Part shown: one piece after another, positions 1 through 61,780 of the stretch | How positions within the stretch are numbered: the first letter of the stretch is position 1 | How the letters are laid out: each line of letters opens with the position of its first letter | Assembly (NCBI GenBank): GCA_024680795.1 | Contig: JAILBR010000043.1 | Span: 1 to 61,780, forward strand | Origin: Bacilli bacterium | GTDB taxonomy: Bacteria; Bacillota_I; Bacilli_A; RFN20; CAG-826 | Direction: 5' to 3' | DNA: 61,780 bases | Notes under the pieces: model-generated | Database searches by the model: none | Told to the model about the DNA's origin: nothing | Seen by the model: the letters and a program-made list of their open reading frames with translations, nothing else | Position numbers and translations under genes: made by a program

Positions 1-25
1 GGAAAGCCTAATTCACTTTCCCTAT

Positions 26-2185
26 CTATCCTAAGTATTTATCTAATACTGCGACTAGTTCTTCAATGTTAATTGGCTTAGCAATATGAGAATTCATACC
101 CGCTTCTTTTGCATTCACTTTATCATCACTAAACGCATTAGCGGTTAAAGCGATAATTGGAATATCTTTTAACGGGCTATCTAAGCTTCTAATTTCTCTA
201 GTGGTTTGGTAACCATCTATACCTGGCATTTGCACATCCATTAAGATGAGGTCAAAGTCTCCAACTTTTGCGTTCTTTATTTTTTCTAAAGCTTTATAAC
301 CATCTTCTGCTTCATCAGTGTCATAATCTAAATCTTTTAAGATTTCAGTAGCGATGATACGGTTAACTTCGTTATCATCGACAACAAGAATGCGATATTT
401 AACATCGTCTTTCTTCTTGTTTTCTACTTTTTCTTCATTCTTTGTTTCTTCAACTGGTTTATCAGTGATTGGGAATTCTAATGTAACAACAAATTCACTT
501 CCTTCACCTAATTTAGAAGTTAATGAAATTGTTCCTCCCATTAATTCGATAAGGCTCTTAGTAATAGACATACCTAAGCCTGTACCAGTAATCTTACTAA
601 CTGTCGTAGATTTTTCTCTTTCAAATGGTTCAAAGATCTTGGCTTGGAATTCTTCTGACATACCAATACCGTTATCTTTAATCTTGATAATAAACTTGGC
701 TTTCTCGCTATCTTCACTTTCCACTTCTTTCAAGTTAACAGATATACGTCCTCCCTCATTTGTATATTTAATCGCATTGGAAATCAAATTGATTAACACT
801 TGATTAAACTTCAATCTATCAACGAGGATATATTCATGTTGAACATCATTTTCAAAAATGAGTTCTTGTTTCTTATCACTAGCTTGTCCACGTAAAATCG
901 CATCGATTTGATTCATGATATCAATGATGCTTTCTGGTAAGACACTTAATGTAGCTTTACCATTTTCAATCTTTGACATTTCTAAGATGTCATTAATCAG
1001 ACCTAAAAGTAATTCACTAGAAGTGGATATCTTCGCTAGATAATCTTTTAATAAAGCTTCTTCACCGATATGCTTCTTCGCTAAGTTAGTAAAACCAATA
1101 ATCGCATTCATCGGTGTGCGAATATCATGAGACATGTTAAATAAGAAGCTAGACTTAGCTTCGCTAGCTTTCTTAGCCTCTTGATGGGCAATAACTAGTT
1201 CTTGGTTTTGTTTATTGATGATATCAATATTCTTTTGCAATTCAATAGAATAGGCTTTTTGTTTTTTAGAATTACTATAAGCAATAATGGCAAAGATAAC
1301 CGCTAAAATGATCATTTGAACAGCGACAATGATTAAAACAATGATATATGGATGACGTTCTAAAACATCTTGAACAGAGAAAGATGTATATCGATTAGTG
1401 ACCCACTTTTCATCGAGTTTTTCAATGAATCCTTCAATTTGTAATTGTTTAATTACTTCATTAAGTTCTTTGCATAGTTCTCCATCAGTGGCTTTTAAAG
1501 CCATACAGCCATACATGTAGCTCACTTGATAACTAGACACTATTTCTCCTCTAGCACCAAGTTTATCCACGAAAGAATTACCAACTTGAATTGGACAAAT
1601 AACATAATCTAATTCATTAGAGAGTAACATCTCAAACATTTGTTGATAAGTATATCCAGTAATAACATCAATACCTAGTTCATCAAATTTGTTATAGGCA
1701 GCAACTCTCTTGCCGTATAATTCACCAACGTATTTGACTTTAGTTTTGCCATACACAACATATTGTTTTTCATCAGTTGGGATAGTGCCGATAATATCAT
1801 CATCTCTTAAGATGGCGTTAGCTTCCATATTTAAGATGACTTGATATTTACCACTCTTTAAGCCAGATTGAACATCTTCCCAATCTAAAAGTTCTAATTC
1901 AAGATTCATCTCCATGCGATTAGCGACTTCGGCGATTAATTCAACATCTAGTCCTTTATATTCACCATCTTCAATATAGGAGAATGGTTCATAATCATGG
2001 TCAGTAGCGACATATAAGGTTTCCGCTGCTGGACCGAAGTCTTTTGGTTTAATTGTGACTGTCGGTTTCTTATCAAAGGCACCATTATAATTAAGGAATG
2101 TGAAAACAATGGCGATGATTGTCACCACAATAAAAGATGACAAAATTGCTGCAATGATCTTGTTTAGATTCCTCTTTTTTTCCAT
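26..2185 (-). CDS. Hybrid sensor histidine kinase/response regulator with extracellular amino-acid-binding (SBP family 3) domain
   Basis: N-terminal TM, PBPb motif (ATDHDYEPFSY...GLDVEL), second TM, H-box MSHDIRTPMN, N/G boxes (NLISNAIKYT, DNGIGMS, GTGLGM), C-terminal REC (ILVVDD, DLILMDVQMP, KP). Confidence 0.93.
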   Translation of the reverse strand: MEKKRNLNKIIAAILSSFIVVTIIAIVFTFLNYNGAFDKKPTVTIKPKDFGPAAETLYVATDHDYEPFSYIEDGEYKGLDVELIAEVANRMEMNLELELLDWEDVQSGLKSGKYQVILNMEANAILRDDDIIGTIPTDEKQYVVYGKTKVKYVGELYGKRVAAYNKFDELGIDVITGYTYQQMFEMLLSNELDYVICPIQVGNSFVDKLGARGEIVSSYQVSYMYGCMALKATDGELCKELNEVIKQLQIEGFIEKLDEKWVTNRYTSFSVQDVLERHPYIIVLIIVAVQMIILAVIFAIIAYSNSKKQKAYSIELQKNIDIINKQNQELVIAHQEAKKASEAKSSFLFNMSHDIRTPMNAIIGFTNLAKKHIGEEALLKDYLAKISTSSELLLGLINDILEMSKIENGKATLSVLPESIIDIMNQIDAILRGQASDKKQELIFENDVQHEYILVDRLKFNQVLINLISNAIKYTNEGGRISVNLKEVESEDSEKAKFIIKIKDNGIGMSEEFQAKIFEPFEREKSTTVSKITGTGLGMSITKSLIELMGGTISLTSKLGEGSEFVVTLEFPITDKPVEETKNEEKVENKKKDDVKYRILVVDDNEVNRIIATEILKDLDYDTDEAEDGYKALEKIKNAKVGDFDLILMDVQMPGIDGYQTTREIRSLDSPLKDIPIIALTANAFSDDKVNAKEAGMNSHIAKPINIEELVAVLDKYLG

Positions 2186-2188
2186 ACT

Positions 2189-2545
2189 TTAGTCTTTACA
2201 AATTTCCGCTAATTCGGATCTTTTTTGTTCAATTATATCTAATAGGGGTTGGTAATCCATTTCTTTACCAGCTCTTAAATATTCAGTGATTTCAAAGATT
2301 GGTTCATATAATGGTTCTAAAGCTAAATTAGCGACAACGCCTTTTAATCCATGAGCGGCTTGAAAGCCCGCTTCATAATCTTTATTAGCGATTGCTTGTG
2401 GTAATTTAACAAAACCATCATTACTTGGAACCATCTTTACTAAACGTAAATAAAGTGACTCTTTATTCACGCATCTTTTTAATCCGGTTTCAATATCAGC
2501 CCCAAAGGCCACTAAGCTATCTAGAGTTAACATATTATTTACCAA
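2189..2545 (-). CDS. Hpt (histidine phosphotransfer) domain protein
   Basis: AHGLKGVVANL Hpt motif; sits between REC-EAL gene and hybrid kinase. Confidence 0.9.
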   Translation of the reverse strand: MVNNMLTLDSLVAFGADIETGLKRCVNKESLYLRLVKMVPSNDGFVKLPQAIANKDYEAGFQAAHGLKGVVANLALEPLYEPIFEITEYLRAGKEMDYQPLLDIIEQKRSELAEICKD

Positions 2546-4229
2546 ATCCTTTCTCGATCAATAATTCGAATTCTTTAGCGGGAACTGGTTTAGAAAAATA
2601 ATATCCTTGGATAATATTGTAGCCCATACTTTGTAAGGCCACGACTTGTTCTCTAGTCTCCACACCTTCAGCGACAAGATTGACCTTTAAATATTTAGCG
2701 ATGTCGGCAACAATTCCTACCATCTTAAATGTCTTATCATTTTTAAACATTTCTTTGACGAACTTCATATCGAGTTTTAATACGTCAAATGGCAAAATTG
2801 AAATCGTATTCAATGATGAATACCCACTACCGAAGTCATCAATCTCAACAGTGAAGCCTTCTTCTTTAAATTTCTCAACAATCGCCACAGCTTGATCGAT
2901 TTCATTGTTATAAGCGGATTCAGTGATTTCTAAATATAAATCTTTTACACTGATACCGACTTCATCAATGATTTCACGAATGTGATTGACTAAGTTCTTA
3001 TCAAACATATCAATACGAGAGATGTTAACGGAAATAGGTATGGTATAACCATATTTCTCCTTCCATTTTTTCACCTGCATCGCGGCTTCTTTCCAAACGA
3101 ATCTATCCACTAAACGAATCGCCCCATTTTCTTCGAAAATAGGAATGAAAACGCCAGGGGAAATAAACCCTAATTCTGGATGGATCCATCTGATTAAAGC
3201 TTCCGCGCTAGAAAGAACGAATTTATTACCGGAGATATTGACCTTTGGTTGGTAATAAACTTGGAATTGTTTTTCTTCGATAGCTCGTTTAACTTCTCTA
3301 ACTAATCTCTCTTTGAATAATTGTTTCTTTTGGGCTTCTTGGTCAAAGATGTGATATTTTTCTTTGTTACTATTTCTAACTTCATCGCAAACTTGTTTAG
3401 CTAAATCGATTCGTTTATCAACAGATTCTTCTTTGCTATCAACTTGATAGATACCTAAATGGAATCTTAAATTGTTGACGTTATATTTCTCGATTAATTC
3501 TTTATCAATTTCACTCATCAATTCGCTGTAATTAGAGATACGATTCGTATATAAAACAAAGTATTCAGATCTTAATCGACCGACGATACCATTATGTTTT
3601 CTCACGATTTCTTTTAAGATATCCGCTAAAGAACGTAAAGCATAATCCCCAGCATCTCGACCATATAATTCGTTATATAGATTTAATTTATCTACACCGA
3701 CAACAACGACATCAGTCTCATCATCTGGGTGATATAAGTCAATCTTAGAAGCATATTCAATAAAGACATGCTTATTATATGTATCAGTTAATTCATCTCT
3801 TTCTGCTGCTTGAATAATCATTCTATCTTCACTTAATTCAATAGAACGACGAACACGGGCAATAACTACTTCTGGTAAATCATATGGTTTAGTAATAAAG
3901 TCTGCTGCACCTAATTCAAGCGCATCTAATTCACTTTGTTTTTCACTAGTTAAAACAATAACTGGAATTCTTTTATATTTTTCATCAGCTTTAATAATCT
4001 TCAAGAATTCTAAACCGCCCATCACCGGCATATTGATATCTAAAAGAATTAATGAAATAGGGGTTAATGCGGTTTTAACAACATCTAAAGCTTCTTTACC
4101 ATTTTCTGCGGTTAACAATTCATAACTATCAGATAAGATTTCAGATAAGATTTCTGTATTAATAAATTCATCTTCAACGATTAAAATCGTTCTTCTGATT
4201 TGTCTAATGATGTTGTTGTTTTTGCTCAT
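2535..4229 (-). CDS. REC-GGDEF(degenerate)-EAL response regulator, probable c-di-GMP phosphodiesterase
   Basis: REC (ILIVEDE, LLDINMP), degenerate GGDEF (GRLRSEYF), intact EAL motifs (AEALIRW, DDFGSGYSSL, KLD, AEGVET, QGYYFSKP). Confidence 0.93.
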   Translation of the reverse strand: MSKNNNIIRQIRRTILIVEDEFINTEILSEILSDSYELLTAENGKEALDVVKTALTPISLILLDINMPVMGGLEFLKIIKADEKYKRIPVIVLTSEKQSELDALELGAADFITKPYDLPEVVIARVRRSIELSEDRMIIQAAERDELTDTYNKHVFIEYASKIDLYHPDDETDVVVVGVDKLNLYNELYGRDAGDYALRSLADILKEIVRKHNGIVGRLRSEYFVLYTNRISNYSELMSEIDKELIEKYNVNNLRFHLGIYQVDSKEESVDKRIDLAKQVCDEVRNSNKEKYHIFDQEAQKKQLFKERLVREVKRAIEEKQFQVYYQPKVNISGNKFVLSSAEALIRWIHPELGFISPGVFIPIFEENGAIRLVDRFVWKEAAMQVKKWKEKYGYTIPISVNISRIDMFDKNLVNHIREIIDEVGISVKDLYLEITESAYNNEIDQAVAIVEKFKEEGFTVEIDDFGSGYSSLNTISILPFDVLKLDMKFVKEMFKNDKTFKMVGIVADIAKYLKVNLVAEGVETREQVVALQSMGYNIIQGYYFSKPVPAKEFELLIEKGFGK

Positions 4230-4392
4230 GATAATATCCTTTAGATTAATAGTGAGGGTGATAAAATACCGATTTAACTTGATATATACGCATTATATCT
4301 ATTTTAGTTAACTAAATTAGTATAAAACTTATTTGCACGCGTGACAAATAACTTGTGAAATATATTAGTGATTTTTTTATAAAAATTTGAGG

Positions 4393-4446
4393 GTGACATA
4401 CTCCCACCACTTATAAAAGTGGGGGCTTCTTGCAAGTTATGTTAAA
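4393..4446. mobile_element. Isolated IS200/IS605-type terminal hairpin remnant
   Basis: gtgacatactcccaccacttataaaagtgggggcttcttg forms a CCACTT-ATAA-AAGTGG hairpin and resembles IS200/IS605/IS1341 end sequences of Firmicutes (recognition from memory); no transposase adjacent. Confidence 0.5.
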
Positions 4447-4569
4447 TATAACCATTTAAGCATTTAGAAAAATTATCGATTCAAATATTCATCTTTTTGT
4501 TTAACTAACAAAAGGTTTTGTTGTGAGACAAAGTGTATTGGTGTAAAATGCAAGCACAGATCAAAGAAT

Positions 4570-5937
4570 ATGAGAAAAGAAGAAGAGGCAAAGCGGCTTA
4601 AAAAGAGTTTCAAGGTTTCTCAAGCCGCAATTGCAAAAGCGTTAGCGTCAGACTTTATTTGTAGTTTTTACGTGAACATCAAAACCAAAAGATATATTGA
4701 AAATTCATCAAGTGATGTTTATAAATCATTGAACTTACCCGCATTGGGAAATGATTTTTTCTCCGCTGAAAAAAATGGGTTTTTAGATATCATTCATCCT
4801 TTAGACCGTGACTTATTTCTCACTGCTTTTAACCAGAAAAATGTCACACGAGTTTTATCTATTGATAAAAGTATGTCTTTAGAATTCCGCGTTGTCATTA
4901 ACAATCAACCTATCTATATGCAGATGAAAATCACCAAGATGATTGATGATGAAGATCATATCGTTGTCGGTTTAAGAAATATCGATGCTCATATGAAACG
5001 TATCGAAGAATATGAAAAAGTGAGAAAGAACAATCTCACATTTGCCGGTATCGCTACCGCTTTAGCGGCCGACTATGTCTCTTTAGTCTACGTCAACACT
5101 AAGGATGATTCTTATAAAGAATATTATTCAACTGAGAAATTTAAAAAGCTCGGTGTTCCTCAACAAGGTAAAAGAGTGTTCTGGGGTGAAGAAGGCTTAT
5201 TTAAACATGTTTATGAAGACGACGTTCCTCTATTTGAAGCAGCCTGTAGTAAAGAAAATATTTTAAGAGTTCTCTCTATTGATACTAGCTTTGCTATCAA
5301 TGTTAGATTGTTGTATGAAGGTAATCCGATATATGTTCGTATCAAAATCTCAAAAATGATGTTAGAAGATGAATATCATGTTGTTATTGGTATATCAAAT
5401 ATTGATGAGCAAATGAAACGTGAACAAGTCTACAATCAATCATTAAATGAAGTAAGAGAAATCGCTTATCGAGATTCATTAACTGGAGTAAAAAGTAAAC
5501 ATGCTTTTTCAGAATTTGAAGCCAGTTTTGATGAAGAAATTAAGCAAAACTCCAATTTTTCATGCACAATCTTAGTTTGTGACGTTAATGGTTTAAAGAA
5601 GGTAAATGATACATTAGGACACAGCGTTGGTGACCAATATATCAAAGATTCTTGTTACTTAATTTGTCATACATTCAAACACTCTCCAGTCTATCGAGTA
5701 GGTGGAGATGAATTCGTTGTCGTCCTTAGTGGTGATGACTACACTAACCGTAAAGAATTACTAAAAGAGATTAATGATACGATTGATGTTAACCACACTC
5801 AAGGAGGCATCAGTATCTCGATAGGCTATGCTGATTACATCCCTAATGTTGATCACTGCTTACAAGATTTATTCAAGCGAGCAGATGAGATGATGTATCA
5901 AAGAAAGAAAGAATTAAAAGCAGAGCGAGTTAACTAA
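4570..5937 (+). CDS. Diguanylate cyclase with two tandem PAS-like domains
   Basis: Two ~125-aa repeats (IAxALAxD...VIG.xNIDxxMKR), then DSLTG, DVNGLKKVND, YRVGGDEF. Confidence 0.92.
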   Translation: MRKEEEAKRLKKSFKVSQAAIAKALASDFICSFYVNIKTKRYIENSSSDVYKSLNLPALGNDFFSAEKNGFLDIIHPLDRDLFLTAFNQKNVTRVLSIDKSMSLEFRVVINNQPIYMQMKITKMIDDEDHIVVGLRNIDAHMKRIEEYEKVRKNNLTFAGIATALAADYVSLVYVNTKDDSYKEYYSTEKFKKLGVPQQGKRVFWGEEGLFKHVYEDDVPLFEAACSKENILRVLSIDTSFAINVRLLYEGNPIYVRIKISKMMLEDEYHVVIGISNIDEQMKREQVYNQSLNEVREIAYRDSLTGVKSKHAFSEFEASFDEEIKQNSNFSCTILVCDVNGLKKVNDTLGHSVGDQYIKDSCYLICHTFKHSPVYRVGGDEFVVVLSGDDYTNRKELLKEINDTIDVNHTQGGISISIGYADYIPNVDHCLQDLFKRADEMMYQRKKELKAERVN

Positions 5938-5949
5938 CCCGCTCCTTTT
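5923..5949 (+). terminator. Intrinsic terminator of diguanylate cyclase gene
   Basis: GAGCG..CGCTC stem followed by a T-run, overlapping the stop codon. Confidence 0.55.
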
Positions 5950-5957
5950 ATTTATAA

Positions 5958-5987
5958 AAAGAATGGTGATTACTTTCACCATTCTTT
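5958..5987. terminator. Bidirectional intrinsic terminator
   Basis: AAAGAATGGTGA / TCACCATTCTTT perfect inverted repeat between convergent regions. Confidence 0.7.
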
Positions 5988-6140
5988 AGCTTCTAATTTG
6001 CTAATCTCCCATTTCACTGGATGAGAGTCTCAATATTTCACATCACAATGACCGCAAAATTGATGTGGTGTCCTTAGAAAATCAATAATCTCTTTTTTAC
6101 TATGGTCGTAAATAGATATCCCGTCATTAGTGTTATCTAT
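5971..6140 (-). pseudogene. C-terminal remnant of a probable radical SAM-type protein
   Basis: Manual translation NDGISIYDHSKKEIIDFLRTPHQFCGHCDVKY*DSHPVKWEISKLEAKEW* with CxxC and a W..SK....EW tail; in-frame TGA, no intact start. Confidence 0.4.
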
Positions 6141-6220
6141 ATTTCATTAAAAAGGGGCAAATTCCATGAAAATTAATCACAAAATATTGATAATGCCTTT
6201 TCGGGTGGTTAGACGAATAT

Positions 6221-7474
6221 TTATAAATCTAGACTATTTTGATTTAATAGAAATTCCTCTAATGAGATTATCAGGATGCCATCTTTATTTGTATAACTTA
6301 ATAGTGGTTTGTTGATGACTACTATTTTCTTAAAAGACCCAGGAACTGCTAGCAAAGCATCGTATTCGTTATTAAAATGCTTGCCAACTGGCACCTCATC
6401 CATAACTTGAATGTAGTACTCCTTGCTTCCTCTTCTCACTATGAAATCTACTTCGAGTTGAGCATAAACCCATTTACCTAATTTATTCTTTACTTTGGTT
6501 TCAACAAAGCCGACATCAACGAGATATTCTCGAGTTTTCAATTCGTTATATATAGCGTTTTCAATAAGAAATCCTTCGTTTGGTTCTCTGAAATTTATTC
6601 TCACGTTCCTTAAGCCAATATCTTGACAGTAAAACTTGCTTGGAGTGTTGAGATAAGCCATTCCTTTAATGTTATATCGTTTAACTTTATCGAATAAAAA
6701 CGCGTCTTTTATACCTTCAATAAATTTTGTAACCGTTTCATTATCAATTTTGATTTGTCTTTCGCTCTTTAAGTAATTTGTCATATTAAGTGGGTTTGTT
6801 AAATTGCCCGTAACAGAACATAAGGCATCAACAGTCGCACTTAATTCATCAATTAAAGATGTGTTGATATTTCTTCTAATATCATCTATGTAAACTTTTT
6901 TCATTAAATTATCTAAGTATTTGATTTTGCCTTGTTCAGTATTTTCTTCGAACAATCCAGGCATTCCACCAAATCTTAAATACTCCTGTAATGCGAATCT
7001 TTTATCCCCCTCGAATGCGGGATAATATTCTGAAAACGAAAGAGGTCTTACATTAATCTCTGTTCCCCTATCTTTGAATTCATCATTTATGTCTTTTGAT
7101 AGAAATCTTGAATTGCTTCCAGTGATATATAAATCATAATTTTTGTGCTTATTTAATGAGTTAGCCGAACGAACGAAATCATCGGCAAGTTGTATCTCGT
7201 CAATAATTATGTAATATTGCTTATTTTCATCGTTGGCGATTTTTTCAATGTACTCTCTCAGTTTTCCTTTTTCTAATAAACTATCATTTTTCTCATCATC
7301 CAGCTCAACGTTGATAATTTGTTCTTCTTTTACTCCATTATCTAAAAGATATTGCTTGAAAAATACGCCAAGTAAATATGATTTGCCAGATCTTCTTAAG
7401 CCAGTGATAATTTTAATTTTCGATGAATGTCTTTTTTCAATAAGTTATTTTAAATAATAGTTTCTGTTAATCAT
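6221..7474 (-). pseudogene. AAA+ ATPase (AAA_14/DUF4143 family) with premature stop at codon 10
   Basis: ATG at 7474 gives MINRNYYLK*LIEKRHSSKIKIITGLRRSGKS (Walker A)...IIIDEIQ (Walker B)...ITGSN, in frame with track ORF 6221-6964 (KFYCQDIGLRN, LEVDFIV); TAA at 7445-7447. Confidence 0.85.
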
Positions 7475-7674
7475 ATTGTTCTCCGCAATTTTCTGACAAT
7501 TTCCGGTTTTTTGCGATTTAATCATAACATTTGGATCATACTTTTCAATCTGATGTTGTGTTTTTAGTCTACTTTTCCATTTCTGATTATCAGACAAAAA
7601 AAGAAAAAATCAAAATCATTATACTTTTATCGATAATAAAATTATAATTATCTTTTTGAAGGAGGAGGACTAAT

Positions 7675-9444
7675 ATGAAAAATAAAGTCATCAGTGTCAT
7701 CGCTATTACAGGGGGACTAGTATTATCTAGCTGTGGAGGTAGTAATACCGAAGACACCACCAAAGAAAGAATTGTCACTAGAAATGTTTTTTCTCTTAGT
7801 GAAGATCAAAAAAGAGTAGAAAGTGTTGGAACATTAAACCTATTGTTTAAGGCTAATGGAGATATCCCATATATCTCTTTAAAAGATGGACTAGAATATA
7901 TCAACTTAATCCGTCACGCTAGAGTGAGTAAAGATTCTTCTATTTCACTTAAACAAGAAGAGAATAAAGCCACTTACACTTCTACTGATAACGCTCAAGT
8001 TGTTATCGACATGCAAGAACAAAGTATCACCTATAATGATTTCACTGGTTTCCTAAACCATGTTCAGCCATATAAAGATACATATTCTTTATTAACACCC
8101 TTTAAAGGTTCATCAATTCATCTAATCGATAACAAATATGAAAAAGGAAATAATTATACGGTTAGTTTAAAAAACTATAGTCAGATTGATATCTATAAGC
8201 ATGGTAATGATTTTTATATGCCACTAACGACATATAACGATTTATTTATCAACCCAAATACAATGACTAATCTTGTCTATAACTTTGAAAGGGTTTATCT
8301 ATTTTCAGGGAATGAAATCTTCTCCACAAAAAATGATGAAGGAGAAGATGTTTTAACCACATTAGGTAAATCATACTATAGTAGGAAAGCCACTGATCCA
8401 ACAGTGAGTAAAGAATACGCTGAATATTTTTATCAAAATATCTGTTTAAACTTTGATTACTTATATGGAGTTAAAGGATTAAAGGGAAGAGAATATACAA
8501 CATTTGATAACTATTTATCCACTAAAGGATATAAAACTGACTTATTAAGTGGAAATGTGAAAAAGATGGATGCCGCTTATGCATACGCTTTATCAGCATT
8601 AAAAGATTTCCATACCGTAGCGAGCAATTACTCTCCATTATATGAATTTGGTAAACATGATATCGATGTTGATAAATATGATGCTGAAAAAGTCAAAGAG
8701 GAGAAAGAAGAAGATACTCTTAATTTAGCAAGAGTGTTCTCAGGAGCATCTCTTGGTTTTTCAGTAGACACCACTAATAAGATTGCTTATATCGCTTTCA
8801 ATAACTTCTCTTCTGTTGATGAAAAAGCATTAAGCAAGAGTTCTTGGACTGAAGAAGACTTAGATAATAGCGCTACTCTATTCGCACATGCATATAAAGA
8901 AATCACTACCAAATATTTAGGTAGCATTGATTATGTCGCTGTCGATTTAGCCACTAATGATGGTGGAGCCGCTGATGGTATGGCGTATATGCTTGGTATT
9001 TTACTTGGTAGATACTCAATCGAGATACAAGATCCATGTACTGGTGCTCACGCAAAATCAACATATGCGGTTGATATTAATAGAGATGGCAAAGTCGATG
9101 AAGGTGATATCTCTTTAAGAGAATATGGTAAGAAAATCGTTTTCATTGATTCCCACTTCACTTTTAGCTGTGGCAATGCTTTACCAGTATTTGCAAAGCT
9201 CAATTATCCAAGCCAAGTTACCGCGATTGGTGAAACCACTGGTGGAGGTACATGTGTAGTGAGACCAGCCTATACTGCATTAGGTAGTTTATATAATATT
9301 TCTGGTATCCAAATGCTATCAAAAAGAAACGGTGAAAAACTTGTTAACATCGAAGATGGGGTAACTGCAGATATCCCTCTAAATGATGTCAGAGCGACAA
9401 TTGATAGAAACGCAGTTGCAAAAGCACTGTTAGAAAAAAAATAA
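7675..9444 (+). CDS. Lipoprotein, S41 family peptidase
   Basis: RBS GGAGGAGG; lipobox LSSC; VDLATNDGG, TFSCGN (catalytic Ser), IGETTGGG motifs. Confidence 0.8.
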   Translation: MKNKVISVIAITGGLVLSSCGGSNTEDTTKERIVTRNVFSLSEDQKRVESVGTLNLLFKANGDIPYISLKDGLEYINLIRHARVSKDSSISLKQEENKATYTSTDNAQVVIDMQEQSITYNDFTGFLNHVQPYKDTYSLLTPFKGSSIHLIDNKYEKGNNYTVSLKNYSQIDIYKHGNDFYMPLTTYNDLFINPNTMTNLVYNFERVYLFSGNEIFSTKNDEGEDVLTTLGKSYYSRKATDPTVSKEYAEYFYQNICLNFDYLYGVKGLKGREYTTFDNYLSTKGYKTDLLSGNVKKMDAAYAYALSALKDFHTVASNYSPLYEFGKHDIDVDKYDAEKVKEEKEEDTLNLARVFSGASLGFSVDTTNKIAYIAFNNFSSVDEKALSKSSWTEEDLDNSATLFAHAYKEITTKYLGSIDYVAVDLATNDGGAADGMAYMLGILLGRYSIEIQDPCTGAHAKSTYAVDINRDGKVDEGDISLREYGKKIVFIDSHFTFSCGNALPVFAKLNYPSQVTAIGETTGGGTCVVRPAYTALGSLYNISGIQMLSKRNGEKLVNIEDGVTADIPLNDVRATIDRNAVAKALLEKK

Positions 9445-9476
9445 CACAGCGATATTTGCTTTGTGAAAAGAAAAAC

Positions 9477-9498
9477 AACTCCCATTAATGGGAGTTTT
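9477..9498. terminator. Intrinsic terminator (bidirectional)
   Basis: AACTCCCA-TTAA-TGGGAGTT followed by a T-run. Confidence 0.7.
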
Positions 9499-9790
9499 TA
9501 TTATTATCTAATCTTTGTCTTTCGACAAGTTCAGCAAACTTACCATTCTTAGCGATTAAGGAATCATAAGTGCCTTCTTCGATACGTTTGCCATCAAATA
9601 AAATTTATCCTGACCATGGGGAATATAAGCCTGAGATGAGTTTAGATATTGTGGATTTGCCACTTCCAGTGCCACCGACAATTGCCACTTTTTGTCCTTG
9701 TTTAATCTTGAGGTTGAAGTTAGTGATAACTGGTTTATCTAATCTAGAATAACCAAATGTTAAATCTCTAAGGACAAGGTTACCTTTGAT
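9485..9790 (-). pseudogene. Chimeric fragment of NHLP-type bacteriocin ABC exporter genes
   Basis: [94 protein letters not shown]: Walker A region joined directly to an ABC C-terminal tail; TAA at 9605-9607; Q-loop, signature and Walker B missing. Confidence 0.7.
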
Positions 9791-9799
9791 TTTGATTTG

Positions 9800-9957
9800 T
9801 AATGTATATAAACAAATGACCAAACAAAAAACGCGATCATTGTAACAATCACAGCGCCCAAAACAATCCAAGTCACTGGGGAAGAGGATTGCAAATGTTT
9901 ATTTAAATCATCTGGATTAGTAATGCTGATGTCTTCTTTTCTAGTTGTATTTTTAAA
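9800..9957 (-). pseudogene. N-terminal fragment of NHLP-system secretion/membrane-fusion protein
   Basis: Manual translation [50 protein letters not shown] matches the SSPEQLN..L.VTSP..W..L pattern of that family. Confidence 0.55.
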
Positions 9958-10029
9958 TTGTGTTAACAGGTATAGGTAATGATGGTGCCAGTGACTCTCG
10001 CCGAGACATCATTTTTATTTTTCTATAAA

Positions 10030-10230
10030 AAATCCCCAAAGGTTTTAACGCTCATCCATTGGGGATCCGGACATGCCGTCGCATAATCCTAGTTAGAAAA
10101 TTTCACGAAAGGAGTATTATGACCAAATGCGTCTAATCTCGATTCCCACTTGCACTCATGGAAATCTTATGTGCAAACCCTCTATAGGCAACTAGAGGGG
10201 ACGTCATAGGAGGTGAGTATGACGGATTTA
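10030..10230. other. Structured intergenic element (putative cis-regulatory RNA or small RNA)
   Basis: Stems ATCCCCAA/TTGGGGAT (T-run follows on minus strand), TTGCAC/GTGCAA, CCCTCTA/TAGAGGG, GTCATA/TATGAC, plus long-range CCGTC/GACGG. Confidence 0.4.
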
Positions 10231-10301
10231 TTTTCTGAAAACATGATATATCCCCCTTATTTCCAATACAATGTACAGATTGTTCAAAAATAAATGACCC
10301 T

Positions 10302-10517
10302 CTAAATTAGAAGGCCATCGATTGAGGTGGAAAGGATTTTTGCTATCTTAATTAATTGATCATAACTAGGACATCTTTGACCACTTTGCCAGAAGTAGAC
10401 CGCTCGAGTTGAGACATCTAATTCATCAGCGAGTGATTCTTTTGTCACTTTCCTCTCTTTCATCAACTGATAGAGATTTGTACTGAATCGGTTGATGTTG
10501 TGCTTTTTCACATTCAT
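10302..10517 (-). CDS. XRE-family helix-turn-helix transcriptional regulator
   Basis: LADELDVSTRAVYFWQSGQRCPSYDQLIKIAKIL. Confidence 0.9.
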   Translation of the reverse strand: MNVKKHNINRFSTNLYQLMKERKVTKESLADELDVSTRAVYFWQSGQRCPSYDQLIKIAKILSTSIDGLLI

Positions 10518-10580
10518 CTTCTCTTTCCTCCAAATATTCGAATCCAGTACCAGATGAATGAGTGTGTTTATTTTATATAA

Positions 10581-11738
10581 CTATTTATAAATTGGAAAGT
10601 ATTTCTTGTAATATTCTTTTAAGTTTTCCTCAGTTGCATGTCTATATTGTTCTATAACTTTGAGGAACTCTTTATAACAACTATCAGCGACATCAATACC
10701 ATCGATAAGAAGTACATCGTTTGTTTCAGAAGAAGTGAATTTATATAACTCACTTATTCCGTTTGTGAGAATGACCGACAACTCTAAAAAGTTAAAAAGC
10801 GGATATTCATGTCCGAGGTTAGAACCATGAACATATCCATGGCACAATTTGTAATATCCAGTTAAATTAGAGAAATGCTGCCCAGAGCGTGAGTCTAAAT
10901 ATGTTATCAAGCCTTCAATGGAATATGGTCTTTCTTTGACGATATCATGATATCCTTCAATCGTGTCTACCCAGCCAAAGTGAAGATAATTGCTTAAGGA
11001 ACGTTCGGTTTTATTACTTCTATCTTCAAAGAATGTTCGAACGTCTTTTTTATTTTCTTGGCCCAAACTCTTTTGTAAATCTAGTTCGATACATTTTGAA
11101 AACATAGTTATAGAATTTGGATTTAGCTTTAAAACGTTAAGCTTTATCGCTGCTTCTAGCATCGCTCTTGCGTGTGGATAGGCGTTTGCGAATAAGTTAT
11201 CGCTCATGAGAGATATCGTGGTTAAAGATTCAGTGAATAAACTTAAGTATAAAGGTATGTACTTGCTTTCTTTCAATGCTGCGATATATTCACGACATTT
11301 AGAGTGAATGACCGCAAGATCGAAAAGGATTGGCATATAGATAAATCTATCGCCCAAAATTAATGGCCTTCTAATTAATAGTCCTTGCACACGATTTCTT
11401 AGTTTAATTTGATAGATGACTTTGTTTATTAAGTTCTTACGATATTCTTTATCTTCTTCTAATTTCTTTCTATCTTCATCATTTAAATACATCACGTTAG
11501 AACGATGAACGTAGACAATATGTAAACACACTTCATAAAAAGCGAAGTTATCTAAATCTAATTTAATCGCAGACTCCAACTTTCCATCTAGTGTTCGATA
11601 ATAATTATCATATTCAGGGAACAACTTAAAAATGTCATACATCATTTTAATCATAAAGTTGACATTTATCTGCCCTTTGAACACAGTTTTTAGAGCTTTG
11701 TGTCCTTGTTTTTGAAGTTGTTCAATTTCATTTTCCAT
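10581..11738 (-). CDS. DUF5677/HEPN-like protein
   Basis: C-terminal half AYPHARAMLEAAIKL...HFGW...YKLCHGYVHGS; start taken at ATG 11738 (track uses upstream TTG). Confidence 0.6.
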   Translation of the reverse strand: MENEIEQLQKQGHKALKTVFKGQINVNFMIKMMYDIFKLFPEYDNYYRTLDGKLESAIKLDLDNFAFYEVCLHIVYVHRSNVMYLNDEDRKKLEEDKEYRKNLINKVIYQIKLRNRVQGLLIRRPLILGDRFIYMPILFDLAVIHSKCREYIAALKESKYIPLYLSLFTESLTTISLMSDNLFANAYPHARAMLEAAIKLNVLKLNPNSITMFSKCIELDLQKSLGQENKKDVRTFFEDRSNKTERSLSNYLHFGWVDTIEGYHDIVKERPYSIEGLITYLDSRSGQHFSNLTGYYKLCHGYVHGSNLGHEYPLFNFLELSVILTNGISELYKFTSSETNDVLLIDGIDVADSCYKEFLKVIEQYRHATEENLKEYYKKYFPIYK

Positions 11739-11833
11739 GCTTATAGCATAGCAAAAAGATTTGCCTATAGGTATGAACAAATTGTTCGATTTTATAAGTT
11801 AGGTTTCAAAAACTCAACATAGTCCGCCTATTT

Positions 11834-11976
11834 TTATAATTTAAATGTTTCGTCGCTACAAATTATTTCTATTTTTTTATGTAATGGTCCAATGAATTCT
11901 TTATCCACAATTGATAAGAATTTTACTTTGGTGCCATTATAGGTGATGGAGGTCAATTTGCCACATAACATGAAAG
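11834..11976 (-). pseudogene. 3' end of BspA-type LRR (LRR_5) gene, separated from its 5' part by IS607
   Basis: AFMLCGKLTSITYNGTK...IICSDETFKL* is a typical terminal LRR_5 repeat and cap; joins in frame to ...PASLKKMDKW on the other side of the IS. Confidence 0.7.
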
Positions 11977-12150
11977 CCGTTATAACAAACCTATAAAAAC
12001 ATGTAAATAAATAAGAATACCTATAAACATGCTTTTTGTTGTTTTCCTTCTTCAATCTTAAACACATCAATATTCGAAGTTTTAAACTTCTTAATCAATA
12101 TATTAAAGTCCAAAGGCGTAAGTTCGGACGTAACTCGCCCTACAAGATTT
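11977..12150 (-). ncRNA. Predicted TnpB omegaRNA (reRNA) scaffold
   Basis: Region overlapping the tnpB 3' end to the right end; CATGTTT(TT)ATAGG direct repeats; position follows established TnpB biology, 5' boundary is a guess. Confidence 0.55.
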
Positions 12151-13256
12151 TTTAAATTAATCGCCGCATTAATGTCTCTATCGATAACAAGTCCACATTT
12201 AAAACACTTATAAGTTCTTGTGTTTAATTTAAGTATTTCGACTTTATTACCACAAAAAGAACAGGTTTTAGATGATGGATAATATTTATCCGCGATAATA
12301 ATTTGGCAGCCATATAATTGGCTTTTATATTCTAACTCTTTTCTAAAACGATATAAGCCAAGCTTTTGTAATCTTCTCGCAACATTCCTATCACCTTTCA
12401 TTTTTTGAATTGATAAGTCTTCAATACAAATGTAACGATAGGAATTAGTTAAGATATAGCTAACTTTATGTTCAAAATCTCTTTTGATGTTATCTAGTCT
12501 TTCCAATTGATTATCAAGTTTTCTTTTTTGTTTGAAATAATTTTTCGAAAAGATTTTAGGATCATCTTTGGTTCTCGGATGAACTTTTCTAGATAACACC
12601 TTTTGAGTTTTGATTATCTTGCTTATTTGCTTATTAATGCTTTCTGGATAATTAACGATCAATCCATTAGATAAAGCGATATTGTTCTTAATTCCTAAAT
12701 CTAAACCGATTGCATCGTAATTATCATTGTTTATACTTTTGATTGTTTCATCAACTTCGACATTGATAGAGACATAATATTTATCAAATTTTCTTGTTAT
12801 TCTACAGCCAGTGATATGACCGGCAAACCTTATATGTTCATTGAGTTTAATAGGAAGCATTTTTGGAAGTTTAATATAATCTTTATCAACGCCTTCTTTT
12901 TTAATCATTTTCATTTGATCTCCACCAATATAGAAGGATTGAAAGGTATCTTTCTTGCTTTTGAAATGAAGCATATTCCCATTCATTTTAAAGGATTTAA
13001 TACTTCTTAATGAATCCTTAAAATCCATAAAAGGTTCTTGAGAAACATATTTACTCATTTCATAAACAAATGGGAACTCAACTTTCTTTAAAGCATTGAA
13101 TTTCTTTTTTAATTTATAAATATCAAAATCAATAGAATTCTTGTTATATTGTTCTAATATCCAGTTATAAGTAAATCTTGCCACCCCAAAAGACTTTTCA
13201 ATAAATGTTCTTTGTTTATTATTTGGATATATCCTGATCTTCTGAGAGAGTATCAT
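12021..13256 (-). CDS. tnpB: RNA-guided endonuclease TnpB
   Basis: HTH_OrfB N-terminus (KIRIYPN...SFGVARFTYNW), RuvC-I GLDLG, RuvC-II IEDL, zinc finger PSSKTCSFCG...CFKCG, RuvC-III DRDINAAINL. Confidence 0.95.
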   Translation of the reverse strand: MILSQKIRIYPNNKQRTFIEKSFGVARFTYNWILEQYNKNSIDFDIYKLKKKFNALKKVEFPFVYEMSKYVSQEPFMDFKDSLRSIKSFKMNGNMLHFKSKKDTFQSFYIGGDQMKMIKKEGVDKDYIKLPKMLPIKLNEHIRFAGHITGCRITRKFDKYYVSINVEVDETIKSINNDNYDAIGLDLGIKNNIALSNGLIVNYPESINKQISKIIKTQKVLSRKVHPRTKDDPKIFSKNYFKQKRKLDNQLERLDNIKRDFEHKVSYILTNSYRYICIEDLSIQKMKGDRNVARRLQKLGLYRFRKELEYKSQLYGCQIIIADKYYPSSKTCSFCGNKVEILKLNTRTYKCFKCGLVIDRDINAAINLKNLVGRVTSELTPLDFNILIKKFKTSNIDVFKIEEGKQQKACL

Positions 13257-13875
13257 TTACTACTTTATTCATCCCTTCTATTAGTTTTTTATTCTTTTTA
13301 CTTCTAGAGCCATATAATCTAGCAGATAGCACTGTTATTATTTCTAAAACATCTTTTGCAAGCTCTTCTTCAAATGATGGGTTTTCTTCCCCTTTGTTAA
13401 TGATAATAACTTCTACTTCTTTAGCTTCGCATATAGAGAATATTAGTTCAGCACCGAAACGAAGAAGTCTATCTTTATGAGTGATAACTAGCCTTTTGAC
13501 CTGACCATCTAAAATAAGATTTATGAGATTAGTAAGACCTTTTTTATAGTAATTCATCCCCGAACCTAAATCGGATATAATTTCATATTTATATCCTTTT
13601 TGGGCACAGTATAATTCTAGAACTTGAATCTGTCTTTCTAGGTCTTTCTTTTGGTCGTTAGAACTAACTCTAGCATAGGCGATAGTTTTCAAATCATCTT
13701 GATTGGTTATTATTCTTCTATCAATCTTTTTTAAAGAATCAATATTATATCTTCTCGCCCCGCCAGGAGTAATTTCATCTGGCTTTAATTTGCCATCTTT
13801 ATCCCAGTTTCTTAATGTTTGAATGGTTACTCCAAGCATTTTAGAAGCTTTACCTATAGACACTAGTTTACTCAT
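13219..13875 (-). CDS. tnpA: IS607 TnpA serine recombinase
   Basis: MerR-like HTH (SIGKASKMLGVTIQTLRNWD), YARVSS catalytic Ser, DRLLRFG. Confidence 0.95.
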   Translation of the reverse strand: MSKLVSIGKASKMLGVTIQTLRNWDKDGKLKPDEITPGGARRYNIDSLKKIDRRIITNQDDLKTIAYARVSSNDQKKDLERQIQVLELYCAQKGYKYEIISDLGSGMNYYKKGLTNLINLILDGQVKRLVITHKDRLLRFGAELIFSICEAKEVEVIIINKGEENPSFEEELAKDVLEIITVLSARLYGSRSKKNKKLIEGMNKVVNDTLSEDQDISK

Positions 13876-13967
13876 GACTTTATGGTACCATATTCAAAAG
13901 ATAATTTCTATATTTTCTTTACACTTTTTTATTGAATTTTATAGATATTTTGTTGCAGTTAGTAGCC

Positions 13968-14583
13968 CATTTATCCATTTTCTTTAATGAGGCTGGTCTG
14001 GTAAAGAATTTTTAATCTTTTCCACTTTAGTGGATGTAGGTGTTCCAATATCTAAATAAATGATTTCGTCTTTGAAGATATTTAAAAGGAACTTATATTT
14101 CTTTTCACTAATTTTATTTTCTTTATAGATTCTTTCGATTAGTTCTCTTAATGATTCTTTTTCTTTAGAAATTAAGATAGCCATGAATGGTTTATTGTAT
14201 CCTTTAACTGATTTAATTTCTTCCATCACTGCGTCACTAGTCAATGAATTTTCACTGACATAAAATAATGTGCCCTTACATGCATATGGAGCGATAAATC
14301 TTGTTGCTACTTCTTTCCAATTTTTTCCTACAGGTATTCCACGATCATACCAAATAGGTAGTCCCTCCATTTGTAAATCAAAAATATCGCAGTACACATC
14401 TACATAATCTTTATGTGAATAGGAAACGAAATAATACTCGTTGGTGATAATATCAGGAAGATATATTGTTGGTATTGAATATAAGTCGTTTGACCTAATA
14501 ATATTCTTCTTGATTTGAACCTGTTCTTTAGGGGAACGCGTTTCTAATTCTTTGATCTCAATAAAGGTTGCTTTTTCCATCAT
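13968..14583 (-). pseudogene. TIR-domain protein, 5' part of a disrupted TIR-LRR gene
   Basis: TIR motifs FVSYSHKD, IWYDRGIPVGKNW, SLTSDAVMEEI; ORF 13984-14583 ends at a frame jump, and the alternative frame reads PASLKKMDKW up to the IS left end. Confidence 0.75.
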
Positions 14584-14671
14584 GAAAATATTATATGTCT
14601 ATATAAATATAATTGTCATTTATAGTTGGAAAGAAGTATTATATTTTTTGAGCGAAAAGGAAGATAAAAAT

Positions 14672-15196
14672 ATGTTTGGAAAAGAATTAGCCCATGATGA
14701 AACTTACTATAAGGAATATGGTGAATATAAAATCACAAATTCTTATACCGTATATGAAGCATATATCGAAGAGATGCACGATAAAGAAGGCAAATTAGTC
14801 ACTAATAAAGATGGTTCTCCACGTTATCGTTATATCGATGATAGAGATATTTCTACAGTAAACGAAGATAAACTCGTTAAAGAAATTAGACCAGGCTTAT
14901 ATAAAGATGTTTATCAAGTCAATGGTGACTATGTTGAAAAAGTTGAAAAAGAAGGTAAAAGAATTTACTTTGTTGTCGAACAAGCAAGAGTTAAAACTTT
15001 AGCGAAAGATAGCAAAGTCGTTGCTAGAAATGGCACATATCGCTTATTAAGTGAAGTTGGCTATGTCCTTGTTGATGATTATGAAATCGAAAATCCAAAA
15101 GTGATTGCGGTTCGTAAATTCAAAACCGAAGATCACGAGCAAGAAGCCAAAGATATCATCAAAAATAAAATTAGAAGATTCTCTGGAGAAGAATAG
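14672..15196 (+). CDS. Hypothetical acidic/basic soluble protein
   Basis: AAGGAAG RBS-like sequence before ATG 14672; 174 aa; followed by its own terminator. Confidence 0.7.
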   Translation: MFGKELAHDETYYKEYGEYKITNSYTVYEAYIEEMHDKEGKLVTNKDGSPRYRYIDDRDISTVNEDKLVKEIRPGLYKDVYQVNGDYVEKVEKEGKRIYFVVEQARVKTLAKDSKVVARNGTYRLLSEVGYVLVDDYEIENPKVIAVRKFKTEDHEQEAKDIIKNKIRRFSGEE

Positions 15197-15218
15197 ACCG
15201 CAAGGTCTTTTTCTTTTT
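15195..15218 (+). terminator. Intrinsic terminator
   Basis: AGACC-GCAA-GGTCT followed by T-run. Confidence 0.75.
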
Positions 15219-15226
15219 ATATAAAT

Positions 15227-15245
15227 AAAAAGGTCATTTCTGACC
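15227..15245 (-). terminator. Intrinsic terminator of ZIP gene remnant/lipase
   Basis: Minus strand GGTCA-GAAA-TGACC-TTTTT. Confidence 0.6.
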
Positions 15246-15249
15246 CACG

Positions 15250-15462
15250 TTATCCTAAAGCGATATCAAGTATCATCATGACCACAAATCCGACCGCTAA
15301 ACCGATGGTAGCGAGGTTTGAGTGTGGTCCTTCATTGGCTTCTGGAATCAATTCTTCAACAACGACATAAATCATGACGCCTGCCGCAAAGGCAAGGGTA
15401 TATGGAAGGATTGTGGTTACTGCCGAAGTTAATAAAATGGCGAGTAACCCAGCGATAGCCTC
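15250..15462 (-). pseudogene. C-terminal fragment of ZIP/ZupT family metal transporter
   Basis: [69 protein letters not shown]; no start; begins directly after the lipase stop. Confidence 0.85.
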
Positions 15463-15463
15463 T

Positions 15464-16807
15464 TTATTTGAAAATTATGTTATCGTGTGTTTCGTGATAT
15501 TTCTTTAATAGCAAATACGTGGTCTTAGCTTCATGGAATATTGGTAATCTAGTAAAGTTATCTGCATATGGAACAACAACTTCTAAGACAAGTGACAAAT
15601 ATGCAGTTGCAAATTTTTCTACGGAATCACAAGACGCTCTTAATTTTGTTTCATCATAATTTACATGGTTTTCGTTTAGATAAGGAGTAATAAAGTTATA
15701 TAACTTATTGCTCTTAAATAATGCTATTTTTTGGAATAACGAATATGAATTAATGGTTTCTATCATTTCTTCAACTGCATCTGGATGATAAGTATATAGA
15801 GTCCCCATAATACCAGCTATATAGCCAAGTCCGTCTTGATAATTATTGGCGAAGGCCGCTCTAGAGTTCATCAATTCATCTTCTTTTTCGCTTGTGTATG
15901 TAGTTAATCTAGAAATCAAATACGCAACATACTCGGCTTCGTTTTGGAAGTTATCGCTTGAAATAAATGGTTTAAAATCGCCCTCTTCGATTATCTTGTC
16001 AGTTACTTCTTTATCGAAAATATCTAAGAATACACCGTCTTGGCTCATGCCATATGACGATGGATAAAATTTAGAAATGAAGTCATTGCTATTAGCGTGG
16101 TTAAAAACATTTTTATATTGTTTTACGTTTTGAGTCTCAATTGTAGAAGGAGCTTCAAAATTATAGACATATAAATCTTTCATATCGGTCTTCATGCTTT
16201 TATCTTCCATGACTTTACCAGCAAGGTTTTGCATAAGGGCCGCCGAACGTGAATATCCCGATAACCAGATTTTGACTTTCTTTTGTTGGGTAGACACTAC
16301 ACTCTTTAATTCTTCGTACATCTTTTCAGCACTATTTTCAAACCCGATTGCGTTACCTTCCAAACCGATATGGAAGTTTGCAGACCACTGCATACAGTAA
16401 TAGTAACTTCTTGCGGATAAGGACAAAATGACAAAATCGTTATATTCTTTCTTCCCAATTACAAATGAATCATATTGTTCACTTTCATTAGAATCATAGT
16501 TATCACTTTTATACACAGTAGTATATTCTAGATCTCTATAAAATTTATCGATTGTGGCGTTTTGTGAAGCAGCAAGAGAGAAACCAAGAGATAAAAGCGC
16601 TAAGTCCTTACTATAAGTTGTTGAGTCGTTATAAAAGGGATCTAGTCTATAATTGCATATGAAATGTTCATCTTGTGTATTTGGAATATATACTTCAAGT
16701 TGTCTATTATCAGTTTCTTTTGGTTTAGGTTCAGTAGAAGAGTTATTACAACTGCAAAAAACGAATAATAACGGGAAAATTAATAGGGATTTGCTGAATA
16801 TTTTCAT
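15464..16807 (-). CDS. Lipoprotein, lipase class 3-like alpha/beta hydrolase
   Basis: Signal peptide with lipobox (FCSC); [11 protein letters not shown] nucleophile elbow; YNFEAP; NSNDFI. Confidence 0.75.
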
Positions 16808-16837
16808 AATATTAATATATATCTTTCTTTTTAATAT

Positions 16838-18541
16838 TTATACGTTTTGTAGATTACTATAGTAGTCTTCTAGTTTCTTTCTTGAGGCAACATAGAACTT
16901 TTTTAAACTTGGATCGAAGTGTTTTCCCATGCCTTCCATAATTATCTTATTAGCCTCTTCAAACGACATGCTTTCTTTATAGACACGTTTACTGACAAGC
17001 GCATCATAAACATCTGCGATGGCCATAATACGCGCTTCAAAAGGAATGCTTTCGCCTTTAAGTTTATTTGGATATCCACTACCATCCCATCTTTCATGAT
17101 GATAATGAGCTACATTGACTGCGATATTCATAAAATCAATATCATCAGTGCCTTCTAGAATTTGTTTAACGATCCTTGCTCCTTCGGAAGCATGTGTTTT
17201 CATTATCTCAAATTCCTCTGGGGTAAACTTTCCTGGTTTTCTTAATATTGCATCATCAACTGCAATCTTCCCTAAATCATGCATAGGAGCGGCTTTAATT
17301 AGATTATTACAGAAGGTATCAGAAAGATTTAATGTGTTATCTTTCTTAATCTCACCCACTATGATTCTTATGCAATCACTAGTTCTTTTAATATGGCCGC
17401 CTGTAGAGTTATCTCTACCTTCAACCATAGTAGCCATACCAACAACCAGCTTTTCTTGCATTTCAATAACGCTTTTAGTTTTCTTATTAACTTCTTCTTC
17501 AAGTTGATTATTATACTGCTTGATAAGTTTGATATATTGCTGGTTTGCGGTATCATCCGTCATTAAAAATTGATATCCGCGGTGCATGCTTCCAACTGAC
17601 AATCTGTTAATATAGACGAGATATGTTTTGTTTTCGCGTTCAAATAGCCTTGTATTTTTAGTTTCATCGTTTTCAAATTCTGCTACCCAAGGGAGCAAAT
17701 TCTCTTTTAACCATTGGCTGTTATCAACGCGATGATCCACTACTAGAACGTTGAGCTCTGGTAACATCTCTTTTGCGGTTTCGTTGCTTCCTAGATATCT
17801 CATCTTATTATCAAAGGAAATAAACCCTGTTTCACCTTTTTGCACTAATGAATCAATAACGGAGTCAGAAGCATCATATAATCTTAATCGAGAAGCAATG
17901 ACCATATAAATTATCATGCCCATGTTATACGTGGCTGGTAATAGTTCCATCTCTTTAGTAATGAGTCTGCTGCCAAAGAAACCGATAACGGAAGTAGATA
18001 TAGCTATAACAATTAAGATCAAAATGGTCTTAGACACTTGTTTCTTTTTAAAGAAAGAATAAATGATAACTCCTATTGTAACAGCATAGAATAGGCCAAT
18101 CATGACGTAAAACACAGTGTGCATTGGTCCATAGTGTTTATCAGTGATATAGGCCGCTTCACCATAATAAGCAATAGAGGGCATACCTTGGTAGAAGATA
18201 TCAGTTTGCCCAATAGTAGTTGCACAAACATAAACACCAGTGGAAATAGCAATAATTAGAGTACGTATCCACGGTTTTAGAGGAATACCACAGGTATTAA
18301 ATATCAAAAACATGGCAGCTACTAAAACATAACAACCACCAATATAAGTGAATTTCAAAGCATTTAGTGCTCCTTCAACAGTAGTAGAATTTCCCATTAA
18401 AACGAACGCTAAGTTAATAACAGGGACTAGCACTGTCATGATGGTCAAGTTAGCGTCAAAATGCTTATGAAAAATAAACGCGTATATAATGACTAACGCT
18501 AGTGATAATCCAAGCATCGAATAATAAAACACCATTACCAT
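16838..18541 (-). CDS. Membrane HD-GYP phosphodiesterase with N-terminal 7TM (HisKA_7TM-like) sensor
   Basis: ~7 hydrophobic segments; TGGHIKR, MHDLGK, HHERWDGSGYP, IADVYDAL. Confidence 0.9.
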   Translation of the reverse strand: MVMVFYYSMLGLSLALVIIYAFIFHKHFDANLTIMTVLVPVINLAFVLMGNSTTVEGALNALKFTYIGGCYVLVAAMFLIFNTCGIPLKPWIRTLIIAISTGVYVCATTIGQTDIFYQGMPSIAYYGEAAYITDKHYGPMHTVFYVMIGLFYAVTIGVIIYSFFKKKQVSKTILILIVIAISTSVIGFFGSRLITKEMELLPATYNMGMIIYMVIASRLRLYDASDSVIDSLVQKGETGFISFDNKMRYLGSNETAKEMLPELNVLVVDHRVDNSQWLKENLLPWVAEFENDETKNTRLFERENKTYLVYINRLSVGSMHRGYQFLMTDDTANQQYIKLIKQYNNQLEEEVNKKTKSVIEMQEKLVVGMATMVEGRDNSTGGHIKRTSDCIRIIVGEIKKDNTLNLSDTFCNNLIKAAPMHDLGKIAVDDAILRKPGKFTPEEFEIMKTHASEGARIVKQILEGTDDIDFMNIAVNVAHYHHERWDGSGYPNKLKGESIPFEARIMAIADVYDALVSKRVYKESMSFEEANKIIMEGMGKHFDPSLKKFYVASRKKLEDYYSNLQNV

Positions 18542-18620
18542 ATGATAGATTTTATCACTTTATATATAAAGAGATAATATGAACATATAATTTATTACAT
18601 ACAATCAGAAAAAAGTGCGA

Positions 18621-18652
18621 AAAAAAAAGTGGCTTTTCTAACCGATTGCCAC
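18621..18652 (-). terminator. Terminator-like 3' end of the large ncRNA
   Basis: Minus strand GTGGC...GCCAC followed by TTTTTTTT. Confidence 0.55.
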
Positions 18653-19690
18653 AAACCGTCCCGCTGAAGCAGGGGCGAGCCCTGCGACAGTTTCAAGTTA
18701 AGTTCCATTAGGCTGGTGGTGCTTCTTGTCGTCGACTTGTTTTGAACTGATTAGCAAGTCGGTGGCCAGCTTCCTCTAGTTATTAGCTTTGAGGCTGTTT
18801 CCCTTTTTGTCATGACCGGTACTGGATTTACTCCGTCAAACTTTAACGCGGATGCCAGTGAGTGCAAGCACTCAGGGAGGGACGTACCGATGATTGAGGC
18901 TTTCGCTTCAACCCTTTGCTAGTGCAACCATTTAACTGCGGCTCTTTAATCCTCAGAAGTCCACCATCAATTTCATGGACTTGGTTGGCTTACCTAGTCT
19001 TAAGCTCATTAGACCTTTTCTTCGCGATAGATACCAGGAGTTTGCAGCTCTATCGCTATCTCCACACATTAGGTTGAGGAATGTGGATTAGGCTTGCCTT
19101 CTCCTATTGGAAGTTGGCTATTTCTACCTCTTCGATCATGTCCGGCGGTGGTATTACGCTGTTAAGCTATAACTCAGCGACCACTGTAACAGGGAGGCTT
19201 GCCGTTTAGCCACAACTGAATTGTGGACAGGTCCCTTGCGATCATTGACCAGAGGATTTAACTCTGGAGGCCTTACTATCAACGTCGTGTAATGGCTGAT
19301 CGTCTCTTTTAAGGGGCCAAACTCTTTAATGCCTATCTTCGTGGAGTGTTTGGCTTCACTTATTTCGCGCTTTGAGTTGACTTTAACGCGACTTGGCTCT
19401 TCACTAGGTTATTGGCCTCGTGAATTCGTTTTTCAATTCTCCTCTTCGTTCGTGTCGGGCGGTGGTATTACGCTGTTAAGTTCTAACTCAGCAACCACTC
19501 TAGGAGGGAGGAGGGACCCTTGGAAGGCTCCGAGGAGCCGACCTGCCAGTGCAACCTTTAATCCAAGACTTTTTAACCTTGGAACCACTGTGTCAACTTC
19601 GTTAACGCGTAGGTTGTCTTACCTGGTCTTGAGATACAAATAACTATCGTTATTTTTATCTCATCCACTCGGTTTCCCGTGTGGATTAGT
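18625..19690 (-). ncRNA. Large ORF-less ornate ncRNA candidate (~1.06 kb; ROOL/GOLLD-class by size and style, family unassigned)
   Basis: GC roughly 45-50% by eye versus very AT-rich flanks; dense hairpins; internal 59-nt repeat at 53/59 identity; sigma-A promoter and terminator on the minus strand; no credible ORF; no group I/II intron, RNase P, tmRNA or rRNA signatures recognised. Confidence 0.75.
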
Positions 19691-19692
19691 AT

Positions 19693-19721
19693 AGTATGCG
19701 CTTTTTTATTTTTTTCGTCAA
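19693..19721 (-). promoter_or_regulatory. Sigma-A promoter of the large ncRNA
   Basis: TTGACG (19721-19716) - 17 nt - CATACT (19698-19693), with A-rich UP-like region upstream. Confidence 0.6.
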
Positions 19722-19898
19722 TACATTTTTTTAATTTTTTTTACTTTTTTTCAAAATAATAAAGTATATCTCTTTAGAGATATAAAAATTTTAATTTTTT
19801 TAAAAAATATTTTTGTACTTATTTTACTACTATTAATATACGCGCATGCGTATAAATATTTATTTAATATATAGATATATAAAAGAAAAAAGGCTTTT

Positions 19899-21887
19899 TT
19901 ATAATTCAGCCTTCATTTCCATAATAATATCTCTTAATTCGATAGCTCTTTCGAAGTCAAATTCTTTGGCGGCTTGTCGCATTTGTTTCTCTAATTCCTT
20001 AATTCGAGCCTCGATTTCTTTTCTAGAACCATGCTTTGTGATCTTAACCATATCCGCAATTTCATCGTCTGAATTATGGATTGGCGGCCTAATCTCTTTA
20101 ATGATGGTTTGAGGAACAATGCCATTTTCGAAGTTATATTGTTCTTGAATATGCCTTCTTCTATTGGTTTCATCAATTGCGTTACGCATTGAATCGGTAA
20201 CTGTATCTGCGTACATTATTACTAAACCGTTCGCGTTTCTAGCTGCTCTACCGATGACTTGAATTAAACTTCTAGTGCTTCTTAAGAATCCTTCTTTATC
20301 TGCATCTAAAATAGATATTAAAGATACTTCAGGGATGTCTAATCCTTCTCTTAATAAGTTGATACCCACTAAAACATCATATTTACCTTTTCTTAGTTGA
20401 TAAATAATCTCACTTCTTTCCAAAGTTTTGGTCTCATGATGAAGATATATAACCTTAATACCTCTTTGTTTTAAGTATTCTGTAAGGTCTTCCGCCATTT
20501 TGATGGTCAAAGTTACAAGCATAACGCGTTCGTTTTTCTCCACTCTTTTCTTAATCTCAAAAAGAATGTCATCAATTTGACCCATTGTAGGTCTAATTTC
20601 CACTTTAGGATCAAGTAGACCTGTAGGTCTAATAATCTGTTCAGCGATAGGGGCATCGGTTTTATTTAACTCATAATCCCCTGGAGTAGCAGATGTACAA
20701 ATGACTTGTGGCATCAATTCTTCAAACTCATTAAAGTTAAGTGGTCTATTATCTAAAGCACTTGGAAGTCTAAAGCCGTATTCCACAAGTGTTTCTTTTC
20801 TACTTCTATCACCAGCGTACATACCTCTAATCTGTGGGAATGATACGTGCGACTCATCAACAAATAGTAAAAAGTCTTTAGGAAAATAATCGATTAAGCA
20901 AAATGGTCTTTGTCCTGGCTCTCTTTTATCGATATGTCTTGAATAATTCTCAATGCCAGGGCACATTCCAAATTCTTGCATGTTTTCAATATCTTGATTT
21001 GTTCTCATTTCAAGACGTTCGGCTTCAAGAAGTTTTCCTTCTTTTCTAAAGTATTCCAATCTTTCTTCTAACTCAGCACGTATTGTTTCACACGCTTCTT
21101 TGATTCTTTGTCTTGTGGAAGCATGGTCATAGGCTGGAAAAATAGGATACGTATGATATGAGTGTTTAATTTCACCTGTCAAAAGATCAACTTCATATAT
21201 CTTTTCTATCTCATCACCAAAAGTATCAATTCTAATAACTGTATTATCTTCAGCATTAGCAGGAACTATCTCAATGATATCTCCTCTTACTCTAAAGCTT
21301 CCTGGCGGGGTATCGAGATTATTTCTCTTATATTGAGCATCCACTAACGACTTATAGAATTCTTTTCTATCTATTTCTTCTCCAACACGGATTTCAAAAA
21401 CGAGATCACGGTATTCATCTGGATCAATTAAGCCATAGATAGAAGCAACAGAAGCAACGATAATCGTATCTCTTCTTTCAATGACAGAATTAATAGCGGA
21501 TGTTCTGAGCATTTCAATCTCATCGTTCATTACCGCGTTCTTATCAATATATGTGTCGCTTTTTGGAATGTAAGCTTCTGGTTGATAAAAATCGAAGTTA
21601 CTGACAAAATACTCAACACGATTATTTGGAAATAATTCTTTAAACTCAGAATAAAGCTGGCCTGCAAGTGTTTTGTTATGAACCATGATTAAAGCAGGAC
21701 GTTGAACACGCTCGATAATGTTGGCCATAGTAAAGGTTTTTCCAGTACCTGTTGCACCTAATAGCACTTGGAACTTTTTACTAGATTCTATACCCTTTAC
21801 AAGTTGGTCAATTGCGGTGGGTTGATCACCAGTTGGTTTGAATTTAGAAACTAACTCAAATTTATGTGAATTATCGATATTTTTCAT
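19899..21887 (-). CDS. uvrB: Excinuclease ABC subunit B
   Basis: [51 protein letters not shown]-terminal UVR motif. Confidence 0.98.
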
Positions 21888-21898
21888 GTAAAAACCTA

Positions 21899-22861
21899 TT
21901 ATTTTTCTTTATTCTGTCTATTTTTCTTAGTTTTTTTATTACTTGCAAAACCTTCTCCATATACCGCATTAGTTTGGGTAAATGTGACAAATGCATTCGG
22001 GTCAACCATAGCGATAAACTCTCTAATTTTGTTATATTGCGTTCTATCAAAAACTACACGTAAAATAATTCTTTCTTCACCTTTATATCCGCCTTCAGCG
22101 TGGATGATTGTTGCACCTCTTTCAAGAACATCTTGAGCGAATTGACTAATCTCTTTCCAGTGTTCAGAAATAATATCAACTTGGTAACTTGTCTGATGTC
22201 TAATATAAATTAAATCAACCAAAATCGCAGTCATGACGCTAGCGAGAATACCGCATAATGCTGGCACCCACATTCGCATTGCAATCATACCAGCAATAAT
22301 AATTGCAACATCGACGACAACACAGCTGATCGATTCTTTAATGTTCAAATACTTTCTTAAAATAACCTGAATAACGTCAACACCACCAGTGGAACCTCCT
22401 CCAATAAATGTGATAGCGACGCCTGTCCCAACAGAGACACCACCAAAAATACCACATAAAATAAGATTTCCTACTTCCGGTTGAGTGTAACCAGTAACAA
22501 CACCACTTTCATAAATAGGTTCAATACCAGCAATTTGGTTAGCGATTTGATCAAACACAGGAACTCTGTTAAATAAGAATGTTGCTAAGATGTATAAAAA
22601 TGATGAATATAAAGTTCTTAATGCAAATATTTTTCCTACAAAGATAAGCCCTAGTAACCATGTGATTACCATTAAACCCGCAACAACATAGTCATAAATG
22701 TTATATGTTACAAAGTGTTGCACAATGATGGCGATGCCAGAGGCTCCGCCAGCAACTAATTCACATTTGGTAAGAAACATAACTGAGCCAAAGGCTAAAA
22801 TAATAGTTCCAACAGAAACCAAAATATAAGCATGTATCTTTCTCAAAGTAACTTTAGACAT
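21899..22861 (-). CDS. YitT family membrane protein (DUF161/DUF2179)
   Basis: [34 protein letters not shown]; start at ATG 22861 overlapping the prfB stop. Confidence 0.9.
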
Positions 22862-23958
22862 TGTTTTTTGCCTCCATTTGTAGATATGCATATAAGAAGT
22901 TATCAATCGCACCATTCATTACGGACTCGACATCAACTTCTTCATAATTTGTTCGATTATCTTTCACTAATGTGTATGGACAAAAAACATAGGAACGAAT
23001 TTGACTGCCCCATTCAATATTCTTCTTTTCACCAACAATAGAATTAAGAGCATTGTTTCTTTTTTCTAATTCAAGTAAATATAATTTGCTTTTTAACATA
23101 TTCATAGCTAGTTCTTTATTAGATAGTTGACTTCTTTCCACTTGGCAAGAAACCACAATTCCAGTTGGTAAGTGTGTAATTCTAACAGCGGTTTCAACTT
23201 TATTAACATTTTGACCGCCAGCACCCCCACTACGATATGTATCAACTTTTAAATCTGCATCATTAATTTCAATATTTATTGAATTATTTAGGAATTCAGG
23301 GATGACATTAACCGAAGCAAAAGATGTGTGTCTTCTCTTATTCGCATCAAAAGGAGATATTCTCACTAAACGATGAACACCTTTTTCGCCCTTCAATAGG
23401 CCATAGGCATTCTTTCCAATGATTTTAAATGTAACTGATTTAATACCAGCTTCTTCACCTGGTTCAAAAGAGATGAGCTGCATCTTAAAACGATGGGTTT
23501 CAGCATATAAAACATACATTCTATAAAGCATATCCGCCCAATCTTGAGCTTCAGTGCCCCCTGCACCTGGATGTATCTCTAAAATAGCGTTCAAAGAATC
23601 AAACTCACCAGAAAATAGTCTTTGTGTCTCAAATTCTTTAGTTTCAGCTTTTAATTCATTCAATGATTCTTCAATTGAATCAAAAATAGATTCATCTTCA
23701 AGAGATAAAAGTTCATCTAAATCGTTATATGTAGAAAGTAGGTGGCGATAAGTATCCACCATGTTTCTTTTATAATTCAATTCAGCAATAACTTCTAAGG
23801 CAGCAGCCTGGTCATTCCAAAAATCAGGGCTCTCGCTTTTAGCAGTTAATATTTCTACTTCTTTATCTAATTTTTCGAGGTCAAAGAGAAGACCCGAGTT
23901 GACGGATTCTCTCGCCAACAGCACCAAGTTCTTGTCTTAAGCTAACTAGGTCTTTCAT
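22854..23958 (-). CDS. prfB: Peptide chain release factor 2 (programmed +1 frameshift)
   Basis: ATG 23958, 25 codons to CTT TGA C (23886-23880), then +1 frame; [13 protein letters not shown] anticodon motif, GGQ. Confidence 0.97.
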
Positions 23959-23963
23959 CTAAA

Positions 23964-26369
23964 TTATTCCTCTTTTTTAGGCTCTTCTTTAGCTGGAGCA
24001 GCATTAACAGGTTCTTTATTTGTAGGTTGAGCAGCTGGTTGTTCTTGTCTTTCTATTTTAACGTTAACTAAGTTCAAAACAGCGTCAACACTAGCGATAT
24101 CTAAGCACTCTCTAAACATTGAGTAGCCTTCATTAACATAATCTTGAAGTGGGTTAACATTTGCGTAGCTTCTTAGGAAAATACCTTCTCTTAATCTAGC
24201 CATCGCATCAATATGTTTTGTCCAGTTTTGGTCAATACATCTTAAGATATAACTTCTTTCAACTTGAGTAGCAATTTCTTCTGGCCACTCTGCGCGTTTT
24301 TCTTGATAGTAGTCGTAAATCCATTCACCCATTTCGGTTCCAACATCATCAACATCTGCTTCATCATATAAGGAAGCGTTGATTGATCCTTCAGGTAAGA
24401 ATCTTGGTTCGACTTCTTTGACTAAAAGTTCACCAGAAACACTCTTATCTTCTGAACCTTGTGGAACAGCTTTCTTAGCTAAGAAATGACCAGTTGTCTT
24501 AAAGATTTCATCAATAATATCATCGATATTCTTACCTTCAATAATACGATCACGTTTATCGTAAACAATTTGTCTTTGCTTCGCTAAGACGTCATCGTAA
24601 TCAAGTAATGATTTACGAGTATCAAAGTTTTGACCTTCGATACGTTTTTGAGCACTGGTAATAACATTGGTGACCATTTTTGCTTCTAATGCCTCATCAC
24701 CAAAGTTCTTTTCAATAAAGTCTCTCATTTTGTCGGCAGCGAATCTCACTAAAAGTGTGTCATCAAAAGAGACATAGAATCTAGAGAATCCTGGGTCGCC
24801 TTGACGTCCACTACGACCACGTAATTGGTTATCAATACGTCTTGATTCGTGTCTTTCAGTTCCGAAAACACATAAGCCGCCTAATGCTCTGACTTCGTCA
24901 TCAATCTTAATATCAGTACCACGGCCTGCCATGTTGGTAGCAAGGGTGATATGTCCTTTTTTACCAGCTTCTTTAATGATTTCAGCTTCACGTGCGTGGT
25001 TTTTCGCGTTTAACATTTCGTGTGGAAGTCCTGCTTGTGTTAATAAAGCAGAAATTTCTTCAGAAGATTCAACTGAGACAGTACCAATTAAGATTGGTTG
25101 TCCTTTTTCGTGTCTTTCTTTAACTTCTTTAATTAAAGCAGCGAGTTTTGGTCCTTTATGCGCATATACGTAATCGATTGCGTCAATACGTTGCACTGGT
25201 CTATTTGGTGGAACACAAACAACACGCATGTTATAAATCTTTCTAAATTCTTCTTCTTCAGTTTTTGCGGTACCAGTCATACCTGCCATCTTTTTATATA
25301 AACGGAAGAAGTTTTGATATGTAATAGTAGCCATTGTGATGGTTTCTTGTTTGATTTCAACGTTTTCTTTAGCCTGAACAGCTTGGTGTAAACCATCTGA
25401 CCATTCTCTACCTGGAAGAACACGGCCTGTGAATTGGTCAATAATTTGAACCTGTCCTTCGGCATCCACTAAATAGTCAACATCTCTAATCATGATATAG
25501 TTTGCTCTTAGAGCATTACTAATTCTATGAACTAAATCTGCATATTGTGGATCATATAAGTTTTTAATGCCAAACATCTTATCTGCTTTGGCATTACCTT
25601 CATCAGTTAAGTTGATGGTCTTTTCTTTTACGTCAATGACGTAATCTCTATCTTTCTTTAGGGTTTTAACAAATCTATCCGCTACTGTATATTGAGAAGC
25701 ACTTGCTCTAGCACCACCAGAAATAATAAGTGGGGTCCTAGATTCATCAATTAAAATTGAGTCAGCTTCATCGATAATACAGAAGTTTAATCCTCTTAAG
25801 ACACGGCCCTTCATATCAACTGCCATATTGTCTCTTAAGTAGTCAAAACCTAATTCAGAGTTTGTGGTATATGTAATATCGCATAAATATGCTTCCTTTT
25901 TCTCGCTTGTGGTCTTGGCTCTTAAGTTAATACCAACTGTTAAACCTAAGAATCTATAGATTTGTCCCATCCAGTTCGCGTCACGTTCTGATAAGTATTC
26001 GTTAACAGTAATAACGTGAACACCTTTGCCACCAAGAGCGTTTAAATAAACTGCCATTGTGGCTGTTAATGTTTTACCTTCACCAGTTTTCATTTCAGCG
26101 ACATCGCCATCATGTAAAACTAATGATCCAATAACTTGAACCTTATAAGGGAATTCGTTTAATGTTCTTCTCGCAGCTTCTCTTGCAACCGCAAAAGCTT
26201 CTACTTTGATATCGTCTAATGTTTCGCCTTTAGCAAGTCTTTCTTTAAAATATGGCGTCTTGGCTCTTAATTCGTCATCACTTAGAGCCTTCATTGATTC
26301 TTCTAACGCTAAGACCTTGTCGGCAATTTTGCTATATTTTCTTATAGCCATCTTGTCAAAAAATCCCAT
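23964..26369 (-). CDS. secA: Preprotein translocase subunit SecA
   Basis: AEMKTGEGKT, TVNEYL, DEADSILIDE, ATNMAGRGTDI, NQLRGRSGRQGDPG; lacks SEC-C zinc tail. Confidence 0.98.
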   Translation of the reverse strand: MGFFDKMAIRKYSKIADKVLALEESMKALSDDELRAKTPYFKERLAKGETLDDIKVEAFAVAREAARRTLNEFPYKVQVIGSLVLHDGDVAEMKTGEGKTLTATMAVYLNALGGKGVHVITVNEYLSERDANWMGQIYRFLGLTVGINLRAKTTSEKKEAYLCDITYTTNSELGFDYLRDNMAVDMKGRVLRGLNFCIIDEADSILIDESRTPLIISGGARASASQYTVADRFVKTLKKDRDYVIDVKEKTINLTDEGNAKADKMFGIKNLYDPQYADLVHRISNALRANYIMIRDVDYLVDAEGQVQIIDQFTGRVLPGREWSDGLHQAVQAKENVEIKQETITMATITYQNFFRLYKKMAGMTGTAKTEEEEFRKIYNMRVVCVPPNRPVQRIDAIDYVYAHKGPKLAALIKEVKERHEKGQPILIGTVSVESSEEISALLTQAGLPHEMLNAKNHAREAEIIKEAGKKGHITLATNMAGRGTDIKIDDEVRALGGLCVFGTERHESRRIDNQLRGRSGRQGDPGFSRFYVSFDDTLLVRFAADKMRDFIEKNFGDEALEAKMVTNVITSAQKRIEGQNFDTRKSLLDYDDVLAKQRQIVYDKRDRIIEGKNIDDIIDEIFKTTGHFLAKKAVPQGSEDKSVSGELLVKEVEPRFLPEGSINASLYDEADVDDVGTEMGEWIYDYYQEKRAEWPEEIATQVERSYILRCIDQNWTKHIDAMARLREGIFLRSYANVNPLQDYVNEGYSMFRECLDIASVDAVLNLVNVKIERQEQPAAQPTNKEPVNAAPAKEEPKKEE

Positions 26370-26473
26370 GATACATTCCTCCTTCTAATTCTTTAAACTT
26401 TAAAAAATTGGACGTTCGCTAATTAATATACCATTTATGTATTAGTATTTGCTAATACAAAATAGCTAATATT

Positions 26474-27118
26474 CTATTTATTTTTATGTAAAACATTCTT
26501 TGCTATAACTAATACCTCTATTTTCTTTGGTTTTCCTGTCATAACTAAGTTAATAGCAGCGTTCATACTAGAACCAGTTGTATAGACATCATCAACTATT
26601 AAAATTTTCTTGTTATTTACAGCGTCTAGATCAGTAATTGTGAAGTTTTTTTGAGATGATATTCTTTGCTTTCTGGTCTGTTTAGCCTGCTTATGATTTT
26701 CTACTTTTTTCAGGATGTTCAGCACAGGAAGATTTAACCCACTATAAATCTCAACAACATGATTGAATCCTCTCTTCTTATCATCTAATTCAAATGAGGG
26801 AACCGGAACTATGTAATATCCTCTATATTTGATTCTTAAAAACCATAAGTATCTCGCTAAAAACACATCCTTAAGTTCAATGTCATAACATCCCTTAAAC
26901 TTAAATAATAGCTCTTTTATCGTTTGATCATACTCATATATCGCCATGCCTTTGATGTCTCTAACATGAAAATGTATAAATCGTGGATTAAACTTAGAAA
27001 AGCACTCTTCACATAATACATTCTCTCCGTCAATTAAGTTATGAAATGAGTTATCTTTAATCTCTTGGAAGCATATCTTGCAATGCTTTATTGGACTTGA
27101 TAATACTAGCACGTGCAT
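26474..27118 (-). CDS. comFC: ComF family (ComFC) phosphoribosyltransferase-like competence protein
   Basis: CKIC...CEEC zinc finger, RGFNHV, ILIVDDVYTTGSS. Confidence 0.9.
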   Translation of the reverse strand: MHVLVLSSPIKHCKICFQEIKDNSFHNLIDGENVLCEECFSKFNPRFIHFHVRDIKGMAIYEYDQTIKELLFKFKGCYDIELKDVFLARYLWFLRIKYRGYYIVPVPSFELDDKKRGFNHVVEIYSGLNLPVLNILKKVENHKQAKQTRKQRISSQKNFTITDLDAVNNKKILIVDDVYTTGSSMNAAINLVMTGKPKKIEVLVIAKNVLHKNK

Positions 27119-28220
27119 CCTCCATTTCTTTGGTTATTTTTTTAGCAATAAAGACCACATCACCGTGTGGATCATCTATCTTTCTTCCTGCTCTTCCAGC
27201 TATCTGAACGAGTGTACCTTTATCGTATATTTTGTTGTCTGAATTAAAGACAATGACATCAGACTCTTTTATGGTTACTCCTCGCTCTAAAACCGAAGTT
27301 GTTACTAAAAATTTCCATGTTTTGCACCTAAATTCATGAATTACGCTATTTCTTCCATCTCTTTTCGAATGAACGTAATTGCCATGTTTAAATAGCATTG
27401 ATAGAATTTTATATAGCGATTCACATTCGCTAATTGTTGGAGTAAAAACAAAAGCTTGTCTATTTCTTCTTAATATATTTTTAAGCGTAATATATAGATG
27501 ATAGTATCTTGATATCAAATGGCCTATTTTAAAAATCGGGACCGGTAATGGATGTCCATGAAATCTTGTGTTTAGTGACAAGATATCTTTTCCAGCTTGT
27601 TTAAATAAATTAATCACTTCCTCACTTGGTGTTGCAGACATTAAAATATAGTGCCCATTTAAAGAATTAAAGAAAATGTTTTTCAACACTTCATTATCTT
27701 TGAAAGGGAAAGCATCTATTTCATCTAGCACAATTAGGGCAAAATATTTTTTGTATCGATATAATTGGTGTGTGGTTAAAACAACAAGGTCTGCTTCTAC
27801 TTCATCATGGTGCCCACCATAGACAGATATTACAGTGTTTTTAATGAATATTTCTTTTAACCTATTTGTTAGTTCTATAACAACATCTCTTCTAGGTACT
27901 GCGAATGCCACTTTGTCGCCACAATTAATCGCGTATTTAATAACATTTAGCGATATTTCTGTTTTGCCAGATCCACACACGGCAAAAACTAAACTATCTA
28001 TGCCTTTCTTATAGTTCTCAACTAACTTATTCGATAATTCTTTTTGCTCTGGAGATAATTCATACTCGAGATGAATAGGCGCTTTTTTAGGGTATGAAGG
28101 TTTATGTTCTACTTCTTCGCCTCGAAAAGAGATACACCTACGACAATAGGGTTTACCGTTGAGATATCCTATAGAATGTATATCAGTATTACCACATATT
28201 GGGCATTTATAAGTTTCTAT
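27057..28220 (-). CDS. comFA: Competence DEAD/DEAH helicase ComFA
   Basis: CPICG...CRRC, AVCGSGKTE, DEIDAFP, MSATP, TTSVLERGVT, QIAGRAGR; start appears to be ATA at 28220 behind an AAGGAG RBS. Confidence 0.9.
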   Translation of the reverse strand: METYKCPICGNTDIHSIGYLNGKPYCRRCISFRGEEVEHKPSYPKKAPIHLEYELSPEQKELSNKLVENYKKGIDSLVFAVCGSGKTEISLNVIKYAINCGDKVAFAVPRRDVVIELTNRLKEIFIKNTVISVYGGHHDEVEADLVVLTTHQLYRYKKYFALIVLDEIDAFPFKDNEVLKNIFFNSLNGHYILMSATPSEEVINLFKQAGKDILSLNTRFHGHPLPVPIFKIGHLISRYYHLYITLKNILRRNRQAFVFTPTISECESLYKILSMLFKHGNYVHSKRDGRNSVIHEFRCKTWKFLVTTSVLERGVTIKESDVIVFNSDNKIYDKGTLVQIAGRAGRKIDDPHGDVVFIAKKITKEMEDARASIIKSNKALQDMLPRD

Positions 28221-28296
28221 ATTGCAACATCTCCTTTCTTTTGATTTAATATTTGTAGTGAGCAAGCACATAGGGGCTGTAAAAGGCGCGTGTAGC

Positions 28297-28656
28297 TCAT
28301 TTTTTCTTTTGTATCTTTTTTACCTTTTTTCTGTCATCTTTATGCACTCTAAATTGTTCATAAGGATAAGGGTGTTTAAAATTCTCATACTTAACTATTT
28401 GTGGCTGCGTAATCACAAAGCTTTTTGCACCTGTGTTTTCTAATGCTGGATCAATTTGATGCAGTAATAATTCTCTATGCCTACCATCGGAATCAGTAAA
28501 ACGAACAATCCAATACTTATTTTTCTTAGTGTTCTTTTTGTATAACCTTGAATAATGCCCACCACTTGAATCCATTATTCTATAGAATTTGCCTTTAATA
28601 AGAGGCTTTTTAAATCTTCTTTCATATGTTGATTTACGCTTTTTCTTTTTACTCAT
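28297..28656 (-). CDS. Small basic protein, PemK/MazF-like fold suspected (paralog A)
   Basis: AAGGAGG RBS; 119 aa; homologous to 29019-29342 (FY...D..GGH...LYKK..KKN.Y..V.FT.S.G...L.H.I.P...SFV..P). Confidence 0.75.
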   Translation of the reverse strand: MSKKKKRKSTYERRFKKPLIKGKFYRIMDSSGGHYSRLYKKNTKKNKYWIVRFTDSDGRHRELLLHQIDPALENTGAKSFVITQPQIVKYENFKHPYPYEQFRVHKDDRKKVKKIQKKK

Positions 28657-28671
28657 ATTTCCTCCTTTATG

Positions 28672-28944
28672 TTATGGATTTGTTGTCTTCGGGGATCCGC
28701 ATACGGCAAAAACCAAGCTATCAATACATTTCTTATAGTTTTCAACAAGTTTATTTGATAGTTTTTTTTGCTCAGGAGAGAGTTCATATTCTAGGTGAAT
28801 AGGCGCTTTCTTGGGATAAGAAGGTTTGTGTTCAAATTCTTCACCTTTAAAAGAAATGCATTTTCGGCAATATTGTTTGCCATTCAGCATTCCGATTGAA
28901 TGGATATCTGTGTTACCACAAATAGGACATTTATAAGTTTCTAT
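28672..28944 (-). pseudogene. comFA: Truncated alternative 5' copy of comFA (84 aa homologous, breaks at Walker A)
   Basis: 77/84 aa identical to the full copy with many synonymous differences; AVCGS|PKTTNP* instead of AVCGS|GKTE. Confidence 0.9.
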
Positions 28945-29018
28945 ATTGCATTGCCTCCTTTATTTTGGTTTAATATATCTAGTGATTCGCAGGTGAGATC
29001 CATTGTTGGTCTGGTGAA

Positions 29019-29342
29019 TCATTTTTTTCTTTTTATAGACTCAATAAGTGGTTTATCTTCTTTGTTTATTTTTATGCCTTCTAATGGCCTACTGCCAAGA
29101 TCTCTTCTTTTGCTTTTCGAAGGCGTATTGTGAACAAACGACACTTTAACTTTAATTGGTTCTATGCTGTGCTTTAATTTAATTCTTTTAGGGCCTGGCG
29201 ATGATGTAAACACAATAACAAAATAACTGTTTTTCTTGTCACTCTTCTTATAAAGAAGAGCTGGATGTCCACCATGTCCATCACTATGTATATAAAATCT
29301 TCTTCTTTCTAAATGTTTGTTATAAATCTTTTTCTTGCTCAT
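29019..29342 (-). CDS. Small basic protein, PemK/MazF-like fold suspected (paralog B)
   Basis: AAGGAG RBS; 107 aa; GHPALLY...YFVIVFTSS...SFV pattern resembles the PemK/MazF RP.LV...VVPITS...S.I core. Confidence 0.75.
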   Translation of the reverse strand: MSKKKIYNKHLERRRFYIHSDGHGGHPALLYKKSDKKNSYFVIVFTSSPGPKRIKLKHSIEPIKVKVSFVHNTPSKSKRRDLGSRPLEGIKINKEDKPLIESIKRKK

Positions 29343-29549
29343 GATTTCTCCTTTCTTGTTTGTGTTTAGTCATCTGAATTTTTATCTCTCATTAAACTAA
29401 TAGTGATTTTTTTCGTTTTTATGACCAAAAAAATTAATATTTTGTTAAATATTGTTGCGTTGCTGATGTTATATAAATCAGAGATTTATATTCAAAAAAA
29501 ACAAAAAAGTCACTTTAAAAGTGACAAAACCATAATCTATAATTAGGCG

Positions 29550-30974
29550 ATGAATTTTATTAAGAACATAATCCAAAAATTTGAACTTAAATGGAGCGAT
29601 TTGCTTTTAGCGGTTGGCTTTTTGTTTTCAAGCGTTTTTTATGCATTCTCATGGCAATTCATGGTCAATAGCAATCCAAACGATCTATTCCTTAAACCAT
29701 GGATGATTATCATAAGTTTTATAATCGTTTTTTCGTGTTGGGGTGGCTATTTATTTCTCGAACATAGAGCAAATAATCTTCCAAAACCTTACATATCCGG
29801 CCTATTTTTCTTTGTAGCCATATGGAGCGTGATATCAATTCTCATTCAACCATCGCAAGTAATTGAAGAAGTTGTGATGCGTGTTGTCAATGACACAAAC
29901 TCGGTAGCTTATCCTGGGCATAGTGTTGGTGATATCATTACTATCACCTTACAATTATCTCCGGTTCATAAGATGTTTTTCGCTATGGCGGCTTTCGTTA
30001 TAGTCGAGGTTTTTTATATTACATTCTTTGTGCTCCCAAAAAGATTTAAAAATTTAAACTTCCTCATCCTTGTTGGATGTGTGACATTCGCGTTCTTGTT
30101 TATCATGGTTGGATATAGTTATGTAACCGAATGGGATCACTATATACCATTCTTAAAAGCATTATTCGGTGACGGAACTATAGAAGATGTATATGAGAAC
30201 GCTGTATGTAGTTTTATCGTTCATAGAGTTCCATATGGAGTTTGCATGATGATGGGTTTAACATTCACAATTGTTGTTCATTCTATACATCAAAAATGGT
30301 ATTGGTATTTATTAACTGTATTCTTCTATATAAATATGGTTTTCTCATATTGTAAGACAGCTTTAATCATTTCAGCACTTATCGTTGTGGCATATGTCGT
30401 ATTCAGACTGATTTATACTTATAAAGAGTATAGAAAAAGAAACAAGATATTATTAATATCTTTTGGTTCATTATTTGGCTTATTCATCCTTTTGGTTGGA
30501 GTCAGTTATATAAGTAAAGGCACAATTCTTTCACCTATCTATAAAATGATTACTTCCGTTACAGGAACTAACACCATCGATACAAGAAGTTATATTTGGG
30601 ATAATGAATATCAATTACTAAGAAATGGTTGGTGGATTATCGGAAGAGGCTTTGGAACTTTTAACGAAGTGTTATATGTTATGAATATTGTTAATGGCGA
30701 CCCAGTAGCACCATCACACTCTTCTTATAATGCAATGTTAGGATATGGCGGCATTGTCTACTTACTTGGATTTATAGCCATAATTGTATATGCGGCTTAT
30801 ATGGTCATTAAGTGTTATAAAAAAGACCCAGCTCGTACATTCGGTTTTGCCATATGTGTTGCAGGATATCTTCTCTATGCTTTTACAGAAGGAGTTCACC
30901 ACTTACTATTAACGTTTGTGATTCCAATCTGCATCTTAAATCAAATCTTAAATGGTAATGAAAATAAGCAATAA
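29550..30974 (+). CDS. Polytopic membrane protein, O-antigen ligase/Wzy-like
   Basis: ~12 TM segments; TIDTRSYIW, WIIGRGFG, PSHSSYNAMLGYGGIV. Confidence 0.7.
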   Translation: MNFIKNIIQKFELKWSDLLLAVGFLFSSVFYAFSWQFMVNSNPNDLFLKPWMIIISFIIVFSCWGGYLFLEHRANNLPKPYISGLFFFVAIWSVISILIQPSQVIEEVVMRVVNDTNSVAYPGHSVGDIITITLQLSPVHKMFFAMAAFVIVEVFYITFFVLPKRFKNLNFLILVGCVTFAFLFIMVGYSYVTEWDHYIPFLKALFGDGTIEDVYENAVCSFIVHRVPYGVCMMMGLTFTIVVHSIHQKWYWYLLTVFFYINMVFSYCKTALIISALIVVAYVVFRLIYTYKEYRKRNKILLISFGSLFGLFILLVGVSYISKGTILSPIYKMITSVTGTNTIDTRSYIWDNEYQLLRNGWWIIGRGFGTFNEVLYVMNIVNGDPVAPSHSSYNAMLGYGGIVYLLGFIAIIVYAAYMVIKCYKKDPARTFGFAICVAGYLLYAFTEGVHHLLLTFVIPICILNQILNGNENKQ

Positions 30975-30989
30975 CGCGACAGGGATTGC

Positions 30990-32021
30990 TTATTTTTCTT
31001 CTTGAGCAGAAATAATATCCACTCTAGTAGCATGCCTTCCACCAGCAAATTCTGTGCTTAAAAAGATATCTACTCTTCTTAGAACGTCTTCAAGTTTCAT
31101 GAACTTTTGTCCAAAACTAATGACGTTTGCGTTATTATGCTCTCTCATAAGTCTAGCTACATCATCGTTATAAGCGATTCCGCATCTCACACCTTTGACT
31201 TTGTTGGCCGCTATAGCGATTCCTTCGCCACTAGTGCATACTAAAACGCCAAAATCACATTCTTTAGAAGCGACTTTTTCTCCAACAGCGATGCCAAAGG
31301 TTGGATAATGACAAGAATCATGATTAAATGTGCCAACATCCACTACTTGGTGGCCTGATTTTTCTAAATGTTCTTTGATTGCGTTCTTATATTCAAGTCC
31401 GCCATGATCACATCCAACTGCAATTTTCATAATTCTTACACTCCTTTTAATATCTTCTAAAGAAATAGGTCCTTCTCTTATTATCTTAACATCATCGTTT
31501 GTGAGGTCAATTATTGTCGAAGGCTTTGCTCCTAAAGCATTTTCTTTATAAATATATCCTAATTCATTTCCAAATTCTTTTTCCACTTCTTGATAGGATA
31601 TGAATGGTTTTTCTCCTGACCTATTTGCACTTGGAACTAATAGAGGTTTTTCTAAATATTCGAGCAAATCTCTAATATTTTTCATGTTTGGCACTCTAAT
31701 TCCAATAATTCCTGTATTGTGAGTAACATAACTTGGAACACTAGATTTTGCTCTTAATAGCACTGTTATTGGGCCAGGCATAAAGACATTAATGATTTGT
31801 CTATCTCTTAAAGTTAGATAAGCATATTTATCTATCTCTTCTTTATTGCTCACCATTAATGTATATGGTTTATCTTCTGGCCTTCTTTTAATATCATTGA
31901 GAAGGTTATATGCCTTTTCATCATCAAAATAAACACCTAATCCCATCACTGTTTCCGTTGGGAAAGCGATAACTTTAGATTTTTCTAATGCTTTTTTAGC
32001 TAACTCAAACTCGCTAGGCAT
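30990..32021 (-). CDS. tsaC-rpiB: In-frame fusion of threonylcarbamoyl-AMP synthase (TsaC/Sua5) and ribose-5-phosphate isomerase B
   Basis: FPTETVMGLG, KRRPEDKP, PGPIT, PSANRSG then without a stop MKIAVGCDHGG, CTSGEG, HNNANV, FAGGRHATRV; internal AAGGAG RBS before ATG 31430. Confidence 0.9.
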   Translation of the reverse strand: MPSEFELAKKALEKSKVIAFPTETVMGLGVYFDDEKAYNLLNDIKRRPEDKPYTLMVSNKEEIDKYAYLTLRDRQIINVFMPGPITVLLRAKSSVPSYVTHNTGIIGIRVPNMKNIRDLLEYLEKPLLVPSANRSGEKPFISYQEVEKEFGNELGYIYKENALGAKPSTIIDLTNDDVKIIREGPISLEDIKRSVRIMKIAVGCDHGGLEYKNAIKEHLEKSGHQVVDVGTFNHDSCHYPTFGIAVGEKVASKECDFGVLVCTSGEGIAIAANKVKGVRCGIAYNDDVARLMREHNNANVISFGQKFMKLEDVLRRVDIFLSTEFAGGRHATRVDIISAQEEK

Positions 32022-32862
32022 AATTATCAAATTCCTTCTTCTTTAAAATATATAGGAAACGAACCTTACCATACATATCTTTTTCAAAGTTATATCCAAC
32101 CCCTGGATATTCGTTTTCTAATAAATCAGTTAACTCTTCTTCCATATCTTCACCAATTTCAAAAGCAAGCAATGCTTCATCACTCATGTTTTTTAAGTTA
32201 GCAATCATCTCTTCATAATATTTGGTCTTTGGAGAAGCAAATAATGCAAGGTGTGGCTCATATTTAAGTGTTTGTTCGCTAACTGTTTCTGGTCCACCGA
32301 TATATGGGGGGTTAGAAACAATGACATCTAGCTTTTCTTTTATTGGAGAAAGCATATCACCACATCTAAAATCAATATCAACGTTATGAAGCTTCGCATT
32401 CTTCTTTGCAACTTCTAGAGCTTTTTCAGATATATCAGTAGCAATAATCTTTGCGGTTGGAAGGTTTTCTTTTAAATAGATAGCTAAAATTCCTGATCCA
32501 GTTCCAATGTCAGCGATTGATATATATGGATCTTTGCCAAAATGTTTAACAATATACACTAAAGCTCCAATAGCGAGTTGTTCTGTTTCTTGACGAGGAA
32601 TTAAAACATCGGGATTCACTATATAATTACTATTTATAAAATAGGTATAGCCTAAAACATATTGGAGAGGTTCTCCGTTCATAACTCTTTTAAGATTATC
32701 ATCTATTTTGTTTTCATTTTTTAGTTCATTGTCAAAATGAACAATAAGCTCAGTAAAATCATGAAAACCTCCATCATCGGTGAGGAGGGTTTTTACTACT
32801 GTGCTATTAACGTATTCGTTTTTTATTTTTTTAAGTTCAAAAAATTTTTGACGGTAAGTCAT
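32014..32862 (-). CDS. prmC: Release factor glutamine methyltransferase
   Basis: GEPLQY, VLIPRQETE, DIGTGSG, VSNPPYI; follows prfA. Confidence 0.95.
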   Translation of the reverse strand: MTYRQKFFELKKIKNEYVNSTVVKTLLTDDGGFHDFTELIVHFDNELKNENKIDDNLKRVMNGEPLQYVLGYTYFINSNYIVNPDVLIPRQETEQLAIGALVYIVKHFGKDPYISIADIGTGSGILAIYLKENLPTAKIIATDISEKALEVAKKNAKLHNVDIDFRCGDMLSPIKEKLDVIVSNPPYIGGPETVSEQTLKYEPHLALFASPKTKYYEEMIANLKNMSDEALLAFEIGEDMEEELTDLLENEYPGVGYNFEKDMYGKVRFLYILKKKEFDNYA

Positions 32863-32864
32863 TA

Positions 32865-33941
32865 TTAATTCTCGCCTGCGATTTTTTGCGATTGATCGTA
32901 ATGGATTAAGGCTTCAATGATATCTTCGATATCGCCTTCCATAACACGGTCAAGAGCTTGGATGGTATAACCAATTCTATGATCGGTTACACGGTTTTGT
33001 GGATAATTATAAGTTCTAATCTTTTCACTTCTTTCGCCAGTACCGATTTTAAGTCTTCTTTCGTTACCAATTTCTTCTTGCTGTTTTTCAAGCATTGTGG
33101 AATACATCTTAGTTCTTAACATCTGCATAGCGATTTCACGGTTTTGGATTTGTGATTTTTCAGTTTGGCATGCGACAACTATACCAGTTGGGATATGAGT
33201 GATACGAACAGCAGACTCAGTTTTATTAACATTTTGTCCACCAGCACCTTGTGAGTGATATGTATCAACTTGTAAATCATTTGGATTGATTTCAATATCG
33301 ATTTCTTCGGCTTCAGGCATAACTAAGACAGTAGCGGTTGAAGTATGAATACGTCCACTAGCTTCTGTTTTAGGAACTCTTTGTACACGGTGAGCGCCTG
33401 ATTCAAATTTGAGTTTAGAATACACCATTTTCCCTTTAATCATGAAAGAAACTTGGGAGAATCCACCTGCTTCTGATTCGTAAGAATCAAGCATTTGAAT
33501 TTTCCAGTTTTGTGATTCAGCATATCTCGTATACATTCTAAATAAGTCACCAGCGAAAATATTAGCTTCATCTCCACCAGCGGCGCCTCTAATTTCAACA
33601 ATGATATTCTTGTCGTCATTAGGATCTTTTGGAATAAGTAATTCTCTAAGTTCTTCTTCTAGCGCAGTTTGCTCTTCGTCAATTCTTTTCATTTCTTCTT
33701 TTCCCATTTCGGCGATATCAGGATCGCTATCATGAGACATTTCTAAAGCACCTTGATATTCTTCTTCGTTTTTTTGGTAACGGTCAAAAGCTTCAACTTG
33801 TGGTTCAAGGTTGGCTCTTTCTTTAGAAATATCACGGAAATGTTTTAAATCTTTCATTGTGTCAGGGTTTAAAAGTTCTTCATCAATCTCATGAAGTCTT
33901 TTGCGAGCCGCTAACAATCTTTGATACATACTTTCTTCCAT
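32865..33941 (-). CDS. prfA: Peptide chain release factor 1
   Basis: EIRGAAGGDEA, HRVQRVPKTE (PxT), [29 protein letters not shown]; start at ATG 33941 with GAGG RBS. Confidence 0.97.
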   Translation of the reverse strand: MEESMYQRLLAARKRLHEIDEELLNPDTMKDLKHFRDISKERANLEPQVEAFDRYQKNEEEYQGALEMSHDSDPDIAEMGKEEMKRIDEEQTALEEELRELLIPKDPNDDKNIIVEIRGAAGGDEANIFAGDLFRMYTRYAESQNWKIQMLDSYESEAGGFSQVSFMIKGKMVYSKLKFESGAHRVQRVPKTEASGRIHTSTATVLVMPEAEEIDIEINPNDLQVDTYHSQGAGGQNVNKTESAVRITHIPTGIVVACQTEKSQIQNREIAMQMLRTKMYSTMLEKQQEEIGNERRLKIGTGERSEKIRTYNYPQNRVTDHRIGYTIQALDRVMEGDIEDIIEALIHYDQSQKIAGEN

Positions 33942-34065
33942 AATTAACCTCAATTTTGCGATTGCTATTGTATCATATATCTCTAACAATAAAAAGATGG
34001 TTAATATTTATTATTAATTCTTCAAAGATTGGACATATTTTTGTATACTAATAAAAGGTAAATTT

Positions 34066-35772
34066 ATGGCGTACAAAGCATTATATAGAACATATCGTCC
34101 TCAGACATTTGACGAGGTCGCAGGGCAACAACACATCGTCAAGACTTTAAAAAATGCGTTAGCAACTGGGAAAATTGCTCATGCATATCTTTTTGCTGGT
34201 CCTCGTGGAACTGGTAAAACCACAATGGCAAAATTGTTTGCCAAAGCGCTAAACTGTGATAACGGCATTGGCCATCAGTGCAATGAATGTAAAAACTGCT
34301 TGGCGATTATGGATGGCTCTCATCCAGATGTTTTAGAACTCGACGCAGCTAGTAATAATGGCGTTGATGAAATTAGAGAACTAATCGATAAAGTCAAATA
34401 TGGCACTATTTTAGGTAGATACAAAGTCTACATTATCGATGAAGTTCATATGCTATCTACAGGTGCATTTAATGCATTATTAAAAACATTAGAAGAACCA
34501 CCAGAGCATGTCATTTTCATCCTTGCCACTACTGAACCGCATAAGATTCTTCCAACCATTCTTTCTAGATGTCAAAGATATGACTTTGAAAAAGTCAGTG
34601 ATAAAGATATCAAGGAAAGATTACGTATCGTTTTAGATGAAGAAGGTGCTTCTTATCAAGAAGAAGCCATCGATTTAATTGTTAAACTCGCTGATGGAGG
34701 AATGCGTGATGCTCTTTCAATTCTTGAAAAGGTTTTAGCGTACTCTGGCAATTCATTAATTGAACAAGATATCTTAGATATTTTCTCTTTAGAATCAACT
34801 GAAGAAAAGATTAACCTTTTAAAATCGATTATTAATCATGATGTCAAAGATGTTTTGGGCCGTTTGAATCGTTATGTGACAAGTGGCACAGATATCAAAA
34901 GATTAACTGAAGACTTATTAACAATCTTAAAAGATGTTTTGGTCTATAACTCTTCTAACAACGCTTCTTATTTAGAACTACTAAAGGAAAACGAAGTTGA
35001 AGAAATTGCACCTCTATTAGACGAAGATACTACTTTAAAGATGATTGATGTCTTAATGAATGCGGTCAAAGATTATAAGAATGTCACTTCTATTACTCCG
35101 TTATTTGAAATTACACTTCTTAAATTGACCTCACTTAATAACGCACAAAAACCAGTGCCTCCAGTTGAGAAAGTAGTAGAAAAACCAATCGAAAAACATA
35201 TCGAAAACCCAACACGTCCTTCTTATATTGAACCTAAACCAGTTGAGAAGAAGGTTGAAGAGCCTATTAAGATAGTTAAGGAAGAAAAGCCTGTTGAAGA
35301 GCCAGTATACTCCACTGAAATAAAGATGAATGACACAGTTATTTATCTTAAAGATGCGGATGCGGAAGACTATTTCTCAATTAGCGATGACCTCATGATT
35401 AAAGTTATGGTTACCTCTAAGAAGGATATTAAAACTGAATTGATTGACGGCTGGAAGAATGTGAAGAAGTTTGTCACTCATCCAGTTGTTGGAAAAGCTG
35501 CCTCGTTATTAATTGATGGTCATCCATTAGTGGCAAGCAACAAAATTGTTATCTTGGAATATCAACTTCCAAAAGCAGCGGAAAAAGTTAATCTAAAAGA
35601 AAATCAATTAGGATTACAAACTGTTCTAGAGCAAATCTTCCATAGAAAGATGTTTGTTTACGCAGTAAGTAGAAATAAGTCTATTGATTTACAAGGTGAA
35701 TACATGAACCTATTACAAATTGGACAACTTCCAAAAGCCAAAGAAGTGTTCCTAGAATTTGAAGGAGAATAA
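34066..35772 (+). CDS. dnaX: DNA polymerase III subunit gamma/tau
   Basis: ALYRTYRPQTF, GPRGTGKTT, DAASNNGVD, IIDEVHML, ILSRCQ. Confidence 0.97.
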   Translation: MAYKALYRTYRPQTFDEVAGQQHIVKTLKNALATGKIAHAYLFAGPRGTGKTTMAKLFAKALNCDNGIGHQCNECKNCLAIMDGSHPDVLELDAASNNGVDEIRELIDKVKYGTILGRYKVYIIDEVHMLSTGAFNALLKTLEEPPEHVIFILATTEPHKILPTILSRCQRYDFEKVSDKDIKERLRIVLDEEGASYQEEAIDLIVKLADGGMRDALSILEKVLAYSGNSLIEQDILDIFSLESTEEKINLLKSIINHDVKDVLGRLNRYVTSGTDIKRLTEDLLTILKDVLVYNSSNNASYLELLKENEVEEIAPLLDEDTTLKMIDVLMNAVKDYKNVTSITPLFEITLLKLTSLNNAQKPVPPVEKVVEKPIEKHIENPTRPSYIEPKPVEKKVEEPIKIVKEEKPVEEPVYSTEIKMNDTVIYLKDADAEDYFSISDDLMIKVMVTSKKDIKTELIDGWKNVKKFVTHPVVGKAASLLIDGHPLVASNKIVILEYQLPKAAEKVNLKENQLGLQTVLEQIFHRKMFVYAVSRNKSIDLQGEYMNLLQIGQLPKAKEVFLEFEGE

Positions 35773-36080
35773 TGATTATGAACATGCAACAAATGATGAT
35801 ACAAGCTCAAAAAATGCAAAGAGAGCTTCAAAAAGCACAAGCTGAACTCGCCAAAAAAGAATTCAAAATTACGAAAGCTGGTTTAGTGACAGTTACTGTT
35901 TTAGGAAGTAAAGAAGTAGTATCAGTAAGCATTGAAGAAGAAGGATACGATAAAGATAACAAAGAAATGGTCGAAGAGATGATTGCTTTAGCGTTAAACG
36001 AGCTCTTTGAACAAATCGATGCTGAAAATGAAGCAATTCAAGAAAGAATCACCGGTAGAGCTGGAGGATTTGGCTTCTAA
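35772..36080 (+). CDS. ybaB: YbaB/EbfC nucleoid-associated protein
   Basis: MQQMMIQAQKMQREL; dnaX-ybaB-recR synteny. Confidence 0.92.
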   Translation: MIMNMQQMMIQAQKMQRELQKAQAELAKKEFKITKAGLVTVTVLGSKEVVSVSIEEEGYDKDNKEMVEEMIALALNELFEQIDAENEAIQERITGRAGGFGF

Positions 36081-36676
36081 TGGAAAAACTTAAATCATTA
36101 GAAAGATTAGAAGAGGCGCTTTCTAGACTTCCTGGAGTAGGAAAAAGAAGCGCAGAACGTATGGCGTACGCTATGCTGGATTTTTCTGATGAAGATTTAG
36201 CGGAAATTGGTGACGCTATAAAAGAAATAAAAACAAACATTAAGAGATGTAAAGTATGCGGAATGATTACCGAGGAAGAAGAGTGCTCAATTTGTACGGA
36301 TAGCGATAGAGATGAATCATTATTAATGATTGTTTCCTATCCAAAAGATGTCTTCACCATTGAAAAAAGCGAATCATTTAAAGGCAAATATCACATTTTA
36401 AATGGCGAGATTTCTTTAGGAAAAGGGATGCATACAGAGCACTTAAATATTCCTTCTCTTTTAGAGAGATTAAACAAAGGCAAAGTAAAAGAAATCATTA
36501 TTGCTACCAGCCCAACAGTGGATGGAGAAACTACCGCTTTATACTTAGCCAAAATATTAGAATCATATAAAATCAACGTCACTCGTTTAGCCTATGGCTT
36601 ACAAATGGGTGGAAATTTAGATTATGTCGATCCTCTAACACTTTCAAAGGCATTAGAAGGCAGACACAAATTATAG
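36080..36676 (+). CDS. recR: Recombination protein RecR
   Basis: LPGVGKRSAER, C4 zinc finger, TOPRIM EIIIATSPTVDGETTA. Confidence 0.97.
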   Translation: MEKLKSLERLEEALSRLPGVGKRSAERMAYAMLDFSDEDLAEIGDAIKEIKTNIKRCKVCGMITEEEECSICTDSDRDESLLMIVSYPKDVFTIEKSESFKGKYHILNGEISLGKGMHTEHLNIPSLLERLNKGKVKEIIIATSPTVDGETTALYLAKILESYKINVTRLAYGLQMGGNLDYVDPLTLSKALEGRHKL

Positions 36677-36687
36677 GAGGCCACGAT

Positions 36688-37308
36688 ATGTTTATCACGC
36701 TTGAAGGTCCTGAAGGTTCAGGAAAGACCACCGCAATCGAAAGTACAGTACAAAAATTAAAAGAAATGGGTTACGAAATCGTCAGAACTCGCGAACCAGG
36801 CGGAACTCCTATTGCTGAAGAAATTAGAAATGTCATTCTCGATAAGAAAAACACAGCAATGGACCCACGTACTGAGGCTTTATTATATGCAGCAAGCAGA
36901 AGGCAACACCTTGTTGAAAAAGTGTGGCCAGCTTTAAAAGAAGGCAAGATTGTCATTTGTGATAGATATTTAGATTCTTCCTTAGCCTACCAGGGTGGCG
37001 CAAGAGATTTAGGTATTGATGAAGTATTAAACATCAATTTATTTGCCACCGAAAACACATGGCCAGATTTAACATTATTATTTGACATCACTCCTGAAGA
37101 AGGATTAAAAAGAATAGCGGCAAACGCATCTAGAGAAGTTAATAGACTCGATTTAGAAAAATTAGAATTCCATCATAAAGTTCGTGATTCATTTTTGCTT
37201 TTAGCAAAAAGATATCCAGATAGATTTGTGATAATCGACGCTAGTAAATCGAGAGAAAAAGTTGCAAAAGCCACTCTTGATGCAGTCTTATCACGTTTAT
37301 GCAAATAG
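36688..37308 (+). CDS. tmk: Thymidylate kinase
   Basis: FITLEGPEGSGKTT, TREPGG, DRYLDSSLAYQG. Confidence 0.97.
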   Translation: MFITLEGPEGSGKTTAIESTVQKLKEMGYEIVRTREPGGTPIAEEIRNVILDKKNTAMDPRTEALLYAASRRQHLVEKVWPALKEGKIVICDRYLDSSLAYQGGARDLGIDEVLNINLFATENTWPDLTLLFDITPEEGLKRIAANASREVNRLDLEKLEFHHKVRDSFLLLAKRYPDRFVIIDASKSREKVAKATLDAVLSRLCK

Positions 37309-38306
37309 AAAAGTATTTAAAAGAAAACCAACATATCGTTTATCAAACATTTGTTAATGCTTTAAATAACAAAACTCTTTCGCATGCCTATCTTTTAGTG
37401 GGAAATCCAGGAACACCACTTTTTGATGTTGCTAAATATCTCGCTAAATCTATTTTGTGTGACGATCCAAGCCCTTTAGCGTGTGAGAACTGTATTACAT
37501 GCTTAAGAATTGAAAGCAATAATTACCCAGACATTATTCAAGTTGATGGCAGTAAAGGCACAATTAAAAAAGAAGATGTTTTAAATATCGAGAGTAGATT
37601 CGAAAAAACCGCTTTTGAAAATAAAGGGGTGATGATTTATATCATCAACTTAGTTGAAAATATGACTGTAGAAGCGGTTAATAGTATGCTTAAGTTCCTT
37701 GAAGAGCCAGAAAGCACTGTTTACGCCTTCTTAACAACAAATAACGAGAACAACGTTTTACCTACTATTTTATCTAGATGTCAAATTCTACATTTAAAGA
37801 CGATTGATAGGCAAAAAGTTATCGAAGATGCAGAATCGTTAAATGTTCCTAGAGACGACGCTGAGTTATTATCTTATTTTTATAATGATTCAGAACTGAT
37901 ATATGATGTATTAAATCCAAACAACGAAGAAGAGGAAATAGAGAAAGAAGCCTATATAAAAAGTAAAAACGCATTTGTCGGCTTGTTAGATACATTAGCT
38001 AAAGGCGAGGCAAGAGATGCAATATACTTCACCGATAAAGAAATAATACCTCTAGTTAAAACAAAGGAAGCAGCAAGATTCTTTATCGATATGTTAACTC
38101 AAGCATTTGAAGATTTGCTTAACATTCAATATTCTCGTGAGATAACTTTGCAAAGTTATGATACAATATTAAAAGTTTTAGCCAATAAGTTGCCTCATAT
38201 CAAAGAGAGTTTAGTAGAAATATTAAAGCAGAGAAACTTGGTTAACATGAATGTGAATATCTCACTTCAACTAGATCACTTAATTATTTACATCACAAAG
38301 GATTAA
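37299..38306 (+). CDS. holB: DNA polymerase III subunit delta'
   Basis: SHAYLL, CENCITC, LKFLEEP, LPTILSRCQ; follows tmk. Confidence 0.9.
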   Translation: MQIEKYLKENQHIVYQTFVNALNNKTLSHAYLLVGNPGTPLFDVAKYLAKSILCDDPSPLACENCITCLRIESNNYPDIIQVDGSKGTIKKEDVLNIESRFEKTAFENKGVMIYIINLVENMTVEAVNSMLKFLEEPESTVYAFLTTNNENNVLPTILSRCQILHLKTIDRQKVIEDAESLNVPRDDAELLSYFYNDSELIYDVLNPNNEEEEIEKEAYIKSKNAFVGLLDTLAKGEARDAIYFTDKEIIPLVKTKEAARFFIDMLTQAFEDLLNIQYSREITLQSYDTILKVLANKLPHIKESLVEILKQRNLVNMNVNISLQLDHLIIYITKD

Positions 38307-38308
38307 CT

Positions 38309-39187
38309 ATGAACGAAGAAATAAATGTAACACAAGAATCATTAGTACGTGACTTCACGCATTTCGCTGGAATTAGTTTTAATAACTCTAGTAGAGCGTA
38401 CTATTTTGGTGTGAAAAATATCAACCTACAAAAAGGAGATAAAGTCGTCGTTGAAACCGTGCGTGGACCAGAACTTGGAACCGTTGCATATGATCTCATT
38501 GAAATCTCCAATTACAAGAACGATTTACCACTTAAGCCAGTGTTAAGAAAAGCAACCGATGTTGACATCAGATTATATGAAAACAATATCAAAGATGCCG
38601 AAATTGCGCTAGAAATATGCAAAACTGAGGTTGAAAAGCTTGGTTTAGACATGAACCTAATCTCTTGTGAATATACACTTGATAAAGCTAAAGTTATATT
38701 CTCTTATTTAGCAGATGAAAGAGTGGATTTCCGTGAATTATTAAAGGTACTTGCAAGTAAACTACATACACGTATTGAACTACGTCAAATTGGTTCAAGA
38801 GATAAGGCCAAATTAATCGGCGGAATTGGTATGTGTGGATTGCCTTTATGCTGTGCAACTTTCTTAAATGAGTTCGATGGCATTTCCATCAGCAGAGCCA
38901 AAAATCAAATGCTCGCTATTAATATTCCAAAACTATCTGGACATTGTGGAAAGCTAATGTGCTGCCTTAAATTTGAAGATGATGCTTATACTGAATTAAA
39001 GCTTCAATTCCCAGATGTTGGCACAAAAGTCTTTATCGATAAAGTCGAATACACCGTTACATCAATCAACGTCATTTCAAAAACTGTAAAAGTTGATAAT
39101 CCTGATGACAGCAAAGTATTGAGCCTTGAAGAATTTAAAAAGCAAACAGGATATAGACGCAGAGAAAAAAGACATGAAGAAAATTAA
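38309..39187 (+). CDS. ricT: PSP1-domain protein RicT/YaaT
   Basis: ERVDFRELLK, RIELRQIGSRD, GMCGLPLCC, KLSGHCGKLMCCL. Confidence 0.93.
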   Translation: MNEEINVTQESLVRDFTHFAGISFNNSSRAYYFGVKNINLQKGDKVVVETVRGPELGTVAYDLIEISNYKNDLPLKPVLRKATDVDIRLYENNIKDAEIALEICKTEVEKLGLDMNLISCEYTLDKAKVIFSYLADERVDFRELLKVLASKLHTRIELRQIGSRDKAKLIGGIGMCGLPLCCATFLNEFDGISISRAKNQMLAINIPKLSGHCGKLMCCLKFEDDAYTELKLQFPDVGTKVFIDKVEYTVTSINVISKTVKVDNPDDSKVLSLEEFKKQTGYRRREKRHEEN

Positions 39188-40013
39188 ATCATTTGATTCT
39201 TCTCACCCACTTTTATATTTGATTGCTACCCCTATTGGAAACTTAGGGGAGTTTTCATCTCGCGCCATTGATATAATCAATGAAATGGACTTTATTGCTT
39301 GTGAAGACACCAGAAACACTAAAGAGCTTTTAAGAAAGTTTGATATTAACAAGCATTTAGTGTCACTTAGAGAACATAACGAAGTTGAAATGTCAAATTA
39401 TGTTATTAAAGAAATATTAAATGGCAAGAAAGTTGCTTATGTTTCTGATGCTGGATATCCTGCTATCAGTGATCCAGGCAATATATTGGTTAAAATAGCC
39501 AATGAAAATGACATTGCCATCAGTGTCGTTTCTGGTAGTTCTGCTTTTATCAACGCTCTCGTATCATCTAATCTAGATACCGACCATTTTTACTTCCACG
39601 GATTTCTCCCTGCAAAAGAAGGAGAAGCTAAAAGAGAATTAGAAGAACTCAAAAGCAAGAAAGAAACACTTATTTTCTATGAATCACCACATCGTATTGA
39701 AGACACATTAAAAATATTTTTAAGCGTATTAGGTGATAGAGAGATTGTTTTGCATAGAGAACTAACTAAAATCAACGAAGAAAAAATCTATGGCACCATT
39801 AGTGAGCTCCTCACTTTAGATTTCAATTTAATCAAAGGTGAAATCGTTTTAGTGGTAGAAGGAAGTAAGGAAGAAAAAACGCTTTCAGACTCCGAAATCC
39901 AGACATATGTCGCCTATTTTGTATCTAAAGGCATGTCTAAAAAGGATGCAATCGAAACTGTAAGTGACATTTACAAAGTTAAGAAAAATTACATAAAAGA
40001 TTTAATCAAATAA
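39174..40013 (+). CDS. rsmI: 16S rRNA C1402 2'-O-methyltransferase
   Basis: LYLIATPIGNL, CEDTR, SDAGYPAISDPG, YESPHR, RELTK; start taken at ATG 39174. Confidence 0.95.
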   Translation: MKKIKSFDSSHPLLYLIATPIGNLGEFSSRAIDIINEMDFIACEDTRNTKELLRKFDINKHLVSLREHNEVEMSNYVIKEILNGKKVAYVSDAGYPAISDPGNILVKIANENDIAISVVSGSSAFINALVSSNLDTDHFYFHGFLPAKEGEAKRELEELKSKKETLIFYESPHRIEDTLKIFLSVLGDREIVLHRELTKINEEKIYGTISELLTLDFNLIKGEIVLVVEGSKEEKTLSDSEIQTYVAYFVSKGMSKKDAIETVSDIYKVKKNYIKDLIK

Positions 40014-40082
40014 TTAATTTTCTTGAAATTATGTTTTTGCTTCTCTATGATAGAGAAGATTTTTTATAAGGAGGAAGGAAAA

Positions 40083-41915
40083 ATGGAAGTTAGAAACATC
40101 GCAATTATTGCTCACGTTGACCATGGAAAAACTACATTAGTTGACCAATTATTAAAATCATCCTCCACATTCCGCAGCAACGAAGAGCTTAATGATAGAG
40201 CAATGGATTCCAACGATATCGAAAGAGAAAGAGGAATCACCATTTTAGCTAAAACCACTTCGATCATTTATAACGATACAAAAATTAATATTTTAGACAC
40301 TCCAGGGCACGCTGATTTTGGCGGTGAAGTCGAAAGAATTATGAACATGGTGGATGGATGTCTACTTTTAGTAGATGCCTTTGAAGGAACCATGCCACAA
40401 ACAAGATTCGTTTTAAAGAAAGCGCTAGAATCACACGTTAAACCAATTGTGGTTGTTAACAAAGTTGATAGAGCAAATATTAACATTGAAGAAACATTAG
40501 ACGAAATCTTAACTCTATTTATCGAGTTAGGTGCTCCTGATGAATTCTTAGATTTCAAAACTGTCTATGCTTCAGCACTAAAAGGTACTTCATCATTAGA
40601 TAGTGATCCAGATAGCCAAAAAGAAGGTATGGACGCAATCTTACAAACCATCATTGACGAAATCCCAGCACCAAGTTTAGATAAAGAATCACCACTTCAA
40701 ATGCAAATCGCGTTATTAGACTATAACGATTTCGTTGGAAGAATCGGTATTGGTACAATCAAACATGGCACAATCAAGGTTAACGATAACGTCACAGTGT
40801 GTAGAAACGATGGCTCCACTACTAACTTCAGAGTTTTAAAGCTATTCGGTTATCAAGGATTAAAGAGATTAGAAATTGAAGAGGCACATGCTGGTGATAT
40901 CGTTGCTGTTGCTGGTTTAGCAGACATTAACGTTGGTGAAACCATCTGTAAATATGGCCAGCCAAATCCCCTACCAAAAATTAGATTAGATGAGCCAACC
41001 TTACAAATGACATTTGGTACAAACTCATCTCCATTATCTGGCAAAGATGGAAAATTATTAACCGCTAGAAAGATTGAAGAAAGATTATTCCGTGAAACAC
41101 AAAAAGACGTCGCTTTACGTGTTGAACGTATCGTAAATACTGAATCTTGGATCGTTTCTGGGCGTGGCGAATTACACTTATCCATTCTTATTGAAAACAT
41201 GAGAAGAGAAGGCTTTGAACTAGAAGTTAGCAAGCCACAAGTTATTATCAAAGAAATCAATGGTCAAAAATGTGAACCATATGAAGATTTGACAATTGAT
41301 ATTCCTAATGAATATGTTGGAGATATAATGACCACCATCGGAGAAAGAAATGGTGAATTAATAAATATGGATGCAAAAGAAACAGTCACTATTCTCCAAT
41401 ATGTCATTCCTAGCCGTGGATTATTAGGATACATGACAAGTTTTATGACCTTAACCAAAGGTTATGGCATATTATCTCATACATATAAAGAATACCGTCC
41501 GGTTACAACTAACTCTATTGGTGAAAGGAATATTGGTGTTCTTGTATCAGTTGAAGCTGGTCAAGCTACTCCATATGCAATTGAGCATACTGAAGAAAGA
41601 GGAACAATGTTTATTGGTCCAGGAACTGAAGTATATGAAGGTATGATTGTTGGTGAACATCGTTATGATTTCGACTTAGCAGTTAATGTTACACAAAAGA
41701 AAAACTTAACCAACGTTAGAAGTAGTACAAAAGACAACACTGTGGTCTTAAAAACACCTAGAAGAATGTCTTTAGAAGCATGTTTGGATTATATTAACTC
41801 AGACGAATTAGTAGAAATCACTCCTACAACATATCGAATGAGAAAGAAAATCTTAAATACTGCTGAAAGAAAGAAATACGAAGCACATGTAAAAAGAGAG
41901 CAAGAGAATCAATAA
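40083..41915 (+). CDS. typA: Translational GTPase TypA/BipA
   Basis: RNIAIIAHVDHGKTTL, ERERGITI, DTPGHADFGGEVER, GRGELHL; start at ATG 40083 after GGAGG. Confidence 0.97.
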   Translation: MEVRNIAIIAHVDHGKTTLVDQLLKSSSTFRSNEELNDRAMDSNDIERERGITILAKTTSIIYNDTKINILDTPGHADFGGEVERIMNMVDGCLLLVDAFEGTMPQTRFVLKKALESHVKPIVVVNKVDRANINIEETLDEILTLFIELGAPDEFLDFKTVYASALKGTSSLDSDPDSQKEGMDAILQTIIDEIPAPSLDKESPLQMQIALLDYNDFVGRIGIGTIKHGTIKVNDNVTVCRNDGSTTNFRVLKLFGYQGLKRLEIEEAHAGDIVAVAGLADINVGETICKYGQPNPLPKIRLDEPTLQMTFGTNSSPLSGKDGKLLTARKIEERLFRETQKDVALRVERIVNTESWIVSGRGELHLSILIENMRREGFELEVSKPQVIIKEINGQKCEPYEDLTIDIPNEYVGDIMTTIGERNGELINMDAKETVTILQYVIPSRGLLGYMTSFMTLTKGYGILSHTYKEYRPVTTNSIGERNIGVLVSVEAGQATPYAIEHTEERGTMFIGPGTEVYEGMIVGEHRYDFDLAVNVTQKKNLTNVRSSTKDNTVVLKTPRRMSLEACLDYINSDELVEITPTTYRMRKKILNTAERKKYEAHVKREQENQ

Positions 41916-41929
41916 CCTCTTGCTTTCTT

Positions 41930-42154
41930 TTATATCTTCTTAATCACTTTATTATCTGGAATATCTTTTATAACTTTTGGGCATTCTCCACCAACTTGAA
42001 TGTCGTACATTATTTGTCCATCTTCTAATAATTTTATGCTATATATTGTTCCCTGAGTTGCATCATTTTTATGATCTTTAAACAAGACAAAATCATCAAT
42101 TTTGAAACGAGAATCAATCATATCTGGCTTCTTTTTCTTTTTTAGCCAACACAT
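41930..42154 (-). CDS. Small hypothetical protein (possible SH3/KOW-like beta barrel)
   Basis: 74 aa; start overlaps the stop of the upstream nuclease gene (TAATG); FKIDDFVLF...GTIYSI...YDIQV pattern. Confidence 0.65.
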   Translation of the reverse strand: MCWLKKKKKPDMIDSRFKIDDFVLFKDHKNDATQGTIYSIKLLEDGQIMYDIQVGGECPKVIKDIPDNKVIKKI

Positions 42155-43356
42155 TATTGTTTCCTCTTCCTTAGTAAAATTAGTGAAACCCCTAATAATG
42201 AAATGGTGGATAAAATAACACTTGTTGTAACAATGCTACCACCACACTTTGCTTGCGAGGTTGGATTTTCTGGTTCTTCTGGAGTAACTGGTGTATCTCC
42301 AATAACCACTATTTTGCATTCGGCATATTTACTCTTATCTGAAACATATGCCTTGATAGACACTTCTCCCGCCTTTATTAATCTTACATTGCCATTAGTA
42401 GATACTGTGGCAATGCTTTCATCACTAGATTCCCATATAACTGTTTTATCTAGATATTCTTCCGGAGTGATTGTAGCGGTTAATTTAATCTCATTACCGA
42501 CTCGTAATCTTAAAGAGGTATAATCTATCGTTATTTCTGGCTCTTTGAAATAGTTAGCACATATCTTTTCAGTTTCAGAATTATATTTGCCCCATATTCT
42601 GCAAGCATACTCTGGATGATCTATAAATGGGTTTCTATTTCCTTGAAGGCCTTCCACCGCTTCATTTCTCGTTATTTCTCTACTTGTAACACTATATTGA
42701 ATATTCCATTTCAAAAGAGTGGATAATTTACCCATTGTATGGTTATCTTTATTATCAAAATCTTTGTCTACAAGGGATAATTGAGGGTCAGCAACAACAC
42801 AATAAAATATAATTCGAGCGGCATCTCCACGATATGTATAATCTCCTAATGAGCCAGGATCCCATCCTGCTCCTGATGGATCGGTGAAGAAGCTATTTCC
42901 TCTACCTTCATTGTCATCCTTTAAAGCAGGTCTAATCATGTGCATATCATTTTCAATATCGTTTTGTCCTCTTTCCCCAGTATTAATAACTAGTTTAGAA
43001 AAAGGCCAAACATGTTCTCTATTCATATTTCCGCTGAAAGAAGCAGACTTTCCACTATAATAAGCGGTTACCTGTCCGTTTCTTGTTCCTGGATCGGTTG
43101 TAGAAAAATAAGACGACATATTGTCATAGTAAATAAGTCTTTGTCTCTTGGTGGCATTTAGTGATTGCAAAGAAGTCAATAATTCTGTACTTATTAGTTT
43201 ATAATCGATGTTTGCATAATAGGTTGCTGCATCATTATTCTGATAAGCTTCAACAGCTATATATTCACCGTTTTTTGATGTAGATAAAGTGGCAAGAGAA
43301 AAGAATGCAACAAATGTTGCAAAAAGACTGAATCTAAATGCCACTTTTTTATCCAT
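42154..43356 (-). CDS. Secreted/surface endonuclease I family protein with one Ig-like domain and C-terminal anchor
   Basis: Signal peptide; NREHVWP, DMH, RGDAARIIFY, RNE...QGNRNPFIDHPEY; Big_2 (VIWESSDESIATV); CGGS-TM-basic tail; start ATG 43356. Confidence 0.9.
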   Translation of the reverse strand: MDKKVAFRFSLFATFVAFFSLATLSTSKNGEYIAVEAYQNNDAATYYANIDYKLISTELLTSLQSLNATKRQRLIYYDNMSSYFSTTDPGTRNGQVTAYYSGKSASFSGNMNREHVWPFSKLVINTGERGQNDIENDMHMIRPALKDDNEGRGNSFFTDPSGAGWDPGSLGDYTYRGDAARIIFYCVVADPQLSLVDKDFDNKDNHTMGKLSTLLKWNIQYSVTSREITRNEAVEGLQGNRNPFIDHPEYACRIWGKYNSETEKICANYFKEPEITIDYTSLRLRVGNEIKLTATITPEEYLDKTVIWESSDESIATVSTNGNVRLIKAGEVSIKAYVSDKSKYAECKIVVIGDTPVTPEEPENPTSQAKCGGSIVTTSVILSTISLLGVSLILLRKRKQ

Positions 43357-46216
43357 TGACTTTTCTCTTTTTAATAACAACTAGAACAATACCTACTAGA
43401 GATAGAGCGGAAAGAATCGCGCTCGTTGCAACAATGTTGCCTCCGCAAGAACTGCCTGATGATTGATTTTGTGGCACGGCATCTAACGCTGCTTTAGCAT
43501 TGGCCAAAGCTGAATTAACACCCGAGATATCAGCGGCTGCGTCGATTGCAGAAATTCCTTTTGAAAGTTCTTGCGCTAACTTTGCTTTATTTTCATCACT
43601 ATATTTATTCAAATTTAACGATGCATAATAAGAATTTAGTTCTCTCTTTGCATTATTCTTTACACTAATAGTTGGGTCAACAATAGTTAACGTGAATTTA
43701 TCTGTTTTTCCTTCATAAGAAACAATTATTTCTTTTTCACCAGCGGTTGATAAATTAACATCACTCAAAGTATAGCCAGTTTCAATTGGTTTGGTTGAAT
43801 CATTATCATAATGTGCAACAACATTTAAACCAGCAGGATCAAATGTTTCTCCAACGTTATATGTAGTCTTTGTAGGTCCAGAAACAGTTATTTTTACTAA
43901 TGATGGTTCAATTGGCTTTTCATTAATAGTGATAGTACATGAAGTAGAGAATCCACCATCGAGTGTCACAGCAGTAATTGTTACTATTCCACCTTCTCTA
44001 GCGGTAACGACTCCATCATTTACACTAGCAACTGATGAATCACTACTTTCCCAGGTAATATTTTTATTTGTAGCGTCATTTGGTGAAACGGTTGCCGCTA
44101 ATGTATAGGTATCACCTGCATCCATTTCCAATTCTGTTTCGCTTAATGCGATACCGGTGACCTTTATTTCTTCTGCTTCTGCAGGCTTAACTGTAATGGT
44201 ATAAGAAGTTTGTACCTCAATATCACCATCTTTATATTTAACAACAATTGTTTTATCACCCGATGTAGTCATGTCTGGCTCGGTGACAAAAGTTGGTGTT
44301 ACTTGTTTTGTTTGGCTGTTTGAATAGTTGGCAACACAAACACCATCAAAACTAAATTCATCATTTAAATCATAAACAGCGGTATAAAGACTGATTGAGA
44401 TAGACTCTAATGTTCCGGTATCAGGCACAACGCTACCACCGATTTTATATATATAAAAAGGCGTATAACTTCCAACAGAAGCATAGAATCTATTATATTG
44501 ACCATTAGCAACTAAAAATCTGTTGTGACATGTTAAATAACCTTGACTGGTTACATTACAAAGTCCACCTGTATCTTGATAATAGAAAACATTAGAAGTT
44601 TCAGAACAATCAATATATTGTTGTTCCTCTGCGTCATATAAGCAGAATCCACTACTTGAATAATTCTCAACAGTGAATTTTCTCCAATCCTTTAAATCAT
44701 CTGAAATTCCAGCTGTATTGCTATATGTAGCGTGTTTCCCAGAAATGCCTGCGGCAGTTTCGCTTTGGGCCAAAACAACTTTATCGCCTTCCTTTAATTG
44801 AGATGTTGCAGTTATTGGAGTTAATTTATCATCACTGACATGGGTAACAGTAACATCAACAGTTGCTGTTTTGGTAATATCGCCTTGTTTGGCTTTCACC
44901 ACTATTTGAGTTGTTCCTTCTTTAACACCAGTTACATTTCCTTCGCCATCAACAACAGCAATAGTGGTATTTTTTGATTCAAATTCAAAAGCTGCAAAAG
45001 GATAAATAAAACTCGGAACAGTTGTGACGTTAATCTTTCTAACATCACCTTCATCAATAGTTAATGAAGAGCGGTCGACTTCAATATCAGTAATAGCAAT
45101 TGGACTAGGTTCAACAACAGTGACTGAACAGGTTGCTTTTACTGATTTATCCCTAGTAGAAGTTGCAGTTATTACGGCAGATCCCAACCCTTTTCCTTGA
45201 ATTAGGCCATCTTTACTAACTGTTACAACACTATCATTACTAGTTGACCATGTGACATCTTTGGCAGCTTCACTAGGTGTAACAGAAGCAACAGATAAGG
45301 TTGATGTTTCATATAAAGCAATGGTTAATTCTTCTTTGTTTAGTGTAATACTTTCTGGCTTATTTCCTTCATATGGATCGTTAGCGCATAACGCTTTTGT
45401 GGCTTCGTTTGTATTGCCCCAAATGCGACATACATATTCTGGGTGATCTATGAATGGGTTTCTATTTCCTTGAAGATATTCAGCGCCTTCATTTCTATTA
45501 TTTTCTCTTTCGCTAATTGGGTAGCTTAAATGCCATTTAATGAGGTCTGATAATTTACCCATTGTGTGGTTACCAGTCGAATCATCTGTTTTATCGACAA
45601 GAGAAAGCATATTGGAAGCAACCACACTATAAAATGTAATTCTTGCTGAGTCACCTCTATATGTTTCATCTCCAAATGATTCCATAGCCGGGTCCCAACC
45701 ACCGCTTGAGCTTTTCATTCCTTCTACGAAGAACGAATTTCCTCTTGAACCATTTTCGCTTTGTATAGTAGGTCTTGGCATGTGGACATCTTTTTCAACA
45801 TAGTTTCCACCTCTACTATCTGGCCAAACATGTTCCCTATTCATTCCACTAGCTTTATAAGCAACTGTGCCAGAATAGAAACCGGTTATATAATCACTAT
45901 ACGGTTGTCCGTTTGAATCATATTCAACATGTTCGGGGTCATAATCAGTATATTTTCCAGCTGTATATAAAATTGCGTCATATCCAACTTGGCTCTTTCT
46001 TTTCGTATTATTTAAAGATCTAAGAGAACTTAACAAATCATTTCCTTCAAGCGTATCATCAACACCTTGATAATATGTTGCTGCATCATGGTTTTCGTAA
46101 GTGGCAAAAGAAGGTATATAAACTTCCTCTTTATTTAACAAAGCAACGCTTGCAGAAATTGTCCCAACGCTTAGGAACGACATAAAGGCAAGCGAAACGA
46201 TTCTTTTAATATTCAT
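43349..46216 (-). CDS. Large surface endonuclease I family protein with multiple Ig-like domains and C-terminal anchor
   Basis: NREHVWP, RGDSAR, QGNRNPFIDHPEY; three Big_2 and two Big_3-like (TYNVGETFDPAGL) repeats; helical FIVAR/SCP-like segment; CGGN-TM-basic tail; start ATG 46216 after GGAG. Confidence 0.9.
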   Translation of the reverse strand: MNIKRIVSLAFMSFLSVGTISASVALLNKEEVYIPSFATYENHDAATYYQGVDDTLEGNDLLSSLRSLNNTKRKSQVGYDAILYTAGKYTDYDPEHVEYDSNGQPYSDYITGFYSGTVAYKASGMNREHVWPDSRGGNYVEKDVHMPRPTIQSENGSRGNSFFVEGMKSSSGGWDPAMESFGDETYRGDSARITFYSVVASNMLSLVDKTDDSTGNHTMGKLSDLIKWHLSYPISERENNRNEGAEYLQGNRNPFIDHPEYVCRIWGNTNEATKALCANDPYEGNKPESITLNKEELTIALYETSTLSVASVTPSEAAKDVTWSTSNDSVVTVSKDGLIQGKGLGSAVITATSTRDKSVKATCSVTVVEPSPIAITDIEVDRSSLTIDEGDVRKINVTTVPSFIYPFAAFEFESKNTTIAVVDGEGNVTGVKEGTTQIVVKAKQGDITKTATVDVTVTHVSDDKLTPITATSQLKEGDKVVLAQSETAAGISGKHATYSNTAGISDDLKDWRKFTVENYSSSGFCLYDAEEQQYIDCSETSNVFYYQDTGGLCNVTSQGYLTCHNRFLVANGQYNRFYASVGSYTPFYIYKIGGSVVPDTGTLESISISLYTAVYDLNDEFSFDGVCVANYSNSQTKQVTPTFVTEPDMTTSGDKTIVVKYKDGDIEVQTSYTITVKPAEAEEIKVTGIALSETELEMDAGDTYTLAATVSPNDATNKNITWESSDSSVASVNDGVVTAREGGIVTITAVTLDGGFSTSCTITINEKPIEPSLVKITVSGPTKTTYNVGETFDPAGLNVVAHYDNDSTKPIETGYTLSDVNLSTAGEKEIIVSYEGKTDKFTLTIVDPTISVKNNAKRELNSYYASLNLNKYSDENKAKLAQELSKGISAIDAAADISGVNSALANAKAALDAVPQNQSSGSSCGGNIVATSAILSALSLVGIVLVVIKKRKVNG

Positions 46217-46270
46217 AATCACTCCAAACAAGTTATTCTTGCCCACACATTATACATTATGTGCGCAAAC

Positions 46271-46296
46271 AAAAAAAGCGAACTAAGTCGCTTTTT
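46271..46296. terminator. Intrinsic terminator after DUF2188 gene
   Basis: AAAAAGCG...CGCTTTTT inverted repeat. Confidence 0.65.
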
Positions 46297-46312
46297 CTTA
46301 ATTTGATAAGGC

Positions 46313-46612
46313 TTATTTCTTTTGGATTTTGCCTTTGTTCTTTCCTTTTGAAGCGTGAGAAAGATAGGCTACACCTTGGTTTTCTGCCATTTGCTTTGTG
46401 TATGCTTCGGCTTCGGCTTTAGTGTCAAATAATTTGATTACTTTGTCACTTCCAGCTCTGAAAACTTGCCATTTGCCATCACTAGCTCTTTTGGAAATGT
46501 GATAAGAAGCTGTATTCTTTTTTGGTGCTTCTTTTTCACCAGGTTTTTTTGCTTTTGCAGTTGGTTTCTTTGTTTCAACTTTCTTTGCAACAGGTTTTTT
46601 TGCAGCTGCCAT
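46313..46612 (-). CDS. DUF2188-domain protein with Lys/Ala/Pro-rich histone-like N-tail
   Basis: YHISKR..GKWQV...FDTKAEA...H...GKIQ; N-terminal AKKP repeats. Confidence 0.8.
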   Translation of the reverse strand: MAAAKKPVAKKVETKKPTAKAKKPGEKEAPKKNTASYHISKRASDGKWQVFRAGSDKVIKLFDTKAEAEAYTKQMAENQGVAYLSHASKGKNKGKIQKK

Positions 46613-46636
46613 AATTAAAATCTCCTATAAATAACT

Positions 46637-49108
46637 TTATTTATTATATCTTCTTTTTCTTCTAAAAGTTAATAGGCAAAAACCAATTAATGAAATAGAA
46701 GACAAAATTATACTTGTTGTAACAATGCTTCCACCACATCCATTAGATGAATTATTTGTTTTACCGTCATCTCCAGAAGGTTGATCTGGAGTTGTTGGAG
46801 TTGGCTCACTAGGTTCATCAGTATTTGTAGGTGTATCTGACTCTGTTGAATCATCTTGATTTATTGGTGTGGTTGGTTCGGTTGTCTCTGCTGAATTAGG
46901 ATCTGGGTCTCCCGAATCATCATTTGTCGTTGATTCATTAACCACGACTTCCAATGTTGCTGTTTTGGTTATTTCTCCATCAGTAAACGAGATTGTTATT
47001 ATAGCCTTTCCAGCAGAAACACCAAATGTTGAATGCTCTTCTAAGGCATCGATAGTTAAGTCTTTTAATTCTACTATTTTAGTTGATCCATCAGAATAAT
47101 TAGCGGTCACTTCTAAACCTGTAGAATCAAATGATTCACCTACGATATACGAGGCCTTTGTTGGGTTATTCGACACTATAATGCTTGTTAATGATGGTTT
47201 TTGAGGTGGCTCAACAGGTGTAGTTTTTGATTCATACGCTACCTCTATTTTGTCTAAATATGCAACACCAGTATCACTATATTCGAGTTTGAAATATTTA
47301 TATCCTTCATCAACTTCCCATATCGTTCCATCTGTCGTTATAGACTTTACGCCTAAATCAGTTCCAATGTCGCCCCTGCCCATAGAAGAATCAGAAACAT
47401 ATAGTCTCCAATTCTTTGAACCAGAAGAAGCACTAACTGAAATAGATTTAATATCTGCAGGAAGCTCAGTGATGTTATAAACTGCTTTACCAGGTTTACT
47501 ATCATTAAACTGCATTTTATCTTTTGTTCCAGCATAAATATATGCTTCTCCACTCAAATCCCCAGCTTTCCATTCATGCCAATCATAATTTGTTGTGGCA
47601 GCAAATGAAGAACGACTTATGGTTAATACATCTGATATAGTTGGTTTAGATAAAACGCTAAAGTTAATCTGTTTTGAATCTTTTGTTACACCATTTTGTT
47701 GAGCAATAACTGTGATAGTTACGTTTCCTTCTCCTACAGCTGAAACTTCACCACTATTAACAGTGGCGATAGATGCATCTGATGTTTGGAAAATAAATTC
47801 CGGAACAGGATAAGCTTTGCTTGGAGTAAATGATGTTTCAATTAGAGCTTTATCACCAACATATAATGTTGTTTTATTAGCAGATGCACTTATTGATTCT
47901 AATTCTGTTGGTTCTGGTGGATTCACAGTTACACTAACATTAGCAAACACTGTGGAATCATAACTTGATGTTGCAGTAATGATGCATTTTCCTTCACCAA
48001 CGCCAGTCACAACTCCATTGGAGTTGATTGTTACTATATTGCTGTTGCTTGATTTCCAAGAGACCATGTTACTAGCATCAGATGGTGTAACAGATGTGAC
48101 CGATAGTTGAGACATTTCATAAACTGAAATAGTCAAAGAGTCATTACTTAGTGTAATGGATGTTGGAGCAGATGCGACATATCTGTCTGCAGAACATATT
48201 TGTCGAGTTTTTTCATTTGTGTTTCCCCACACTCTACAAGCATATTCTGGGTGATCGATATAAGGGTTTCTATTGTGTTGAAAAGTTTGGACAAGTCCGT
48301 TTCTATTAACTTCAAAACTATCTGGCTCATCTTGTTGATTCCATAACAACAAATCTTCAATTCCACCCATAGTTCCTGTGCTTCCGCTTTCAGATTGAAG
48401 AGTTAATTTTGCTCCAGCACCATCACCACTATAATATCGAGTTGCCATATACATAAGGGCACGAGCTATATCACCTTTATATTCATCTGCTGGTTCGAAA
48501 ACGCCAGATAAATAGTTAGTTGTTTTGTTTCCGAAGACATCTTCACAAGCATTTTTAGTTGAGACATTTCCAAAATCAAAACTACTTCTAGAATTATTTA
48601 GCTTTTTATCTGCCGCCATTAAATGATGTAAATCACTCTTAGCAGCACCAGAAATACCATTTGATTGTGCCCAAATATGCTCTTTATTCCAAATAGCGTC
48701 TTTACCACCATTTGCGTTTATACCATATGTAACTCCATCGTCAGTAATTGAACCATGAAATGTTCCCCATAATTGAGGGTTTGACTCGTTATATTGAGCA
48801 TATAATAATCTCATTTTTGGATTCTTATCATTTGGGTCAGGGGATAATTCCCAATTTCTATCTGTTGTTCGCATTGCGATTTCAGCACTATTGTATCCGT
48901 AAACAGTATGGCCTTTTATGAGGTTATATAATGAGATTTTCAAATCATTACCAGTAGATGTTGAACTAATATTTGAGTAATATGTCGCAACATCAATTTC
49001 TTCAGCATTTACTTTTAAAATAGAGGGGATATGTTTGATTCCCAAAGTAAAAACCGTTCCAAAAGCCATTAACGATAATGAAATTGATATTAATTTTTTA
49101 TGGTTCAT
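46637..49108 (-). CDS. Surface endonuclease I family protein with Ig-like domains, acidic Pro/Thr linker and C-terminal anchor
   Basis: NKEHIW, DLHHL, KGDIARALMYM, RNPYIDHPEY; two Big_2 and one Big_3-like domain; GCGGS-TM-RRKRR tail; AAGGAG RBS. Confidence 0.9.
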   Translation of the reverse strand: MNHKKLISISLSLMAFGTVFTLGIKHIPSILKVNAEEIDVATYYSNISSTSTGNDLKISLYNLIKGHTVYGYNSAEIAMRTTDRNWELSPDPNDKNPKMRLLYAQYNESNPQLWGTFHGSITDDGVTYGINANGGKDAIWNKEHIWAQSNGISGAAKSDLHHLMAADKKLNNSRSSFDFGNVSTKNACEDVFGNKTTNYLSGVFEPADEYKGDIARALMYMATRYYSGDGAGAKLTLQSESGSTGTMGGIEDLLLWNQQDEPDSFEVNRNGLVQTFQHNRNPYIDHPEYACRVWGNTNEKTRQICSADRYVASAPTSITLSNDSLTISVYEMSQLSVTSVTPSDASNMVSWKSSNSNIVTINSNGVVTGVGEGKCIITATSSYDSTVFANVSVTVNPPEPTELESISASANKTTLYVGDKALIETSFTPSKAYPVPEFIFQTSDASIATVNSGEVSAVGEGNVTITVIAQQNGVTKDSKQINFSVLSKPTISDVLTISRSSFAATTNYDWHEWKAGDLSGEAYIYAGTKDKMQFNDSKPGKAVYNITELPADIKSISVSASSGSKNWRLYVSDSSMGRGDIGTDLGVKSITTDGTIWEVDEGYKYFKLEYSDTGVAYLDKIEVAYESKTTPVEPPQKPSLTSIIVSNNPTKASYIVGESFDSTGLEVTANYSDGSTKIVELKDLTIDALEEHSTFGVSAGKAIITISFTDGEITKTATLEVVVNESTTNDDSGDPDPNSAETTEPTTPINQDDSTESDTPTNTDEPSEPTPTTPDQPSGDDGKTNNSSNGCGGSIVTTSIILSSISLIGFCLLTFRRKRRYNK

Positions 49109-49134
49109 AGTACTCCTTTAGTTTGATATCCAAA

Positions 49135-50052
49135 TTACAAATCAGGGAACAATATTTTAAACTCTTTTGGGGTTTGAGCAGTAAACTTCATTAGTTTTCC
49201 AGTAAATGGATGTTTAAACTCAAGCTCATACGCATGTAAACCTAATCTTTTAATCGGATTAGCAGGATCACCATATTTATCGTCACCTATAACATGATGG
49301 CCCATTTCACCTAGATGAACACGAATTTGGTTTTTTCTACCTGTATCGATATGCACATCAAGCAAAGAATACCCTTCGACCTCTTTTAAAACTTTATAAT
49401 GTGTGATCGCAAATTGCCCATCACCACTTTTCTTTGAAGAATACATCATGTTTTGGCTATTCTTCTTAAGATAAGACTTTATAGTTCCTTGCTTTTCTTT
49501 TAATTGACCCTCAACAATAGCAAGGTAGCCTCTTTTTGTGACTATATCATTCCAGTTATCTTGCATCGCTTGTTGAAATTTAACATTTTTTGCCACCATA
49601 AGGACACCAGAAGTGTCTTCATCTAATCTATGAACAACAAAAACGCGGTTATGTTTATCTTTTTGTTGCACATAATCAGTTAACATACGATATGCAGTTG
49701 AACTTTTTTCTTTGTCACTAGCAATGCTAAGTAGTCCGCTTGGCTTATTAATGACAATCATGTCATCATTTTCAAAAATAATTGGTAAGTTACTTCTTGT
49801 TTTTCGATGAATTGGGCTTTTAGAAACAATAACAACGTCACCTGGATATAGTTTGAAATTATATTGGCTAATTGGTGCTCCATCAACCGCTACACGATGG
49901 TTGGTAAGCATTGATTTTACCGAGTTTCTTGACTGGTCTTTGAAGGTTAATAATAAAAATTCTAAAAGCTCACATTCTTTTTCAACTTTATATTCGCGAA
50001 TATTTTTAAAGTCTTTACTAACGTGCTGAACTCTTTGTTTGTTTTTATTCAC
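49135..50052 (-). CDS. RluA family pseudouridine synthase
   Basis: S4-like N-terminus, NKPSGL, VHRLDEDTSG, TGRKNQIRVH, GDDKYG. Confidence 0.95.
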   Translation of the reverse strand: MNKNKQRVQHVSKDFKNIREYKVEKECELLEFLLLTFKDQSRNSVKSMLTNHRVAVDGAPISQYNFKLYPGDVVIVSKSPIHRKTRSNLPIIFENDDMIVINKPSGLLSIASDKEKSSTAYRMLTDYVQQKDKHNRVFVVHRLDEDTSGVLMVAKNVKFQQAMQDNWNDIVTKRGYLAIVEGQLKEKQGTIKSYLKKNSQNMMYSSKKSGDGQFAITHYKVLKEVEGYSLLDVHIDTGRKNQIRVHLGEMGHHVIGDDKYGDPANPIKRLGLHAYELEFKHPFTGKLMKFTAQTPKEFKILFPDL

Positions 50053-50053
50053 T

Positions 50054-50929
50054 TTATTTACCTACCTTACTTATAACCATTTTAGCGAATTTTTCTGCAA
50101 CATTAATGCCGGTCACTTTTTCAAATTCCTCAAAGAATGCATTGGAATTAATTTCACATAAAATTGGCTCTTCATCTTCTCCAAATAGTAAATCAATTCC
50201 AGCATATTCAATTTTTAATAATTTCGCTATTTTGGACGCAAAATCATAATATCTACCACAATTTTCTAGTTTTTTGCTAGTTGCGGTGTTTCCAAAATTA
50301 CTTCTAAAATCGTCTGCATTATATCTAACAAACGCACCAACAACTTCCTCATCCATGACCAAAACTCTAATTGATCTGCCATAGCTAGTTGGGATGTATT
50401 CTTGAAATTGGAGAGGCTGTCTACAGTATTCACTATATACTTTTATAAGTTCTTCTTTGGAATGAATTAAATGAACTCCTTCGCCCAAAGATCCATAAAC
50501 TCTTTTAAGAATCAATGGTAGTCCTAACTCGCTTATCACTTTATCTAAGAAGGTTAAGTTTTCCTCTTTGATTTCATTAGAATAAAATAAAGGTCCGCCA
50601 ATGGTTTTTGGCATTTTAATTCCTGCGTTTGAACAGGCTATATTTGTAAGCATTTTATCATCACAAAGCTTAATAAAGTCCGCTCTATTAAATAATCGAT
50701 ATCCATTTTTTTCTAGCTCTTTTGCAAGATAAATATCTTTATCTAAATAAATAACAAAATCATATTTAGGGAATGAGAATTCTATGCTGTTGTTTTTAAT
50801 AATAGCAAGTGAGCCGTCATTTTTTAAAACGTCTAAACTGACACCCAATTTAAAAAACTCTTCATTAAATCTTTTTACTTTATATTTATTATGTCCAAGT
50901 TCTTGGTTTGTAATAATAAGACCGTGCAT
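50054..50929 (-). CDS. RimK family ATP-grasp alpha-L-glutamate ligase
   Basis: DDKML, GSLGEGV, QEYI, FRSN, AGIDLL, CEINSN. Confidence 0.88.
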   Translation of the reverse strand: MHGLIITNQELGHNKYKVKRFNEEFFKLGVSLDVLKNDGSLAIIKNNSIEFSFPKYDFVIYLDKDIYLAKELEKNGYRLFNRADFIKLCDDKMLTNIACSNAGIKMPKTIGGPLFYSNEIKEENLTFLDKVISELGLPLILKRVYGSLGEGVHLIHSKEELIKVYSEYCRQPLQFQEYIPTSYGRSIRVLVMDEEVVGAFVRYNADDFRSNFGNTATSKKLENCGRYYDFASKIAKLLKIEYAGIDLLFGEDEEPILCEINSNAFFEEFEKVTGINVAEKFAKMVISKVGK

Positions 50930-50931
50930 TT

Positions 50932-51444
50932 TTATTTAAATACGCAAAAGTCATTCAATATAGATTCAATATAATCGCTTTTAACTATTTGATATTGGCT
51001 CATATCACCATTATATTTTTCAAGAAGCGCACTTCTGAACTCGTTATATTTTCTGACATTGCTGTCTCTTTCTTTTAAATAATATTTAAAGGCCATGATA
51101 CGGTTATATACATCTGAGCCGTATTCAACTAGTCTAATCGTTGCAACAATTTGCTTATTAGGATTTCTTCTCACGAAAAGTAAGTGGCTTAAATAATCAC
51201 TTTGATTTTCAATGAATGTATATCCTTGTCTTATAAGTATGTTTTTAATAGTAATAAAGTCGAGGCTTGTTTGTATACCGCAAAGCACATCAATTGTGCC
51301 ACAAGTTCCACACATTACTACTGATGTAGCACCAACATGTTCGATATTAACGATTTTTTGCCCTTTTAGAACGTGTAAAAGGAGTGCTTTTTCATAAGCA
51401 TAAAATTCTTTCCACTTGTTATCAAAAGGTAAAAGGTTCTTCAT
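50932..51444 (-). CDS. GrpB/UPF0157 family protein
   Basis: W...Y..E, IEHVGATSV, IDV, Y.Q.KSDYI. Confidence 0.85.
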   Translation of the reverse strand: MKNLLPFDNKWKEFYAYEKALLLHVLKGQKIVNIEHVGATSVVMCGTCGTIDVLCGIQTSLDFITIKNILIRQGYTFIENQSDYLSHLLFVRRNPNKQIVATIRLVEYGSDVYNRIMAFKYYLKERDSNVRKYNEFRSALLEKYNGDMSQYQIVKSDYIESILNDFCVFK

Positions 51445-51447
51445 CTA

Positions 51448-52767
51448 TCATGCTCCATCAATGTGTCGATCACAAATCGGTAATTCGTCCGATGGTTGTG
51501 CGTTTTGTTCATCTAATATTCTTTTATCTTCTCCGACGATGTTGCTTGGAATACCACTAGAGGCATAGCTCTTATTAGCTAATCTACCAACATATTCTTC
51601 GAAAATTTTAATATCTTTTTCATCACTAAATTTTGCCATGTAATATCTATCACCCATCAAACCTGCAAAAACATCTGGGTAATCACCATATTGGCACATA
51701 TTATTTTTAAATGTTCTCAAAATATCTTCTTCACTAAAGAAATATTCTTTTCCTCTTCTTCTAGAAGCAGCGCATGAATAATATCTTGGACCGACTGGTT
51801 CATCTGATTTTCCAAAGCAAATTATATCTGCAAACATTTGATATAGGTTTGTTGATAAACCATAGTTTAATAGGTCTGGTGTATATCCACCAGGAGTTCT
51901 AATATTAACCTCTAATGGAACAATGTCGCCTTCTTTAAAATGCCCTTTAACACTATTTTCAGCTAAAAATAATTCAGTGTGGAAGAATCTATTTTTAAGT
52001 CCTAATGCTTTTATAATTTTTTTGCCTAAAGAAAGGATCTTTTCTGGAACTTCTTTGTTCACATAATAGAACATATCTTTTTTTGTAATATGATATGAAT
52101 ATATTTCTCTAGGGAATCTTTCATTAGCAGCAATAACAACATTGCTATTTGCGTCAGCAATACCATCAAAGGTCACAATTAAACCAGTAACATATGCTTC
52201 ACAGATGTAATCTACGTATGGTTTTTCACGATGGAAAGCCTGTAATTCGGCTTCATTATTGATTTTATAATTACCAAATGCACCGACACCAATATCTGGT
52301 TTAGCAAATAGAGGATAACCATATTTATCGGCAAATTCTTTTAATGATTCATAATCTCTAACAATGATATATGGAGCGACATGGGCGCCAGCATCAATAA
52401 ATGCTTTTTTCATTGAAGACTTTCTTTGATATTCATCTAATTCAGCTGGATAAATGCCACTTCTAATGCCAAAATGTTCTCTTATAATTGAGTCATTTCT
52501 TAGCCAATATTCGTTATTACTCTCTAAGAAATCGATAGGTCCGTATTTATTGATAAAATAACCTACTATTTCAAACATTTTATTGATATTTTCCATCTCA
52601 AATGTTTGATAATATTCGGTCGCAGATTCTCTTAATCCTTGTTCAATTTCATTATATGGAGTACTGCCAATAACCAAGACATTACATCCATTTTTTCTAA
52701 ATGCTTGAGCAAACTTGTAATATGTTCTTGGGAAGTCTGCGGAAATAAGTACAACATTCTTAATCAT
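51448..52767 (-). CDS. ATP-grasp domain protein (carbamoyl-phosphate synthase/biotin carboxylase-like)
   Basis: IDFLESNNEYWL, KPDIGVGA, TFDG, FFHTELF, LEVNIRTPGG; start at ATG 52767 after AGGTGA. Confidence 0.85.
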   Translation of the reverse strand: MIKNVVLISADFPRTYYKFAQAFRKNGCNVLVIGSTPYNEIEQGLRESATEYYQTFEMENINKMFEIVGYFINKYGPIDFLESNNEYWLRNDSIIREHFGIRSGIYPAELDEYQRKSSMKKAFIDAGAHVAPYIIVRDYESLKEFADKYGYPLFAKPDIGVGAFGNYKINNEAELQAFHREKPYVDYICEAYVTGLIVTFDGIADANSNVVIAANERFPREIYSYHITKKDMFYYVNKEVPEKILSLGKKIIKALGLKNRFFHTELFLAENSVKGHFKEGDIVPLEVNIRTPGGYTPDLLNYGLSTNLYQMFADIICFGKSDEPVGPRYYSCAASRRRGKEYFFSEEDILRTFKNNMCQYGDYPDVFAGLMGDRYYMAKFSDEKDIKIFEEYVGRLANKSYASSGIPSNIVGEDKRILDEQNAQPSDELPICDRHIDGA

Positions 52768-52856
52768 AAAAATCACCTAATTTCTTGCTTACAATTATAC
52801 TCGAAAATTTCAAATTATGTATTGATATTTCAATCATAAGGTTTTAATATTTTGGT

Positions 52857-52872
52857 TGACTAAACTGTCAAT
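52857..52872. promoter_or_regulatory. Probable TetR operator overlapping promoter
   Basis: TTGAC-taaact-GTCAA inverted repeat 8 bp upstream of the tetR start. Confidence 0.65.
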
Positions 52873-52880
52873 TAAAAAAT

Positions 52881-53492
52881 ATGCCAAAGACAAAAGAACA
52901 ATTTGAACAAATTAAAAAAGAAAGAATGGACGCCATTTTAAATGCTTCCTTATTTCTATTTGCAACAAAAGGATATAACGCCGTTACGACAGACGAGATA
53001 ACAAACTATGTTGGTTGTTCGCATGGACTTTTATACCACTATTTCGGTAGTAAAGAGGATCTATTTAGTACATTGATGGACAAAAAAGTTATCACTATCA
53101 TGGATTCTATTCTTGCTGATATTGATTTCAAAGCAAAACCAAAATTCGTGTTGTTAGATGTGATAGATGCACTTTTAGAAGCCACAAAATCTAATGATGA
53201 TGAAAAAGCGTGTGCCATCTACTTAGTTTTAAATCTTCATTTACAAAGGAAATATATACCTAAGCCAAAAATAAAGCCTGGTGATTGCAAAAAACACTGG
53301 ATGGAATATGCAATCGAAATTATAGATAAAGGTAAGGCAAGTGGCGAATTCTATGATTACAACACAAAAGAAATGCTTGTAGCATTATTAGCGTTTTTCA
53401 AAGGCTTGACATATAGCAGAATATATCTTGGAGCAAAGAAATTCACTTGTCCAAAAGCGGAAATCATTTCCAAGATGATTATAAAGAGTTAA
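52881..53492 (+). CDS. TetR/AcrR family transcriptional regulator
   Basis: ILNASLFLFATKGY..VTTDEI...GCSHGLLYHYFGSKEDL. Confidence 0.95.
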   Translation: MPKTKEQFEQIKKERMDAILNASLFLFATKGYNAVTTDEITNYVGCSHGLLYHYFGSKEDLFSTLMDKKVITIMDSILADIDFKAKPKFVLLDVIDALLEATKSNDDEKACAIYLVLNLHLQRKYIPKPKIKPGDCKKHWMEYAIEIIDKGKASGEFYDYNTKEMLVALLAFFKGLTYSRIYLGAKKFTCPKAEIISKMIIKS

Positions 53493-53505
53493 GAAAGGAG
53501 AAATT

Positions 53506-55326
53506 ATGTGGCAAAACATTAAACTGATTTTAAAAAGTGTAAGGCAATACAAAAAACCCGCACTTATCACACCACTATTTATGATTGGTGAGGCAGCTGC
53601 GGAATGCATTATGCCTTTTATCATGGGTATTTTTGTTGATGAAATCAAATTGCTAAATACCCCAGATAATTTCTTTCATACCGATGGAGGAATTCCTGTA
53701 TTCTACATTGCTCTAATTCTATTAGGATTAGCAATCTTTTCCTTGATATGTGGAATTATGGGTGGAAAATATGCTTCCATTGCTTCGGTTGGTTTAGCAG
53801 CAAATTTAAGAAGTGATCTATACAAGAAATTAACAAGTTTCTCATTTGAAAACATTGATAAGTTTTCCACTTCATCACTTGTTACTAGAATGACAACGGA
53901 CATTAACAATGTCCAAATGGCATTCCAAATGATGATTCGTATTGTTATTAGAGCACCATTAATGCTTATTTTCTCTGCTGTTATGACATTCGTCGGTGGT
54001 GGACCAATGGGCTTTGTATTCGTTGCATTAGTGCCAATCGTTTCATTTGGTTTATTCCTTATTGTTAAACATGCGATGAAAGTATTTACTCGTGTATTTA
54101 AACGTTATGACGCTTTAAATCAATCTGTTCAAGAAAATGTTTCTGGTATTAGAGTTGTTAAATCTTACGTCCGTGAAGACTTTGAAAAAGATAAATTTGA
54201 TAACGCAAGCGATGGCTTAGCAAAAGAATTTATTTTAGGTGAAAAGATTGTTGCGTTAAATGGACCATTATTAAATACCGCAATTCACTTATCCAACATC
54301 ATTATCATTGCTGCTGGTTGTTGTTTGATTTACACAACGGGTACATGGACATGGTCTGATGCTTCCCATACAACAGGTGACTGGATTGGTGGAATATTGA
54401 CCTTAGGTCAATTATCAGCATTAATCACTTATGGTATTCAAATTTTAATGTCATTAATGATGATTTCTATGATTGCAGTTATGCTCACATTATCATTAGA
54501 AGCTATCAAACGTATCGGCGAGGTTTTAAAAGAAGAACCAACCATCAAAGATTGTGAAAATCCATTATACGATGTCCCAGATGGATCTGTTAAATTTGAT
54601 AAAGTCTACTTTAAATACAAAAGCGAAGCTGAAAAGTACACTCTTGAAAATATCAACATCGACATTAAATCTGGACAATTTATCGGTATTCTTGGATCAA
54701 CAGGTTCAGGAAAAACCAGTGTTATTAACCTCATCTCTCGTTTATATGAAGTAACCGAAGGCGAGTTATTAGTCGGTGGTCACGATGTAAAAGAATACGA
54801 CCTTGCAACATTAAGAAATAATGTTTCTGTTGTTTTACAGAAAAATGTCTTATTCTCTGGAACAATCGCTTCTAACCTCCAATGGGGTGATATTAACGCC
54901 AGCGAAGAAGAAATGATGAAAGCTTGTAAAATCGCTCAAGCAGAAGAGATTGTTAATGCAAAACCTGAAGGTCTACAAAGTAGAGTAGAACAAGGCGGAG
55001 CCAATTTCTCTGGTGGTCAAAAGCAAAGATTATGTATCGCTAGGGCGATTATGAAAAAACCAAAAATCCTAATCCTTGATGATTCAACTTCCGCAGTTGA
55101 CACCAAGACAGATAGATTAATTAGACGGGGTTTAAAAGAAGATCTGCCTGAAATGACAAAAATCGTCATTGCGCAACGTATTTCTTCTATTGAAGACGCT
55201 GATCAAATCATCATTTTAGACGATGGTAAAATCAACGCCATCGGAACCCACGAAGAACTTCTTAAATCTAATAAGATTTATCAAGAAGTCTACTACACTC
55301 AAAACAAAGTGGGAGGTGATAAATAA
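53506..55326 (+). CDS. ABC exporter, fused permease/ATPase (heterodimer subunit A)
   Basis: SSLVTRMTTD, GSTGSGKTS, FSGGQKQRL, ILDDSTSAVD (degenerate Walker B). Confidence 0.95.
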   Translation: MWQNIKLILKSVRQYKKPALITPLFMIGEAAAECIMPFIMGIFVDEIKLLNTPDNFFHTDGGIPVFYIALILLGLAIFSLICGIMGGKYASIASVGLAANLRSDLYKKLTSFSFENIDKFSTSSLVTRMTTDINNVQMAFQMMIRIVIRAPLMLIFSAVMTFVGGGPMGFVFVALVPIVSFGLFLIVKHAMKVFTRVFKRYDALNQSVQENVSGIRVVKSYVREDFEKDKFDNASDGLAKEFILGEKIVALNGPLLNTAIHLSNIIIIAAGCCLIYTTGTWTWSDASHTTGDWIGGILTLGQLSALITYGIQILMSLMMISMIAVMLTLSLEAIKRIGEVLKEEPTIKDCENPLYDVPDGSVKFDKVYFKYKSEAEKYTLENINIDIKSGQFIGILGSTGSGKTSVINLISRLYEVTEGELLVGGHDVKEYDLATLRNNVSVVLQKNVLFSGTIASNLQWGDINASEEEMMKACKIAQAEEIVNAKPEGLQSRVEQGGANFSGGQKQRLCIARAIMKKPKILILDDSTSAVDTKTDRLIRRGLKEDLPEMTKIVIAQRISSIEDADQIIILDDGKINAIGTHEELLKSNKIYQEVYYTQNKVGGDK

Positions 55327-57296
55327 TGCCACCAGTACGTATTAAAGAAAGAGCAAAAGCCAAAAAAGGCACAATGAAGCGCTTACTAAAAATGCTTTTT
55401 AAGCATTATCCATGGCACTTAATAGTATCCCTCATTTGTTTGATTTTAAATGTTATCACTAACTTATCTTCATCTATTTTCGTTTCTCTCGCTGTTAACG
55501 CATTAACTGCTGCCGGTGTTCAAGGAACAAATCCATTTATTGAAAAATTTGAAGTTAGCAGTACCTTTGGCTTTGTCATTGAAACCAATGTTACATATCT
55601 AGTTATTGTCTTAGCGTGTATTTATGTGGTTGGCATTTTCGCTATTTGGTGGTGGAACCGTACCATGGCGATTGTTACACAAAAATTCTTAAATACATTA
55701 AGAAAAGAAATGTTCAATCACATGCAAGATTTACCTATCAAATATTTTGATACACACGCTCATGGTGCAATCATGTCGCTATATACAAACGATATCGACA
55801 CAATCAGACAATTTATCTCACAAGCTTTACCAAGCTTAGTGCAAACCGGTTTAATTTCACTTCTCGTCTTTATCGTAATGCTTTCAGCATCGGTTTGGAT
55901 GACACTTGTCGTTGTGGTCGGACTTATTGTTATGACAATTGTTGTTAAGAAGATCGGTGGAAAATCATCCAAATTCTTCATCAAACAACAAGAAGCACTT
56001 GGTCGTGTTGAAGGTAACATTGAAGAATCAATTAAAGGCTTAAAAGTCATTAAAGTATTCTCTCACGAAGAAAAGAGTTCAGAAGACTTTGACGCTCTTA
56101 ATAACGAGTTAAAAGACTACGCTACAACAGCAAATATTCATGGTAATATCATGATGCCAATTAACGGCAATATCGGTAACTTCTTATACATCCTTTGTGG
56201 ATTAATGGGGGCATTCATCTATATATTTGGATGGAGAAACTTATCATTAACTGGGTTTGAAGTTATTAAAGGTGATACTGCGAGATTTGCAGGTATGATT
56301 TCACTATTCTTAATGCAAAGCAGAATGTTTGCTAATAATGTCAACCAATTCTCACAACAAATCATCTTCATTGTTATGGGTATGGCGGGTGCATCTAGAT
56401 GTTTAGACTTATTAGACGAAAAACCAGAAGTTGATAATGGTTATGTTTACTTATGTAACGTTAAAGAAAAAGAAGATGGAACGTTAGAAGAAACTGAAGA
56501 AAGAACAAGAAAGTTTGCTTGGAAGCACCAACACGGTGATGGCACACTTGAATATGTCCCACTTAAAGGTCATATCGTCTTAGATCATGTTGACTTCTCC
56601 TATGATGGTAAAAAGCTTGTCCTTGAAGATGTTTCTATCTACGCTAAACCAGGACAAAAAATTGCATTCGTCGGTGCAACTGGTGCTGGAAAGACCACCA
56701 TCACAAACTTAATCAATAGATTCTACGATATCGCTGATGGAAAAATCAGATATGATGGAATCAACATTAATAAAATTAAAAAAGCTGATTTAAGAAGAAG
56801 TTTAGGTATTGTTTTACAAGATACAAACTTATTCACTGGCACCGTTATGGATAACATCAGATATGGACGATTAGACGCAACTGATGAAGAATGTATCGAA
56901 GCAGCAAAGATTGCTAATGCACACGACTTCATCACTCGTTTACCTGATGGCTATAACACTATGTTATCTGGAGATGGGGGCAACTTATCACAGGGTCAAA
57001 GACAATTATTATCTATCGCCCGTGCTGCGGTTGCAGATGCCCCTGTCATGATTCTTGATGAAGCTACTTCTTCTATCGATACTCGTACTGAAAAATTAGT
57101 GCAACAAGGTACCGATAAGTTGATGGAAGGAAGAACCGTATTCGTCATCGCACATAGATTATCCACGGTTCAAAATAGTAAGGCAATCATGGTCTTAGAC
57201 CATGGTCACATCATAGAACGTGGTAATCATGATGACTTAATCAAACAAAAAGGCATGTATTACAACTTATATACAGGTGCCTTCGAGTTAGAATAA
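55326..57296 (+). CDS. ABC exporter, fused permease/ATPase (heterodimer subunit B)
   Basis: GATGAGKTT, LSQGQRQLL, ILDEATSSID, IAHRLST. Confidence 0.95.
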   Translation: MPPVRIKERAKAKKGTMKRLLKMLFKHYPWHLIVSLICLILNVITNLSSSIFVSLAVNALTAAGVQGTNPFIEKFEVSSTFGFVIETNVTYLVIVLACIYVVGIFAIWWWNRTMAIVTQKFLNTLRKEMFNHMQDLPIKYFDTHAHGAIMSLYTNDIDTIRQFISQALPSLVQTGLISLLVFIVMLSASVWMTLVVVVGLIVMTIVVKKIGGKSSKFFIKQQEALGRVEGNIEESIKGLKVIKVFSHEEKSSEDFDALNNELKDYATTANIHGNIMMPINGNIGNFLYILCGLMGAFIYIFGWRNLSLTGFEVIKGDTARFAGMISLFLMQSRMFANNVNQFSQQIIFIVMGMAGASRCLDLLDEKPEVDNGYVYLCNVKEKEDGTLEETEERTRKFAWKHQHGDGTLEYVPLKGHIVLDHVDFSYDGKKLVLEDVSIYAKPGQKIAFVGATGAGKTTITNLINRFYDIADGKIRYDGININKIKKADLRRSLGIVLQDTNLFTGTVMDNIRYGRLDATDEECIEAAKIANAHDFITRLPDGYNTMLSGDGGNLSQGQRQLLSIARAAVADAPVMILDEATSSIDTRTEKLVQQGTDKLMEGRTVFVIAHRLSTVQNSKAIMVLDHGHIIERGNHDDLIKQKGMYYNLYTGAFELE

Positions 57297-57303
57297 GAAA
57301 CAT

Positions 57304-57331
57304 AAAAGCAAGCTTTTGACGGCTTGCTTTT
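57304..57331. terminator. Bidirectional intrinsic terminator
   Basis: AAAAGCAAGC / GCTTGCTTTT between convergent genes. Confidence 0.8.
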
Positions 57332-57352
57332 TTCATACGTTTTTTCTAAATA

Positions 57353-58912
57353 TTAGAACCTCTTTGTAAATTTATTGATGTGTTTATATACACCTTTAAG
57401 TTTTGGGTACATCTCTAAATACACTTTTCTATATAAATCATTATATTGTGCATGTGCTTCTGGATTTGGGGTAAATGTAACTGTCTTATGTGACATTTCC
57501 TTCATTGCTTCTTCTACATTAGCGAATTCACCTAAAGCAGTGAAAGTGGCAATAGCAGCGCCTAAAGAAGTTGTTTCATAAGTTTGCACTCTTGAAACTG
57601 GCAAACCAAAGATATCAGCGGTAATTTGGCAAATTGCATCGCTTTGTGATCCACCACCAGAAATCATTAATTCATTAATCTTGTGTTTTTGACTCTTTTC
57701 AATGGATTCAAGGCCTTCTCTTAATGCATAAACGATACCTTCAATAATCGAACGATAAAGGTGGGCTCTAGTATGGATATCAGAGAAACCAATAATGCCA
57801 CCTTTAGCAAGAGGTCTTCTTAATCCTGGACCCCAATATGGTTGTAATACTAATCCATCGCTTCCAGGTGGGACATTTGCTAAATCTTTATTCAACATTT
57901 CTTCAACAGACATCTTTTGAATTTTGGCTTCATCTATCTTTTCGCTAGCGAAATTCTTGGTAAACCAAGAAAGCATCCAGAATCCACGATAAACTTGTAC
58001 TTCCATGTTATACCATCCAGGAACAGCAGCAGGATAGGCTGGTAAGAAAGGCTCTGGTTCATGATATTTTTTGTTACTAACTTCAATCGTGGAGGCGGTT
58101 CCAAAAGAAACAGCGCCAACTTCATTACTTAAAGCACCTAAACCTATGGTTTCACATGCTTTATCACTACCACTAGCAAACAATTTAATACCATTTGGTA
58201 ATCCTGTTAATTTTGCAAATTGTTCACTGATTACACCAAGCTCTTCACCTGGTTGTTTTAATGGGAAAAGCATGTCACTTGAAACACCAAAAATACAGCC
58301 CTTTAATGATTTGGTACTATCCCATTGTCTTTTTTTGAAGTTTATTGGATAATGTCCAATAACACTGGCAGCGGAATCCACTAGATTACCAGTAATTTTG
58401 TATGTTAAGTAAGTTGAAATATTGACATATTTTTTGGTTTTGCCCCATGTATTTGGCTCATTTTCTTTAAGCCAGTGAGCGGGAGTACGGCATCTATTCA
58501 ACGAGATAGTTGGACCCATACCAACAAGGTTGAAAATTGCTGTATAGATACTTGGAATTTTTTCACTGGCTTTAGCCATACGTTGATCAAGCCATAAGAT
58601 TGAATCTCTGACTGGATTATTATTTTCATCTAGTTGAACAGATGTATCTCTAAATGTGGCGATGGTTGCGCCAACGATTCTATCTAATTTATCTTTGTTT
58701 TTACTTGTTAATTCTTTAACTGCTTCGACAAGATTATTGAAATAGAAGTCTGGTTTTTGCTCAGCAAACCCTTTTTCTTTTGAAAAATAAGGTTCCGGAC
58801 TATAGTTTCTTTTAATAAGTGCTTCTATTTCGCCTTTTTTATTGGTTAAAGCAGCACGAACAGATTGTGTTCCAAAGTCAAATGTTAACACTAGTGGTTT
58901 GTCATTACCCAT
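57353..58912 (-). CDS. FGGY family carbohydrate kinase
   Basis: FDFGTQSVRA, WLDQR, SGSDKACE, GTAST, SGGGSQSD..CQITAD, ETTSLGAA. Confidence 0.92.
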   Translation of the reverse strand: MGNDKPLVLTFDFGTQSVRAALTNKKGEIEALIKRNYSPEPYFSKEKGFAEQKPDFYFNNLVEAVKELTSKNKDKLDRIVGATIATFRDTSVQLDENNNPVRDSILWLDQRMAKASEKIPSIYTAIFNLVGMGPTISLNRCRTPAHWLKENEPNTWGKTKKYVNISTYLTYKITGNLVDSAASVIGHYPINFKKRQWDSTKSLKGCIFGVSSDMLFPLKQPGEELGVISEQFAKLTGLPNGIKLFASGSDKACETIGLGALSNEVGAVSFGTASTIEVSNKKYHEPEPFLPAYPAAVPGWYNMEVQVYRGFWMLSWFTKNFASEKIDEAKIQKMSVEEMLNKDLANVPPGSDGLVLQPYWGPGLRRPLAKGGIIGFSDIHTRAHLYRSIIEGIVYALREGLESIEKSQKHKINELMISGGGSQSDAICQITADIFGLPVSRVQTYETTSLGAAIATFTALGEFANVEEAMKEMSHKTVTFTPNPEAHAQYNDLYRKVYLEMYPKLKGVYKHINKFTKRF

Positions 58913-59097
58913 AACGTCTTCTCCTTAAGGATTATTATATTTATTTTATCACGATATGCCTTAATTTAGTCCCAAATAACATGAATTTTAATGTAATTTG
59001 CAGTTTTAGTGATTTTCTACTTTTGTGTACTCGCGTGTATATGATACGATAATGGATGTGGGTGTAGATGCACCCGATTGCCTGTAGGAGGAAAAAT

Positions 59098-61743
59098 ATG
59101 GCTGAAAAGAAGTATGTTTACGCCTTTGATGAAGCCCATGGCTTGGGAAAAGAAATCTTAGGTGGTAAAGGCGCTGGCTTAGCGGAAATGACACACATTG
59201 GTGTACCAGTTCCAGAAGGTTTTACAATCACAACCGAAGCTTGCACACTCTATTATGATAGTGGAAAACAAATCCCAGAATTTGTTAAAGAACAAATCTT
59301 CGCCGCAATCAAAGAAGTTGAAAGAAAAACTGGCAAAGTCTTTGGTGGAGATCACAATCCATTATTAGTTTCTGTCCGTTCTGGTGCACGTGTTAGTATG
59401 CCAGGTATGATGGATACAATTTTAAACTTAGGTTTAAATGAAAAAACAGCTGCTGCTCTCGCAAGAGAGACAAACAATGAAAGATTTGCGATGGATAGCT
59501 ACCGTAGATTCATTCTTATGTTCACAAACATCGCAAAAGGTCATCCAAGAACCGAAATGGACAAAATGCTTGATGACTTAAAGAAATCAAAAGGTTACAA
59601 ACTCGATACAGAAGTTACAACCGAAGAATTAAGAGATTTAGTAGCTAGATATAAAGAATATTACAAGAAGACATTTGGTGAAGAATTCCCATCTGATCCA
59701 TATGAACAATTATTAGAGGCAGTCGCCGCTGTCTTTAGAAGCTGGGACAACCCACGTGCCAATATTTATCGTATGCAATATTCTATCCCATATTCATGGG
59801 GTACTGCAGTTAACGTTCAATCAATGGCGTTCGGTAACAAGGGCGAAACTTCCGGTACTGGTGTCGCATTCTCAAGAAATGCTGCAACTGGTGAAAAAGA
59901 AATCTCCGCTGAATACTTACCAAATGCACAAGGTGAAGACGTCGTTGCAGGTATTCGTACACCTCTTCACATCGACGAATTAAAGAGACGTATGCCAGAA
60001 GTTTACGATCAATTCGTCAAAACTATCAAAAACATGGAACTCCATTATCGCGATATGCAAGATATGGAATTCACAGTCGAAGAAGGAAAATTATATTTCT
60101 TGCAAACACGTTCTGGCAAGAGAACACCTGCTGCTGCCTTAAAGATGGCATGTGACATGGTTGATGAAGGCTTAATTTCCAAAGAAGAAGCAGTCTTAAG
60201 AATCGATCCAGTTTCCTTCGACAAATTATTATTACCAAACTTCGATAAAGACGATTTAGCAAAAGCTGCTAATAGATTAATCGCAAAAGGTAACCCAGCT
60301 GGTCCAGGCGCTGGCACAGGTGCTATCGCATTTACAGCTGAAGAAGCAGAACAAAGACACGCTGCTGGTGAAAAAGTTGTCTTAGTCCGTGCTGAAACTT
60401 CCCCAGAAGATTTAGCAGGTATGATTGCTTGTGAAGGTATTCTCACTATGCGTGGTGGTATGACCTCACACGCTGCTGTTGTTGCTCGTGGTATGGGTAA
60501 ATGCTGTATCACAGGTTGTGCTGCTGCTTTAATTGATGAAGAAGCAAGAACCTTAACAATCAATGGCAAAGTTTATACAGATAAAGATGTCTTATCTTTA
60601 GATGGCTCTACAGGTAACGTCTACGAAGGCGATATCAAGAAAGTTGCACCAGATCTCTCTAGCGGTAACTTCGGCAGATTAATGGGCTGGGTTGATGAAG
60701 CAAGACAACTCAAAGTTAGAACAAACGCTGACACTCCAAGAGATGCTCACCAAGCAAAACTCTTCGGTGCTCAAGGTATTGGTCTATGCCGTACAGAACA
60801 TATGTTCTTCGATAAAGACAAGATCTTCTCATTTAGAAAGATGATTCTTGCTGAAACAAAAGAAGAAAGAGTCGCTGCTTTAGCAGAAATCGAACCATTA
60901 CAACAAAAAGACTTCGAAGGATTATTCGAAGAAATGCAAGAATTAGGTGTCAACGTTCGTTTACTCGATCCACCACTACATGAATTCTTACCACAAGAAG
61001 AAGAAAAGATTGCTGAATTAGCAGAAGCAACAGGTCACTCTGTTGAATTCATCCATAAGAGAATTAGCGACTTACACGAATTCAACCCAATGATGGGTCA
61101 CCGTGGCTGCCGTCTCGACGTTTCTTATCCAGAAATTGCTGAAATGCAAACACGCGCTATCATCAAGGCTGCTCTTGCTGTCAGTGCTAGAAAAGGTTAT
61201 CACATTGAACCAGAAATCATGATTCCTCTAACATTAGACATTAGAGAATTCAGATTCGTCAAAGCAATCGTTTGCAAAACTGCTGATGAAGTCATCAAGG
61301 CTGCTGGCAAAGATATGAAATATCACGTTGGTACAATGATTGAAATTCCACGTGCTGCATTATTATCTGGCGAAATCGCTGAAGAAGCAGAATTCTTCTC
61401 CTTCGGTACAAATGACTTAACACAAATGACATTTGGTTTCAGCCGTGATGATGCTTCCAAATTCTTACCAGATTACTACTCCAACAAGATCTTTGAAGAA
61501 GATCCATTCAAGACCTTAGATCAACACGGTGTTGGTAAACTCATCAAGATGTCTGTCCAAGATGGTCGTAGAACCAGACCAGACTTCCACGTCGGTGTCT
61601 GTGGCCAAACTGGCGGAGAACCAAACTCCATACACTTCTACCATGTTGCAGGCATAGATTATGACTCCTGTTCACCATTCGGTGTTCCAGACGCAAGACC
61701 TGCTGCTGCACAAGCCGCAATCCGTAGCAAAGGCAAAAAATAA
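59098..61743 (+). CDS. ppdK: Pyruvate, phosphate dikinase
   Basis: LGGKGAGLAEM, SVRSGARVSMPGMMDT, GGMTSHAAVVARG, GIGLCRTEHM, FSFGTNDLTQ; start ATG 59098 after AGGAGG. Confidence 0.98.
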   Translation: MAEKKYVYAFDEAHGLGKEILGGKGAGLAEMTHIGVPVPEGFTITTEACTLYYDSGKQIPEFVKEQIFAAIKEVERKTGKVFGGDHNPLLVSVRSGARVSMPGMMDTILNLGLNEKTAAALARETNNERFAMDSYRRFILMFTNIAKGHPRTEMDKMLDDLKKSKGYKLDTEVTTEELRDLVARYKEYYKKTFGEEFPSDPYEQLLEAVAAVFRSWDNPRANIYRMQYSIPYSWGTAVNVQSMAFGNKGETSGTGVAFSRNAATGEKEISAEYLPNAQGEDVVAGIRTPLHIDELKRRMPEVYDQFVKTIKNMELHYRDMQDMEFTVEEGKLYFLQTRSGKRTPAAALKMACDMVDEGLISKEEAVLRIDPVSFDKLLLPNFDKDDLAKAANRLIAKGNPAGPGAGTGAIAFTAEEAEQRHAAGEKVVLVRAETSPEDLAGMIACEGILTMRGGMTSHAAVVARGMGKCCITGCAAALIDEEARTLTINGKVYTDKDVLSLDGSTGNVYEGDIKKVAPDLSSGNFGRLMGWVDEARQLKVRTNADTPRDAHQAKLFGAQGIGLCRTEHMFFDKDKIFSFRKMILAETKEERVAALAEIEPLQQKDFEGLFEEMQELGVNVRLLDPPLHEFLPQEEEKIAELAEATGHSVEFIHKRISDLHEFNPMMGHRGCRLDVSYPEIAEMQTRAIIKAALAVSARKGYHIEPEIMIPLTLDIREFRFVKAIVCKTADEVIKAAGKDMKYHVGTMIEIPRAALLSGEIAEEAEFFSFGTNDLTQMTFGFSRDDASKFLPDYYSNKIFEEDPFKTLDQHGVGKLIKMSVQDGRRTRPDFHVGVCGQTGGEPNSIHFYHVAGIDYDSCSPFGVPDARPAAAQAAIRSKGKK

Positions 61744-61780
61744 TCAATTACTTTGATTTAGATTACTCCAACTTCGGTTG

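Follow-up and report, generated by a model that had tools for sequence, protein, structure and literature searches.

A conserved cysteine-containing C-terminal tail in a Bacilli lineage, and a candidate CPBP–Lgt enzyme pair for its processing

Why do three secreted nucleases, encoded close together in the window (the whole 61,780-nucleotide stretch of DNA analyzed here), end in one and the same Cys-Gly-Gly, transmembrane (TM) and basic tail, and which enzymes, if any, would act on it? Our best reading is that the tail belongs to a new cysteine-type sorting system, comprising a signal for which we propose the name GCGG-CTERM, a class-B CPBP protease (CPBP-B) and an Lgt paralogue (Lgt2). We assign this reading a probability of roughly 0.6, which rests on genomic inference only, without biochemical evidence; the description of the tail as a lineage-specific, cysteine-type tripartite C-terminal sorting signal carries the same modest confidence as part of that whole. 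To our knowledge, no Cys-type sorting system has previously been assigned to Bacillota, and GCGG-CTERM is the first we could find.

Three nucleases with a common tail

The three genes are minus-strand ORFs encoding endonuclease I domains (Endonuclease_1, PF04231) with Big_2/Big_3 stalks. The first (42154..43380) specifies a secreted 408-residue protein that starts with a signal peptide, carries endonuclease I and Big_2 domains and ends in an AKCGG tail, CGGSIVTTSVILSTISLLGVSLILLRKRKQ (42157..42246, minus strand), which contains the signature motif, TM helix and basic cluster and has a tail-profile score of 61 bits. The second (43349..46246), a secreted protein of 965 residues with endonuclease I, three Big_2 domains and Big_3, ends in an SSCGG tail, CGGNIVATSAILSALSLVGIVLVVIKKRKVNG (43352..43447, minus strand). 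The third (46637..49108), also secreted and 823 residues long, combines endonuclease I, Big_2 and Big_3 with a Pro/Thr/Asp-rich linker and an NGCGG tail, CGGSIVTTSIILSSISLIGFCLLTFRRKRRYNK (46640..46738, minus strand); all tail coordinates exclude stop codons. All three proteins finish with the pattern CGG[SN]IV[TA]TS..ILS..SL.G, a TM helix and Lys/Arg residues. Fifteen columns are identical across the three tails, and the 26 residues upstream of them are only 0–23% identical.

A first-pass annotation, made from the sequence alone, had noted this common tail, the absence of LPxTG and the lack of a candidate processing enzyme in the window. Each claim held: the tails it quoted match exactly (its upper coordinates for tails 2 and 3 were one base too high), LPxTG occurs neither in the three proteins nor before any C-terminal anchor in the genome, and no CPBP- or Lgt-like ORF was found within the window. 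Its further claim, that the conservation exceeds what a plain TM anchor needs, is supported. Tails within the genome share 50–69% protein identity and 45–73% DNA identity, and 5–12 of the 13–18 codons that specify identical residues differ synonymously. The tail peptide has thus been kept while synonymous sites diverged, indicating selection on the peptide rather than a recent copying of DNA. All five secreted proteins with C-terminal TM and basic anchors in the source genome are of the GCGG type.

Conservation, cargo and distribution of the signal

The GCGG-CTERM consensus is G-C-G-G-[NSD]-[IV]-x-[TA]-[TS]-S-[IV]-[IL]-L-S-x-L-[SA], followed by the remaining TM helix and a Lys/Arg cluster. Among 66 aligned tails from about 20 genomes, the Cys and the second Gly are invariant (66/66 each) and a helix Ser is present in 65; the same Cys and Gly are the sole invariant columns across 52 otherwise unrelated tail proteins. 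In a profile search of 1.84 billion proteins, the motif lay 25–45 residues from the C-terminus in 147 of the best 150 matches, and 292 protein clusters carried the tail at E ≤ 1e-3, so at least 292 public clusters have it. A tail-limited, word-indexed search with the 408-residue protein found one protein only; this search was too insensitive, with E-values scaled to 5.8 billion sequences, and was superseded by the genome-wise and full-library profile searches.

The cargo comprises nucleases, subtilases, GH32 enzymes and phosphoesterases (Endonuclease_1 in 25 of the 52 tail proteins, Peptidase_S8 in 8, GH32 in 3 and Metallophos in 3). Signal peptides are present in 49 of the 52, and none has a lipobox or an internal TM segment. 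Every genome of the genus encodes 2–8 tail proteins, with tails in 22 of 22 congeners, and within the family the tail occurs in four of the genera to which we gave codes, one with a variant motif, and in SUG1798, a genome of unknown genus. No tail with the Cys was found elsewhere in 400-genome class and phylum samples; weak matches in another family (f28) proved to be Cys-free tails and are not members.

Existing models do not recognize the signal. The NCBIfam Cys-type models for MYXO-, JDVT-, Synerg- and CGP-CTERM (TIGR03901, NF033191, TIGR04564 and TIGR04288) gave no match at E ≤ 10 to the three whole proteins, to their isolated tails or to 41 tails scanned individually, and only the TM and basic part scored, weakly, against LPXTG_anchor and similar models. 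The tail nevertheless meets the description of the Cys-type tripartite class that those four signals define, in its architecture, invariant Cys, multiple unrelated cargo and co-distributed CPBP; cleavage and Cys modification remain inferences. The first-pass annotation had proposed an unnamed Cys-directed C-terminal processing or lipidation system, to be refuted if the tail matched an existing CTERM model or was restricted to the nuclease paralogues. Neither is the case, and genomics supports the proposal, with loss of the tail and a lipid on the mature protein inferred only.

Could the tail instead be a plain, unprocessed stop-transfer helix, spread by duplication and domain shuffling, in which the Cys is free or incidental and the Lgt2–CPBP-B pair unrelated? 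A TM helix and basic cluster suffice for anchoring, this half of the tail scores weakly against generic anchor models, the tail is limited to one family, and related lineages have similarly shaped tails without the Cys. A plain anchor, however, does not require that a Cys and a Gly beyond the helix be invariant or that polar residues within it be conserved, and these residues have been kept over unrelated cargo and several genera despite synonymous divergence. It would also leave unexplained the co-distribution of CPBP-B, the adjacency of enzyme and tail genes in two genera and the successful prediction in SUG1798 described below. We consider this alternative unlikely.

CPBP-B, Lgt2 and their links to the tail

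The enzymes of other C-terminal sorting systems are absent. Sortase (PF04203) is missing from 40 of 41 relatives, including every family genome (25/25), exosortase/archaeosortase (PF09721) was found in none of the 41, and rhomboid (PF01694) reached its cutoff in none of the 41, with the control search positive in 14/14 reference genomes. Membership in the LPXTG/sortase, GlyGly-CTERM/rhombosortase, PEP-CTERM/exosortase or PGF-CTERM/archaeosortase systems is therefore not met. Among the enzyme families that the first-pass annotation had named for phylogenetic profiling, what tracks the tail is a specific CPBP clade, coupled by gene to an Lgt paralogue in most genomes.

This Rce1-like clade, CPBP class B, is distinct (support 100/99), occurs in all tail-bearing lineages and is missing from the tail-negative family genomes examined, G293 excepted. 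Its scores on Pfam PF02517 (57–69 bits; cutoff 22.4) and its catalytic motifs EExxxR, FxxxH and HxxxN, invariant in 18 sequences, settle its place among the CPBP/Rce1-like glutamic intramembrane proteases. It is not a member of the named myxosortase families, as it falls far under every Mrt cutoff: 17 bits on Mrt_core (NF040914; cutoff 100), 21 on MrtS (NF040589; cutoff 130), which is among its best, though weak, NCBIfam matches, and a weak 19–23 on MrtJ (NF033192; cutoff 75). A PDB sequence search with CPBP-B returned no match. A second CPBP in genome G130 has no EE motif and is not class B.

The CPBP-B gene overlaps an Lgt-like gene in all 17 loci of the initial set and, beyond these, in G286, SUG1798 and the source genome, where Lgt2 occupies positions 33176-33949 of contig C19 and CPBP-B starts at position 33942 and is cut off by the contig end. 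The source is an uncultured rumen bacterium, and the pair is encoded elsewhere in its genome, away from the window nucleases. The CPBP-linked Lgt2 genes form a separate clade, and tail-bearing genomes contain a housekeeping Lgt as well. Lgt2 scores 100–124 bits on PF01790 (cutoff 24.9) and 73 bits on TIGR00544 (cutoff 118.9), on which the long paralogue reaches 122. A promoter and terminator scan around the pair gave nothing above shuffled controls.

Three further observations bear on the link between these enzymes and the tail. First, a tail-bearing gene adjoins an enzyme gene in two genera: the genes of G024 run Lgt2, CPBP-B, small TM protein, tail-bearing S8 protease, and G117 has a gene for a GCRAS-tailed endonuclease I after CPBP-B. 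Second, SUG1798 was located solely via its Lgt2–CPBP-B pair and was then found to encode five GCKG tails, a prospective test that was positive in the one genome tried. Third, the Lgt2 and CPBP-B genes of G293 are paired in divergent orientation, and no tail was detected in that genome. A 169-residue membrane protein near that pair, ending in 'CAGSLLSAISAFAG..RLK', looks tail-like by eye; it is polytopic, has no tail-profile score and was not counted. Co-distribution within one bacterial family must owe something to shared ancestry. On a tree of the class-A CPBP gene, monophyly of the tail-positive genera was rejected (p-AU 0.02), requiring at least five state changes, in a test of a single gene with the group defined after the tree had been seen.

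The weaker link is that of Lgt2. Short Lgt paralogues that share the GRxGCFxxGCCYG motif of Lgt2 are present in tail-negative genera too, beside ordinary lipoprotein genes, so that the basis of the Lgt connection is gene overlap rather than the phylogenetic profile. One could thus suppose that CPBP-B recognizes the tail without lipidation by Lgt2, the enzymes being shed or released, or the Cys being modified by the housekeeping Lgt or an unrelated enzyme. In favor of this possibility, the tight phylogenetic association is that of CPBP-B alone; CPBP-B of G117 adjoins its target without Lgt, the short Lgt lying on a different contig; Lgt2 replaces three positions that are functional in Escherichia coli Lgt (H103Y, N146C and E151C); and MrtX needed no dedicated partner to process its substrate in E. 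coli (PMC11980579). Against it, the Lgt2–CPBP-B overlap of 4–11 bases is kept across g1, g3, g32 and SUG1798, a distant lineage has a coupled CPBP–Lgt pair in the opposite gene order, and Lgt2, a clade of its own, retains R143, G154, Y235, R239 and E243. On balance, we find this reading improbable.

A third alternative, which we regard as very unlikely, is that the pair matures ordinary N-terminal lipoproteins, as an accessory module like LnsB of Staphylococcus aureus or as a substitute for LspA, and tracks the tail because both are clade-specific. LnsB is CPBP-like and acts in lipoprotein N-acylation (PMC7387801), short Lgt paralogues of g20 lie among lipoprotein genes, lipoprotein genes occur near the distant CPBP–Lgt pair, and LspA was not found in the 74%-complete source assembly by a weak search with motifs and an E. 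coli sequence. LnsB, however, lacks the CPBP catalytic motifs (PMC7387801), all of which CPBP-B keeps; tail-negative relatives have lipoproteins and Lgt but no class-B CPBP; and adjacency to tail-bearing genes is left unexplained. A neighboring lipoprotein gene is, moreover, expected by chance, because approximately 5% of ORFs have lipoboxes.

A proposed pathway and its relatives

In the sorting system that we favor, a conventional N-terminal signal peptide would direct export of the cargo, which the C-terminal helix would initially retain, with the tail Cys positioned on the external side of the membrane. Lgt2 would probably S-lipidate this Cys before cleavage, and CPBP-B would recognize the conserved helix and then remove it, so that a C-terminal lipid would keep the enzyme at the cell surface, mirroring the Lgt/LspA route for lipoproteins. 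Cleavage, lipidation and the order of these steps are all inferred. So is the cleavage position, which is unclear because the EExxxR glutamates, by our own application of the positive-inside rule to the sequence, lie near the cytoplasmic end of TM4 whereas the tail Cys is outside.

The N-terminal pathway likewise places an Lgt-family enzyme beside a membrane protease and a Cys at the outer end of a TM helix with small residues on the helix side, and a lipid-anchored surface protein, its outcome, is what we infer for the tail. Set against the lipobox [LVI][ASTVI][GAS]C, the tail's C-G-G-[NS]-[IV] reads as a lipobox reversed. The differences are that the polypeptide direction is inverted, the signal being C-terminal, that a CPBP takes the place of the aspartyl peptidase LspA as the protease, and that Lgt2 departs from canonical Lgt at the three substituted positions.

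Cys-type signals and the CPBP 'myxosortases' that serve them are recent additions to the literature; four other such signals have been assigned to these proteases, and the Cys-modifying enzyme is explicitly unknown (PMC11980579; bioRxiv 10.1101/2023.06.07.544157). MYXO-CTERM/MrtX of Myxococcota is similarly a Cys-type tripartite signal, borne by many surface proteins. Experiments have shown that its cleavage requires the CPBP protease MrtX, with prior Cys lipidation proposed and Lgt the leading but unproven candidate (PMC11980579). Its motif, however, is a generic GCGC, its hosts are diderm and dependent on type II secretion (T2SS), CPBP-B falls far below the Mrt_core cutoff, and the myxosortase gene never adjoins its targets or lgt (bioRxiv 10.1101/2023.06.07.544157). 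In Synerg-CTERM/MrtS of Synergistota, the TM helix and basic cluster come directly after a single invariant Cys that closes a Ser/Gly-rich stretch, and several secreted proteins are tagged for a predicted CPBP-family protease, much as here. GCGG tails differ in lacking a TIGR04564 match, in adding a conserved GG and polar helix residues after the Cys, in having a co-operonic Lgt paralogue and in residing in Bacilli, normally single-membrane, rather than in diderm hosts with a type II secretion link. JDVT-CTERM/MrtJ places a CPBP gene directly beside a single target, as in G117, but is proteobacterial, with usually one target per genome, another motif and no Lgt partner, compared with 2–8 targets per genome in most GCGG genera.

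A bolder reading would make an Lgt-family transferase the missing lipidating enzyme of cysteine-type C-terminal signals, with Lgt2 adding diacylglycerol to the Cys in an inverted topology before the CPBP protease cuts the helix, and these Bacilli possessing a complete mirror-image lipoprotein pathway. We place this at slightly under even odds. If it were true, the secreted nucleases and proteases would be C-terminally lipid-anchored surface enzymes, and MYXO-CTERM and its relatives could be explained likewise. In any case, the lineage supplies a testable candidate for the enzyme, as yet unidentified, that lipidates signals of the MYXO-CTERM kind. Unlike the published systems, it combines a host among the Bacilli, in which a type II secretion step would be unnecessary, a dedicated Lgt paralogue encoded in overlap with the protease gene, and small soluble cargo such as the 408-residue nuclease, and a two-gene, one-substrate reconstitution should therefore be straightforward.

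More broadly, the tail may indicate how these rumen bacteria, with their small genomes, present enzymes that degrade DNA and protein at the cell surface. The LPXTG/sortase A signal is likewise C-terminal and tripartite and is found on surface enzymes of Gram-positive bacteria, although GCGG tails lack the LPXTG motif. The TM and basic half of the tail scores 13–16 bits on TIGR01167 (cutoff 15.9), and some members are thus open to mis-annotation as LPXTG proteins; across approximately 300 rumen and gut metagenome protein clusters, current models either miss the tail or score it as a borderline LPXTG anchor.

The shared tail and its cargo

Three nuclease ORFs of 408, 965 and 823 aa lie on the minus strand between positions 42154 and 49108, each combining an N-terminal signal peptide, an Endonuclease_1 domain (PF04231, 71–133 bits) and Big_2/Big_3 stalks. 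The first-pass annotation had reported that all three share a C-terminal tail, consisting of a Cys-Gly-Gly motif, a transmembrane (TM) helix and a basic cluster, and that they lack LPxTG. Both claims held. Each ORF ends in this tail (42157–42246, 43352–43447 and 46640–46738; the upper limits reported for two tails were one base too high), and LPxTG occurs neither in the nucleases nor ahead of any C-terminal anchor in the same genome. The three endonuclease I genes are in tandem, their stalks are very unlike in length, and a 99-aa lysine-rich ORF (MAAAKKPVAKKVETKKPTAKAKKPGEKE...) occupies 46313–46612 (minus strand) between nuclease genes 2 and 3.

Simple shared ancestry of paralogues could also produce a common C-terminus, and the first-pass annotation had named confinement to these paralogues as an outcome that would refute its idea of a sorting system. 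Several results bear on this alternative. First, 15 columns are identical among the three tails, and the likeness stops at the tail, with only 0–23% identity over the 26 residues that precede it. Second, tails within this genome share 50–69% amino-acid identity and 45–73% DNA identity, with synonymous differences at 5–12 of the 13–18 codons for identical residues; tail similarity is kept up at the protein level. Third, a scan of all ORFs in the assembly (1.33 Mb, 74% complete, the window being contig C11) found five proteins with a C-terminal hydrophobic stretch and basic cluster, and all five carry the CGG motif. The additional two are a subtilase (S8) with Big_2 (C59:25570–27156) and a helical-repeat surface protein (C56:3–1949). 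More broadly, a 44-residue tail query detected two to eight tail-type ORF ends per genome in 22/22 genomes of the window's genus and was positive in one other genus of the family, with no tails in the order's other families. A profile of the three window tails only, searched against 1.84 billion representative proteins, matched 292 clusters at E≤1e-3, and 147 of the best 150 matches have a C-x-G motif 25–45 residues from the C-terminus. Confinement to the nuclease paralogues is thus contradicted, as the tail ends unrelated cargo in many genomes.

All 66 distinct tails have the Cys and the second Gly; the Gly ahead of the Cys is kept in 62, the first of the two glycines that follow in 58 and a helix-internal Ser in 65. 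These yield the consensus G-C-G-G-[NSD]-[IV]-x-[TA]-[TS]-S-[IV]-[IL]-L-S-x-L-[SA]; a Pro/Ser/Thr-rich linker comes before it and K/R after it. In an alignment of 52 full-length carriers, the tail's G, C and G are the sole invariant columns. A signal peptide was found in 49 of these carriers, the remaining three being truncated, and a lipobox or internal TM segment in none of the 52. Their domains include Big_3 (17), Big_2 (13), Peptidase_S8 (8), PA (5), GH32 (3), Metallophos (3) and others. Endonuclease I (Endonuclease_1) is by far the commonest cargo in the lineage (25/52), suggesting that these rumen bacteria, with their small genomes, invest heavily in degrading DNA at the surface.

A match to an existing CTERM model was another outcome that had been expected to refute the proposal, and the tail corresponds to no catalogued signal. 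Generic anchor models matched weakly, and only through the helix and basic half. Against LPXTG_anchor (TIGR01167, cutoff 15.9 bits), the tails score 13–16 bits; a score of 16.1 bits is reached through the TM and basic half alone, as the alignment spans profile positions 10–33 and therefore not the LPXTG motif. Because this half reaches or nears the cutoff, such tails could be mis-annotated as LPXTG proteins in sortase-free genomes. We consider the tail very likely to be a true sorting signal of the C-terminal, Cys type that has so far gone uncatalogued, and propose the name GCGG-CTERM for it; that it is processed is inferred from genomic evidence.

A class of CPBP proteases that follows the tail

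Of the enzyme families that the first-pass annotation had put forward for phylogenetic profiling, three are missing from the window's own genome and from essentially all 41 relatives, control genomes behaving as expected: sortase (PF04203), rhomboid (PF01694) and exosortase (PF09721). CPBP/Rce1-like proteases (PF02517) are present, with two genes in tail-bearing genomes versus one in most relatives. CPBP trees split class A, single-copy per genome across the order, from class B (support 99/98 and 100/99), and it is class B that follows the tail: its members come only from the tail-bearing genera g1 (the window's own), g3, g32 and g23, the metagenome-assembled genome SUG1798 and one long-branch sequence from genome G293. 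The EExxxR, FxxxH and HxxxN motifs are invariant in class B, and by our reading of the positive-inside rule the catalytic glutamates lie near the cytoplasmic end of TM4. The CPBP-like LnsB of S. aureus, which has a role in lipoprotein N-acylation, is without the catalytic motifs that class B keeps (PMC7387801). The best NCBIfam matches of class B (MrtS, MrtJ and Mrt_core, 17–23 bits) are far under the cutoffs; class A leans to MroQ. Class-B CPBP (CPBP-B) is likely to be the processing protease of the tail, although cleavage and its position are inferred from genomic evidence. As a separate observation, rhomboid PF01694 is matched at cutoff in 0/41 genomes of the order versus 14/14 bacterial and archaeal controls.

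In even 400-genome samples, one of the class and one of the phylum, strong tails were restricted to the window's family (g1 and g32, with a variant in g23); g3 proved tail-positive in a search of relatives, and some 20 other genomes of the family had no tails. Links beyond co-distribution come from gene order and from a prospective test. In G024 (g3), the order is Lgt2 (a short, divergent Lgt paralogue), CPBP-B, a 140-aa TM protein and a 1271-aa S8 and PA protease ending ..KKKGGCGGSIIATS.., and in G117 (g23), the gene directly after CPBP-B encodes a 375-aa endonuclease I ending ..KKGCRASIGGSS.. plus TM and KKKK, an arrangement that looks single-target, similar to JDVT-CTERM/MrtJ. The SUG1798 locus was recovered solely via its CPBP-B (37% identical), which overlaps an Lgt2; the genome, searched afterwards, contained five strong tails, in which the motif takes the variant form GCKGSIIATS, and the same search found none in a spirochaete with an unrelated CPBP. 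In G293, the Lgt2/CPBP-B pair is divergently oriented and no tail is detectable by profile. Tail divergence rises with CPBP-B divergence (variant in G117, none detectable in G293), which might reflect co-evolution, an inference of ours. With the class-A CPBP gene tree standing in roughly for the species tree, grouping of the tail-positive genera was rejected (p-AU 0.02), and the tree requires five or more state changes. Because this result rests on a single gene and a group defined after the tree was seen, it is no more than a hint that the co-distribution arose in more than a single event.

Other tails resemble this one in part. Weak matches in another family, f28, were rejected as members because those tails are Cys-free. 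Surface proteins at two loci of this family (L215, L216) end in similar Gly/Ser-rich, TM and basic tails without Cys (..NKGSQGGIIASAILFTL..KKKK), possibly plain anchors or else a signal of another kind. In G117, two secreted proteins (L153, L154) end in an Asn-rich linker, TM helix and basic cluster, with no Cys before the helix and one inside it (..ASALACTLISAIYFMLRKKKAQ; ..LAVMAVACIFFKKRKK); one is encoded directly downstream of that genome's short Lgt gene. NCBI titles the G024 locus (L180, G024:C3) 'Gemmiger formicilis isolate ... cleanbin', although G024 is placed in the Bacilli family of the window; this title probably stems from a mistake in binning or naming.

A divergent Lgt paralogue coupled to CPBP-B

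In all 17 loci of the initial set, and subsequently in G286, SUG1798 and the window's own genome (Lgt2, C19:33176–33949; CPBP-B starting at C19:33942 and truncated by the end of the contig), the CPBP-B gene starts within the last bases of an Lgt-like gene. Two Lgt genes are present in these genomes: a form of ~520 aa scoring above the TIGR00544 equivalog cutoff (122 versus 118.9 bits) and the ~250-aa Lgt2, which scores below it (73 bits). In an alignment with E. coli Lgt (5azb), R143, G154, Y235, R239 and E243 are retained in Lgt2, and the changes H103Y, N146C and E151C produce the signature GR[IL]GCFLxGCCYG, found in every CPBP-linked Lgt2. Moderate support (82/91) places the CPBP-linked genes in a clade of their own. 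Two tail-negative genera, g20 and g25, likewise have short paralogues with this GCC-type motif, beside ordinary lipoprotein genes and without CPBP. The phylogenetic profile therefore supports CPBP-B, and the Lgt link rests on the conserved gene overlap. A distant CPBP of an unrelated metagenomic organism (GC 41%) is likewise coupled to an Lgt gene in reversed order, indicating that the pairing recurs; the 12.7 kb of sequence around it shows no tail. In the window's own genome, motif searches and an E. coli LspA query found no LspA-like ORF, a weak test in a 74%-complete assembly. That Lgt2 lipidates the tail is plausible, a possibility we hold with moderate confidence and infer from genomic evidence.

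An in silico study by Haft paired CPBP 'myxosortases' with four tripartite signals that contain Cys (MYXO-, JDVT-, Synerg- and CGP-CTERM), stated that the Cys-modifying enzyme is unknown and does not mention Lgt, Firmicutes or Bacillota in its text. A 2025 mBio paper reports that MrtX is needed for cleavage, with the acyltransferase unidentified and Lgt the leading candidate. By analogy, the present system would work like these published signals, Synerg-CTERM being nearest in motif style. In contrast to them, it occurs in Bacilli with a dedicated Lgt paralogue, and its signal and enzymes fail every membership model of the known Cys-type systems. Full-text literature searches found no description of an Lgt–CPBP pair serving a C-terminal signal.

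The window's own genome has ~69 ORFs with an N-terminal lipobox. The family's housekeeping Lgt (C1:10077–10850, minus strand, in this genome, and in relatives) is ~520 aa, about double the normal length, and has additional TM regions flanking its Lgt domain on either side; in the order's other families it is 280–400 aa. In tail-negative g20, the short GCC-type Lgt lies among three N-terminal lipoprotein genes that form a conserved cluster (L161, G062:C7; L162, G300:C9) and could be a dedicated Lgt for that lipoprotein cassette.
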